Source: Octopus vulgaris
Lineage: Eukaryota
Reading direction: 5' to 3'
DNA: 64,000 nt
NCBI GenBank assembly: GCA_951406725.2
Contig: OX597819.1
Span: 64,728,001-64,792,000, forward strand
A program made the position numbers and the translations under genes. The notes under the pieces were generated by a model. It saw only the letters and a program-made list of their open reading frames with translations. It made no database searches and was not told the origin of the DNA. This document shows, piece after piece, positions 1 through 64,000 of this stretch (positions within the stretch are counted from its first letter, which is position 1; every line of letters begins with the position of its first letter).

Positions 1-175
1 CTTTGAAACCAAATCAGTTTTACATTGATGGGGTTAAAAAGTTTGTAAATAGACGGAAAGAAGTCATAGATAATCAGAAAAAGTACACTGATGATTAACT
101 TTCAATTAAATATAACGTTTGATAACTTGCTTTCTTTAATCAAAATTCAGACAGAACTTATGTGATGACCAGATA
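1..175 (+). mobile_element. Mariner transposon 3' end (transposase C-terminus and probable right TIR), cut by window edge
   Basis: Frame 3 reads LKPNQFYIDGVKKFVNRRKEVIDNQKKYTDD*, matching the mariner C-terminal pattern KPxxFYxxGIxxLxxRWxxVIxxxGxY. It is followed by a TIR-like end ...cagaacttatgtgatgaccaga-TA. Confidence 0.7.
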
Positions 176-424
176 TAAATTGAATTTCAAGATTAGAAGT
201 GATTTTTCATCAAGACAAATTTTTAGGCAGCCAACATACCTTCATCAGTTCCCAACTTAACCAGAATTAGAATAGGAGGAACAGGTTTACCATATCTGGA
301 TAACTGAGACTCAAATTCTTTACCATCTTCAAACAACAGAAAATTTATTTATTATTATAAAGTCACCCCCCCACTTAGTAGCAAGAGCTTTTTTCCTCTT
401 GTCTTTTGCCTTTCAAAGAACTTG

Positions 425-601
425 GGAACCGCACTAGCGCTAGTGGCATAAAGAAAGAACCCAGCACATACTACATAGTGGATGGTTGGCATTATGAAGG
501 GCATCCAACCGTAGAAACCAAGTCAAAGCTGACACTGGAGCTCAGCATAGCCCTGCAGCTTATCAGGTCCTGTTAAATGATCCAAACTATGCATCATCAT
601 T

Positions 602-642
<41 letters not shown>

Positions 643-910
643 TATCATCATCATTATCATTATCATCATTTAATGTCCATTTTCCATGCAAGTATTGGTT
701 GGGTGGTTTGACCGGAGCTGGCAAAGACCAGGATCCTCACCAGGTTCCATAGTCTATTTTGGTATGGTTATTACAGCTGGATACCCTTCCTAATGCCATC
801 CACTATACAGAGTTTCTGGGTAGTTTTTACATGCCACCAACACTAGTGCTTCTTTTTATATGGCACCAGCGCCAGGCATAGAAATTGGTCATTAAATTAT
901 CTGATGATGA
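425..910 (+). mobile_element. SINE-like retroposon with (GAT)n tail (family F), split by an antisense copy of the same family at ~593-870
   Basis: Core ggttggcattatgaagggcatccaaccgtagaaacc lies at ~484-520. Its reverse complement (gctggatacccttcctaatgccatccact) lies at ~776-805. The + copy stops at ~592 and resumes at ~872 (gcatagaaattggtcattaaa..gatgatga). Confidence 0.65.
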
Positions 911-1699
911 CTGCACCACACAAATGATTGTAACAATATTAATAAAAGTTTAAAAGTAAAAGCAGCCCAATCTAGCACAATATTCAAGTTACCTTATAGC
1001 TTCTTGATAAGCCCTAAAGGGTTCACTCAAAATATTTACTCAAAATGATTCGTTCTACCCGAGGTTATAGCAGAAGACACTTGCCCAACGTGCCAGACAA
1101 TTTAGTGCGCCATTTTGTATTCCATAGATTGTTACCTTCTATTTTTCCCTCTTATTTTTGACATGGACTGTTGTAATACGTTACTGAACATGACTGAATT
1201 TTCTCTATTTAATCGCTCCGAAAAATGAAAGGCACAGTTGACATCGATGTTAATTGAAGTATGAAACTAAAAGAAATAAAGGTGAACCTAATTACAGTTA
1301 TTTGAACTTAGAACTTTGTGAGTCGACACACTTTGCAATAATTTCTATAGTGTTTCGCTGTAAGAATGGTTTTATCATCCGTTATATTTAATCTATTTTT
1401 TTCGTGAAATAGTAATATTTTTAATATTGGCTGCAAGCCTGTGATTGTCAGGTTTGGGAAGTATCTTTTTATTTTATAAACATATACACATATTCATAAA
1501 AAAATTATGCATATATACGTACCTTCGTATGTATGTATGAATGAATGTATGCATGTATTGAGAGACAAGAAAAGGGAAAAGGATAGCGTGATGATGGGGG
1601 GATGGAAAACTAAAACGACAGTGAGAAGAGAGTTTGTGTGCGAGGTTTAATCTAAAAGGAAGGACTGCACAAGCAAATGTGTAATAAAGCAGGCAAGAT

Positions 1700-1950
1700 G
1701 AGAGAGATAGAGAAACAAAGAGAGAGAGAGGCGGGAGAGAGAGAAGATGAAGAGAGAGAGGATGAAGGAAAAGAATAAGAAGGGAGAGAGAGAGGATGAA
1801 GGAAAAGAATAAGGAAACGACGACGAAGAAGAAGAAGAAGAAGAAGAAGAAGAAGAAGAAGAAGAAGAAGAAGAAGAAGAAGAAGAAGAAGATGAGAGGA
1901 GAAGAAGAAAAAATAATAATAAGAAGATAATGATGATGATGATGATGATG
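1700..1950. repeat. Polypurine tract with (GA)n, (GAA)n, (GAT)n
   Basis: Directly visible; includes a duplicated gagagagaggatgaaggaaaagaataag unit. It explains the 105-aa poly-Leu ORF. Confidence 0.95.
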
Positions 1951-2039
1951 AAATCAAATTTATTGGCATGAGAAGAGCAAAATGTGCTTAGGTCATGTAA
2001 AAAAGAAAAAAACAGTTATTGTTTTAGAGTTTTATACAT

Positions 2040-2200
2040 AGTCGCTAGAGTTGACCACAGCCGCTTTGAATAGGGGAGTGGTGGGCAGTTAAATGGCATC
2101 TTGTTGTAGCTTGTTCCACGAGGCTACGATACAGACGGAGAATGCAGCCTTCCGCCCGTTGAGTCGAAAGTGTTGGGGATAGAGTTTGCTATCATTCCCA
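2040..2200 (-). mobile_element. CR1/L2-group LINE ORF2 C-terminal relic
   Basis: Minus strand reads GNDSKLYPQHFRLNGRKAAFSVCIVASWNKL...LFKAA, resembling the CR1 end RGHxxKL..R.xFFSxRVVxxWNxLP...FK. Confidence 0.6.
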
Positions 2201-2361
2201 CGATAATGATGATGACGATCACGATGACAATGAAATTGTTTGTGTGTGTTTGTATGTTTATGCACGGTGATAAGTATTTAGAGAAAGTGCGAGGAAAGAT
2301 ATAATCGGTTGTAAGCTTACACTTTCTTTACTTTCCACTCAACAACAATAGAAACACACAA

Positions 2362-2393
<32 letters not shown>

Positions 2394-3137
2394 AAAAAAA
2401 AAACACTTTTGTAAGCAATATAATGTAGTATTAGATAATTTCAGTGAAATAATTTACTTTAAAGTAATGGAACGCATCGATTTTAGAAGTATGAGGTATA
2501 TAATTATATTTATATTTTCATTTTTTCAACATTCTTCATTCATTCTGTCCGTCATTTTGAATATCTCAGTTAATTTTTGCAATAAATATATTTGCACGCA
2601 AGCCATTATTATTCTAGTAAAAATACACATACATGTACTAATAATATTCAATAATATTCGTGAAGATTCTTATTTGACTTATTTTTTTAGTTATGAGAGA
2701 AAAAATAATGTCTAGATTTAGGGTTATTTTTTTCTGGGTAACTATTGCTTTGCTGAACAAAAAGTTATTGGTAAAGGAGAGTATTTTGTGTGAATAACTT
2801 CACATTCCCCGAGGAAATTAATGACAAATTTGACACGTTGTTATTACAAATGTCTTTATATAAATAATGTTTTGTTTATTTAATTTTCTATGCTCTCTAA
2901 ATAATCGTCTCTCTGAAAATAAAAATAGTTAACAAACGATAAACTCCTGACTAGGCAAATTTTTATAATCGAATCTTACTAACTGCTTTGTGTCCAGGCT
3001 ACACTTTCGCATATGTATCAGTAATAACCTTTAAGAAATTATTTTTTTAAACTTGAAATTAATCACTCGCAATGATACACCCACACATAGATATATCGGA
3101 ACACTGCGTATATTTAGAGTGCAGAGACTGGTGTACG

Positions 3138-3184
<47 letters not shown>

Positions 3185-3316
3185 CACACACACACGCATA
3201 CAAACACACACAAACATATCGCCATAGATGTTTTGGTATGAAGATATTTATACTTGCATCTTTACTGTCTTTGCCATAGCTACAAAATATAGTTAGCTAT
3301 ATTATAGATAGTGCTT

Positions 3317-3372
<56 letters not shown>

Positions 3373-3374
<2 letters not shown>

Positions 3375-3682
3375 ATTTCGTAACGTAGCAATATTTCAGA
3401 AGAGGTGAAAAATAAAGATGTTATGCCAGTCCTCGTTTAGGACGAATGTTGCAGTAATTTAGCTCCAGTATACATCGTGTCCAGCTGGCTATACAAGACG
3501 ATCTCTGTCGTTATATTTTCGGAAATAAAAGGACACAGATCGTATCCTATAGACAGTTCGAGATGATGTCTCCTGGGGATAAATTACAGCAACATTCGTC
3601 TTAAACCGGGGCCGCCATGTTATGCTTGCAAACAATCTTTACTCCAAAGTACTATTGATGAATATCTATCGTTATGCGATTT
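3373..3682. mobile_element. Foldback MITE (family H1), copy 1
   Basis: Arms tttaggacgaatgttgcagtaatttagctccag / ctggggataaattacagcaacattcgtcttaaa are reverse complements. A second copy lies at 61971-62260. Confidence 0.8.
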
Positions 3683-4311
3683 ACAATCAGGTGAAAAATA
3701 ATTGCTTTATTTCAGATATGTCGTATTTTGTTAACATTCATTGTCATAGTATGTTTTAATTTTGTTATCAGTGAAATTCATTTACTTTTTAGTCACCTTT
3801 GTCATATATGTAATGTATATACACCACTAAAAGTCACGGTGGTATGGTTTATGCCGAGAGAAAATCTCTTGAGTGACATGTTCTAGTAAATACATAATAC
3901 ATATATCGGAGCGAGGTGAAGATCTTCTCAGCAATAGTTCACGAGAAAGGCAGACAATTTTATACCTTCTTTGACCTCGTCAATGATGTGTAAACGCTTC
4001 ATGAGTGCATGTCTAAACGAAATGTATATAACGTATGCACTGATATTGCGGTAAGCTTTGGTTTTTAAATAAAACCCAATATTCTTGTGGGTATTAAAAC
4101 ATTTTCACAAAAATAAAATAAAACACACTAAGGACGAGAGTGGAATATTATTACACTGATATTTACCAAATACTGATGACAAACATAAAATTACACGATG
4201 TGCTTAACCAGTTATCTAACAATGTTAAAGAGTATAAAAACGCACATAAATTCTCCTATTTCCAAATATAATGTGTAGAAAATGTTATGCTTTCTTTCTG
4301 TATGACATAGC

Positions 4312-4888
4312 TATTGATTTGTCCGGAAATTCCGTGCCGATTTTTAAAGGAAAGGAAAAGGTCAATAAATACTAGCCATTACGTTTTAAATCAACCAAAT
4401 ATGAACCATTTTGTTGTACAATGTGTTACCATCTTTCCTTTAACTGAAATATCCTCTTCCAAGAAGTGAGGGGGTTTCATGGCAAAGAATTCATCAAGGT
4501 ATCTTTTTACGTCATCCAAGGAATTGAAATTTTTACCATTAAGACTATTCTGCAGAGACCTGAATAAGTGGAAATCCGAAGAAACAATATCTGGTGAATA
4601 TGGAGGGTGGGGTAACACATCCCAGCCGAGCTGCAGCTATTTTTGTCTGGTTCCCAAATAATCAAGTGCCGAAAATGAACTTTGTTATGTGCGTTTTTAA
4701 CCCATTTTAATGGGTTACAGAATTAACACAGGTTATAAGAACATAAACCTTCTTCGACGAAAAATAGCTTAAACTTTGCTATAAATGGAGGTGTAGTCAA
4801 ATACTATTTTATGGACTCAACCATGTTCTAAAATAAGTCGAAAGGTAATCTACTATAAATCAGCACTAACTTTCCCGACAAACCAGTA
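4312..4888 (-). mobile_element. Internally deleted mariner (DD34D) element with both TIRs
   Basis: TIRs tattgatttgtccggaaattccgtgccgattt / aaatcagcactaactttcccgacaaaccagta. Transposase relic LGWDVLPHPPYSPDIVSSDFHLFRSLQNSLNGKNF (YSPDLAPSD motif) at 4391-4660. Confidence 0.9.
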
Positions 4889-6407
4889 CTAGAAAGAATG
4901 GCATTTATCTGAAATTACATGCCTCACGTTTCTGATGCTAGAAATCCTGCTGAAACATTCGTTTAAAGTTGTTGCATGTCCTAATGTTAGGCACGGACTC
5001 TTTTAGAAACTTATAGTTCGACCGACAGATACCAAAAAAAAAAAAAATCAGAAACAAAAACTAGAAAATATTTCAGATTTTACATGTATGGTCATATGCA
5101 TTCAATATATGCTTTATTTCATTAGATATCAAAATAATAGCACCATGCGCAGCTAAGTCATCATACAGAAAAAAATCATCACTTTGCTGTTTTTATAACG
5201 AACATGCTGTTGTGGTACATCCTGAAACCCCTGCGAGTTAGCAAGTGTACTGTTCTAAACCTTATAAAGGCGCATGTGTATTGACAGTGCGAGGAACAGT
5301 GCAGTATGTGCACCTGCATTTGTGAAGGCAGTCGTAGAAGTCGTTGAGAAAATATATAAGTTCGTTGCGTGTTTGTTACTAATTTACATGTTTGTAGTGT
5401 TAAAACACTGTTACACTGTTGCAAGGATAAATGGTATGCCATTTCTTCTTTTCTACTTGAAAAACTACATGAGGTGTTTCTTTTTCGTTGGCTTGAAAAT
5501 ATTTCTGCAACTTTGTAATATGACATGATCCACGATAAGTGAGTAACTCTGTTCCAAACTACAAGAGAGAAATGCTATTCCCAGAAGCGTAGACATTTAT
5601 ATCAAGCCAAGTCTTTGTAGTGAATTTGTAGATGTGTTTGGCTAATATAGTGATGACGAGCGCTCAGTGATCAGCCCTAATCGAGGAAATATTTCCTCAA
5701 ATAAGAAAGTCAAATTTATTTATTCAGATACACTAAAGTTGGTAGTTCATTTTACAATGCATTCTGTGTTTTTTTTAATGATCTGACGTAATTTAAATAA
5801 GTTCTGGGTTTATTTGAACTGACTCTGGAATTTTATAGATCTTCTTCACTCGCTCTGTGTGTGTGTATGTGTGTGTGTGTCTGTGTGTGTGTGTGTGTGA
5901 GTGTGTGCCTGTGTTGTGTGTGATAGCAATGATTATTCGGAAGGTCATGGTTTAACAACGGATCAAAGCTGGTTGAAGAAATACATGACCAAAATTACAA
6001 CTATCAACCATTCATTCCTATAGAGAATGCATAACTGGAAACTACATCGTTTAAGTGCATGTCTAACTCAAGCGAGAAAGGTGTGAATTGAGGGAGTTTC
6101 GGACAATAATTCTAGAATATACAGTGTATATATGGTCTTGTATTGGTTCTCCTCAAACCGGTTTTTATAGTGTTGGTGTCAAGGAAATGGTCAATCGCAG
6201 TGAAGTTAATGGAAAACTGACACCTAAGCGTGTACAATCTGCGTAAATTTGTCTGGCTGTAAACCTCTCCTCTAAAATTTCCTAAATCTGTCACGATCAG
6301 TCGTTTCAATATTATTGCTAAGTTTACAGATATGAGGAACAATAGCATGATATGTAACAATATATATTTGTACAGGCAATTACATACATAGACACAATTA
6401 TATAGAC

Positions 6408-6454
<47 letters not shown>

Positions 6455-6493
6455 AATGTATGTAGGTTTATGATGTATGTATATGGTATATAT

Positions 6494-6529
<36 letters not shown>

Positions 6530-6761
6530 GCACCATTACGCATACAGTGGTATACCACGTACACGTACAAGCAGACATTCACACATGCGCAGCGAGAAAG
6601 AAGAGGAGAAACGATGAGAGACAGTCTCATTTATCCGCTCATACATGTGCATTTAGCTTATTTCTGAGAGTGTATGTTTGGGTGAATAGTACATATTTGC
6701 CTTGTTAAATGCACCACTAAGAAGCATATATGTGTGTGTGTCTGCTGTATGTACATACACA

Positions 6762-6800
<39 letters not shown>

Positions 6801-6945
6801 GAACGCGTGTAAACCCTTATGCATATATATATATTTATATTCATACAAGGAGCAACTATAACCACATATTTCTAAGTGCATGTAAGTACATACCTACATG
6901 TAAGAATACAAACACTTGTGTATATATGAGACTGTGTGTTTATCA

Positions 6946-7007
<62 letters not shown>

Positions 7008-8920
7008 GTGTGTGTGTATGTGTAAATGTATATCTGTGTGAGAAAATGTGGTATGAATGTGTTTCCTGTGTGAATATATTTGTGTTCAGCTGTGTACAAT
7101 TTTGTACTATATAAAATATGTGTATATGTATGTATATATATGTATATGTATATGCAAGTAATGTAATATTACATATAGAGATATTTGCATGTGCGTATAC
7201 TCATAAGCATACCTACAGTCATAAATAATAGTCATGGCATAAACGTCAATGAAAGCTTTTAACATGAACTTCTGAGAAAGTTTCGCAGTATGTGAATTGA
7301 GGCCAATATGATTTTAGTCTGATTGTTATAAAGGTACCTGTCAACAGAACATTCTATTTCCGGTATGACCTTCCGACATCGCAATAGAAAATGGCTGCTT
7401 TGATTTCACAGCTTAAGTGTATAAACGCATTGGTGAATACTTAATATTAGTATGTTGTATGAATACATACACTATTGCAAATACAAACCGGCCGTTGTGC
7501 TATCCTGTAATATGTATCTCTATACACAAACACAGAAATATACACACACAGACACACGCACACACACACACACACGTGCACACACACACACTCACACACA
7601 CACACACAAACAGAAGCATACATATAAACGCAAACTTTTACACGCCCCATCATACGCAAGTTGCGCGTATGTGCGTACACACACGTCTGTAAGAGAATTT
7701 GTTTTAATACATATTTCTGAGTTAGAATATGTATATACATAAATTTAAGTTATAATATTGTCTGTAAACATATTTTATTACCTCGCAGCGGAGAAGTAAA
7801 CAAATCGTGCCCGAAATGTTTTTGCAGCTCACTGCCCCATTCTTCCTGATTGTCTGCCTCTGTCTCCGTCAGCTTGTCTGTCTTGCCTGGCTCTCTGCTT
7901 CGCTCCCCTCCCTCCCTGTCTGTCTGTATGGCCTGTCACTCGCCTTCTCTCCCCTCCCTGTCTCTCCCTCACTCTTTCTTTTCCTCACCAAGCGGAAACA
8001 TTTCGCTCACGTATCTGACCCTTCATGAGATATGAATTATCTACGTTGTCTCTTTCAAAATATTAGAGGCACAAAGATTAGAGGCCGTTTATACTCATTG
8101 CTGACTATGGCGTAACAAGACGCGCCAATCTAATACGTGTACACTCGCTTACACGAATGTCCTGCATTAATTAACCCAATCATAACCCGTTATTTATGCA
8201 CTACCCTAATTATCAATCTTACAATTTTATTCTGAGATAATAATTCAAAGTGACCAAATCAGGAGAATTCTGTCCATATGAGCACAAATAAAATGGGTTT
8301 ATTCACAGTATTGTCGATAGTTGTTAAATAATTGTCCGAGAAGTAATATCCCTTTCTTTGGCTAAGTAGTTAAAAATGAACGATTATGTAAAACTAGCTT
8401 AAATGTTGCACTCCGTGCGGACTTTTAGAGTGCCTTTTGTGGAAGGCTAACTGGGAGCGCGGCCCGCAACTAATACCTTAATAGCATAAATATAATGCTT
8501 CTATAACGAATATATGCCCCGCTGGTGTGTGATTAGAAATTAAGGACGCATGAGAATTAATTGTGGAATGCAATCATTCTACTGTTCCAGTTCCGAATTA
8601 CATTCCAACTGCTGGCCAATTTGTCCCAATGATATTACCTTGACGTAAAATTAAAGAGGGATGCTTTTAGTTTTCAGTCAGGTTATCTTTCCCGTGGAGT
8701 ATATGTAATAACCAGTTCCAGATCCATTTCAAGGAAGTAACACAATTTTTTTTCTTAAAATAGCCCTAGCATGATAAAAAGAAAATCAACTGTTTGGAAT
8801 TTTTTCGATAGGAAAAACAAAGATGAATCTCAATGCAATAAGTGTGATAAGATCATAAAGTCTTCTGGAGGATCTCTCTAATTTTGTCTCAGAGAGATAT
8901 AAGCAGTGATGGTACGATAG

Positions 8921-9373
8921 AGTAGTTGCATACTGTCAACTTAATGTGACAGTCCCATGAAGGAAATCACACCACCGTTATTTAGCCTTAGGAAGCATCA
9001 ACTCTTCCTGCCGGCCTTGACACATTTTCTGTGTTCTTATGTTTATCTCTCTGAGATATTTAGAAATGTAACATTTCTATTTTTGTAATCAGTGGATTTA
9101 TTTCACTAGAATTATTATATTATTTACGAGGCCTAGACAAGCATCTGCAGCTAGCAAGCCATGCTACTCCAGACTGATGTCGAGCAAGAATCAGAAACTA
9201 GTCTCTGGATGCAGGCTTAGCTGGGTGTGGGTGCTTATCTCTCCCTTGTAAACATAAGGACACAGGAAATGTGTCAAGGCCGACAGGAAGCGTTGTTGCT
9301 TCCTAGTGCTAAATAGCGGTGGTGTGATTCCCTACATGGGACTGTCACATTAATTTAACAGTATAGAACTACT
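8921..9373. mobile_element. MITE with ~135-bp terminal inverted repeats (family H2)
   Basis: 8921-9058 (agtagttgcatactg...gtgacagtcccatg...ggccttgacacattt...) is the reverse complement of ~9236-9373, with a ~180-bp spacer. Confidence 0.85.
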
Positions 9374-10829
9374 ATATGTATATATATATATGTGTTTCCG
9401 CGTGTATGTAAGTGTTTATTGTAACACCTTTCATTTCAATTTTTTAGTCAACCTAATGTGGAAATGTTGAAATATCAACATGACAGTTTCTGCAGGCCTG
9501 TGATCAATACAATTGCATTGGTTTAGTTCCAATTTCCTTCATTCGTTGTTTCGTTCTATTACGATATGTGTAATTCAGTTATTTGCATTTTAAAATATTT
9601 CTTGGCATTCTACATCACGTTTTCGAAAAACATTTTAATGTACTTATGCCATTTCTCTGCACTTGAACATTGAAGTGAGTTGAGCCATTTAAACCAAAGT
9701 TCTTATGACATCTTGTTCTGATTAGGAAACGAAAAAGCAGAATTTGTAATCCATGCAGTCATTATACGAATTTTCTTTCAGGATTTTCGATATAAACAAT
9801 GATAAATTTTGTACCAATATTTCTATTACATCCCATTATGTATACGTTTGCGCCATTCTTTTTGAATCTCTCAGGAATATAGCTTCAATCCATCAGCACT
9901 CTATGAAACATGTTAACTGGTTGAGAAAATCAACATTATTTCATATACTTTCCAGTGCAACATAATCAATAGTATTATAAAACAAACGTAGTTTGAGGCG
10001 TCGGACGACTTTTGTAGTAAAATTCACCCTGTACCTCAGTACCACTTCATAAATAATGACGTGACAATAATTACTTGTCCGCTTACAATGTGTGTGTGTG
10101 TGAGTGTGTATGACGTCTGCGTTAGTTCTATTACTACCGCAAACTCCCTTATGTTTGAGTCTTATGTACATACGTTAGTTTAAATAAAACCCATTTTTGA
10201 AGTTCTCCAATATTTAAACCATTAAGCGAAAGTTTCATATGTCTTTCCCAATTCAGTCAGAATAAATTTTTGAAAATGTTATGGAATTCATTCCCAATCT
10301 TTGTATTCATAACATTATACTATCCAATTCAATTTATTCTTATATAAAATGTGAAATATTATTCTATATTTACGCAACCATTTCTTTATAAATACATTTC
10401 TTTAAAATAACAAGGAGACATGATTATATAATGTTATATTTCTACCATGTACCTCTTATATTTCAGGTGTTGTTTCGTGAGATATATGCTGCTATAAAAC
10501 AAATAATTATTCATCAAATGTAATCGCATTTGGCATAATCATCTGCATTGCATGACATTTAAATTATTTTTCTCATAGCGAAACAAATAAATTTGTTGTA
10601 AAAATAAATAATTATATACTAAGAAGGACCTATGCTTACACACACGCACAAGTGTCATATATTGTCATACATACACTATCATTTTATATATATATATATA
10701 TATACATATGTATATGTTTGCATGTATATTTAACTTATATACATACATTTTATGTAATATATATCTAATACTTAATTCAAGTGAAATTCCAAACGGAACT
10801 TTGAAATCAAATTGCAAGTTCACGATACT

Positions 10830-10919
<90 letters not shown>

Positions 10920-11751
10920 TATATATATGTGTGTGTGTGTGTGTATAAATATAAGTATATTGATAGGAAGATAGACATATTGATAGATACATATGTACAT
11001 ACATACAAAAATGCATAGATAAATATATATATATATATACATACACACACAGACGAACAAATATACACAAATAAGTGAATATATATATATATATGTAGAC
11101 GGAGAGAGAGAGAGAGTGTGTGTATGTATCTCAACGACTATTGAATACACTATTCTTTTAGAAAGAATATGTAAGTACATGTGTGGAAATCGAACGGATG
11201 AGTGAGTTAAACAATGCACGTAAAGAGAATTACTCCTCGCAGACAACAATATATACGATTTAAAAGTCATCTTAATATATTTAGTACTTCAAAAGATTTC
11301 ATTATTTGTTACGTAATTTTATAGACTATCCGAATATGCGAATTGGCATGTGTATATATTTTAATTACCCCATCTTATTTTCACAAACACGAATAGTCAT
11401 ACAAATTATGTTCATCATGTTCATCAGTCATTTTTATAATATGGAATCAAAAGCTTTACTTCGACTATGCCTGTGTGAGTTACAAATATTGTAATATGTG
11501 GAGTCATATTTTTTTAGTGAAAAGAAATAACAATCTTTTGGCTGTTACTTCTAGATTTTCGGTATGTTGTGTAGCAACGTGTTGCTAAACCCTTAGTTAT
11601 AGTTATAATTATAATTATATATATGCATATATATATATATATATATATATATCAATATAGGGTGGCAAAAAAAAAATTTTGTAGAATTCTTTTGCCTCCA
11701 GCGGCCTAGTGGGAAAAAATTAAATAGTCATAAACCATTTTTACGTTCAAC

Positions 11752-11981
11752 ATCACAATCAAGGAACGGCCATAATATGCCATTCACCCACTAGAAATAA
11801 CAGCCAAAAGCTTTAACCGCAAAATAACATTAATACCGTAAACCAGGAGAAAATTGAAAAACTTTTACCCTAAAAGTTTTTCAATTTTCTCCTGGTTTAC
11901 GGTATTAATGTTATTTTGCGGTTAAAGCTTTTGGCTGTTATTTCTAGTGGGTGAATGGCCTATTATGGCCGTTCCTTGATT

Positions 11982-11986
<5 letters not shown>
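11752..11986. repeat. Near-perfect palindrome, 116-bp arms with 3-nt loop
   Basis: 11752-11867 vs 11871-11986 are reverse complements with one mismatch seen. The loop is ccc and (TA)n follows immediately. Confidence 0.95.
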
Positions 11987-12031
<45 letters not shown>

Positions 12032-12309
12032 TTTTTGTATAAGTTTTTACCGAATATCGAAAGGACTAGCAGTCGACCAACGGTCACGTGAGAAGAGAAG
12101 ATTGATAAAAACGTGTAACAAGTCCTTTTGCGTTGGACCACGGTCACTGTCACATCGAGTTTTTCCTCTGCCGTAAGGCTTAATTCCCAACACGCCAGCT
12201 GAATTCAATTCGTCTCCAGTCGAGAGACGCCTGTTGTTATGTCCTGTTATTATTAATAATATGTTGTTTTTTGTATAATTTTTTTATTTATATTCGTATA
12301 ACATCGTCC

Positions 12310-12640
12310 AGTTTAATCACCTTTTCTGTGGCCATTCTTATGCGATCGGCTTTTGGCTATGGGTGGAGTTCAACACCGCTGTCTTTCTTAGTATCTTTCG
12401 TGATATAGGTTCATTTGTGACGTTGAAAACTACTATACTTACTGTACGAAGATCCTTCAGATGTTTTCGCAAGGCATTAAATAGCTGTGAGCCGATGAGT
12501 TTTAAGTATATGGTCCTTAGTGTAAATGGTATAGCTGAGATATTTGGAGTAGTACAATGACGTCCTGTCTGGGGGTTAGTATAGTTTTTCATGCCAAACT
12601 TTGGTGCCAAATCCTCTTGGATTCTCCATATGTATGTCAC
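12310..12640 (-). mobile_element. CR1-like LINE ORF2 3' relic
   Basis: ORF YIWRIQEDLAPKFG..TGRHCTTP..GSQLFNALRKHLKDL..NEP..KTAVLNS resembles CR1-group C-termini (YxWKIxEGLxPNxG..GPxLFNxLP..DEP..RAAxSNS). The tail contains atggccacag. Confidence 0.7.
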
Positions 12641-13323
12641 TGCATACCTTTGTCATCGTGGATTCAGGACGTAGAGTCAGAACTCGTTCACTCTTTCCCA
12701 GCGGATCAATTGTTCCACTGATGCTGTCTTCCTGGTCTAGCATTGCTGAACTGCTCCATGTTCCACTATTTATTAGACAGAGTTGAAAGCATCATTTACT
12801 AGTTCCTTGTTCTAAAGCTTCTTAGAACCCATCAGGCTATTTACTTGCACATTGTCACCATCTTGATGATATGCACCTGAAACGATGTGTCATTGCTCAT
12901 ATCAACGCATCTTGTATCTCCCTCTGTGAATGCCGCTTCTGTTCGTCCAAGAGTATCGCTTTGAGAAACAGGAGCACTAAATAGTTGATAGTGACGTGCT
13001 TGGAAATTAATTGCATTGAATTGGATGTTCCTTTCTTGAGCCCATCGATATATGGCATGTCTGTTTTTTTCGAGAATGTTAGCTTCGGAAGATTTCTTGA
13101 CTGCTAGTAAGTGAAGCTACTATAAAAAACAACCACCATAAACAGATACATATGAGAATATATGTGTGTGTTTGTATGTACTAGTGTGTGTGTATTTACA
13201 CACACACACATATATATATACATATATTTATTATATGCATATTTATCTAACGTTCTGTATATCTGTCGATCTCTCTGTCCACACCACACCTGCTTTTGCA
13301 TCAATCTCTCTCAGTACTTATGT

Positions 13324-13368
<45 letters not shown>

Positions 13369-13414
13369 AATATGTACATATATATGTGCATGTGTGAATG
13401 TGTATCTCTCTCTC

Positions 13415-13469
<55 letters not shown>

Positions 13470-13470
<1 letters not shown>

Positions 13471-13840
13471 GGAGTGGCTGTGTGGTAAGTAGCTTGGCGA
13501 CTTGGGCAAGTGTCTTCTACTATAGCCTCGGTTCAACCAAAACCTTGTGAGTGGATTTGGTAGACGGAAACTGGAAGAAGCCCGTCGTATATATGTATAT
13601 ATGTATGTATATGTATATGTGTGTGTATGTTTGTATGTCTGTGTTTGTCCCCCCAACATCGCTTGACAACCGGTGCTGGTGTGTTTATGTCCCCGTAACT
13701 TAGCGGTTCGGCAAAAGAGACCGATAGAATAAGTACTAGGCTTACAAAGAATAAGTTCTGGGGTCGATTTGCTCGACTAAACGTGGTGCTCCAGCATGGC
13801 CGCTGTCAAATGACTGAAACAAGTAAAAGAACAAAGAACA
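13470..13840 (+). mobile_element. tRNA-derived SINE (family B) with CORE-like segment; head internally deleted
   Basis: A-box-like head gtggctgtgtggt, CORE-like cttgggcaagtgtctt, internal (TG/TA)n, and tail ggtgctccagcatggccgctgtcaaatgactgaaac followed by (AAAGA)n. A small antisense fragment lies at ~1058-1095. Confidence 0.8.
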
Positions 13841-14397
13841 AAGATATATATACACACGTACACATGTTAAATCAGAGATTTATCTATGTGTTTTCTTCCT
13901 CTACACATACACACACACACAAACACACTGTCGCGCACACATTATCAATGATCTTTGAGTATACTTTAGTAGCCACCTGTTGCTATGTGTGCTAAAATGT
14001 AGCTATCGATTCTTTTATGAGCTGTGTCTATGAAATGACGTCCTCTATATCTATTACATAACATATTTGAAATGGAAACGGACCATCGTAATTCGACATT
14101 TCATTTAATGCATTCTTAAGGAAGTTCAATTAATGGAATTTTGCTTATGACCTTCTAATGTTAGGATGATGTCTCTTTCATGCTTCACATTATTCTTGAT
14201 TGTTATAAATACAATTTTTAACCTTCAAATTCTGTCGCGCGATTTTTCCTTATTATTTGGTTGATGTCGAAGATTTCAGAAATTCGTAATATAAATTAGG
14301 TTCTAGAATGGAAAAAAAACCCTTGAAATGAACTCATATATGTATGCGTGGGAAATACTCAATTTTTCTCACGGGAAACGTGAGGACCCTCATCACG

Positions 14398-14461
<64 letters not shown>

Positions 14462-14507
14462 CTAAACAACAGCAACAATAACGTTAATTGGAATTACCAT
14501 TGCCATC

Positions 14508-14815
<308 letters not shown>

Positions 14816-14854
14816 CACGCATCAGATTAGAATGTTGGAGAAACAAAAATCCTA

Positions 14855-15110
14855 ACATCGGTCTACAACAAATAACCTTAGATGCCAAGAACTTTCCTAA
14901 GTATCCTAGTTGTCTCTACTAATGCTGTTTCTGCTGCTGTACTAAACTGAGTTTTATGCGTATTTCATCTATTGTTCTCTTCAAATCTTTAAGGATAGTT
15001 CCCAATGCAACTATTGGGATACATTTTAGCTGCTCTTTCTAAAGTCTCTGTAATTCAATGACTAGGTCTTGTAGTTTTCTATTTTATTTCTATAAATGCG
15101 GTTAAACAAG
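14855..15110 (-). mobile_element. R4/Dong-type (REL endonuclease) LINE 3' relic
   Basis: Minus strand gives CIPIVALGTILKDL...TTRILRKVLGI*, like the VPVVxGALG...LLGTARILRKVL terminus. The 3' end points into a TAA tract. Confidence 0.65.
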
Positions 15111-15889
15111 AGTTTTCCATCTAATTTCCATTGAAAACTATTGAGGTTTTTGATACAACATACCAGAAGGAAGTTTGGACATGAATTTTGCAGCTAGACG
15201 ACAGCATAAACCATAGCGAGACGTATATCTATAACAAGCAATTTCGAAAACGTATCCTTGACCAAATTTGAGACTCAATTAATGCAAAAACTTAATGCAT
15301 GGTCATGAAGCAACTCTCTACGTACGGTGTATTTATGACATCGTCTACACCTGAACATTTTGGCTGGATAACTTTTGCAATTTTGTGAATATTTTTCAAA
15401 ACAAGTATTGTTGTATGTCCAATGCAAAATTCTCCTCTAGGTTTCCAGAAATTGTGTCCAATCCTTGGACACAAAATTAATATTTCGGAAGTCCGAATAG
15501 AGTCAGATTTACTTTTAAACACCGCGTTATTTCATATCTAACTTCATCGCCACTCCAATCGTTCACGTCTTACAATTATGTCAAATTCGAAACCCCAGTT
15601 TTTGAGGTTAACAGGGATTTGTACTGATATAAGGTAATACTAGAAACATGTAAAAGCTTTTGTACACCATTATGTCAATCGCGGTTATAGTTTATTATGT
15701 TGAAAGAAACTCACAAATGACTTACGTAAAATTCGGAAGGAAAGTCAAACGTCCACAAATAAAATTCGAGATTAAATGGCACCGAAGTTTTGCTGCCATT
15801 TCAAGTGTTGCATGAGATTCACTGGCATATTTCAGAAAAATAAATCGTCATTTCAGACGAATATTCCCTCCTTCCTCTATTGTAGCCTT

Positions 15890-17155
15890 TTAAACGGAAG
15901 AAAAATATACGAATTTCTGAAATGCCTTATATTTACATAAACATTAGCCCTAATACCAACAACACTACCACTGGAGTTTCTGCACTCTGCACTCACAAAA
16001 CATAACCACAAGAGAGGTAAGTGCTGTTCATTGAGTTCAGTCAATTCCATCAAAAACGATAACAGAAGTGTTATGATTTCTACATAATTTGTACATAATT
16101 TAGGACGTGTAATGATCCTCAGTGTCTGCACGCAACGGAATGCACCAAACACTTTGTACAAGGGCTACATTAATGAATCGATGACCGACGAACGATTAGG
16201 ATCTCGGAACATCTCAGACAACTTTTCGTATGGTGCCCGAATTGCTCTGTGCGGAGGCATTCCACTGGACTTCTTCATTGGTAATCGATCGGTAAGACAT
16301 ATTTTGCATAAAGACCTGCATTTCTACCCGTACATATTGGTCAGTGGCCAACAGTTGAAACCATGGGACAATGGACAGGAGCTTAACTTCACACTGCAGT
16401 TGGAAGCAATTTTTGAGGCAAATGACAGATTCATGTTGTTAATGAGGAATGAAGCACATTTTTATCTCAGTGGCATGGGATAACAACAGAACCGTCGTTA
16501 TTGGGCTCTTAAAAATCCGAGAACTACACGAAATACCACTGCTCAGCCTAAAAGTGACGGCCTTGTGTGCTGTTTGAGAACCTGCCGTCATTGGTCCTTA
16601 CTTTATTTGAAGACAATAATGGAAATGCTGTTACTGCGAACTTTGAACGTTACATGGAGAGATAAGCAAATTCTTTGTGCTTGAATTACAACGAATACCT
16701 ATGCCTCTTCGACGTGTGTGGTTTCAGCAGGATGGGGCGACGGCCCACACAGCCAGAGCATTAATGGACGTTCTTAGCCCTCACTTCACCGACTGGCTCA
16801 TTTCTAGGTTTGGTGACATTCTTTGGCCCCGTTGGTCCCATGATCTATGGGGACACCTCAGGGCTAGTGTATATGTGCCTTCGCCCCGTACATTAGACGA
16901 TATGAAGGAAGATATTCACATGAAAGCCGTTCAAATCGAGAGAGCAATGTAGGAGACAGTGGACCCAACTTCCAAGAACTCTTTCGAAAATGCATCAATG
17001 AAAACGGACACCACATGATGGATATTATTTTCCGCACTTACCATTGACAAATGGTAAATCAATACAAAATCATTGATGTCAATAAAATTTGTTTGCAGCT
17101 AAAATTAATGATTTTGTTAATATTTCAGAAACTTCATTCCTCTCTGCCCCACCCA

Positions 17156-17158
<3 letters not shown>
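15890..17158 (+). mobile_element. Decayed Tc1/mariner-superfamily element, probably DD41D (rosa/Visitor) type
   Basis: Motifs LHFYPY, NEAHFYLSG (for DEAHF), NRRYW, WFQQDGATAHTA, LISRFGDILWP..DL, WGHLRASVY. Right end is ...tgccccacccag-TA; the left end is uncertain. Confidence 0.8.
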
Positions 17159-17236
<78 letters not shown>

Positions 17237-17502
17237 CACATACATATGTGTGTGGGTATGTGTGTGTTTGCTTAAATATATTTCGATATATGTCTGTATG
17301 TAAATATGTGTCAGCGTTTATAACGACATAATGTGCGTTAAGAGGATGATTGGAATTAATCAATTCTGAAGAAAATATTCCGAAAATAATGGATTCCTCC
17401 CTTTCTGCTTTCGTAATCTTCTCAACTCTGCTTGTTAATTCTATTATCTGCATATCAACATATCAACGCTAATGTCATCACCTTCATCCTCTACCTTCGC
17501 CT

Positions 17503-17543
<41 letters not shown>

Positions 17544-18239
17544 CCCTTATCTCAGCACTTTACTCCTCTTCATCACCATCATCACCCCTACCTCCGCCAC
17601 TGTCATCAACACCAAGAACAGCAATACTATAATCCTATCTATGCCAGTTGCAATATGTTCACCATTATCTTTAACCTCATCACTTCCTTATCATTATCTT
17701 CACCACCATATTTACGACAACAGGTTCGAGAAACCCCACAACTGCACCAATTTTTTCCCCCACCAGTTTCCTGTTTATTATATCATCCTCAATATTCATT
17801 CTTATCATCATCTGCAAAATGTGCCTCAAAAAACGCTCTAATATTTTGTTTGCTTTCATTTTCTACATTTACTCATTATTATCAGTATCATCGTCTTTAT
17901 ATTGTTTATTTTAACCTATTCATTTCTGTGGCGTTATTCATCATCCCCTCAGCAGCAGTACCATCGTCATCATCATCATTATCATCATCATAATTGTAAA
18001 GACTAATAGCAGCTTCTTTGTCATATTCTTCTTTATCATATTTCAAATCTGCTTTATCCCAAGAAACAAAATATGGCACACCTCATTCAATGTTGTTGTA
18101 TAGTTTTGTCATTATTACACACCTGACTCTTTCTAAATTTCTCTCTTCTAATCTTCATCAAAAATAGCATCAATGCCTTCAGCATCATCATCGTCGTCAT
18201 CGTCCTCCTCCTCCACTTCCTCCACCTCATCATTATCAG

Positions 18240-18271
<32 letters not shown>

Positions 18272-19124
18272 GTCATCATCGTCATCATCATGATTATTAT
18301 CATCACCCTCGCCGTGGTCGTAGTCGTCGCCATTGCTATATCCAACATCATCGCCACACTCTTTTTCTTTTCCTACACGTCCTTCGCTAAATTTTGATAA
18401 TCACCACTATCTGCAGCAGTAGCAATATCAACATCATCATAATCAACATCAACATCATCATCATTGTTGACGTCGTCGTCGTCGTGATGATGATCATCAT
18501 CATTCTAATCATCAGAATCATGATCATCCTGGTCATTCGCATCACGATCATCATCATCAGCAGCAGCAACAGTACCACCAAAACCACCACCACCACCACT
18601 ATTATTATCATCAATCTGATTATTGTTATCATACACACGAATAGCAGAATCTGAGTTATCGCTTTCATATCATAATTGTCATAATTTTTTTCTCCTTGAA
18701 TACGATTCAAATATGTTTCCTTCAAAATTCATAAAAGTCCCTATAGACACCGTGTAAAATTCGGGACACATTTAAACTAACCGAAGAACAATATTATTAA
18801 TTTTTTAATTATTTGGTATCACTTATAGTCTGAGGTGACATATATTGGTCAAAACTTATAAAATAATAAGCGGCGCGTATTCGATTTTTTGGAGTATGCA
18901 TGAAGCGTCGATATTACACATTGCCTTTCGAATTTTCTGGAGAAACGTAAAGAAAGCAGTTGAAAGTGTTTGTGTATGTGTGAAAGTGCGTGTGTATGGA
19001 GAGAGTGAGAGAGAAAGAGAGAGAGAGAGAGAGAAAGAGAGGTGTATTTCAATTTCTTAATTGAACAAGTTTGACTTAAAGACTTTATCTTTTCTCCTAC
19101 GCATAAACGCGTATATATTTTTAT

Positions 19125-20568
19125 CTTTAATTCTCTAAACATAATAATTGTCATCATAATAATGCAAAAAGACGGAGTTTAATGTTATCACGTTCATCAA
19201 CGCCATCATCAAGTTTTCTTTGTATTTTGTTTTCGTTTAAAATCCATTTCTGTAATTTTCCTCAACGCTTACATAATTACGGATAATAATGGCAACCTCA
19301 TCATTTTTATTGTAAAGAGAGGAGAAACAAAGAAATTGAGAGGTAGAAAGAAAGTTGGATGGTTTGAGAAAACGAGCGAAAATGAAACGTCTGGCTTCAA
19401 ATAAACCAGCGGGGAATCACCGACGCCATAATCATTCAATGCCAAATCGGTTGTGCCGAAATGTCTTATACGCTCTATCCTTCAGGCATGGTGGTGTTAA
19501 TGTCATTTATTACGCTATTGCAATCATGCTGAACGCATTTCATTCAGTTTACGTGCAGGGTTAATTAGTGACAATTACGTTGCAGACAAATGGAATGGTG
19601 TGAATTTTTCTGTTAGCCGAGTTTATCGTAAAGATAATACTACTCCAGATTCTTTACGCTAGGCACTAAATATTTTGGACGATGCATTTTAGAAACATTC
19701 TAAATTTTGGATGGTAGAGTTTCCACTTATACATCAAATCTCCACATTCTTTTAAAAATCAGAAACTATGACACTTTGGCTAGACTGCACGTACAACACT
19801 ATTATGATGTATTTGAAAGGTGTTAAATCTAATGAAATGAGATTATATTAGCTTTAAAACTTTAGGTTTGCTAAGTATATGGAGGAGCACTTTGCTATTT
19901 TGTGTCAAATTGTCTCAAATAAGCTTCTAAACATGCCTCTTTATTTCCCTGATTCCTTCCTTTCTCTGTGTTTTGCATGTACCGTTACTTAAGCTTTTTT
20001 TTTAATTTTACCTATAATTATGTGTTTATAATTACTGTTGATCTCTCATTCACACCTTGTGGAAATTTCCAGTGTTTAGCGTTTATTGTTGTCGTGAATA
20101 TGTTCCTTTCTCTTTTCTCGACAACTTCGGTCTCTGTCGCCATCGCAACTAATAATTCATATGAAGAAGGCAAACCAAATGGAAGCAGAAATAATAATCA
20201 CCATAATCATCATCGTAATCATCCTCCCCCTCCTCCTCATCGCCGTCATCGTCGTCGTCCTTTTAATTTAATTATGCAATGTGACATGGCAGCAGAAGTT
20301 AAAAATATAAAATCTTTCTCATGTCATGTGATAAAATTTTATTTTTAAACGTAATTTATTTTCGTCATTTAAAAGCTTATTTCATTAAAATTCATTAATT
20401 AATTTTGTTGAATGTATTTTCAACGCATTTATTGTCATTATCCTTCTATATTTCTTGTTTAAAATTATAATTGTTTTTAGCATTGTTAATATCGCCCCTA
20501 AATAAATTTGCATCTTCTCTTTCCTTCAACCCTCCTCCTCCTCCTCCTTCTTCTTCTTCTTCTTCTTC

Positions 20569-20632
<64 letters not shown>

Positions 20633-20958
20633 AATTATTGTTGCAGTTGTGATTGTTATAAATATTATAATTATAATTATTATTAGTAGTAGTAGTAATA
20701 GTAGCAGAAGCAGGAGCAGATGTAGGCGGAGAAGGGGAGCGAGGTGGTGGAGGATTGTGTGTCTTCGTCTTTAATTTTCTAAATATCATAATTGTCATTG
20801 TAATTATTCTCCTGGTAAAGAAAAAGAGACGAAGTTTATTACCACCACGATCATCATCAACGTAACCATCAAATTTTCTTGTTTTCATTTAAAATCCATT
20901 TCGGTATTTTCATCAACACAAAATTACAGACGATAATGACAACTTCACCATCTGTATC
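19125..20958 (+). repeat. Diverged ~190-bp direct duplication (19125-19310 and 20768-20958)
   Basis: Shared blocks tctttaatt(c/t)tctaaa..ataattgtcat, catcaacg..catcaa, tttaaaatccatttc, ataatg(g/a)caac occur in the same order. Confidence 0.75.
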
Positions 20959-20964
20959 GTTCTT

Positions 20965-21093
<129 letters not shown>

Positions 21094-22644
21094 GTTGTTG
21101 TTGTTGTTGCTGTTGTTGTTGTTAATATTATGATTATTATTATTGTTATCCTCTTCTTTCAATTTTGTTTCCATATCTTACCGAGTGTCTTCCCTACAAC
21201 TAGAGCAACGGAACTCACTGTATACAGTCGTAGGTCTTTAATTGCTGCCAGCATATCAAAAATTTAAGTTTACTGAAAACTTAAAAATTTGGCAAAATAA
21301 TACATTGCCCAGACTGAATTGCTGGAGTTATTTCATTTTTTCCAGAAAAACGTTTTTGCTTTTAAAGTTATAGAGGTTTAAATTTTTATCATTTTCATCC
21401 AGTCAGGAAACCGGATTTGGAAGGTATCATTTTGTGCGTGAGTCCGCATTTTGTCGTCGACACCCGAAAATAGTATTTGTTGTCAATATTTGTAAACAAC
21501 ACGTGTTATGTCTCCGGTAATTTTTTTCATATAAATAAATTTTATTTAGCTGTTGCTTTTAATACGCCTCACAACAATCTCAATGCTAATTGCAAATGCG
21601 ATAAACAACGCGTTATATGAGATAAACACATTACAGTTTTTAACAATAAGATTTGGAATAATTAGATGAAAGTTCTCCAATAATTTTATTTTATGTAAAT
21701 AAATTTTTATGTTAATTAAAAAATTTGCCAGTAAAATCGTATACAATGACAATGTTCTAAAAGATGTACATATTTATATGTTATATATGATGTTAAGAGT
21801 GAACAAAATATGTTTACAAAACAAACATTTAAGCTCACAATAAGCAACACATTACAAAATATTTTTGAAATTGAAAACGCAAGTTAGAAATACTTTCAAT
21901 TAATAATCAAAACCTGCTTCTTCACAGGTAAGATACTTTTCAAAGAATGCTATCAACACTTGTTTTCTCACAGGCTTTTCAAAGACTGTTACGTTTGCAA
22001 CAAGCAAAAGAGTTTTCATGTACCGCTTTTTACTATCGAAGCAGTCATGAATGTGACTGTGGCTTACGACAGGCTAAATTTACCAAACTTTTCAAACTTT
22101 AACTACTGATACCTCTTTATATACTGACTTATAGCAAAATTATTTTCCCACCATTATTTAACCTACAAAAGTGTATCATTATGGTGAATATGAAATCAAT
22201 TCGAACAGAATTGATGTTGGCAGCCATACAGAAAAGATCTGGAAAAAGGAAAGAAAAAAAGAGTAAAACACCAGAAAATGAAGGGGGAAAAGGAACCAAA
22301 TTTCACTGCGACTATACTCTAGTCAGTAATTAGGAACATTTTTGAAATTTAGTTATTTTGGTGCTGCCATGTACTATACACTTTTCTTTCCACATTTTCA
22401 TACACATAAAAAAGCATCTCCATATAAGTAATTGCGTTCACCGTATGTCCACGTGTGTCTTAGTTGTGTAAAATTGCTCATTTCGAAATTATATTATCTT
22501 CAAAATTATTTTATATAATATATTGATCTCTTCGTGTGTCAGCCATTTTCCTTATATAGAAGACGATATGCTCTCTTTAAGATAAGTGCTGCTTTAAGGC
22601 AAGCTTGTTGACATTTGTCACAACCTTGGGTAAATTCCAATATA

Positions 22645-24264
22645 CAGTGGCAGCCAAAGTGTTCAGAACGGCATTGTTTTCATCAGAAAAGTAGATATAA
22701 TTTTTTATCAAAGTTGTTTTATATTCTATAACTTTCACAGGCAATAAATACGATATTATTCGTTATTGCCTGAGATTTTGGTGTAATTTGAGAGGATAAT
22801 ACAAAAGTTATGGATGATTTAGTGATTTACTGCAAAACCCATGGCGGCCAAAATGATCTGAACGGTTGCTTTTACTCCGTGTTTTAGTATATTTAACCGG
22901 TGAACTCTAATGTTTTGAATTTGTTTACGTGGCGGTTCGTTTACTAAACATTAATAAGAATATTTGCAGTGTACTTTGTTATTATAATGCCACTTACTCG
23001 GTTACCATTTCATCGGCAGATTATTAAGCTTCGAAGGAAGGATAATTTAAGTATTGGATCTATTGCAAAGATGTTTAACAAGTCAAAAAGTGTTGTACAC
23101 GGTATTCTTAAGGTCTACGATGATTGTGGTTCGTGTGAAGCAAGAAAGTTTACAGGTAGGCCAAGAAAAACGACCAAGAGAGAAGATCGTGCTATGGTAA
23201 AGTTGGTTAAAAAGGACAGATTTAAAACTGCTGCTGCTGTTTCTCGGAAAATGAGCATTGTATTCAAGAAAACTTTATCTCGAAAAGCTGTCTCGTCGTT
23301 TAGTTGAACATGACAAGCAAGAGCACCTGCAGTGAAACCACTGATCAGCTCCAAGAATAAAAAGTGTCGTCTTACCTTTGCAACTGAACATGTGTTGTGG
23401 TCTCAAGAAAAATGGCAAGCGGTGCATTTCAGTGATGAATCTAAGTTTATGTTATTTGGCTCAGATGGGAAAAGGTACGTTCGTTGAAAAGTAGGTGAAA
23501 AATTGTCGCCTATGCCTTAAGACTAGTGTTAAATTCGGTGGAGGAAGTGTCATGGTTTGGGGGATGATATCTGGAGATGGTGTGGGCCCTTTGGTGCGAT
23601 TGCATGGAAAGGTAAATGCAGGAGTTTATAAACAACTTGTAAAAGATCATGTCTTGCCTGTGCTGAGAAATTCAACTAAGCAACCACCCATATTCATGCA
23701 GGACAATGCCCCATGTCACATGGCTAAGGTGGTCATGAACTTCCTCAAGGCTGAAAAGGCTATATTGTTATGGATTGGCCTGCTCAAAGCCCAGATCTCA
23801 ATCCTATTGAAAATGTATGGAATATTCTAGGAGAACGTTCGAAAGCCAGAAATCCTAAAACATCTGAGCAATTATGGAATGCCCTTCAGGAAGAATGGAA
23901 TAAGATCACCCAGCAAGAAATTGAAAATTTAATTTCCTCATGCAGTCGAAGATGTCAGAGTGTGTTTGAAGCTAAAGGGCTTCACACAAAATATTAAATA
24001 ATTCCAGTATCCTCTGTCATTTTTGATTATTTTGTTATTTTTTCAACTGTTCTGATCATTTTGGCCGCCATGGGTTTTGCAGTAAATCGCTAAATCATCC
24101 ATAACTTTTGTATTATCCTCTCAAATTACACCAAAATCTCAAACAATAACAATTAATATTGTATTTATTGTCTGTGAAAATTATAGAATATAAAACTACT
24201 TTGATAAAACCTTATACTTACTTTTCTGACGAAAACAATGCCGTTCTGAACACTTTGGCCGCAA

Positions 24265-24267
<3 letters not shown>
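22645..24267 (+). mobile_element. Full-length Tc1 DNA transposon with ~220-bp IR/DR-type TIRs and TA target duplication
   Basis: TA-CAGTGGCAGCCAAAGTGTTCAGAACGG ... CCGTTCTGAACACTTTGGCCGCAACTG-TA. Inner DR atggcggccaaaatgatctgaacgg at ~22841 is mirrored at ~24044-24071. Confidence 0.97.
22987..23997 (+). pseudogene. Tc1 DD34E transposase, frameshifted and with in-frame stop
   Basis: HTH N-terminus, GRPRKTT, FSDESKF, VKFGGGSVMVWG, FMQDNAPCH and WPAQSPDLNPIENVW are spread over several frames. Confidence 0.95.
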
Positions 24268-24314
<47 letters not shown>

Positions 24315-24321
<7 letters not shown>

Positions 24322-25050
24322 AACATTTGTCACTCCTTTACCTTTTATTACATCCCCCATTCCTTCTATCTTACACTATAACACCTTTCTCTCCCTATCA
24401 CCCTTGATCCCCCCATTCCTACTTTCAAATTATCTCCACTGACCACTAACTGTTACAATTTCCCTTATCTATAACTTTGTTTTTCTTTTTCTTTTTCTTT
24501 CCTTTTTTTATTCTTCTCTTCTTGTTTTTTTATTTTTTATTATTTTATTATCTTATTATGTTTTCTTACTTTTTTCCTATTCTCTCATTTTTCTCTTTTT
24601 CTCTTGTTTTTCTCTTGTTTTTCTCTTTCTTTATTCTTGTCTTCCTGTTTTAGATTTAGCCCTACTAATACCCTCCCTATTTTTAGGGCACTCTAAATAA
24701 AGCCCTTGATTCAGTAACACTGTGTATAAACTCTAAACTTGGAATTGCTAATTTTAAATACTATTGGATTTTACTCATAAGGTATTGGAATCTGATATGT
24801 ATACCATTCTGTCTAAAAAATGGATCTACAAATATCCCTGCATATCTCACATCTATTTCCTTTATTTCCTCCGCCTCACTCTCTATTTTATATTTTATAA
24901 AAATTAACTATTTCTTAACCACTATCTCCCACCGTCTCCGATGAAGGGATAAAATAAATATCCTAGAAACAGCTGTAAGATATTCTATCTATAAATGCTC
25001 TAAAATCTACACAGCCTTGGTTTTATTATCTCATTAGGAAAACATATTTT
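24315..25050 (+). mobile_element. Probable Penelope-like element 3' end / pseudo-LTR next to (TA)n
   Basis: A pyrimidine-rich stretch is followed by a minimal hammerhead motif, and both ends are TA-rich. No coding evidence. Confidence 0.5.
24934..24981 (+). ncRNA. Minimal type-I hammerhead ribozyme motif (U4C variant)
   Basis: gtct-CCGATGA-a-gggata[loop]tatcct-a-GAAA-cagctg (palindromic stem III)-TA-agat. Confidence 0.7.
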
Positions 25051-25439
25051 ATATATATGCGCAAACATATATGCGTATATGTAGGATTTAAAATGTTGAG
25101 GAAAAGTATTAGAAAATAATTTTTCTAGATTGATTCTATCATAGGATGAGACAAAACTCTGTCTACAGGAATGAGATCTTATATTTGAGGTTTTTACAGG
25201 GTCTTACATTTGAGCAGGTAACGGAAAGAAGTTCATATTCTCTATTTCTTTAATATTGAGTGTAAGCTGGACATTTTGTTTATATAAACATATATATATA
25301 TGTTTATATTTATTAGTTCAGCAAAAATTTAGATTCAAATGAATATGGTACTTAATTTAGATGCACCAGAATTTTGTATGGTGTTATCCATAAAAATCCG
25401 TGGGGTGATTATAATCAAAATAAGCAACAAACCTGTATA

Positions 25440-25568
25440 TCATCATCATTCAATGTCTGTTTTCCATGCTGGCATGGTTTGACTGGGGACAGGCAAGCCA
25501 GGAGTCTGCACCAGCCTCCAATCGGATCTGGCAGTGTTTCGAAAGCTGGATGACCTTCCTAACGCCTC
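25440..25568 (-). mobile_element. Family F retroposon 3' fragment
   Basis: catcatcattcaatgtctgttttccatgctggcatgg...gctggatgaccttcctaacgcc matches 660-800. Confidence 0.7.
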
Positions 25569-25685
25569 GTTGCTTATTTTGCTTATTTATATTTATATAT
25601 ATTTCCTGTATTTTACGTATTAACATAGGAAGATGTTATACATTGATCTGTCTAACTTGCTTATAGCCACGTTTATATATATAGA

Positions 25686-25716
<31 letters not shown>

Positions 25717-25999
25717 TTGTATGTGTGTGCGCGTGTGCGTATACACATTTTTATTTCTAAAAGTGAAAATATAAAAATATCACAAACAACCGCTACATTT
25801 AGCTACCACTTCGTCGGACAGCTTACATTAAAAATGTAGCAAAATAAATATTTTGTTCCATTCTCAGTCTAAACTCTACGATGAACAAACTCTGAGTAGC
25901 AACTTTTGAGATGTTTCTGTGTTGATTTTGCAGCTTTCATACTAATAAATTTCTCACTAATATTTTCCCCACCTTATTTCACATTTATGTACCTTCATT

Positions 26000-26091
<92 letters not shown>

Positions 26092-26094
26092 TAT

Positions 26095-26153
<59 letters not shown>

Positions 26154-26394
26154 TATATACATATATATATATATATACAAATATAAGACTGCATAAAATA
26201 TTTTTATGCACAAACAAGAGAACATTGACAGACTCCCTACATCCTAAAAAGGCCAGTGTATAAAAATATTTCATACACGCTTACATTAAAAAAAATATTA
26301 TGTCATATGACTATCATTTATGCATGCTAACCACTGGTAATAACTTATCTTAATTTATTACCCTCATATTTACGATATATACATCATGGCATTC

Positions 26395-26675
26395 CGACGA
26401 TTACGACGTTGAGGGTTCCAGTTGATCCGATCAAAGGAACAACCTGCTCGTGAAATTAACGTGCAAATGGTTGACCACTCCACAGACACTTGTGCATTTA
26501 ACGTGGTTCTCGGGGAAACTCAGTGTGACAAAGCTGGCCCTTTGAAATACAGGCAGAACGGAAACGAGAAAAACAAGTGGAGCTTTGGGTGTTTTCGCTC
26601 AATAAGCACTTAAAACACATGGTCTGGGAATCGAAACCGCGATTCCCTGCCATAACCACTAGGCCATTTCGCCTT
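26395..26675 (-). mobile_element. tRNA-derived SINE (family C)
   Basis: Minus-strand head tggcctagtggtt (A box) and ggtttcgattcc (B box). Body ctgctcgtgaaattaacgtgc is the reverse complement of ~28130-28150. Confidence 0.75.
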
Positions 26676-27173
26676 CGCATGATATGTTTATATATATGTA
26701 TATTTTTTTAATGCAATTAATCAACGGTAATGCAACACAAACGAGTTCTCGATATTATGCCTCCTGCTATAGAGTCCGTGTTGCATGATTTTGCAATCTT
26801 GTGGATTTGCCTTTCTATACGGAATTACTAATGATAATAGCAGTGATGACTATGCTTCCTTTCACTTATGGAAAGAACTATTAATGTTGTATTACTTTGA
26901 TGTAAGATTATTTTTCCAAAACCTTTCCTTTTGTATCCCTGGCTTTGAAACATCGATACACCGTTATCCGCAAGGCTTCCAATAACTTATATGTTCTAAA
27001 TTTATAATTGGACACGAAAAATTCCGAATGAAGTTCTAGCTGGATGCATAAAATACATAGAAATAGACAGGCCTTGCAGATGGGAATAACAAGAGCGATT
27101 GGTGTGTGTGAGTGTGTGTGCGCCCTTGTGTGTGATTGTGCGCGCTCGAATGTGTATTTGTGCGTATACATAC

Positions 27174-27243
<70 letters not shown>

Positions 27244-27632
27244 ATATATTTATACACTAAACAAATAATTAGAATGATGGAGGGGGAAAGGTAAATAAAC
27301 AGCATGTTAGTGAACAAGCTTCATTATTATCCCTTGAAAATATCAATTGCAAGTTAAATTGATGTTGAAGGCTTAGAGCGAAAGCGCTATTTTTATATTC
27401 GGCAGTTTAAGCCGAGCTTATTCATTAGTTTTCAATACTTGCAATTCCAGCATCCCTCAGGACCCGTTCCGAAATTACAGACTTTTGATAGGGGTGTCCT
27501 CTCATTTTGTATTAACCCTTAAACCGAGTGGTCAAACATATGCATACGCACTCACTCTATCGCGTACATTATATATACATACATACATATATAAATACAC
27601 ACACACACCATAATAATATATATTTATACGTG

Positions 27633-27709
<77 letters not shown>

Positions 27710-27899
27710 GGATATATGTATGTATGTATGAAATCAAAATACGGTGTGTATTCGAAAATTGGAGATATAACTTCCAGAAAGTAAATTAACGGATATATAA
27801 CCTGTCTATCTCTTCTTGCACACAAATATATAGAATATATTCTGCTCTTTCATTGGTAGCTGGCCATCCTCCGAAGTATAATCACTGCATGAATGCTCT

Positions 27900-28195
27900 C
27901 GACTAGGTGGTTAGGGCTACAGGATAACCATCGTGAGTTCGATGCGAGGCGGTGCGTTCCTTTCTTACTGTTTTTTCTCTTTTTTTTTAACATGACACTG
28001 TATCTCACCTAGCTTCAGTCCTTTCCGCTAGTAACAATGAGTAGCCCCTGTATCCACCAGGGCCAGTCTTCTAACATTCTACGTCACGACTGAATCTCTC
28101 TGAGAACCAATTCGGAATGCTCAGCTACTCGCACGTTAATTTCACGAGCAGACTGCTCCATTGATCGGCTCAACTGGATTCTGTTCTAACCGACA
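27900..28195 (+). mobile_element. tRNA-derived SINE (family C)
   Basis: gtggttaggg...gagttcgat head; gcacgttaatttcacgagcag..ttgatcgg.tcaactgg body. Confidence 0.7.
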
Positions 28196-29126
28196 TTGCC
28201 AGTTTGGTGCGTAATCACCGCACAAAATGATACCTTGTAAAATCAATTGCATAAATGGCAGCTACTGTGCAAGAGGGATTCATTTACATTTTATTCGAAT
28301 TTACAGAAATAATTCCATGTCAATCGGTGATAAACCGCATTATTTTCGTTATTTGTATATATATTGTCAGTGACATCATTCTGAAATGGCAACTCCAGTG
28401 AGAGCCCCAAGTGTTGTTTTACCCTCACTCTCATCTTACATTATTTGATATAAACAATAGAAGCCACTCATAACCCAGAATGCCCCGCTGCTCCTCAAAA
28501 TTAGTTCACTCACTTATGCTTCAAAACCTATAGAATCGGACTGTAGTATTTCCCAGTTCTAGCTGTTTAAAGGGAAAGTATTTGCTACATTTTGTGGCAT
28601 ACTGAATGGAGAACCAGCTCGTTTCAATCAGCACAAAACATTTGGGTGTGAAATGCGGTTCCTTTTTCCGAACTTACGTTTGTACACGTGTATACTGTGT
28701 AAGCGAGGAAGCAATCTTTCTTGACAGAAACTTTATAAATAATCTTGCATACCACAGTGAGTGGTTATCTCCGCATAAATTATAATCAATACCATATTCT
28801 ATTCCTTAGACATATGAGACGATCTGCCAAACATCAATCCTGTTATGTGCTACCTTCATTACCATAAAATCTTACATGCTTCAGAAAGTCATCTCAGCAG
28901 GATTTGAATGACTGATGTTTTTTAGTGATGTTGCATCTATCTGGTGTGTCTTTAGTCTATATAGAATACAAATATTTAACAATAATTATTCAGATGGATG
29001 AACTTTAAATGTGAATAAAACATCTAAATAAGTAGTTTACAGCATTTTTAATATTCAAGCCAAATAATTTTAGGGGGCAGACCAAAAAAGGGAAAACCCG
29101 AGTTAATTAAACACAGAAGCCTTTTC

Positions 29127-29606
29127 TTTCTAGCAATGCCGGTATTAATTTGTACTCTTGTTTGTTAATTTGCCTTTAGGTTTTAATTGCTAACAGGTCA
29201 CCTATGTTATATAATATAATATTTTAAATTATCTTATTTTATTTATACTGTACACTGTGACCGTTTGGAATTAGCGCTAGCTTTCAACGGTTTTTCTCGA
29301 GAATTAATCGAGGCGAGCTACCCTTTTAACCCGGAGTATCAGCAAGTTACTCTGATGAGAACTAAGATTCTAAGTATCAGAATTCGAATCTACGTGATAT
29401 ATCTATATATCTATTGACTTCTTCTGGGTGTTTATCTCACTATAGAATTGTTCTTTAGCTCGCTCCCTCGCTTTTTGTCAACTCATGAAGTTAGGGCTTT
29501 GTGTGGCTAATCGAGTCGATTTTTTACACTTATTTCTGGCATTACCAGTACTAATTGTTACCGTTGATTATTAATTTTCCTTTAGGTTTAAATTGTTAAA
29601 GGGCCA
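29127..29606 (+). mobile_element. ~406-bp unit with partial tandem repeat and degenerate hammerhead-like motif
   Basis: 29127-29200 recurs at 29533-29606. ctgatga-gaa..ttc-gaatc-tac-gt lies at 29352-29395. Confidence 0.45.
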
Positions 29607-29795
29607 GATGTATACAAAATCGCGCACGCATGAACAAACATAAATAGAGGGCATCTACATGTCATCCGGCATATAAATACTACTCACGAAGCTAGTTATA
29701 AAATGTAATCACATATCGAACGTACTCGAAGACAACAAGTGATTTTCGGATTACCCGCAGTTCCTGTGAACAAACGTCAATATCCACCTGTCTAA

Positions 29796-29862
<67 letters not shown>

Positions 29863-29887
29863 ATATATATATATATATACATATATA

Positions 29888-29956
<69 letters not shown>

Positions 29957-30772
29957 GTATATATAAATATTCATATCAATCGATCCATCGATCTACCTGT
30001 GTTATTGATAACACCTAGGAGAATGGTCCTTCATTCCAAAGTGAATAACTTCGACCACAAACTGTAATATCCCCTCCCCTTACTGATTCGGCAGATGAGA
30101 TCAAATCACTGCTTATCATATATATATATATATAATATATACACGCACATGTACATGTGTATGTATTCATATGCATATATATGAACCTTCTAATGAACTA
30201 ATATTATAAAGTCCATAATTTGATATAAATACAATAGCAGTATATGGTCACTCGGAATCTACAGCCTGTCTGCTCAAAATGAAATAAGTCGGTTCAGGAT
30301 AAAGCTATTCATTATGCAAACTTTTAATTTCCTATTGTCTCCACTATATTTGCATCCTCCCACTCTTTCTCTTGTATTGTGTTTACTGCTGTCTTCCCCT
30401 TTCTCTCACTCACTCTGAATGCACCTACATATATAAAAGGGAAGTAAATGGTAAAGTGCATATTATTCATATTCATAAAGATATCTCTTTATCTATCACT
30501 TTTGCTATACATATACTCACACATACACAAACACAAAGACGTATAAACACGCAAAAAACACACAGCTATCTATCAATATATCTATTTCTCTCTCTCTCTA
30601 CACACACACATACACATACACAGACATATATATATTCATATATGTATGTATATATATATGTATAAATATATATATATATGTGCATATATACATATATATA
30701 TATGTATGTATATATATATATATATATGTATAAATATATATATATATGTGCATATATACATATACATATATG

Positions 30773-30821
<49 letters not shown>

Positions 30822-30927
30822 TTACTTCCATTTATGCAAGCATATATTTACGCGTACGCACACATTTTCGTCTTCACATGTCTGTATATATACTCAGATG
30901 CGGTTACATATATACATACATACACAA

Positions 30928-30959
<32 letters not shown>

Positions 30960-30985
30960 GATCACACACAGACACACACACACAT

Positions 30986-31028
<43 letters not shown>

Positions 31029-32241
31029 GTAGATAGATAGGTAAAATGAAAGATGGATAGATAGATAAATAGTTAGATACATACCTATACTACATACCCC
31101 CACACATGCAAATTCTTGTATGTACAGGAATATATCTCTATCACCGGGAGATATGTGAAATTCTCCTCCGATTGGAATCGTATCAGCTCAAAATGGTAGT
31201 CTTTAGACAGACATAATTAAACAAAAGCCGACGGGTATTTCCGATCTAATGAGCTGAATACTTTCAATCGCTCCTTTCCCTGCATCTATTTCTATATACA
31301 GACGCCATAACTTTGTGCATTTTCTCAATTGTTGCATTCATGGCGGCCAGAAGGCTTCTGTGGAGATATGTCTGATACTATTTATGTAACTACTCGGCGT
31401 TTGAACAATTGTACACTCTAAGTGGTCCCTCCTCTATGAAATAAAAATACTAAGTATAAATAAAAAAAATAAGTTGTATAAATAGACAAGAATTCTGTGT
31501 ATAAATGAATATAGGCATATGACTTTTCTAAAACTTATTTCGAAATGAACAAACAAGGAGAGTTAGACATAGCCAACAACACTGACAATAGAAGCAACAA
31601 CAACAAAAACAACAGTTCCAGCCACATACGGATGCTTAGTCTCATGAATACCAATAAAAGATGTTTCTTATTATATATCTTACGTTTCCATGTGATTTTC
31701 ATAGAAATTGGCATTATCTCAAACATTTTCCATATTGTTATTTATGTGTTTTAATTACCGTTATTGTTACATTTCCTATTTTTATTATTGCATTCATTTT
31801 TAATGACGTCATCATTATTTCGAAAGTGGATTATAGTGTGTTTAAAATATTATATTCGAACAATTGTGTGTTATTTGGTCTCATTATTTTACCTCCCGAT
31901 TTCAAATCACACGGTTTTTCATTTTTAAGAATCAGGTCGATGTCGCTTTCAAACACACACACATACACACATATAAGTATATATAAATACACACACACAC
32001 ACACACATATGTATATATTTATATATACATACATGTACATATATACACACACATATATATATATACATATATGCATATATATGTACATGTATGCATGTAC
32101 AAATGTGTATCTGTCATTGTGTTTGTGTATTTATGCATATATACATACGTTATAGATATATGTGTGTGTATATATGTATATATGTATGTATCTATCTATC
32201 TGTCTATCTATCTATCTATATATATATATACATAGAGAGAG

Positions 32242-32295
<54 letters not shown>

Positions 32296-33024
32296 GTATA
32301 TTTGATGATTATATATGTGTTTGTGTGTGGAGGGTTGCATGTGTATGTACGTATATACAAAGCATGCACAAATAAAGACACACATTTGTACAGATACATA
32401 GGTTTTAAGTAGACCGAAGGTTAGATTGATCCAGCATATATAACGGTGCACAATAATTATGGTCGCAAGAAAATTCTGTGGCAACTACAAGGTTGTGTAA
32501 CGGAAGTTTCCTTATATTTTTAATCGATCAGTGATGAAACACGTGTAAGCTTATATTTTCAATTAATCAGTGATGAAAGATGTGCAAGGTTATGTATAAA
32601 ACCCATTTCTTTGTTTTCTTCCTCTATTCTTCTGAAAAAAAAAACATACCATCGTAACGTGGTAACGCTACGATGGCTTTACAAATTAGTCTGCTGATGA
32701 ACTTCGATTTTTGATTGCCTGTAACGTAGTCCCGATCACTGCAATATTTGTTTGCCTGGTGTATCTTAATTAAAAGAATTATTTCGCTTGGATTACTAAT
32801 CCCTTATTAATTTCTGTTTATATACAATAAATACATACATACATTCATACATAGATATATACATAAATATACATACATACATGCATACCTACCTACATAT
32901 ATACGTACATACATACATACATACACACATACATACATACATACATACATACATGCATGCATACATACCTATAACAACAAGACATCTGATACTTAAAACT
33001 CTCTAGTGAGACGTCTTTATCAAA

Positions 33025-33069
33025 GTACCTGAAGAGACCTAGACTGATGGGTCGAAACATGTGTTGTAC
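33025..33069 (+). ncRNA. Minimal type-I hammerhead ribozyme with canonical core
   Basis: gtac-CTGAAGA-gacc[tagactgatg]ggtc-GAAA-catgtg-TT-gtac. Stem I is extended by tgagac..tat / atagaggtctca. Confidence 0.8.
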
Positions 33070-33328
33070 CTAATAGAGGTCTCATACAAAATCAGTCTCG
33101 TACTATTACTTAATACTCTTACGCTAACTGCAACTGCGGAGCTCCTCAAGTAAATCAAACAGAAGTCTCCTGAGACTGAAACAGGATGACAACAGGTAGT
33201 GAAAATTCTACCATTACTCTACTCAACATTTAAACAGAAAAATCGAATTATACGTGTTTGTCTAATTTATTTATTCATTTATATATTATTATTATTATTA
33301 TTATTATTATTATCGTTATATATGTATA

Positions 33329-33712
33329 TCTCTCTCTATATAAACGGCAGTTTGTCTGTGCGTGTTTCTGTGTGTCTGTTTGCTTGTACCCTCACCCTGA
33401 CCACGGCTTTCAACCGATTCTGATGAAACTTGACACGCACATAGCCCAATGTCATAATTCAAAACTAACGCAGCGAAAATTTTGAAAAGTTCCCCCAGTT
33501 CTGAACAAAATCGATAAATTCGACATGGGGTCGAGAATCATAAACACAAACCACAAACTGTCTAGGAGACGCAACTCCACCTTTTTTAATTAAAAAAAAA
33601 ATTTACCATCATTTTTTCCCCATTTTTTTGCTATTGTTTGGCTATAACTCTCTAAAAATGCTTTATAGTTATTTCCCTTACAAACCTGAGCAACGCCGGG
33701 CGATACTGCTAG
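33329..33712 (+). mobile_element. Non-autonomous Helitron
   Basis: 5' A|TC..tatataaa start, subterminal GC hairpin cctgagcaacgccggg, and 3' CTAG|T end. Confidence 0.85.
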
Positions 33713-33724
33713 TATATATATATT

Positions 33725-33851
<127 letters not shown>

Positions 33852-34004
33852 GATTGATTGATTGATTGATTGATTCTAGTTTCAGCTTATGAGCTGTGGC
33901 CATGCTGGGGCACCGCCATTTGGTGTTGCTACTGGTTTCACTTCATGGAGGCTTTCTAGCAGCTGCTATTTGGTGCATGAGAGAGTTCGATGCAGCTGCC
34001 CTCA
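33852..34004 (-). mobile_element. CR1-like LINE extreme 3' end with (AATC)n tail
   Basis: Minus strand MRAAASNSLMHQIAAARKPP*, then ggcggtgccccagcatggccacagctcataagctgaaac and (aatc)n. Confidence 0.7.
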
Positions 34005-34087
34005 TATATAATATAAATTAGAGACAAAACCACTAAATCTGATTTTTTTTCCCTGTAAATTTGGATTTATTCCCTAATATTTATTAT

Positions 34088-34153
<66 letters not shown>

Positions 34154-34276
34154 AATATAAGAGAGTGTTCACTATATTGATCACTCTAGCACCAGTTAAT
34201 CCAAGAGGTTTCAACCACGAAATATGGTGTGGAATAAATATACTATTAAATTAGTATCTATTCTCTCACCCTATTA

Positions 34277-34405
<129 letters not shown>

Positions 34406-34752
34406 GTATGTAAATGTAAAAAATACAAACTGGGACAAAGACGTGAAACATTTAGAAGACGATACAAAAAACACGGACGGGACATTCAAAGCCTTCAATC
34501 TTTAGTCAAGGACCGGATCATCTTCGCAATTTCGGCTGTCACACACCTATTTTTCTACACGCTCTCTTTATTAACACTTGCCCTCATCACCACGCTAATA
34601 TCTTTCTTGTGTCAGAGAATATATGCCTAGAGTCTTCCTTATTTGGGTGTATGTCTTACAATTCTGTTGATTCATCTTTTATATTTAATTCTATGTAACT
34701 ACGTTCTATCTAAATTTAGCGAAGATATACATACATCCATACATACATACAT

Positions 34753-34830
<78 letters not shown>

Positions 34831-35337
34831 GTACATACATATATATAAATGTTGTTGTTTGGATTTTTGTACTGTAAATATAATGTATATAATTTTGTGT
34901 GGTTACGATTAGTAGACAATATCGTATAAAAATCAAATCAGAGATAGAAAATAAGTGAGGCAATTGGGACTCCAACAGAAATTTGTAGTAATTTCCTATA
35001 ATGATCAATAAACTATTTATATTCTCCAGTAAATCACATTTAATTGTGCGTACATACACAAAAGGATGCGTATGTGTGTGTTTGTGCGGTGTATGGATAT
35101 ATAAGTATATATTCGGATATATGTTTGCGTGTGTGTGAGTGTATGTATACTTGAAGAAACACAACCATATTCATTTTTGTAATATATGTGCTATTTATTT
35201 TAAATTAAGTGTGGAACGCATGAATTTAACTGAAATTAGTCTCTATTGATAATAGTCGGAAACTTCTTTATGGTATACCCCTTGAATAAGCAGATTAAAA
35301 AGGATAGAAATAATGGCCAAGAGAGATAAGTTCGTTA

Positions 35338-35406
<69 letters not shown>

Positions 35407-35425
35407 TATACTTATATATATATAC

Positions 35426-35456
<31 letters not shown>

Positions 35457-36649
35457 CATATGTATATATATATACGGTAATATATATATATATCGTAACC
35501 CCATATGTCTATACTTTTTATGATTATAAAATAAATGGACAAGGAAAGGAAACTTAAGTATGTCATATTTAATCGAGCAGAATCTGATAACAAATAAAAT
35601 ATTAGTGACTTAATTTGATTAATTGTCTTGGAACGAGTAAGAAATAGGGAAATAGGTGTAGAAACGTAGAAATTTGAAAGCCCGTGATTAAAGGTAACTT
35701 TTATTTTGAAGTGTACTGCAATTAAAATGAGTGATTGTTATAGCATCTGGTAAATGAAATAGATTGGATGTTTAAAATAACTATTTTTGTATAAATATAA
35801 TACATAGTTCTAGTAGAAGTTATTTGCGGTCAGTAATGTTCAATAAAAATAATGATGCGATAGAATTAACTACATGTAGATTGTATTTAGCGTGAATCGT
35901 TGAACATAAGAAATAGAGTATTATTATAGGATTTTATTATAGTTTATCTTTCTTGGGTTGACAAAAAATAATCCCAACGGGGAATATAAAACAGTACGCA
36001 TATATATTGGTTGCACAGTGTTAATTTCGGATGAGCTGTTCAAAATTCTGCAGATTTACGAACGGACAGGACTGCTGATAATACCCACCAACCTCCACAA
36101 CCCAATCTCCATTTCATCAGCCCCGACACATTAACATACAAATAATATAGTTAAGGAGACAAAAGCATGTTGATGGAAAATGGATCAAAATTTTGATTAA
36201 AGTTTAGATATTGTGGAACAGCAGTTTACTTGAAGTAATCTTTATGTTAATTATACATTAATGAAAATCTTTTAATAGTAACTTGAACTGAAATGAAAAA
36301 ATAAAAGTTTGTATTTAAATATCTTTAAATAGTTTGTTAGCATAACTGAAAATAAGAGGGTAAGAAATTGGCGCTAGGTTTGACTAAGGTAAATAAAATA
36401 AAATGACAAATCAGTAAAAATGTAGGTGTTGATTAACAATATAATGAGTATATAATTTTCTGAAAGAATGCAATGCGGAAAGAATGTTGCGCGAATTAAA
36501 AATACAAAGATGTTTAAAACCTTGTTTATAATTAAATATTATCTTATGAAACAATGAAACAACGTTTAAAGCGATGATGAGTTCTATTTTGAGGTAAGGA
36601 ATAAGAAAGAATAGAACGGAAAGATTGTTAATCTTTTATGCACAACCCT

Positions 36650-37221
36650 CAACTCAATATTCATTAAGAAACCCTACAATGAAGAACAAACACCTATCCA
36701 CGACACTTTCAACGATTTCATTTTAAAACAAGAACAAATTATTAAAGATTTGAACACTCTATACACTACACTAAAGTCGGTGTTCACAAACAAACCGAGC
36801 AACGACCAGCGCACAACAAATGAAACCCACCAGGACGTCATACTTACACAAGTCATTCTAACAAAAAGAAAAATAGAAAACATTTGGAATACAAACCTTC
36901 ATAATAGAAAACTCGCTTTCTGGAATATGTTAAGAAAATTCCAACAAAGCATATATCTACGAAGAATGGATGAACACAACACCAATTATCCTCCCACGCA
37001 AATTCCAGATCAAAACAATACCTAATGAACCTGACCGACAGAGGACTATTAGGGAAAGGTCAGCTCTCTTCCATTTAAAATCAGAGATAGAATTACTAAG
37101 ACTTAGGACCTCCACTAATGAAGAAAAATATAAAAACATCGACGAGGAGAGGCATAGGGACTTCTCCAAAAACTAAATTACTACACACAAAATTTTATAA
37201 CATTTTTCTAACATAAAGACT

Positions 37222-37225
<4 letters not shown>
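36650..37225 (+). pseudogene. Frameshifted coding relic, probably a retroelement ORF
   Basis: Overlapping ORFs join into natural-looking protein: ...KIENIWNTNLHNRKLAFWNMLR / AYIYEEWMNTTPIILPRKFQIKTIPNE..RERSALFHLKSEIELLRLR. It is A-rich and ends in (TA)n. Family not identified. Confidence 0.5.
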
Positions 37226-37256
<31 letters not shown>

Positions 37257-37284
37257 AATAATTACTGTGAGGCATTGTGTAGAG

Positions 37285-37578
37285 TATGTTGTGTAAAAGA
37301 TCGTGGGTAAGGCCAAAACAATGTGAAGAAAAGGCAAGGTAAAACAAAAAAGAAAATACATATGCGAATTAATGTAGACTAACATTGTGTTCTATATTTC
37401 GGGATTACAACTCCATTTTTCAAGAATTCGACATCAATTTCTTGAAAATGAGGTCATAACACCGACATATTGAATACAATGTAAGTCTACATTAATTCAA
37501 TTATATGTTTCCTTCTGATTTACATTGCAATTACCTCGCATTGTTTGGGACTTACCCACGATCTTTTATGCAACTTAT
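37285..37578. mobile_element. ~290-bp foldback element (family H3)
   Basis: gttgtgtaaaagatcgtgggtaag / cttacccacgatcttttatgcaac; gaattaatgtagact / agtctacattaattc; centre ttcaagaa..ttcttgaa at ~37420-37447. Confidence 0.85.
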
Positions 37579-37611
37579 ATATAAATGTGTGTGTGGGCGT
37601 GTGTTTGAGTG

Positions 37612-37935
37612 TGAAGGCACATGGCTTAGTGGTTAGAGCGTCGAGCTTACGATTGCAAGTTGTGAGCTCGAATCCTGTGTTGTTCTTGAGCCAGATACTT
37701 TATTTCACGTAGCTCCAGTTCACTAGCTGTAGAAATGAGTTGCGACATTACAGGTGCCAAGCTGTATCGGATTTTGCCTCTCCCTTGGATAACAATGGTT
37801 GCGTGGAGAGGGGAGGCCAGTATGCATGGGCGACTGCTGGTCTTCCATAAACAACCTTGCCCGGATTTGAACCTCGGAGGGTAACATTCTAGCTGCAATA
37901 CCATGGTCTGTGTCGTGACCGATGAAGGTCTCATG
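37612..37935 (+). mobile_element. tRNA-derived SINE (family D)
   Basis: A box tggcttagtggtt and B box gagctcgaatcc, then cttgagccagatacttta..aaatgagt. The head is related to family C. Confidence 0.75.
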
Positions 37936-38574
37936 TCTCATATATATATATATATATGTAATTATATTTGGTTTTGCGTGTGGGTTAGACAGAGAGAAAA
38001 AAGCGCAAGAGAGGGAGAGAGCTCGTGTATTATGGCCTCGGATGTTTTGTGACGTCAAGAATTTGAAGGACATTAAAACGCTGAACCCATCGACATGAAG
38101 AACTAAAGAAATAAAATCGAAGATTTCTTTAAGCATAATTTTCTTTCCCCAAGTGAGGAAAAACTTACCTCGCTACACGTATTCCTGTTCGTATTCTCAC
38201 GTTTCGTTTGTTGTCGCCAAGGCAGCGACATTCGTTTATTTTATGTCACAACTTTTTGTTGCTGCATATCTCTCCATTTCAGCATCTATCTTCTCCTCTG
38301 GGCGTGCGTGTGCGTGAGTGTGTGTGTATTTGTGTGTTTGTGTGCATCTGTTTGTTTATGTGTATATATATGTAAGTATATATATGTGTGTGTGTGTGTG
38401 TGTGTATATATATAGATGAACAAATATATATGTAAGCACATACTCATACGTGTATAGACATATATATATGTATATATATATATGAATAAATATATAAAAA
38501 CTAATACATAAGTACACATATCTATGCACACAGACAGACAGACACACATATATAAATATATGTACATGTATATA

Positions 38575-38632
<58 letters not shown>

Positions 38633-38736
38633 AAAGATATATATATGTATATACATATATAAATACATTCACACACATATATACACACACATCTATATAT
38701 GGATAGATAGTTTAAATTGATCGATAGATAGCCAGG

Positions 38737-38801
<65 letters not shown>

Positions 38802-39226
38802 GGATAGATAGATAGACATGCATAGAGATCGATAGGTTGATAGATGCATACATACATAGATAGTTGGACAGGTAGACAGATATGCACGAAGGCATGCACG
38901 TGCTTTCATCCAATATCTAGATGTATACACATACATATCACGATACATAATGGCTCACATATCAAATTGTATATTCTATTAAGGAAAGAATAAACTTACT
39001 CGGTATATTTTATAGCCGGTCAACTGCGTTTTCTTTCGTCATCTCCTTCCAGAAATGTAATTTATTTTCCCATTTACCATATATAAATAAAGGCAAAATA
39101 CAAGCAAGGAAAATAAACGGATATTATCAAAGAATATATTGGTATTCATGTCATGCATTTTATATCCGGTCATCAATTTGAAAACTGCTGTTTACATTAG
39201 TTAATCAAGAATGAACGATATATAAG

Positions 39227-39280
<54 letters not shown>

Positions 39281-39699
39281 TGTGTGTGATAAATATATAT
39301 ACGTAAACGCACACACCACATACGCATACATATCTTTGGAAATGTAGAAAAGAATCAGTTAACAAAGCTAATATAAACGCTCTATTGTAATTGCTAATAT
39401 TTTTTCACCATCTTTCTTACTGTTGTTATTCTTATAATATGTAATTTGCTCAGATTCTTTTCGTTGTTCTTTTTTTTTTTTCTTTCTCTTGTGCTTATCA
39501 TTTTATTACAGCAACCACTTCACGTCTCCTTCTTCGTGTTTCTAATGCTACCACCACCATCACCTTTACTAAGTTTCCGAAAGTGTTGTTTTAAGAGAAT
39601 TTTCACGTTGTGCAACTGTTTAATATTGCATGATTTTCTCGTGATAATAGTAAAAAAAAATGCTATTTATAAGTGGAATAATTTTTTTTTTTTTTTGCT

Positions 39700-40380
39700 A
39701 TGGGCACAAGGCTTCAAATTCCAGAGAGGGTTAATTCGATTACATCGACACCAGTATTCCACTGGTACTCTTTTTATCGATTGCGAAATAATGAAAAGCA
39801 GAAATCTATCACGGCGGAATTTGGACTCTGAACAAACAGACAGCTACCGACAAGCTGTGTTGACGAATCTGTCAGATTGCGGCCTTATTTCTAACTTTAT
39901 TTTATGCTTTCATCGCCATGGCCGTCATGATCAATATCGTTGCAATCACCACCACCAACACCATCATCATCATTATTATCATCATAATCGTTGTCGTCGT
40001 CGTCCCAAACTTGTCACGCGTGACCGAATGCGTGATGGAATTTTGTCTGCCCTTGTGTACTTGGTTCAAATTTAGCCTGTCATCCTGAGTGCGTTACTGA
40101 AAAATATGGGTCTAGTATACGTCATGTAATTAGAGCAATATGATCAAAAAGCCCCGTCCCCAGAAAATTTGGGTCTTTACGTTCTGGTTTCAAATCTCGC
40201 TCGTGGTCGATAAATTGTCTACCGGTCAGTTACTAGGGTCCCTGTAATTCACTAGTACCTCCAACAACCAGAAAATTTCCTATAATGGAAACTACAATAA
40301 TAATAATTATTATTATTATTATTATTAATATCATCATCTTCATTCACATCATCATCATCATCACCATCAGCATCATCATC

Positions 40381-40431
<51 letters not shown>

Positions 40432-40465
40432 TTCATCATCATCATCATCATCATCATTGCTATTA

Positions 40466-40500
<35 letters not shown>

Positions 40501-40991
40501 GCTAAACAGACGGTGAGCTTGCGGAATCGTTGGTGCGCTGGACGAAATGCTTAGCAGTATTTTGCGCGTGACTAGGTTTTGTAAATACCGCCGTGGTCGA
40601 CATTACCAGACATATGCATCACAACAATATCAGCACGATTTGGTGAGCTCATGTCAAGATAATCAGCGCATGAACTCGAAGGTGGAGCCCAATCAGAATT
40701 TTCGTTAGGTCAAGCAGCCCATCTTGTTCATATGGTCCTTGTATAAGCGTTAAGTAATTTGAACGAAACACGCACACAATTCCGCAGGGGAAACTACAAA
40801 TATTGCGTCTCAACTACTTTTGCTCATGAAGGGCATACATAACTGTTAATGTTAATTAACTAACAAGCAAATCTGTGGTATTAAGCAAAATGTTTGCTAT
40901 AGCCATATTTTATACCAAGACAAGACAATGTATTCTTCCAACGAGTTAAGATCTGAAGCCATGAGAGCTACTGCCTGGTATTACAACAGGG

Positions 40992-41049
<58 letters not shown>

Positions 41050-41220
41050 CATTATTATTATTTATTATGATTATTATTATCATTATTATTATTATTATTA
41101 TTTTCATAAAGGCGGCGAGCGGGCAGAATCGTTAGTGCGTCGGGCGAAATGCTTAACGGAATTTCATCTGTCGACTTCATCGCTTCCCCAAATTTGCGAC
41201 CTTGTGCTTGCAGCAGAAAA
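39700..41220. mobile_element. Cluster of degraded SINE family A pieces (~39700-39860 minus; ~40050-40290, 40508-40600, 41111-41220 plus)
   Basis: ggcggcgagcgggcagaatcgttag..gggcgaaatgctta at 41111; cggcggaatttggactctgaac at ~39812. Confidence 0.65.
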
Positions 41221-41277
<57 letters not shown>

Positions 41278-41351
41278 CATTATTATTATTATTATTATCA
41301 TCATCATCATCATCATCATCATTATTGTTATTATTGTCATTATTATTATTA

Positions 41352-42245
41352 TTGTCGCAGGTTTTGTTGGAGCTCTTCGAGTCTTGCATGCATAGTGGGT
41401 TTACTACCTGCAGCCTACGGTACCATGCTATTCGTTCTTTTCAGCCTTCTAATACTTTCCTGATTTTTCTAGCCGTTCAAACGAGGCAAAACTTTTGTAA
41501 CGTTTCTATTGGGTACTCGATTCCAATTTCCTTTATTTTCCTATTGATGCCTTCTGATACTGTTCCCAAAGACCCAACAATAATTTGCACAATATTCACC
41601 TCCATTTTCTATAGCTGGCCTATTTCGTACTCAAGAGGGTTTTATCTTTCTTTTCACCTTCCTTCTTGAATATTCGTGTGTCAAATTGGCATGCAACGTC
41701 AACTGTATTGCATATGCGGGGCACCTTGTCCACCACCACTAGGTCCGGTTTGTTATGCTCTTACATCTGATCTGTTTGGATCGGGAATTTAGGAATATTT
41801 TGGTAGTCTCTGACTCAGTCACCTTCTGCGGTTTGTGCTAATATCACTTCTTGCTCGCTCTAGCTCCCGCTTTTCTCACAGTCTCAATGTAGTACTTTCG
41901 CTGCTATGATGTGCCGCCACAGCTTGTAGTGATATTGAGCAAGTGTAGGGCATTCGCTCGTGATATGGGCAATGGTTTCATAGACTTCATTGCAGATGCG
42001 ACACAGCGGAAACACTTGCTCATTCCTCAGGTTGACCCTCCAATCCGTGGCCAGCAGTTGTTCCTGCGCTGCCAGTCTAATACTCTCGCTCTGTTTTCTT
42101 TACGGTGCATTTCATTAGCCAATCCCACATATTTTTCCAGCAACTTCAGTCGTCGCTACAAGGAATTGATTCATAGTGCCTTCTTGGGTAATACTTCTTC
42201 GTGTTCTTTTTGTACTTCTTCACTTGCTTTCCCCTTTTCTTTGCT
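41352..42245 (-). mobile_element. 5'-truncated R4/Dong-type LINE: CCHC finger plus REL endonuclease relic
   Basis: Minus strand: AAQEQLLAT..CRICNEVYETIAHITSEC..WRH..KPDLVVVD..VDVACQFD..IIVGSLGT..TARKIRKVLEG*. The 3' end abuts an (ATT)n tract. Confidence 0.9.
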
Positions 42246-42247
42246 CT

Positions 42248-42294
<47 letters not shown>

Positions 42295-42559
42295 AAAATA
42301 TCATTTAACTAGGAAGTTGGGTTAGAGAGATAGATGCAGCCTTCTAGTGTGTTTATCAAAAGATGGTCACCAGAGGAAAGACTAGTGACTGTGAATGGAG
42401 GTCTCTGGGTAAGATTTTTTTAGCAGGAGAGAAAATACTCAGCGGGATTTGTTTCTGCTCTGTGTAGGGTTCATATTCGGGTTGATAAAATAAAGTACAC
42501 TATGTTTCGTTTTTCTTCTGCAACTGATTTTGTACCTCTTCCATGTACTATACCTCATT

Positions 42560-42920
42560 CTTTTCATTCTTCTTCATCTTCTTGGTCTCTCTACTCCTCT
42601 TTTTCTTTATCTTCTTCTTCTTCTATTTCTTTGTCTTCTTTCATTTCTTTGTCTTCTTTTTCTCTTCTTCTTCTTCTTCTTTTCTTCTTATACTACTTTC
42701 TCTTCATTTTCTCCTTCTTTCTCTTCTCTCCTTTCTTCTTCTTCTTCGCCTTCTTCTTTCTCTTCCTTTCTGCTTCCTTCTCTCCTTTTTCTTCTTTTTC
42801 TTCTTTCTCTTCATTTTCTCTTTTCTACTTCTCTTCTTTCTCTTCTTTTATTTCTTTCTCTTACTTTTCTTCTTTCTCCTTTCTATTATTTTCTTCTTCT
42901 TCTTCTTCATTTTCTTGATG
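42560..42920. repeat. Long polypyrimidine (CTT/TC) low-complexity tract
   Basis: Directly visible; source of the F/S/L-rich ORFs. Confidence 0.95.
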
Positions 42921-43179
42921 TCTTCGTTTTCGTTGTAGTTCTTCCATTTCCTTGGTATTGCGTTCCTAGTTATTGTTTTCTATTCCGTTCAGTAAAACCA
43001 TCGCAGATTCTTTTCTACAAAATGGAAGAAACAAATACATAACGGACGCATAACATGCCGCTTTCTCATACTGATAACCTTTTATTTTATTCTCTCTCTC
43101 TAATAAATTAATGGAATTAGCTGCAATATAAAAAAACGATGAAACCACAAGAATATTTCTAAAAAGAATATACAAAGTA

Positions 43180-43227
<48 letters not shown>

Positions 43228-43659
43228 CGTTGAAGAGAAATATGTTTATGTATGTACACATACATATATGCAAATTTGTATATATATATATATATTCAAT
43301 GAGTGCCACATCAAAAGCAAACATCTAAACAAACAAGCCAGTTACCAAACAAACAAATACGGAAATACAAACGCCACAAATACAGCGTTAAATAGAAAGA
43401 TTCTATGAAATTAAACTGAATAAGAAATAACGAAGAATTTGTAAAGAAGAATATCAAGAGAGTTCTTTATATTTATAAATGTTCGCATTATGTTTCGTTC
43501 GTGATGAATTATATGCATGAATCCCGCACTTAGCGAAAGAGTCGTTGTTGGTTTTCTTTTCGCGCAGAGCCGCGCGTGTTCTGGATAAATTACTCTCAGC
43601 AAATAAACTGCATTTACATAAAAGGGCTTAGACAAGTTTTTTCGGTTATTCTAAACAAT

Positions 43660-43695
<36 letters not shown>

Positions 43696-44401
43696 CGTAT
43701 ATACGTGCTTCTTAAATTGTATGTTTGTTTAGAAAATTCAAATGTTTTTGTTTACTTCAATTACACGTGTGCGTGTATATATTTTTTAAAGAATTGTACG
43801 ACTACCTGTGACTAATATGTTTATGTTCTATTTTGTATGTTATGTTATATAGAGATTTTTGGGCTTCTTACATGCTGCTTTACTTTTAACACCTCTGTTT
43901 ATAGTTGTTTTGTTTTCATGGATCAAGTTGTTGTCATGTATGCTTGTTTTCTATTTAATTAATTATTATATCTATACAAAACTAATCTTGTTAACAGAGA
44001 TGAAACTATATACCCGCTGTAGGTAGACAAGCTTCATGAAGGGAGCGATGACAGTTCGAAACACCACTATCTACCAAAAGATATTGTAATGAAAATAATA
44101 GGAATATTCGTCTTTATACGATCAATTCGTAATTGGAATTTGTTGTGAATATAATATTTTCAAATTCTGCGCTACCAGGTCAAATCCTGCTGAGGTCTAA
44201 TTTCCTTTCCATTATTTTCGAGCTGATGAATATGAAAAACCTCTGTAGAGGGCCATCCATATTTCCTACTGGCCTAACATTTCACTTGTTCTGGCTTTAG
44301 TGTAAAAAATTGTATCTATTTTCGTGTCGAAATCAGCTATCAAATTTAATTCCTTAATATTGCATATACTGATATCAAGTCGTCATCAATATCAAGTAAA
44401 T

Positions 44402-44832
44402 TTTTTAGCACGCCGGGCAACATGTTTAGAGGTATTTCGTCCGCTGCTGTAAGTGGCGGTGAGCTGGCAGAAACGTTAGTACGCAGGGCGAAATGCTTAG
44501 CGGTATTTCGTCCACCGTTACGTTGTGAGTTCAAATTCCGCCGAGGTCGACTTTGCCTTTCATCCTTTCGGGGTCGATAAATTAAGTACCAGTCGCGCAC
44601 TGGGGTCGATATAATCGACTGATCCGTTTGTCTGTCCTTGTTTGTTCCCTCTGTGTGTAGCCCCTTGTGGGCAGTAAAGAAATAGGTATTTCGTCTGTCT
44701 TTACGTTCTGCGTTCAAATTCCGCCGAGGTCGATTTTGCCTCTCATCGTTTCGGAGTTGATAAATTAAGTACCACTTGCATACTAGAGTCGATCTAAACG
44801 ACTGCCCCCTCCCCATCAAAAGAGTAGAAAAG
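44402..44832 (+). mobile_element. SINE family A, multimeric
   Basis: Head ggcggtgagctggcagaaacgttag, B box gagttcaaattcc, body gcctttcatcctttcggggtcgataaattaagtacc. The B-box/body module occurs twice. Confidence 0.9.
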
Positions 44833-45045
44833 AATATGAAGTAAATTTCTCATTCGCCTCTGGATTTGTCTAGCATCCACCTATAATAGTAATTGGCTAA
44901 ATAGAGCAGTTCAGTATTTTACACCGTACGAAAGTCTAAATATGATCCTTATATATATGCACTACTTTAAAAGTTATCTGTCATAATACGGGGATATTTG
45001 GAAGTATACTATCTGTAATAAATGAATATTCAACATACGTATATT

Positions 45046-45259
45046 CTTTTCTAATCTAGGCACAGGACCCGAAATTTTGGGGGAAAAGACCAGTTGATTT
45101 GATCGACCCCAGTACGCAGCTGGTACTTAATTTATCGAACCCGAAAGGCAAAGTCGACCTCGGCGGAATTTGAACTCAGAACGTAAAGACAGACGAAAGA
45201 GAAAATAAGATCGCCCAGAGTCTCACCACTGCTAACGTTTCTGCCAGCTCGCCGCCTTA
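45046..45259 (-). mobile_element. SINE family A with 15-bp target-site duplication
   Basis: Reverse complement of family A, flanked by caacatacgtatatt at 45031-45045 and 45260-45274. Confidence 0.9.
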
Positions 45260-45369
45260 CAACATACGTATATTATTTCTAACACAGGTTAAAAGTTTTG
45301 CACCACATAGCCAAACGATCATGTAGTAGTACCTGTAAGTTATAAGTCGCCTTCTTGGTGCTGTGGGTT

Positions 45370-45690
45370 GAAAGTGGTCAGACTTTTGAGCGGCGAAGAC
45401 TTGGCAACTTCACCAGGACAGTGCCTTCGCTCACTTAGTCCACATAAGCCAAGCTTTGCCGGTCAAGAGACACCACTTAAGGTACATGCTCTCTGCTCTC
45501 CTGGCTTGGTACCATGTGGGTTCTTTCTCTTCCCCAAGCTGAAAATCACATTGAAAGGGAAGAGAATTAAGACGTGGACCACCATAACATTAGAGAGAAG
45601 GTTTTCCAGAGGAGTTACCAGCTGTGGCTGGACCGCTGAGAAAAGCGTGTGAACTCCCAAGTGTAGTACTTTGATGGTGATGAAATAAAT
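45370..45690 (+). mobile_element. Mariner transposase C-terminal relic
   Basis: WQLHQDSAFAH, HALCSPGLVPCGFFLFPKLKITLKGKR (for HPPYSPDLAPCDFFLFPKLK..LKGxRF), then YFDGD. Confidence 0.8.
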
Positions 45691-46936
45691 TTTGTGAAAT
45701 ATACACTTTTTTTAAAAACTGAAAGTTTGGATATTTTGTGGTTGTGGTTGTATGTGTACAACCACAATCGGTGAGTGAGCGATATAACGAATTCAATCAC
45801 TATGTTGGAGATATGTTCATCTAAAGTTGAATATTTTCTTTTTTGTGTTTCACGACTCTCAAATTATTTAGACGACTGGCTCCTTTCATAATTGGAAAAC
45901 ACTTCACGTATCCTTTTTCTTTCTTTGATTGGTTTTTACAGTTTTCATGGGATAATCGCAGTTTAATATATTGCTACATAAATAATATGTACTGCATTAA
46001 TGGCGATATGAATTGTTCAGTTACTTAGCAGAATTATTTCTATTTATGAAGTTTTATTTTTGAAAGTCAGTTGATCTATACTTTTATACATTGATATTGA
46101 CGAAATATTTAAAAGTGTTGCATATTCGATTCTTTACGCGTCGGCGCATTTCATTTGTCGATTCCTATTATTTCATCGTACGTATTGTTCAAAGCCTTTC
46201 CGTAGCGGTCTTCAAGAAATTGTCATATTGTTAATGTTTTTATCGTCAAGGCGATGTAACAAAATCATATTTTCTCTTTCTGGATCCTATCTCATTCATT
46301 GTGTCTGTTATAATTATCTTCTTATTTCGTCGCTTTTGTTTTCTTCATATTTTACAGTATTAGCCGCCTATCTCTAATCGCATGCAGGTTGCAGCTTTTG
46401 TAAATAAGACCTATGATTAGAAATGTATCTATTCTGCAGTCGGCAGGTGGCGATTATGACACAGTATTCATAAAATGCGACATTGTATACCGTTTACCAT
46501 TTCACTTTTATATCTAAGCTTGTGCTCGTTTTACATGTTGGTCTTCATTGTATGTATGCGTATATCTACCATGTTTACAATTATATCAATCATTCAATCA
46601 ATCAGAATGTTTCTCCGTGTCTCCCTCTCTTTATAGATACATATATACATACAAACATATATACGCACAATCGCACCATCTTTTTGTGTGCCAGGAAAAG
46701 TTTGTGTGTGTATACGCTTGGCGGTGTCTGGATGATCGTTATCAGAAAGGGAAGTGATTATCACAAAATGAGGAAGGGTTGGACATTTGACGTTAAAAGC
46801 AAACAATATACTGTACACCTGAATACATAGATACGTACATAATACACGAATGTACTCATATATATATATATTAATCTGATAATTTTTTTTTACAATTCCT
46901 ATTCTTGATTATGTACAGCACTAACTCCTCCTTTAT

Positions 46937-46983
<47 letters not shown>

Positions 46984-47479
46984 TGTGTCTGCAAATCTAT
47001 GAATGAATTATGAGCCAACAGATAAAATGCAGAATGGTCACGGTATGTATGATAACAACGTTGAAATAACACTTATGTGAAATATCACTCAACATAAATT
47101 CTTGATTATTGCAATTATCTTCGCCTCAATAAAAATACATCAAATTTACCGAATTGCACCGGACAACACATCCTGGAGAAGAGAAGAAAAACTCTCAAGA
47201 ATGACTATTCCCTAACTCAAGACAGAGACGTGTGTGTGAACCCTTTATTCCTACTAGACCTATACTATGTAACAAAACGCAACTAGCAATCAGACTTCAA
47301 AACCAAGCTCTCTCAAGAGTTGATATTACGAAGGGAATAAAAGAAGAATATAAAGAAAACGCAATTCTAGTGGCACTCAGAATCTCTAAAGAAACATCAA
47401 TCAGTAGTGGACGTAAAGTCTGACCACAAGATCTTTTACTTTGCCAATTAAACCTCGACAAACATCGAGATTCATCTTT

Positions 47480-48240
47480 AAAGAAACCAAAATGGATGAT
47501 ATACTAATTATTCGTCATAAATATGGGGAGAAAAAAGGTCAGCATGCAATTCAATACATCAAAATTTTAGGTTCTGCATTAGAGTCGAAATACACCCAAA
47601 TCACAATATTTGACACCTGAGAACACAATGATTCAGAGCAGTAATGGCATACGGTCTTAAAAGCTATTATGTCAAGTGATGCATCTTTCGTCCCCCACAA
47701 CACCAAACTAAACTGTAGCTACCAATATCTCTTTGAATGGATACTACGTATCTTTGAGTCGAGAGAACTGGTAGTTGAGCCGAAACAGTTGCAAAAACCT
47801 TAAATCTGAGTAGATTAGATCACTACTCACAGCTTTGTTTTCCAAACTCTACCGGTGTTATACGTGAGGCTGAAGGGTTAAAAAGAACGTTTTCCCGTAA
47901 ACTAACTTCAACTAAAAGCTTTAGATATTATGAACAGCTGAAAGCTCTGTCGATCTAATCTTTTGAACCGCGTTGAGCGGTATATATTAGCATGTGCGTA
48001 TGGACAATCATGGAGGGATGTGTTCCTAACTTCAACAATAGAAAGGTTTTATAATTTAAAAACATCGAAATCACGAACAAAAATATTCTATAGTGCCACT
48101 CTGATATTTAGAGTATCCAAATATTTGAAAAGGACCTCTACTGAAAAATTTCAGAAATACTGGATTAATTCCTAACGGCTACATTGGACCAGCCAACCAT
48201 TCAAGTATACACTCGGGGAACATCCGCTTTTACGAACTTC
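47480..48240 (+). mobile_element. Heavily decayed CR1-like LINE ORF2 C-terminal half
   Basis: Ordered fragments MQFNTSKF*VL, WILRIFESRE, SRLDHYSQL, ERYIL, LDQP match the post-RT region of CR1-group LINEs. Confidence 0.65.
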
Positions 48241-48701
48241 CAGCTATTAAGCGATAGCAATGCTGAAAGAAAATAAATTACTAAAACCATTAAAAGGATA
48301 TATATAATCCAAAAAACACGGAGAAAAAATACAAGAAAGAAAAAACAACGCCAGCAAACAAAGTTAAATATTAGCTTTTGGAATATGAGAACATTCTTAT
48401 GAAATATTAATTTGACTTGACGCTTCCATCTTTGTTTATAGAAACGTTCTCACATTAAGAAGGAATTTTACCTAACATTATAAGATTCGGTATCGATTCT
48501 CAGGGGCGGTTTAGCGCAGTAGTACAGAGCGCTCAGCAGTAATTTAAGAGGTACAGTTTTCGATTTTCTAAAGGGCTGCTGAAACTGTTTTTCCTTCATT
48601 TTAAAAGTGCCAAATCACTCCGCACTCCTATGTGTATTTACGTATATATATACACATACACACATATAGACACACATATGTGTATGTGTGTGTGTGTTTG
48701 T

Positions 48702-48749
<48 letters not shown>

Positions 48750-49279
48750 AAATATTCATGTAATAAATTCTTAGCAATCACACTTCCATTAGCAGTTAGC
48801 AGTATTGCACATCCATTGTATCAGCACTGAAAGGCTAGTTCATGGTAATTTCGCTTATATTATTTAGTACCTCTTATCTGGGATTTCATTCCATTTACAG
48901 ATCAGTTGCTTCACACTGTCACTAAGAAGAATGATTTATCTTCCTTATTAGTTGCCCCTCCATACGAAGACGACCGAACTGGTCACTCCTACACCATCTT
49001 GCAACACAGCGTATGACACTAACGTAATGCATAGCACCATATTTATTTTCTCACACATCATTAAACGTTTTACAGACAAGAAATTATATGAATGTAGATA
49101 AATTCATTCACATAAGCTAACTACACAATGAACAGAGCTCTAGTAAAGTCACAAAATCATCACGTTTTGCATCAACTACATTTCTTCAATTAGGTAGGCA
49201 CACACAGCCTCTATGTAGCATCCTATTATGTACTTAACCTGTTTATGCAAGCGACCGTATAATTTTTACTGGTAAGCTG

Positions 49280-49500
49280 AAGCAGTAACGCGCTTGTGAA
49301 AAGGTCCGTGCTTTTGTGTGACTGTTTTTGTCTTTCTGTGTTTTCGCATGTGTTTCTTCCTTGTTTTTTCTGTGTCCCTTTCTGTAGAAGAGGGTAGGCT
49401 CGACACGTAAAATACTTTTTCTATTCCTGATCGTTATACTAATACATCAGTTTGTTTTGTACACCACCTGTCTTCGCCTTTCGTTTTTTTCGTAAACTCT

Positions 49501-49503
<3 letters not shown>
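49280..49503 (+). mobile_element. Probable PLE 3' end with atypical hammerhead relic (49378-49413), ending at (TA)n
   Basis: cttt-CTGTAGA-a-gagg[gtag]gctc-GACA-cg-TA-aaat. Topology is retained but the core is mutated. Confidence 0.45.
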
Positions 49504-49555
<52 letters not shown>

Positions 49556-49602
49556 AAGTTTGAAAACGATACTATATTAGATAAATTTTAATTCTCTTAG
49601 AG

Positions 49603-49650
49603 ATTTTACATGTTTCGCTTCTCCTTGGAAAAATGAAGCTTATCAAAAAT
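49603..49650 (-). ncRNA. Degenerate minimal hammerhead motif
   Basis: Minus: attt-TTGATAA-gcttc[loop]gaagc-GAAA-catg-TA-aaat. Stems are intact; the core differs from CTGATGA at two positions. Confidence 0.55.
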
Positions 49651-49901
49651 ATTTTTAAAAGTTAAGTGTAATAAAAAAAAATTTATAATTGTTTCTTAGT
49701 AGTCTCAACAGAGTCTAGGTGGTGGTGTTTTGTGAAGTGGGGGGAGCATAATGGTTGTCTTGTGCGTTGACTAGAATCGTTGGCTGCCAACGATCCTAGT
49801 GAACGTACAAGACAGCTATTTACAGTTCTATATTTAAGAGATGAGGAATTATGTACATTATTTGCATTTCACCGATATTTGTCCTCATCTTTTTGCTGTT
49901 A

Positions 49902-49930
49902 ACACAAGGTTTCGAGCCTTCATCAAGTGT
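49902..49930 (-). ncRNA. Hammerhead relic with collapsed stem II
   Basis: Minus: acac-TTGATGA-aggctc-GAAA-cc-TT-gtgt; stem I is acac/gtgt. Confidence 0.5.
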
Positions 49931-50003
49931 CTTCGGAAAATTTCGAACCTGCGTTCTCATTCCTAAGGTATTTTTCAATGTTATCATTATTATTATTATT
50001 ATT

Positions 50004-50078
50004 CAGGTCACTTCCCGGAATCGAACTCGGAATCTTGGGGCTAGTAGCCTGCGCTCTTAACCACTACGCCATATGCCC
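50004..50078 (-). promoter_or_regulatory. tRNA-like unit with Pol III A and B boxes
   Basis: gggcataTGGCGTAGTGGttaagagcgcaggctactagccccaagattccGAGTTCGATTCCgggaagtgacc. Acceptor and anticodon stems are imperfect, so it is not called a tRNA gene. Confidence 0.75.
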
Positions 50079-50110
50079 GCGGGTGATTTTTATGGGCTGA
50101 ATTTTAGGGT

Positions 50111-50413
50111 TTATAAATCTAATATTTTCCTATCTTTCCTTAATACCAGTTCCCATATACTACTCATACCTGCACTCGGTCTGCTTAGGTGGTTGTTGTG
50201 TCCTAAAACATGTGTTGCATCTTTTAGACTTGGTATTTTCCAATGGTGTTCGCTATCTATTATTTTAACTTCATCGCACAGGGGGAGATGATCAACATTT
50301 TCCCAAACATGTCCAGGTATACCCGACTTATCAATATCTTCTCGTATAAGAGCTTTGTGAAGTTCGCTTACCCTTATTTTGATGGGCCGGCATGTTTCCT
50401 CTTTGTATAACTT
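50111..50413 (-). pseudogene. Penelope GIY-YIG endonuclease C-terminal portion (100 open codons, no start)
   Basis: KLYKEETCRPIKIRVSELHKALIREDIDKSGIPGHVWENVDHLPLCDEVKIIDSEHHWKIPSLKDATHVLGHNNHLSRPSAGMSSIWELVL...* fits YxGETxRxLxxRxxEH..KSxxAxH..R..KEA of PLE endonucleases. Not in the ORF track. Confidence 0.85.
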
Positions 50414-50825
50414 CAGAACGTAAAGACAGGCGCGATACTATAAGCATTACGCCTGGCGTACTTACATTCCTTATTTCTGTATTGCCCACAAGGGGCTGAA
50501 CATAGAGGAGACAAACCAAGGCAGGCAAAGGGATTAAGTTGCTTACATCGACCCCAGTGCGTAACTGATGCTTAATTTATGGATCCCGAAATGATGAAAG
50601 GCAAAGTCGACCTCAGCGGACTTTGAACTCAGAACATAAAGACAGACAAAATGCTGCGGAATTTGAACTCAGAACGAACCGGCGGACGAAATACCTATTT
50701 CCTAACTACCCACAAGGGGCTAAACACAGATGGGACAAACAAGGACAGACAAACTCAGAACGGCAGCCGAAATACTGCAATGCATTTCGCCCGGCGTGCT
50801 AACGTTTCTGCCAGTTCACCGCCTT
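50414..50825 (-). mobile_element. SINE family A, multimeric
   Basis: gaaaggcaaagtcgacctcagcgg..tttgaactcagaac, ending gctaacgtttctgccagttcaccgcc. Confidence 0.85.
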
Positions 50826-51464
50826 CTTTTTCGCGCATATTAGATCGCCACTTCCGTCTTTGCAATATGAACTTGTATTTCGTATTCCAAGTTCGATTTC
50901 ATTCCTGGTTTGCTTTCCTTAACAATTATCTCTGTTCTTTGTTTCACAACTCATCCCCTCTCTGTTTGGCCGCATTACAGTTTTCACCATATTCCTTTCT
51001 CATATACCCATCACTTTGTACTTTGTACTATACGAGGCGTGATTTTATAAAACATATCAGCTAGATACTTTAACCTCTTTCGATTTTATCATTATTACCC
51101 TCCCCTCTCTCGTTGTTCCCCTTTTCTTCTAAAAACGCCTAAAATCTGGTAATATACCCACATGGTATTTCTTTGCAGTTCTGTACATGACACTTTTATC
51201 CCACAACGGTTGTCTTCCTTTGCAGCCCCTGCTACATGTAACCGGTCTCACCTAATCAGGCCTTTCTCATCCAGAGCAGATGTGGGACAGGCGCTTAACC
51301 TAATCCTGACTCCGTACTCTTTCCTGTTCTGTTCAATCTGATACGCTGACCTCTTCCGTTCATCTATCTACGCATTATTACTCAACCAATAAATGATGTT
51401 CAGTTACCAATTGCTGTTCCCCTTACTTAAGTGTTAGGGTTAGGGTTGAGACCTTAGTTTCATA

Positions 51465-51585
51465 GAGCTCACTTTGAGCTGAGATCGGAAAATTCCTGCT
51501 GTGATCCAAACTGCCTTCTTTCTTCTGTTAAACTCGTCCTCCGCGTTCATCTATTCACATCCTTAATTTGTGCACAAAAACAAAA

Positions 51586-51626
<41 letters not shown>

Positions 51627-51812
51627 TCATTCCGCTTACTCTACCCTTTAATAGCCTTAGTTTCTTACAGCACTCTCTTTGAGCTGAGATCGAAAAATTT
51701 CTGCTGCGATCCAAACTGCGTTCTTTATTCCATGGAACTCGTCCTTCGGATTCACCTATTCACATCTTTAATTTATACACAAAAACTATTCATTCACACA
51801 CACACACACACA
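51465..51812 (+). repeat. Diverged tandem duplication (~200-bp period), each unit ending in (CA)n
   Basis: ctttgagctgagatcg.aaaatt.ctgctg.gatccaaactgc occurs at ~51472 and ~51677. Confidence 0.85.
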
Positions 51813-54276
51813 TTCGACCATCTCCTAGAAAACAAAGCAAATAAAGCTAAATATATGACAATGTTTACTTTCCTCGTTCTATTTTTAATTTAGTCTTGAT
51901 TTAACCACTAATGACTCAACAGGAAAGAAAGAAAACGAAGCAAAAGAACAAGACGAATATTTCTTTTCTAAAAAGAAAACCTGTTAAAATACATTCAGAC
52001 GTGACGTCTTCATAAAGAAAATTAAAAAGAAATTCTTTAAACAAATTAATTATTCGAATTATTTTTAATAACGGTTCAATTTCTGCTATTTTGGGAAGTA
52101 AGTTGATTTTACAAATTCAATTAGCTACCATTATCACACTACGCCACACCAAAATGCTACACTCCATGTAAACTGACCTACAGATAATTTGAATTAGAAT
52201 TTTGCGTTTCTATTTTTCTCTTCGACCATATTTATAGAAATTCTGTATTCCACAATTACCTTATTTACACTTTCTCTTTTCAATTTTCAATTTAGTGATG
52301 AGTCAGTCAATCTTCTTTCAATCCCTGATGAATTCATATTCATTTTTTACACACTGGTAATTAAAATTTTCCGTTGTATTTCAACCACATTTCATGCACA
52401 TCCATGTTATAACATTCTGTAAGATTTCTTATTTCTTAGAATTCCAATAACGTCGTAAGTCACTAACCTCGATTTCAAATATCAATCAAATTTATTAATG
52501 GGGTTTAGAACATACTTATATAAGAGACAGATTTTCAGTCTTTAATCACGCAAATAGATACCTATAAACATCTCTTTTATTTCATATCGCGTCTGCTTAA
52601 CAAAACGAGTGAATGGCCTTCAGTTTGGAAGTAGAACCTTATTTCAATCTCTGATATTTCTAATTCACTGAAATTAGATTAAAAGAAATTCGAAACTTAT
52701 AATGTTCTTATGAAACTAATTTGTACAGAATTTTAATAATACAGAAATATCAAGCCAAGCTTGAAAGCTTCTCAGGCTGGATGCTAGCAAGTTTATGGGG
52801 TAATCAGGAGAGAATGCACGTCGTTTAGGAGCCTTCCATTCGAAACTAGCACTGCACACCAGTCCTCCTCACTGAAATGAATATCTCATATTAATTTCAT
52901 ATATCGTTTGCAAATTGTGACTAAACGGGAGCAGATCATGATGTTCCATATGCTTCACTGTAAAATTTGATTCGTAATATTGGGTACGATATCATCTATT
53001 ACCTTGATTCCAATACTTAAATGATAATAATTTTCTTAACGATCAGGATGAAAAATTCAAAATTAACCTTAGCAGGATTTGTGTTAAGAACATAAAAGTC
53101 TGCAATTGAATAGGCCAGTATATTTTTTCCAACACTCTATGTATTAAAAATCTCAATCGTAGCGAAATATTATGTATACCGTCTCTAAACGTTACGAGTT
53201 AGTTATTGACGATAGTAGGTGGGAGCCGAAGTTATGTTGAGATGACATTTATTTCACAGTAAGAGAACACACATTAGGCTTTTTCAAGAGTATTTGAAGA
53301 GAAACCGGCTATGCACAAATATGTTACCCTTAGACGAAAACCTTTACGTCAATGCTGACTGATATTGTAGTCTACACTAACATACAAAGCATAGAAATGA
53401 TAAAGCATATGTGAATGACACAAGCTTAACATAACGGTATTATGACAGCCCATCCACTGTTTTGTTCTTCCAGATTTCTCTAATAATGTTTAGAATGATC
53501 TGTCGTTATATTAGGAGAGAATCAGGTGCAGATAATAATTTAATCGGTTATAAAAATCAGCTACAAATTATCGCATTGGATGAATAGGCGTCCGTTTTCA
53601 CAATTGCAAGGAAAGACGAAAGTAAATAACTGAAAAGTGAACATCTGGATGATAAGGACATTCTTACCTTTAATATAAAACTCTCTTAAGTAAATGAAAG
53701 ACGCTTCAAGACTTCACACGAAACATGGCGTGACAATTAAGCAACTTTCAGAAAAATTAAGATATATCAAAGCGTAATTCCCATTGAAAATTGCAAATAA
53801 ATACATTAGTGTTATTAAGTATATTTTTTCAGAAACATTTGATTCTGTTTTCGATTTCATTGTACTGCAATTCCCTATACTGACGTCGGCTTTCAAAAGA
53901 ATAAGGGTGCATCTGTAGGAGTAATCACTTCCCAGAGAGAGGAGCAAAATATTGAGTATTATAAATTATCATTTTGAAAAAATAGAAGTGTCCACCACAA
54001 GCACTGGCATTGCTGTTTAAAATTTGATCTGGAGCAACACAACAACGACGGAGACCTTCGAGGTGACAACACTTTGCTGAGTTACTTCAGAGAGAGCTAT
54101 TAATAAAGTGGAAGCGTAAATTACACGCGTTCTAGTTTGTTTCAATTATTCGATGCAATTCGTCAAGTAAACATTAATTGGTCAGCTTTACTATATATTT
54201 TTCAAATGTACTGACATTCAGTTACATCGGCAAATAATAATAATGATAATAATAATAATAGTAATATTAATAATGA

Positions 54277-54491
54277 TAATCCTTTCTGCTATAGAAACAA
54301 GGCCTGAATTTTGTAGGGAGTGGAACAGACGATCACATCAAAAACATTACTCAAATGGTACTAAATTTATAGACCCCGAAAGGATAAAAGGCAAAGCCGA
54401 CCTTGGTGGTATTTGAATACAGAACACGAAGAAGGACGAAATAACGTAAGCATTTCACCCGGCTAAAGATTCTGCCAGCTCACCAATTTAA

Positions 54492-54568
<77 letters not shown>

Positions 54569-54803
54569 TATTCAGACAAATACATAACAAAAACACCAGG
54601 ACTTACAAACACATATAACATACAGAAAATTGCACTACTAGGCACTGCACACATCCTACGCAGAACACCTTCCATACAATAACCATTAGAGCATCACAAC
54701 AAATCACAGCACATACCCAAGGCACACAGAGCTGCGCTCGGTAGTGAAGTGAAAGCACGCTATAAAAATAAAACTGCTGAATAATAATAATAATAATAAT
54801 TTA

Positions 54804-54858
<55 letters not shown>

Positions 54859-55400
54859 GTTGCCAATTTTGGCACAGGGCTATCAAGTTCAAGGAAGGTG
54901 TAAGTCCAGTACATGAACCTTAGTGCACAATCAGCAAATACGTTATCGCCCACGAAAGGATGAGATGGAAAGGCGACTACAACTTAATTTGAACTCAAAA
55001 TGCAAGGATGGACTAAATACCACTAAGCATTTTTCCCGGCATGCTAACGCTCAGAGCGGTTTGATGGTGATGATAATTTTTTCTACTATTGGTACATGGT
55101 AGAAATACATGGAAAAGGGCGCTTTGGATTTCCTAGACCCTTGTGCTCTAATGCTCTTATTTCATCGACTCTGAAATAATGAAAGCAAAATCGACTCGGA
55201 GCAGAGGGTATGTGGCTAAAAGTCCTTTAACATACTAACAATTCTATAGGATCACACCTAGATAATAGCAAATTTAGTTTAGACAGACAGAAGTAATTTT
55301 GGTGGAAGAGCTTAATTGCGAAAGCGGGACTCAATGCCCAATTGGTATTTCATTGAACGCAAAAGGATGAAAGGCAAAGCGAACTCGAAGCGCTAATATC
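54277..55400 (-). mobile_element. Several degraded SINE family A copies (~54277-54486, 54858-55050, 55080-55200, 55300-55390)
   Basis: gaccccgaaaggataaaaggcaaagccgacc and related antisense motifs. Confidence 0.65.
54568..54781 (+). mobile_element. R4/Dong-type LINE 3' end inside a (TAA)n tract
   Basis: SDKYITKTPGLTNTYNIQKIALLGTAHILRRTPSIQ*, a short 3' UTR, and (TAA)n on both sides. Confidence 0.85.
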
Positions 55401-55431
55401 GGTAATAAATGCCTGCTAAGTATTGTCTCCG

Positions 55432-55733
55432 AGGAGGCACATGGCCTAGTAATTAGAGCAGCGGACATGCGGTCGAGAGATAGCGAGTTTGAATCTCAGA
55501 CGGGGTTATGTGTGTGTTTATGAGCGAAACACCTACGCTTCACGCGGCTCCGGCAGAAGGTAATGGCGAACATCTGAAAACTCCTTCGCCACAACTTTCT
55601 CTCATACTTTCCTCTTACATCTTGCAGCTCACCTGCGACGGCCCGGCGTCCAGTCCAGGTGGGGAACCTATACGCCAAAGAAACCGGGAAACCGGCTCTT
55701 ATGACCCAGTCATGGCTCGAGAAGGAACAAACA
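55432..55733 (+). mobile_element. tRNA-derived SINE (family E) with V-domain-like segment
   Basis: A box tggcctagtaatt and B box gagtttgaatct. cctgcgacggcccggcgtccagtccagg resembles the V-SINE core as I recall it. (AAAC)n tail. Confidence 0.7.
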
Positions 55734-56207
55734 AGTATTTTCTCAAATGGGTTAAAGAATACTATGGCAAAAAACAAAAAAAGGATACACATAAAATAAT
55801 CACAGTAATTACTTATATCTCACTGCATACTTCACATTTGAATTGCTCTTTCCTCATTAAAGGGTCAATCTACTTATCTCTCACACCTTTTAGAATGCAT
55901 TTATGCATGCAAGGTTCTAAAACATTTAACGAATATTTATAAACTTTACAATTGATGATAAATATGTAACAGCAACGCAGCACAAGTTCGTGTTAGCAAT
56001 AATTATTCTGAACATTATAGAACAGACACACGTGTGTTTGTGTGTGTGTGTGTGTGTGCGCGCGTGTAATGCTGTGAGTATTGATTATATCTATTTTCAT
56101 AAAATATTGTTCAAAGACAACCGTGTCTTATTTCTAAGTTAACGAAATAAGCCATTTTTCAAGTCCTTCGGAGCGCCAACAGGCATGTACATATATATGT
56201 ATAGTAA

Positions 56208-56291
<84 letters not shown>

Positions 56292-56878
56292 ATATCTATC
56301 TATCTATATTTATATATATATATACATACACACATACATATATATGTAATTTATATATATTCATATATATGTAATTTATATATATATGTATATATATATA
56401 TACATACACACATACATATATATGTAATTTTGTGTGGATATGTATATATATATATATATATATGTATATACATCCACACGTATGTAAGTGTAGATTTATA
56501 CGCGCGTGTGTGTGTGTGTGTGAGTGTGTGTGTGCGTTTATGTGCGCGCGCGCGTATGTATACATCAATATACATCTATATTCGTTGGCATCTGGACGTA
56601 GTTGCTGTGTACTTTTACTTAGACAATCAATGATTGGCAATATATGAAAGTAGCCATTGATATAGTTTCGAAAACGCTACGAAATTTTATTTGTAATGAA
56701 AAACGTAGGGAGATATGTATGAATAAGTGCCATGGTAGAAAATAGAGACACGTGAGCATGTACACACACATGCACACATTCATAAGAAAATGAAGATATA
56801 TTAAGTTACAAATGAACTTTAGTGTGCCGCATGTACTTTGAAGATTTATCTAATAAGATTTCTGAAGCTTCTGCGCCA

Positions 56879-57000
<122 letters not shown>

Positions 57001-58035
57001 ATATATATGTATATATATGCATGTATGATGTATATATGTATATATGCATGTACGTACTAATATATATATATATATATATATGCCGTGCGAAAATACGATT
57101 CGCGGATAGTAGAAGTAGCAGCACTAATAACGATAGTATCAACCAAAATAGCTCAGCGAGTAGTAGCAAGAATAATCATAGTAACATCACACACTGCTCC
57201 GAAAATAACCCCACCAAACACGACACTAACCAGACGCACAACGTTCAAAACCAGCATTGAAATACCCTAAAACACCAAAATAAGGCAAATAGGTACACGA
57301 GAACGAATAATGAGTAGCAACAGACAACACACCATCACAAACAGAGGGGACCTCAAAACTCCAGCGCCACTCTACACTCGAAATGATTAACCTATTGGAA
57401 AATACAAGAACCATCATGTTCGCAGGTTCAACAGTGTGTGAGGCCTGAAAATCTCATTCAGAGTTGGGAAATAGTTCTACGTTGCCCTAAAAAGAGCACA
57501 TACGTTAAGCTATTCCACTGGCATATTCTGAAAATGTCATATGCGGATTTATTGAATATGGAATGCCAGATTCATAAAATTAACAGCCGGAAGGTAAGGT
57601 AAAGTGGAGGTAGCATCGAATATAGGTACCCCTAAAATTGGTGGAGATACATATAACAACCCCAGTGACTGAGTAAGTACTAACTACAGAACGCATCAAA
57701 CTAACAATAACTCGAACAATAACACTAACCAACGACCGTACAGGTACCGGCTGTACACACGCAAACGAAAAAAAAGAACTGACAATCTATACTTCTGTAG
57801 GGACTGTCCAGAATGTTCGATGGGTAACCAGTGCAAGATCCGACATGTGTACAAGTGCACGGCAAATACTAGTGAAGGTCCCTTAACAATATAACAATCG
57901 CGTCAGTGTGTGTGTGGGTAGCACGGGGTGGGGTATTATGCGTCTGTGCTTACGCGCAAGTATGAGCATGTATGTGAAATTGTTTTCGTTCCAACACATG
58001 ATCTCAGATCAGATCACTTGCTATGCAAATACATG

Positions 58036-58094
<59 letters not shown>

Positions 58095-58100
<6 letters not shown>

Positions 58101-58303
58101 ATGATAAACGTACGAAATTTACTGCAAAAACCTATATTTAATTCTTCTTTACCTTCTTTACATACATACATACATGCATTTATACGTATGTATGTATGTA
58201 TGTATGTATGTATGTATGTATGTATGTTTGTACGTATGTATGTAAGTAAGGAAGCATTAAATATAGGCCTTTGCGGTCATTTTGGTACGTTTATCATTCA
58301 ATT
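58095..58303. repeat. Diverged foldback duplicating a transposon end plus its flank
   Basis: aatgataaacgtac..cctatatttaat.cttc.ttac..catacatac is mirrored by gtatgtatgtaagtaaggaagcattaaatatagg..gtacgtttatcatt. Confidence 0.8.
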
Positions 58304-60177
58304 TGATAATCGGGTCATGCAACGTCGGGGAAAAAATTAGCGCCATAAAGTTAGTCTTTAAATTTCGTTTCGGAGCAATCTATTTAACATTTCGATCAAT
58401 CAAATTAGCACGATTGCTGTTTTGGTCATTGTTTTCATAATCATGTGTTTTCATCTATTGTTTATGCTTTAAGCACTCTATCCCGCCCATGTCTTTTCTA
58501 CGTGTTCTTTTATTTTTTCATAGGTACATATATTTATTGCAAAACACTTTATGAAATAGTATTCCAGCCTTTTCCATCTTGTAAAATAAACTCACAATTA
58601 CAACAAATGCTCTTTGAGTTTGAATATATTATGTTATGATGTGTTCTTTTTTTGCATAATATGCCTTGTTGCGAAAGGTATATATTTCGTTGATTTTGTA
58701 TTTTTTTTTCTTTTTTCGGGGAAAGGGTGCTATGTACACTAAGATAATTATTGATTTACAATCTTGATAATGAGACTTTGAGAGGATTTAGTCCTCTATT
58801 TCCTGGCGGTCGAGGCATCTCGGGTGGTAGATCTGGGTGTGTCTATACCAACAAACACAATTTTCGGGAGTGATAGGGTCGGTGTTATGCCTTGCGACCT
58901 GTTGTATGACTTGTGCTCGTTGTTCTTCCATGGTCATGGCGGATTCTGCTGCAGTTGCCCAGTCGCAAAACCTTTGCTGCAACTCAGCTGGATCGCCGTC
59001 CCGCTTGACAGCCGCCTTAGTAACGGGATGCGCCATTTCCGTACAATTAAGAAACAGCGAGTAGGTAGGAAGGATTTCTAAACTGATCCGTGGGTCGGCG
59101 TCAACTGAGAGTTCGACACAAACATGTAGCCTCGAGTTGCCCTAGATCAAGTAGACGGATTCATCAACTTGGAACATGTTGGTATATGATCGAACTCGGC
59201 GAAGAGAAACGCCCCAAGGAGGTCATCCAAAAGACCGCCTGATCCAAATTTTGTACCGACGTCCATCAAGGAATACGCAATGGCCGACGACTTCCTCTTC
59301 CATGTACCAATGCGCGTAATCATAATTCCAGAGCCCTTGGTGCATTTCTTGCATCTGGGTCGTCTTCGGCCAACTTCCTAATTATCAAACTCCCATTTAC
59401 AGCCCGTGAGATTGCAGACACGGAAACAGGTAACTTTGCAGGCAATGCTACCTCTAATTCCCTATTCATCTGTTGAAAGATTGCCATTGGGTTGGCATCA
59501 ACATCACGGGATGCCTGGCTCGCATTTCTTCATCGCATTCACGTGTTGGGAACCTCTTCTGGGCTACATGTGTCGACTCTCAGACCGTAGGTAGGTCGCT
59601 AATATGGATCAAGCACTTCTCCTGTTAATGCCAAGTGTGTCTGCGAGTTGCAGGTAATTGGCTTGATACTCTTCGAAGGCATCAATCAGCCCTATCTTCG
59701 TCCGATATACGTATGTACCTTACCAGTGGTTCCATTATTACAACGTGGCGTAAGGGAAAGTAATATAAAATACAACTGATACGAATTTTGCAATGAAAAA
59801 TACTTTCGTGGGCAGATGAATCACAAAACATGTCATTTAAATTTGTCATTTTAAACATTCATTTCTTAGAATATTAGTAAAAATACAGATGTAAAATTAG
59901 TGCTAAATTGAATAAACATTCCAAACTCGAACGATCACTGGCGAATTAGAATGCTCGAAATACGCTTTTTTGCGTTTCCACTAATTTGAATACTGTCGAC
60001 GGGCATTTTAATTTCAATGATGTAAATACTAAATTCTTTGATCAAAGTGCGAAACTGAATGATCGGAAAACGAATTTGAATAACTAACGATATGGCGCTA
60101 ATTCTGTACGCAACTGTTCAATGATCCGATTATTAAACTGAATGACAAACGTACGAAAGTGACTGCAAAAACCTATG
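58262..60177 (-). mobile_element. IS630/Tc1-like DNA transposon relic with ~150-bp TIRs
   Basis: 58262-58410 is the reverse complement of ~60028-60177 (tagg..tttgc.gtca..gtacgttt.tcattca..aattagcgccata). Transposase relic inside. Confidence 0.85.
58788..59710 (-). pseudogene. Decayed DDE transposase resembling DD37E/DD38E-type Tc1 relatives
   Basis: ISDEDR..LADTLGINRRSA (HTH); VFLDGRRYKIWIRRSFG (D1); VYLI*GNSRLH (D2 position); LPTYSLFLNCTEMAH (LPxYSPFLNxxE); C-terminal CVCWYRH..YHPRCL. Confidence 0.75.
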
Positions 60178-61511
60178 TATACGTGTGTTCGTGCTTTACA
60201 GTATTGAATATGCACGTATATAGACGGGTTCATTTTGCATGAAAAGCCTCGAGCGAACTGATCGATCGGCTCCATTCTTATAAATGTGATTCTACACGTT
60301 GTCTCAACTAATTTTCTTGCTAAACATTTATTGTCATATATTTACAATCAGCCATTCCGTTATTGCTACACATATACACATGTAAAATTACGGCGAGAGA
60401 TACAGTGAGAGAGAGGGAGAGATAGAGAGAGGGAGAGGGAGGAAGTGCGAGAGAGAGGAAGTGCGAGGGAGAGGCAGACAGACAGACAGAGACGAATGAG
60501 ATACAACATCGCACATTACATAAACAAATGTGATATTTAATCTAAAGTTAATTGATTTTTAATTCAGAGTTAATTGCAGCACTTATATTCTAACACTAAT
60601 ACTATTAACATCAATATCTGAGAAATGCGTACGAACTTCTTCAGTGATGTCGGAAATCAATATATCTTCAATATATATTTCACACCAGTAACAATATATT
60701 AATGGCAGAATTCTGATTCTAACAAATGGAGAAAACTTATCGAGACTACAATCAAATATGTAAATATTGCTGATGACGACATTTCAACCAGAGTCACCGA
60801 ACGTTAATTTAATTATTCAAAATACACAACCCGCTGTCATTACGATGTCCCTTTTCCATAAATGTATGTATATATGTATAGATTTATGCATGTGTGTATG
60901 TATGTATGTATGTATGTGTGTGAGCGTGTGTGTGTGTGCATTTGTGCATGTGTATTTATATATACAAATATGTATATTTGTGCGTGTGTATATATAATGA
61001 ACATTTCGCATTTTGTAATTAAAATCGTTAATCAGTCAGCGAGTAGATTCATCAGGCAATCCTATTTCATGATTATACATGTAGATATGGTGGATATAGC
61101 AGCGACATTTGCTTTGTATTTTTTTAAAAAAGATAATGCTCTTTTCAAATCAGCATTATCTCATATAATTAATTTCTGCCAACAAATAAGTACAGCGTAA
61201 ATATATGAACTTAAAATTTTTATCCTTCATTAAAGTAGATCTAATCAGTTGTGCATATAAATAATTCTTGAAAGATTAAGGATATTAATTATTGCAGATT
61301 CATTTACCGAAGATGAACATCGGTGTTACGAACATCTATGTTGCACAGACGTTTGAGATCAATTGCACACAAATAATTTCAATGAACAATTGATCAAGCA
61401 ATGAGAAGAGGAGTGTTTTCTGAATGTCGAGTCGGATATGTCTGTCTAGTGAGTCGTATCTGCAATAATGTGGGAAACGCAAGAATTAGTTGGAATAATG
61501 AGATATATTTA

Positions 61512-62670
61512 GGCGGCGAGCTGGCAGAAACATTAGCACGCCGGGCGAAATGCGTAGCCGTATTTCGTCTGCCGCTACGTTCTGAGTTCAAATTCCGCCG
61601 AGGTCGACTTTCATTTTCATCGTTTCGGGGTCGATAAATTAAGTGCCAGTTACGCACTGGGGTCGATATAATCGACTTAATCCGTTTGTCTGTCCTTGTT
61701 TGTCCTCTCTGTGTATAGCCCCTTGTGGGTAGTAATGAAATAGGTATTGCGTCTGTCTTTACGTTCTGAGTTTAAAATTCCGCCGAGGTCGACTTTGCCT
61801 CTCATCCTCCCAGGGGTCGATAAATTAAGTACCATTTATACAGTGGAGTCGATGTAATCGACTTAATCCGTTTGTCTGTCCTTGTTTCTTCCCTCTATGG
61901 TAGCACCTTGTGGCAATAAAGAAATAAGAAACGTTAGCATGCAGAGCGAAATGCTTAACAGTGATTCGTATGGCGTAATTATTTTTTGCCAACATAATAT
62001 GGTAGACCTGGTTTAGGACGAATGTTGCTGTAGTTTAGCCCCAGAAGACATCGTCTCTAGTTGGCTATACGACAGGATATAGATTCCCATGTTCGAAAAT
62101 ATAAGGACACAGATCCCGTCGTATAGCCAACTGCAGACGATGTCTCCTGGCGCTAAATTACAACAACATTCGTCCTAAACCAAGACTGCCATGTTATGTT
62201 GGAAAAAACTATTTACCCCAAAGTACTGTTGTTGAATATGTCTCGTTGTGAGATTCAAAACTAGTAATTTTCTAGTAATCCATTTGTCTTTATGTTCTGA
62301 GTCCAAATTCCGTCGAGGCCGACTTTGTCTTTCATCCTTTCGAGGTCGATAAACTATGTACTAGTAGCGTACTAATCGACAGGCCCATCCCCCCAAAATT
62401 TCGGGCCTTGTGCCTAGAGTAGAAAAGAAAGTGAGAAAAGCAAGAAATAGAAATTTCTGTAAGAGGTGAGATGGCAGAAATGTTAGCACGCCAGGCGAAC
62501 TTAGTGGTATTTCGTCTGTCTTTATGTTCTGAGTTCAAACTCCGGCGAGGTCTACCTTGCCTTTTATATCATTTAGGGGTCGATAAATTAAGTACTAATT
62601 GCGTACTGGAGTCGAACTAACTGACTGGCCCCTTCCTCCAAAATTGTTGGTGTTGTACCTAGAGTAGGAA
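61512..62670 (+). mobile_element. Tandem array of SINE family A units, one interrupted by a foldback MITE
   Basis: Heads at 61512, ~61930 and 62462; bodies at ~61580, 61765, 62295 and 62525. Confidence 0.9.
61971..62260. mobile_element. Foldback MITE (family H1), copy 2
   Basis: 61971-62220 is a hairpin (ggtttaggacgaatgttg / caacattcgtcctaaacc). It also shares the right extension aaagtact.ttg.tgaatat with copy 1. Confidence 0.85.
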
Positions 62671-62865
62671 ACAATAATTAGATTTTTTTTTTAAAGAAAT
62701 ATTTTTTGAAAGCTTAAGCTTTCCTAAGGAGAAAGTGACTTACTTTTACATCGTGTTTATACAAAAGTAATACACTCTAATATAAATGGTTCCTTAATGA
62801 CTGAATTTCAAAATTTTGTTCCCATTTATTTTTATCTGTTACACATGTCAGTAATTACACTACAC

Positions 62866-63034
<169 letters not shown>

Positions 63035-63090
63035 ATATATATATGTGTGTATATATATATGTGTATATATATGTATATATATATATATAG

Positions 63091-63852
63091 GTGTATATTG
63101 GCAGGGCTTACTGCTAGGGAGTCGGCCGTATGCTAGAAATAGACCATCAACGGTCAAACTACAAGGAAATTCTCTAGGGGGAAAATTACTGCGAACACCA
63201 GAACCAACAGTCAGAGAAAATTCTAATATATGACTCCTCAGATTTTTGTATGCTGGACTACTGGTTTTAAATTGATATTAAAATTAATATTAATTTATCT
63301 CCCTCATTATTTAAATATTGAAATAAATACGTTCTCTAGTACTAAGTACGAACAGCAGTGAATTATTTACTGCAGCCCTTCGCCTCAGAAATTTATTAGC
63401 GCGCCAGAATCAAGACATTTGAGATTTTATCACTAGTGTAATCGGTAAAGCTACACACGTGTCTGTACTGGCACGAAAGCTGGGGTTAGCTTTTCCGCTT
63501 ACATTACTATGAACGGATGCACTGAATAAGCACGGACACTTGGATTGCATTAGTAATTCTCTTGTTAAGGCTGAAACCGAGGTATGCATTTAATTCTGTT
63601 TTTTATATAAATTTTCATCTGTCATGCCCGCCAAAGTTGGTTCTGGTGTTCGCAGTAATTTTCCCCCTAGAGAATTTCCTTGTAGTTTGACCGTTGATGC
63701 TCTATTTCTAGCATACGGCCGACTCCCTAGCAGTAAGCCCTGCCAATATACACATATATTAGAATTTTCTCTGACTCCTCAGATTTTTGTATGCTGGACT
63801 ACTGGTTTTAAATTGATATTAAAATTAATATTAATTTATCTCCCTCATTATT

Positions 63853-63859
<7 letters not shown>
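63091..63859. repeat. Complex local rearrangement A+ B+ C D A- B- C between two long (TA)n tracts
   Basis: A 63091-63208 is inverted at 63636-63753 (one mismatch seen). B 63209-63231 is inverted at 63754-63776. C 63231-63318 is directly repeated at 63772-63859. Confidence 0.95.
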
Positions 63860-63947
<88 letters not shown>

Positions 63948-64000
63948 GTATATATATGTATGTGTATATATATATGTGTATATATATATATGTATATATA

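What the first reader, a model, noticed from the sequence alone, without database searches (positions are those of the whole stretch)
49820..50413. Penelope element whose 3' repeat carries a tRNA-like Pol III promoter directly upstream of a hammerhead motif
Seen: on the minus strand a GIY-YIG C-terminus stops at 50111. About 30 bp later a tRNA-like unit with good A and B boxes begins, followed by (AAT)n, a second B-box-like ggttcgaaat, a hammerhead relic (49902-49930) and a closing gatgagga/tcctcatc hairpin. Known: PLE pseudo-LTRs encode minimal hammerheads, and the Schistosoma Sm-alpha repeat joins a tRNA-like head to a hammerhead. Inference: the pseudo-LTR may be a promoter-plus-ribozyme cassette. 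It could drive the next tandem PLE copy by Pol III, trim its 5' end, and also spread alone as a SINE/retrozyme. This would link PLEs directly to ribozyme SINEs. This particular hammerhead copy looks inactive.
Basis: partly seen in the sequence, partly recalled or inferred. Interest (0 to 1): 0.8.

Follow-up and report, generated by a model that had tools for sequence, protein, structure and literature searches.

The report
Penelope retrotransposon with a tRNA-derived head
A Penelope-type jumping gene carries a tRNA-like head just ahead of its hammerhead ribozyme motif, and most genomic copies that keep the head begin right at it, which likely marks a captured RNA polymerase III promoter, something I did not find described for this class of element.

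Summary
Window 49820-50413 (minus strand) is a decayed, 5'-truncated copy of an old, high-copy Penelope/Poseidon-type retrotransposon family. The tRNA-like head is part of the element: it follows the ORF end in 30 of 30 and again in 30 of 30 independently anchored copies. Other copies keep an intact minimal hammerhead; this copy's is broken.

The repeat is also the element's 5' end: head, (AAT)n, ATG, then the hammerhead inside the reading frame. Solo head-plus-hammerhead units dominate: 24 of 30 head-anchored copies begin 0-7 nt upstream of the head, and exact counts are 1671 for the head against 447 for the adjacent spacer. The 2.6-kb sense strand has no shared TTTT terminator.

Best reading (about 0.6): a SINE-type Pol III promoter sets the transcript start, and the solos are short cDNAs of that RNA's 5' end. 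Pol III use is inferred; no assay or read data show it.

The parts
50111..50413 (-). 5'-truncated end of the PLE ORF (C-terminal part of the GIY-YIG-type endonuclease) with stop TAA at 50113-50111
   Evidence: 65% identity to L013; window copy begins about 50413; other copies run further upstream
50079..50110 (-). Spacer between stop and head; in other copies its last 6-7 nt form a palindrome with the head start and hold the inferred transcription start (-6)
50004..50078 (-). tRNA/SINE-derived head, 75 nt, cloverleaf eroded
   Evidence: ARAGORN and Rfam negative
50061..50071 (-). A box (starts at tRNA position 8)
   Evidence: sequence; matched in 148 of 211 full heads
50018..50026 (-). B box (starts at tRNA position 53)
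   Evidence: sequence; matched in 138 of 211 full heads
49980..50003 (-). (AAT)n run, variable in length, often hit by later insertions
49958..49960 (-). ATG that in tandem or full-length copies opens the PLE ORF through the hammerhead
   Evidence: open for 110 codons in L277, L294, L299 of 13 printed
49940..49949 (-). Second B-box-like 10-mer; lacks C61 and lies in the reading frame, probably not a promoter box
   Evidence: sequence
49901..49931 (-). Minimal type I hammerhead relic; broken here, intact in many other copies; predicted cut between 49906 and 49905
49839..49890 (-). 9-10 bp stem-loop; about half of all copies end in its loop (first inferred RT start)
49820..49850 (-). About 30-nt PLE 'tail' up to the second 3' end (second inferred RT start)

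Best explanation
[quoted passage not shown] Shown: the unit order is head, (AAT)n, ATG, hammerhead within the frame, stem-loop and tail, RT, GIY-YIG, stop, short spacer, next head. Also shown: two fixed 3' ends, a sharp pile-up of 5' ends at the head, and no shared TTTT on the sense strand. Inferred, by analogy with the anole element PAc (PMC11167929): the element's protein starts reverse transcription inside the RNA at the stem-loop and tail. On the first repeat of an RNA this yields a 250-350 nt cDNA that runs off the RNA's 5' end, often folds back, and inserts as a solo head-plus-hammerhead unit. On a downstream repeat it yields ORF-bearing, 5'-truncated copies like this one. The solos would be SINE-like by-products of the same masters, not a self-propagating family. 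The hammerhead would cut inside the ORF and does not define most copy ends.
For: The head follows the ORF end in 30 of 30 (first 30 of 447) and in 30 of 30 hits of an outgroup protein, L387 keeping only 5 nt of it. 24 of 30 head-anchored copies (first 30 of 632) begin at -7..0. Of 41 hammerhead-anchored arms still extending at +4, 27 end within 17 nt: 3.9% per nt against 0.31% inside the head and 0.05% upstream. 7 of 8 inspected -13..-20 calls are fold-backs at the same spot. Genome-wide exact counts: spacer 447, head 1671, hammerhead 4080, tail 5295, reversed controls 0. Several copies without fold-back start exactly at G-6 (L199, L114, L139), 13 nt before the A box, and keep the 2-nt leader of the PLE context, so their end is upstream of tRNA position 1. 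Shared T4 runs number 0 in 2634 positions against 5.1 expected (iid) or 3.8 (Markov, P 0.024). A second, head-less PLE family in the genome has 10 in 2433 nt (Fisher P 0.04). 3' ends are bimodal, 47 and 42 of 93, like the two PAc RT starts.
Against: There is no direct evidence of Pol III use. RNA-seq reads (runs X21-X23, organism B, not shown to be the window's species) lie in both directions about equally, 78-79% run on into unlike sequence, and none pile up at a start or end. The T4 signal is weak: codon shuffling expects only about 1.3 per kb, and other LINE-like ORF fragments are also T4-poor (L103 0, L141 0, L115 1, L150 1, L194 2). 16 of 49 arms without the spacer show fold-back on the palindrome, and an ATT lies just upstream, so structure or endonuclease cutting could add to the boundary. 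Among copies holding the ORF start, 5 of 8 that reach the head run on upstream, so longer RNAs or homing into older copies also occurred. No head-less sister family was found, so capture of the head is not shown. The head count used CpG-tolerant letters and the spacer count did not, which inflates the 3.7-fold step by roughly a third (my estimate).
Confidence: 0.6

Rival explanations
1. The head is a passenger relic of an old SINE insertion. The 5' boundary is made during insertion, by cDNA fold-back on the TGCCC-AC-GGGCA palindrome or by the element's endonuclease cutting at the ATT just upstream, on long Pol II read-through RNAs.
For: Fold-back signature in 16 of 49 arms; PAc cuts ATT near its ORF-pLTR junction (PMC11167929); 24 of 86 insertions have no head, many starting in the AAT run; cloverleaf lost.
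Against: 33 of 49 arms were not classed as fold-back and many join unrelated flanks at -6..0; ends at -8 to -12 are rare; RT crosses the palindrome in hundreds of copies (447); both boxes keep tRNA spacing while the stems decayed.
Confidence: 0.2
2. The RNA does start at the head, but from a TATA-less internal Pol II promoter as in D. virilis Penelope; the tRNA-like boxes are inherited or act only through TFIIIC as a chromatin element.
For: The only dissected Penelope promoter is LINE-like and internal (PMC2377424, abstract); an ORF is more easily translated from capped RNA (general knowledge); T4 absence is weak.
Against: The start lies at SINE-like distance from the A box; no T4 over 2.6 kb while the head-less family has 10.
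Confidence: 0.13
3. One reading: the head-plus-hammerhead unit is a self-propagating ribozyme SINE or retrozyme whose ribozyme trims the RNA ends.
For: Solos dominate; 3 of 97 arms start at C3+38/39, next to the cut at +36, and three internal junctions fall near it (L272, L281, L287).
Against: No solo-specific fixed allele; 2 of 93 in direct tandem; 3' ends lie 50-90 nt past the cut; solos stop at the RT starts and lack the downstream ORF segment that PAc needs on its template.
Confidence: 0.07

Closest known systems
Poseidon PLE of Anolis carolinensis, PAc (PMC11167929; parts 1-2 of 4 of the text read)
   Same: RT plus C-terminal GIY-YIG, repeat overlapping the ORF start, hammerhead cut inside the ORF, two RT starts bounding a tail, uncut RNA as template.
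   Different: No tRNA-derived head or Pol III promoter is described for PAc in the parts read.
D. virilis Penelope (PMC2377424, abstract) and Chlamys-3_cRei (PMC8557442, passages)
   Same: Transcription start inside the pseudo-LTR, internal promoter.
   Different: Their promoters are LINE-like, with a 5'UTR intron; here the start coincides with A/B boxes. An intron was not tested.
Schistosoma Sm-alpha repeats (review PMC6765202, passages)
   Same: Pol III-type promoter followed by a type I hammerhead.
   Different: Sm-alpha is non-coding and tandem, and cleavage puts the promoter at the 3' end of monomers; here the unit is the 5' end of a coding PLE and copies are not cut at the ribozyme.
TRIMp3 elements Cassandra, Helenus, Ajax (PMC10886601, passages)
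   Same: A small-RNA-derived Pol III promoter in the terminal repeat of a non-LINE retroelement, proposed to arise by SINE insertion.
   Different: Those are non-autonomous LTR elements of at most about 1.3 kb, and the author expects autonomous partners to use Pol II; here the head sits on a 2.6-kb protein-coding PLE.
Animal non-LTR retrozymes (PMC7229834, passages; bioRxiv 10.64898/2026.07.22.740005, part 1 of 5 and passages)
   Same: Short PLE-related units with a type I hammerhead.
   Different: They are defined by tandem arrays and circular RNA; the preprint has no occurrence of 'tRNA' or 'promoter'. Here units are dispersed singles or inverted pairs.

Membership tests
Penelope-like element, Penelope/Poseidon type | Single ORF with RT | tested here: met
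   RVT_1 E 5.8e-8 in L013; 153 RT matches in G000
Penelope-like element, Penelope/Poseidon type | C-terminal GIY-YIG endonuclease | tested here: inconclusive
   Motif visible in L011/L013 (motif form recalled); no Pfam hit there; weak hit in relative P0050
Penelope-like element, Penelope/Poseidon type | Partial tandems, inverted 5' copies, 5' truncation | tested here: met
Penelope-like element, Penelope/Poseidon type | Optional 30-40 nt tail (two 3' ends) | tested here: met
   47 and 42 of 93 ends in two clusters about 30 nt apart
Penelope-like element, Penelope/Poseidon type | No zinc finger in the RT-EN linker (unlike Neptune/Nematis) | tested here: met
   Read from the L013 translation; the second family has one
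Penelope-like element, Penelope/Poseidon type | Placement in an RT tree with named references | not tested
   No named references were available among the hits
Minimal type I hammerhead of PLEs (PMC4209133) | Core CUGANGA and GAAA-UH, long helix II with a 5' unpaired base, 4-5 bp helix I | tested here: met
   Family; unbiased 38 of 71 arms keep both core halves. Not met in the window copy. No Rfam hammerhead hit
Minimal type I hammerhead of PLEs (PMC4209133) | Self-cleavage, as monomer or dimer | not testable with these tools
   A palindromic ACGU is present; only 3 of 97 ends lie near the cut
tRNA gene | Cloverleaf and model score | tested here: not met
tRNA-derived SINE (SINE2) | tRNA-derived head with A and B boxes | tested here: met
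   best non-family hits are resident SINE heads, E 4e-5
tRNA-derived SINE (SINE2) | No internal oligo-T terminator | tested here: met
   criterion as used in PMC4494074
tRNA-derived SINE (SINE2) | Transcription by Pol III | not testable with these tools
   uninformative
tRNA-derived SINE (SINE2) | Independent non-autonomous lineage | tested here: not met
   No fixed allele between 144 solo and 83 ORF-linked copies
tRNA-derived SINE (SINE2) | Target-site duplications | not tested
   No systematic search was run
Non-LTR retrozyme | Tandem units each with a hammerhead | tested here: not met
   2 of 93 with a second same-strand hammerhead within 700 nt
Non-LTR retrozyme | Circular RNA | not testable with these tools
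   no suitable reads

The most novel reading that the evidence does not exclude
An autonomous, protein-coding Penelope element was transcribed end to end by RNA polymerase III from a captured SINE head: its whole 2.6-kb sense strand was kept free of TTTT terminators, its uncapped RNA was translated, and the same RNA shed over a thousand tRNA-plus-hammerhead units. This would be a direct route from PLEs to Sm-alpha-like ribozyme SINEs.
Probability: 0.3. Interest if true: 0.85.

Novelty: new variant of a known kind. Interest (0 to 1): 0.62.

Why it matters
How PLEs are transcribed is known for very few elements, both LINE-like or Pol II-marked. A tRNA-type head at the mapped 5' end gives a precise, testable start site and would extend Pol III promoter capture (Cassandra, Helenus) to a coding retrotransposon, which the TRIMp3 paper expects not to happen. 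The copy-end statistics also match, in a second genome, the internal-initiation model shown in vitro for the anole element, and explain how a PLE can litter a genome with units that annotators would call tRNA SINEs.

Tried and rejected
ARAGORN and Rfam found no tRNA or hammerhead; folding z-scores of head and hammerhead were not significant. The parent tRNA was not settled: best 49 of 73 to Arg tRNAs among only 30 fetched; resident SINE heads scored better. No free SINE with this head and another shared body was seen among 476 unique profile hits in 1.43 Mb of loci, but these loci were mostly chosen by this family; no RNA holder listed. RNA reads look like passenger transcription and decide nothing. 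RNase P-like cutting at tRNA position 1 was rejected as the main cause because many copies keep leader bases upstream of it. A PDB sequence search gave nothing. Earlier-findings look-ups were empty. Not in print as far as searched. Repbase, Dfam and SINEBase could not be searched, PMC4795812 and PMC5785218 were not held, and no supplements were read, so the family may already be catalogued. Neighbouring SINEs recall octopus SINEs (memory, untested); I used that only to aim searches.

Full report
OBSERVATION. The head is not a tRNA gene. It is tRNA-like beyond its boxes: none of 300 shuffles with the boxes fixed reached its score against 30 genome tRNAs. Its best hits outside the family are heads of resident SINEs (E 4e-5), ahead of tRNA genes (E 0.04). 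The second 'B box' lacks C61.

THE FAMILY. The stretch is one of a large repeat family (7005 candidates, 40 scored) with variable 5' truncation and fixed 3' ends. Copy L013/L241 is near full length, with RT and a C-terminal frame 65% identical to the window ORF. Copies differ 3-10% from the commonest letter per column, so the family is old. Inverted 5' copies and partial tandems are common, as described for PLEs (PMC8557442, passages). The linker has no zinc finger, which points to Penelope/Poseidon; no tree was built.

THE HEAD IS INTRINSIC. The first 30 of 447 exact ORF-end matches are all followed by the head or part of it. So are the 30 best of 150 hits of an outgroup protein, one keeping only 5 nt. 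The hammerhead core with stem II has 4080 exact matches and 0 in the reversed control. Among 71 arms chosen by the tail alone, 50 keep CUGANGA, 38 also GAAA and 16 the full CpG-containing end. Its form (6-bp helix II with a 5' unpaired A, 5-bp helix I, palindromic ACGU) fits the PLE minimal hammerhead (PMC4209133, part 1 of 4 read). The window copy has lost C3 and 15 nt of stem II.

THE REPEAT IS ALSO THE 5' END. In copies holding the ORF start, the tail runs on into the protein N-terminus. An ATG after the AAT run opens a frame through the hammerhead; it is stop-free for 110 codons in 3 of 13 copies printed, and the others carry stops or frameshifts. 3' ends fall in two clusters about 30 nt apart (47 and 42 of 93), in the loop of and just past a 9-bp hairpin. 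This is the layout of the anole element PAc, where RT starts internally at two sites and ribozyme cutting is not needed (PMC11167929).

5' ENDS PILE UP AT THE HEAD. 27 of the 30 best hits for the head alone lack the ORF end upstream. Of the first 30 of 632 head-anchored copies, 24 begin at -7..0, 3 carry the ORF, 2 carry 37-44 nt of spacer and 1 is complex. In 93 hammerhead-anchored arms from the first 55 Mb of contig C1, 34 have no head. The end rate is 0.31% per nt inside the head, 1.3% at +5..+20, 3.9% at -12..+4 and 0.05% upstream of -30. Genome-wide exact counts are 447 for the spacer, 1671 for the head, 4080 for the hammerhead and 5295 for the tail; the patterns differ in tolerated letters, so the ratios are rough. 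Of 59 arms with an intact head start, 10 carry the PLE spacer, 16 a fold-back, 18 start at -6..-3 and 15 at -2..0 or elsewhere (a crude pattern classification). By the PAc model a solo is the cDNA from the internal RT start to the RNA's 5' end, so this pile-up marks the transcription start (inference).

TERMINATOR TEST. No TTTT run is shared by half of the copies in 2634 sense positions, against 29 AAAA runs. The expectation is 5.1 (iid), 3.8 (Markov, P 0.024) or about 1.3 per kb by codon shuffling, where decayed copies show 0.47. A second, young, head-less PLE family of similar T content has 10 in 2433 nt (Fisher P 0.04). However, five LINE-like ORF fragments (class judged from memory) are also T4-poor. 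This is compatibility with Pol III, not proof.

Only 3 of 97 tail-anchored arms start next to the hammerhead cut, with three more internal junctions nearby. No fixed allele separates 144 solo from 83 ORF-linked copies; most differences are at CpG sites and partly due to how the sets were anchored. Only 2 of 93 have a direct second hammerhead. Solos therefore work like SINE insertions but fail the SINE and retrozyme membership tests.

AGAINST MY READING. RNA-seq gave no start site or strand bias. Fold-back on the palindrome or endonuclease cutting at the upstream ATT could create part of the boundary. 5 of 8 ORF-start copies that reach the head run on upstream, against 9 of 47 in the general sample (P 0.02); this fits two RNA populations but also homing or more processive events. 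No head-less sister was found.

LITERATURE. Nine searches returned no PLE with a tRNA-derived head. Nearest are PAc, Sm-alpha (review PMC6765202, passages), TRIMp3 (PMC10886601, passages) and retrozymes. Passages of PMC6962438, PMC4494074, PMC4758252, PMC8969392 and 10.1101/596502 and the abstract of PMC2377424 were also seen.

VERDICT. A real, family-wide feature and a new variant of a known kind: a Poseidon-type PLE whose RNA likely starts at a captured Pol III-type head (0.6). Full-length Pol III transcription of the coding element is the bold case (0.3). Interest 0.62.

Noticed in passing
L432:2066-4498 (+); also L431, L433-L436: A second, young PLE family: at least 150 copies 97-100% identical over a 72-aa probe, open frames of 811 aa or more with RT, a CxxC linker and a weak GIY-YIG hit (Neptune-like), often in inverted pairs; no tRNA head after its stop.
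   Followed up: partly
L272, L279, L281, L287, L290, L296, L300: Internally deleted elements joining the first 250-480 nt of the ORF to a downstream repeat; three junctions fall near the hammerhead cut site.
   Followed up: partly
window 50414-50860 (-): Nested pieces of another tRNA-type SINE directly upstream of the truncated element; they recall octopus SINEs (memory, untested).
   Followed up: no
window 49743-49829: Short imperfect inverted repeat just downstream of the element (weak MIR9563 score).
   Followed up: no
window 51458-51893: Two diverged direct copies of a unit of about 200 nt, each next to a (GT)n run.
   Followed up: no
L184, L186, L194, L201, L379, L394: The (AAT)n run of the repeat is often interrupted by later SINE or LINE-like insertions.
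   Followed up: no
G000:C1 about 7.93, 8.94 and 9.05 Mb (L096-L100, L151-L155): Near-identical copies with shared flanks, probably local segmental duplications; they slightly inflate the ORF-linked count in the C1 sample.
   Followed up: no
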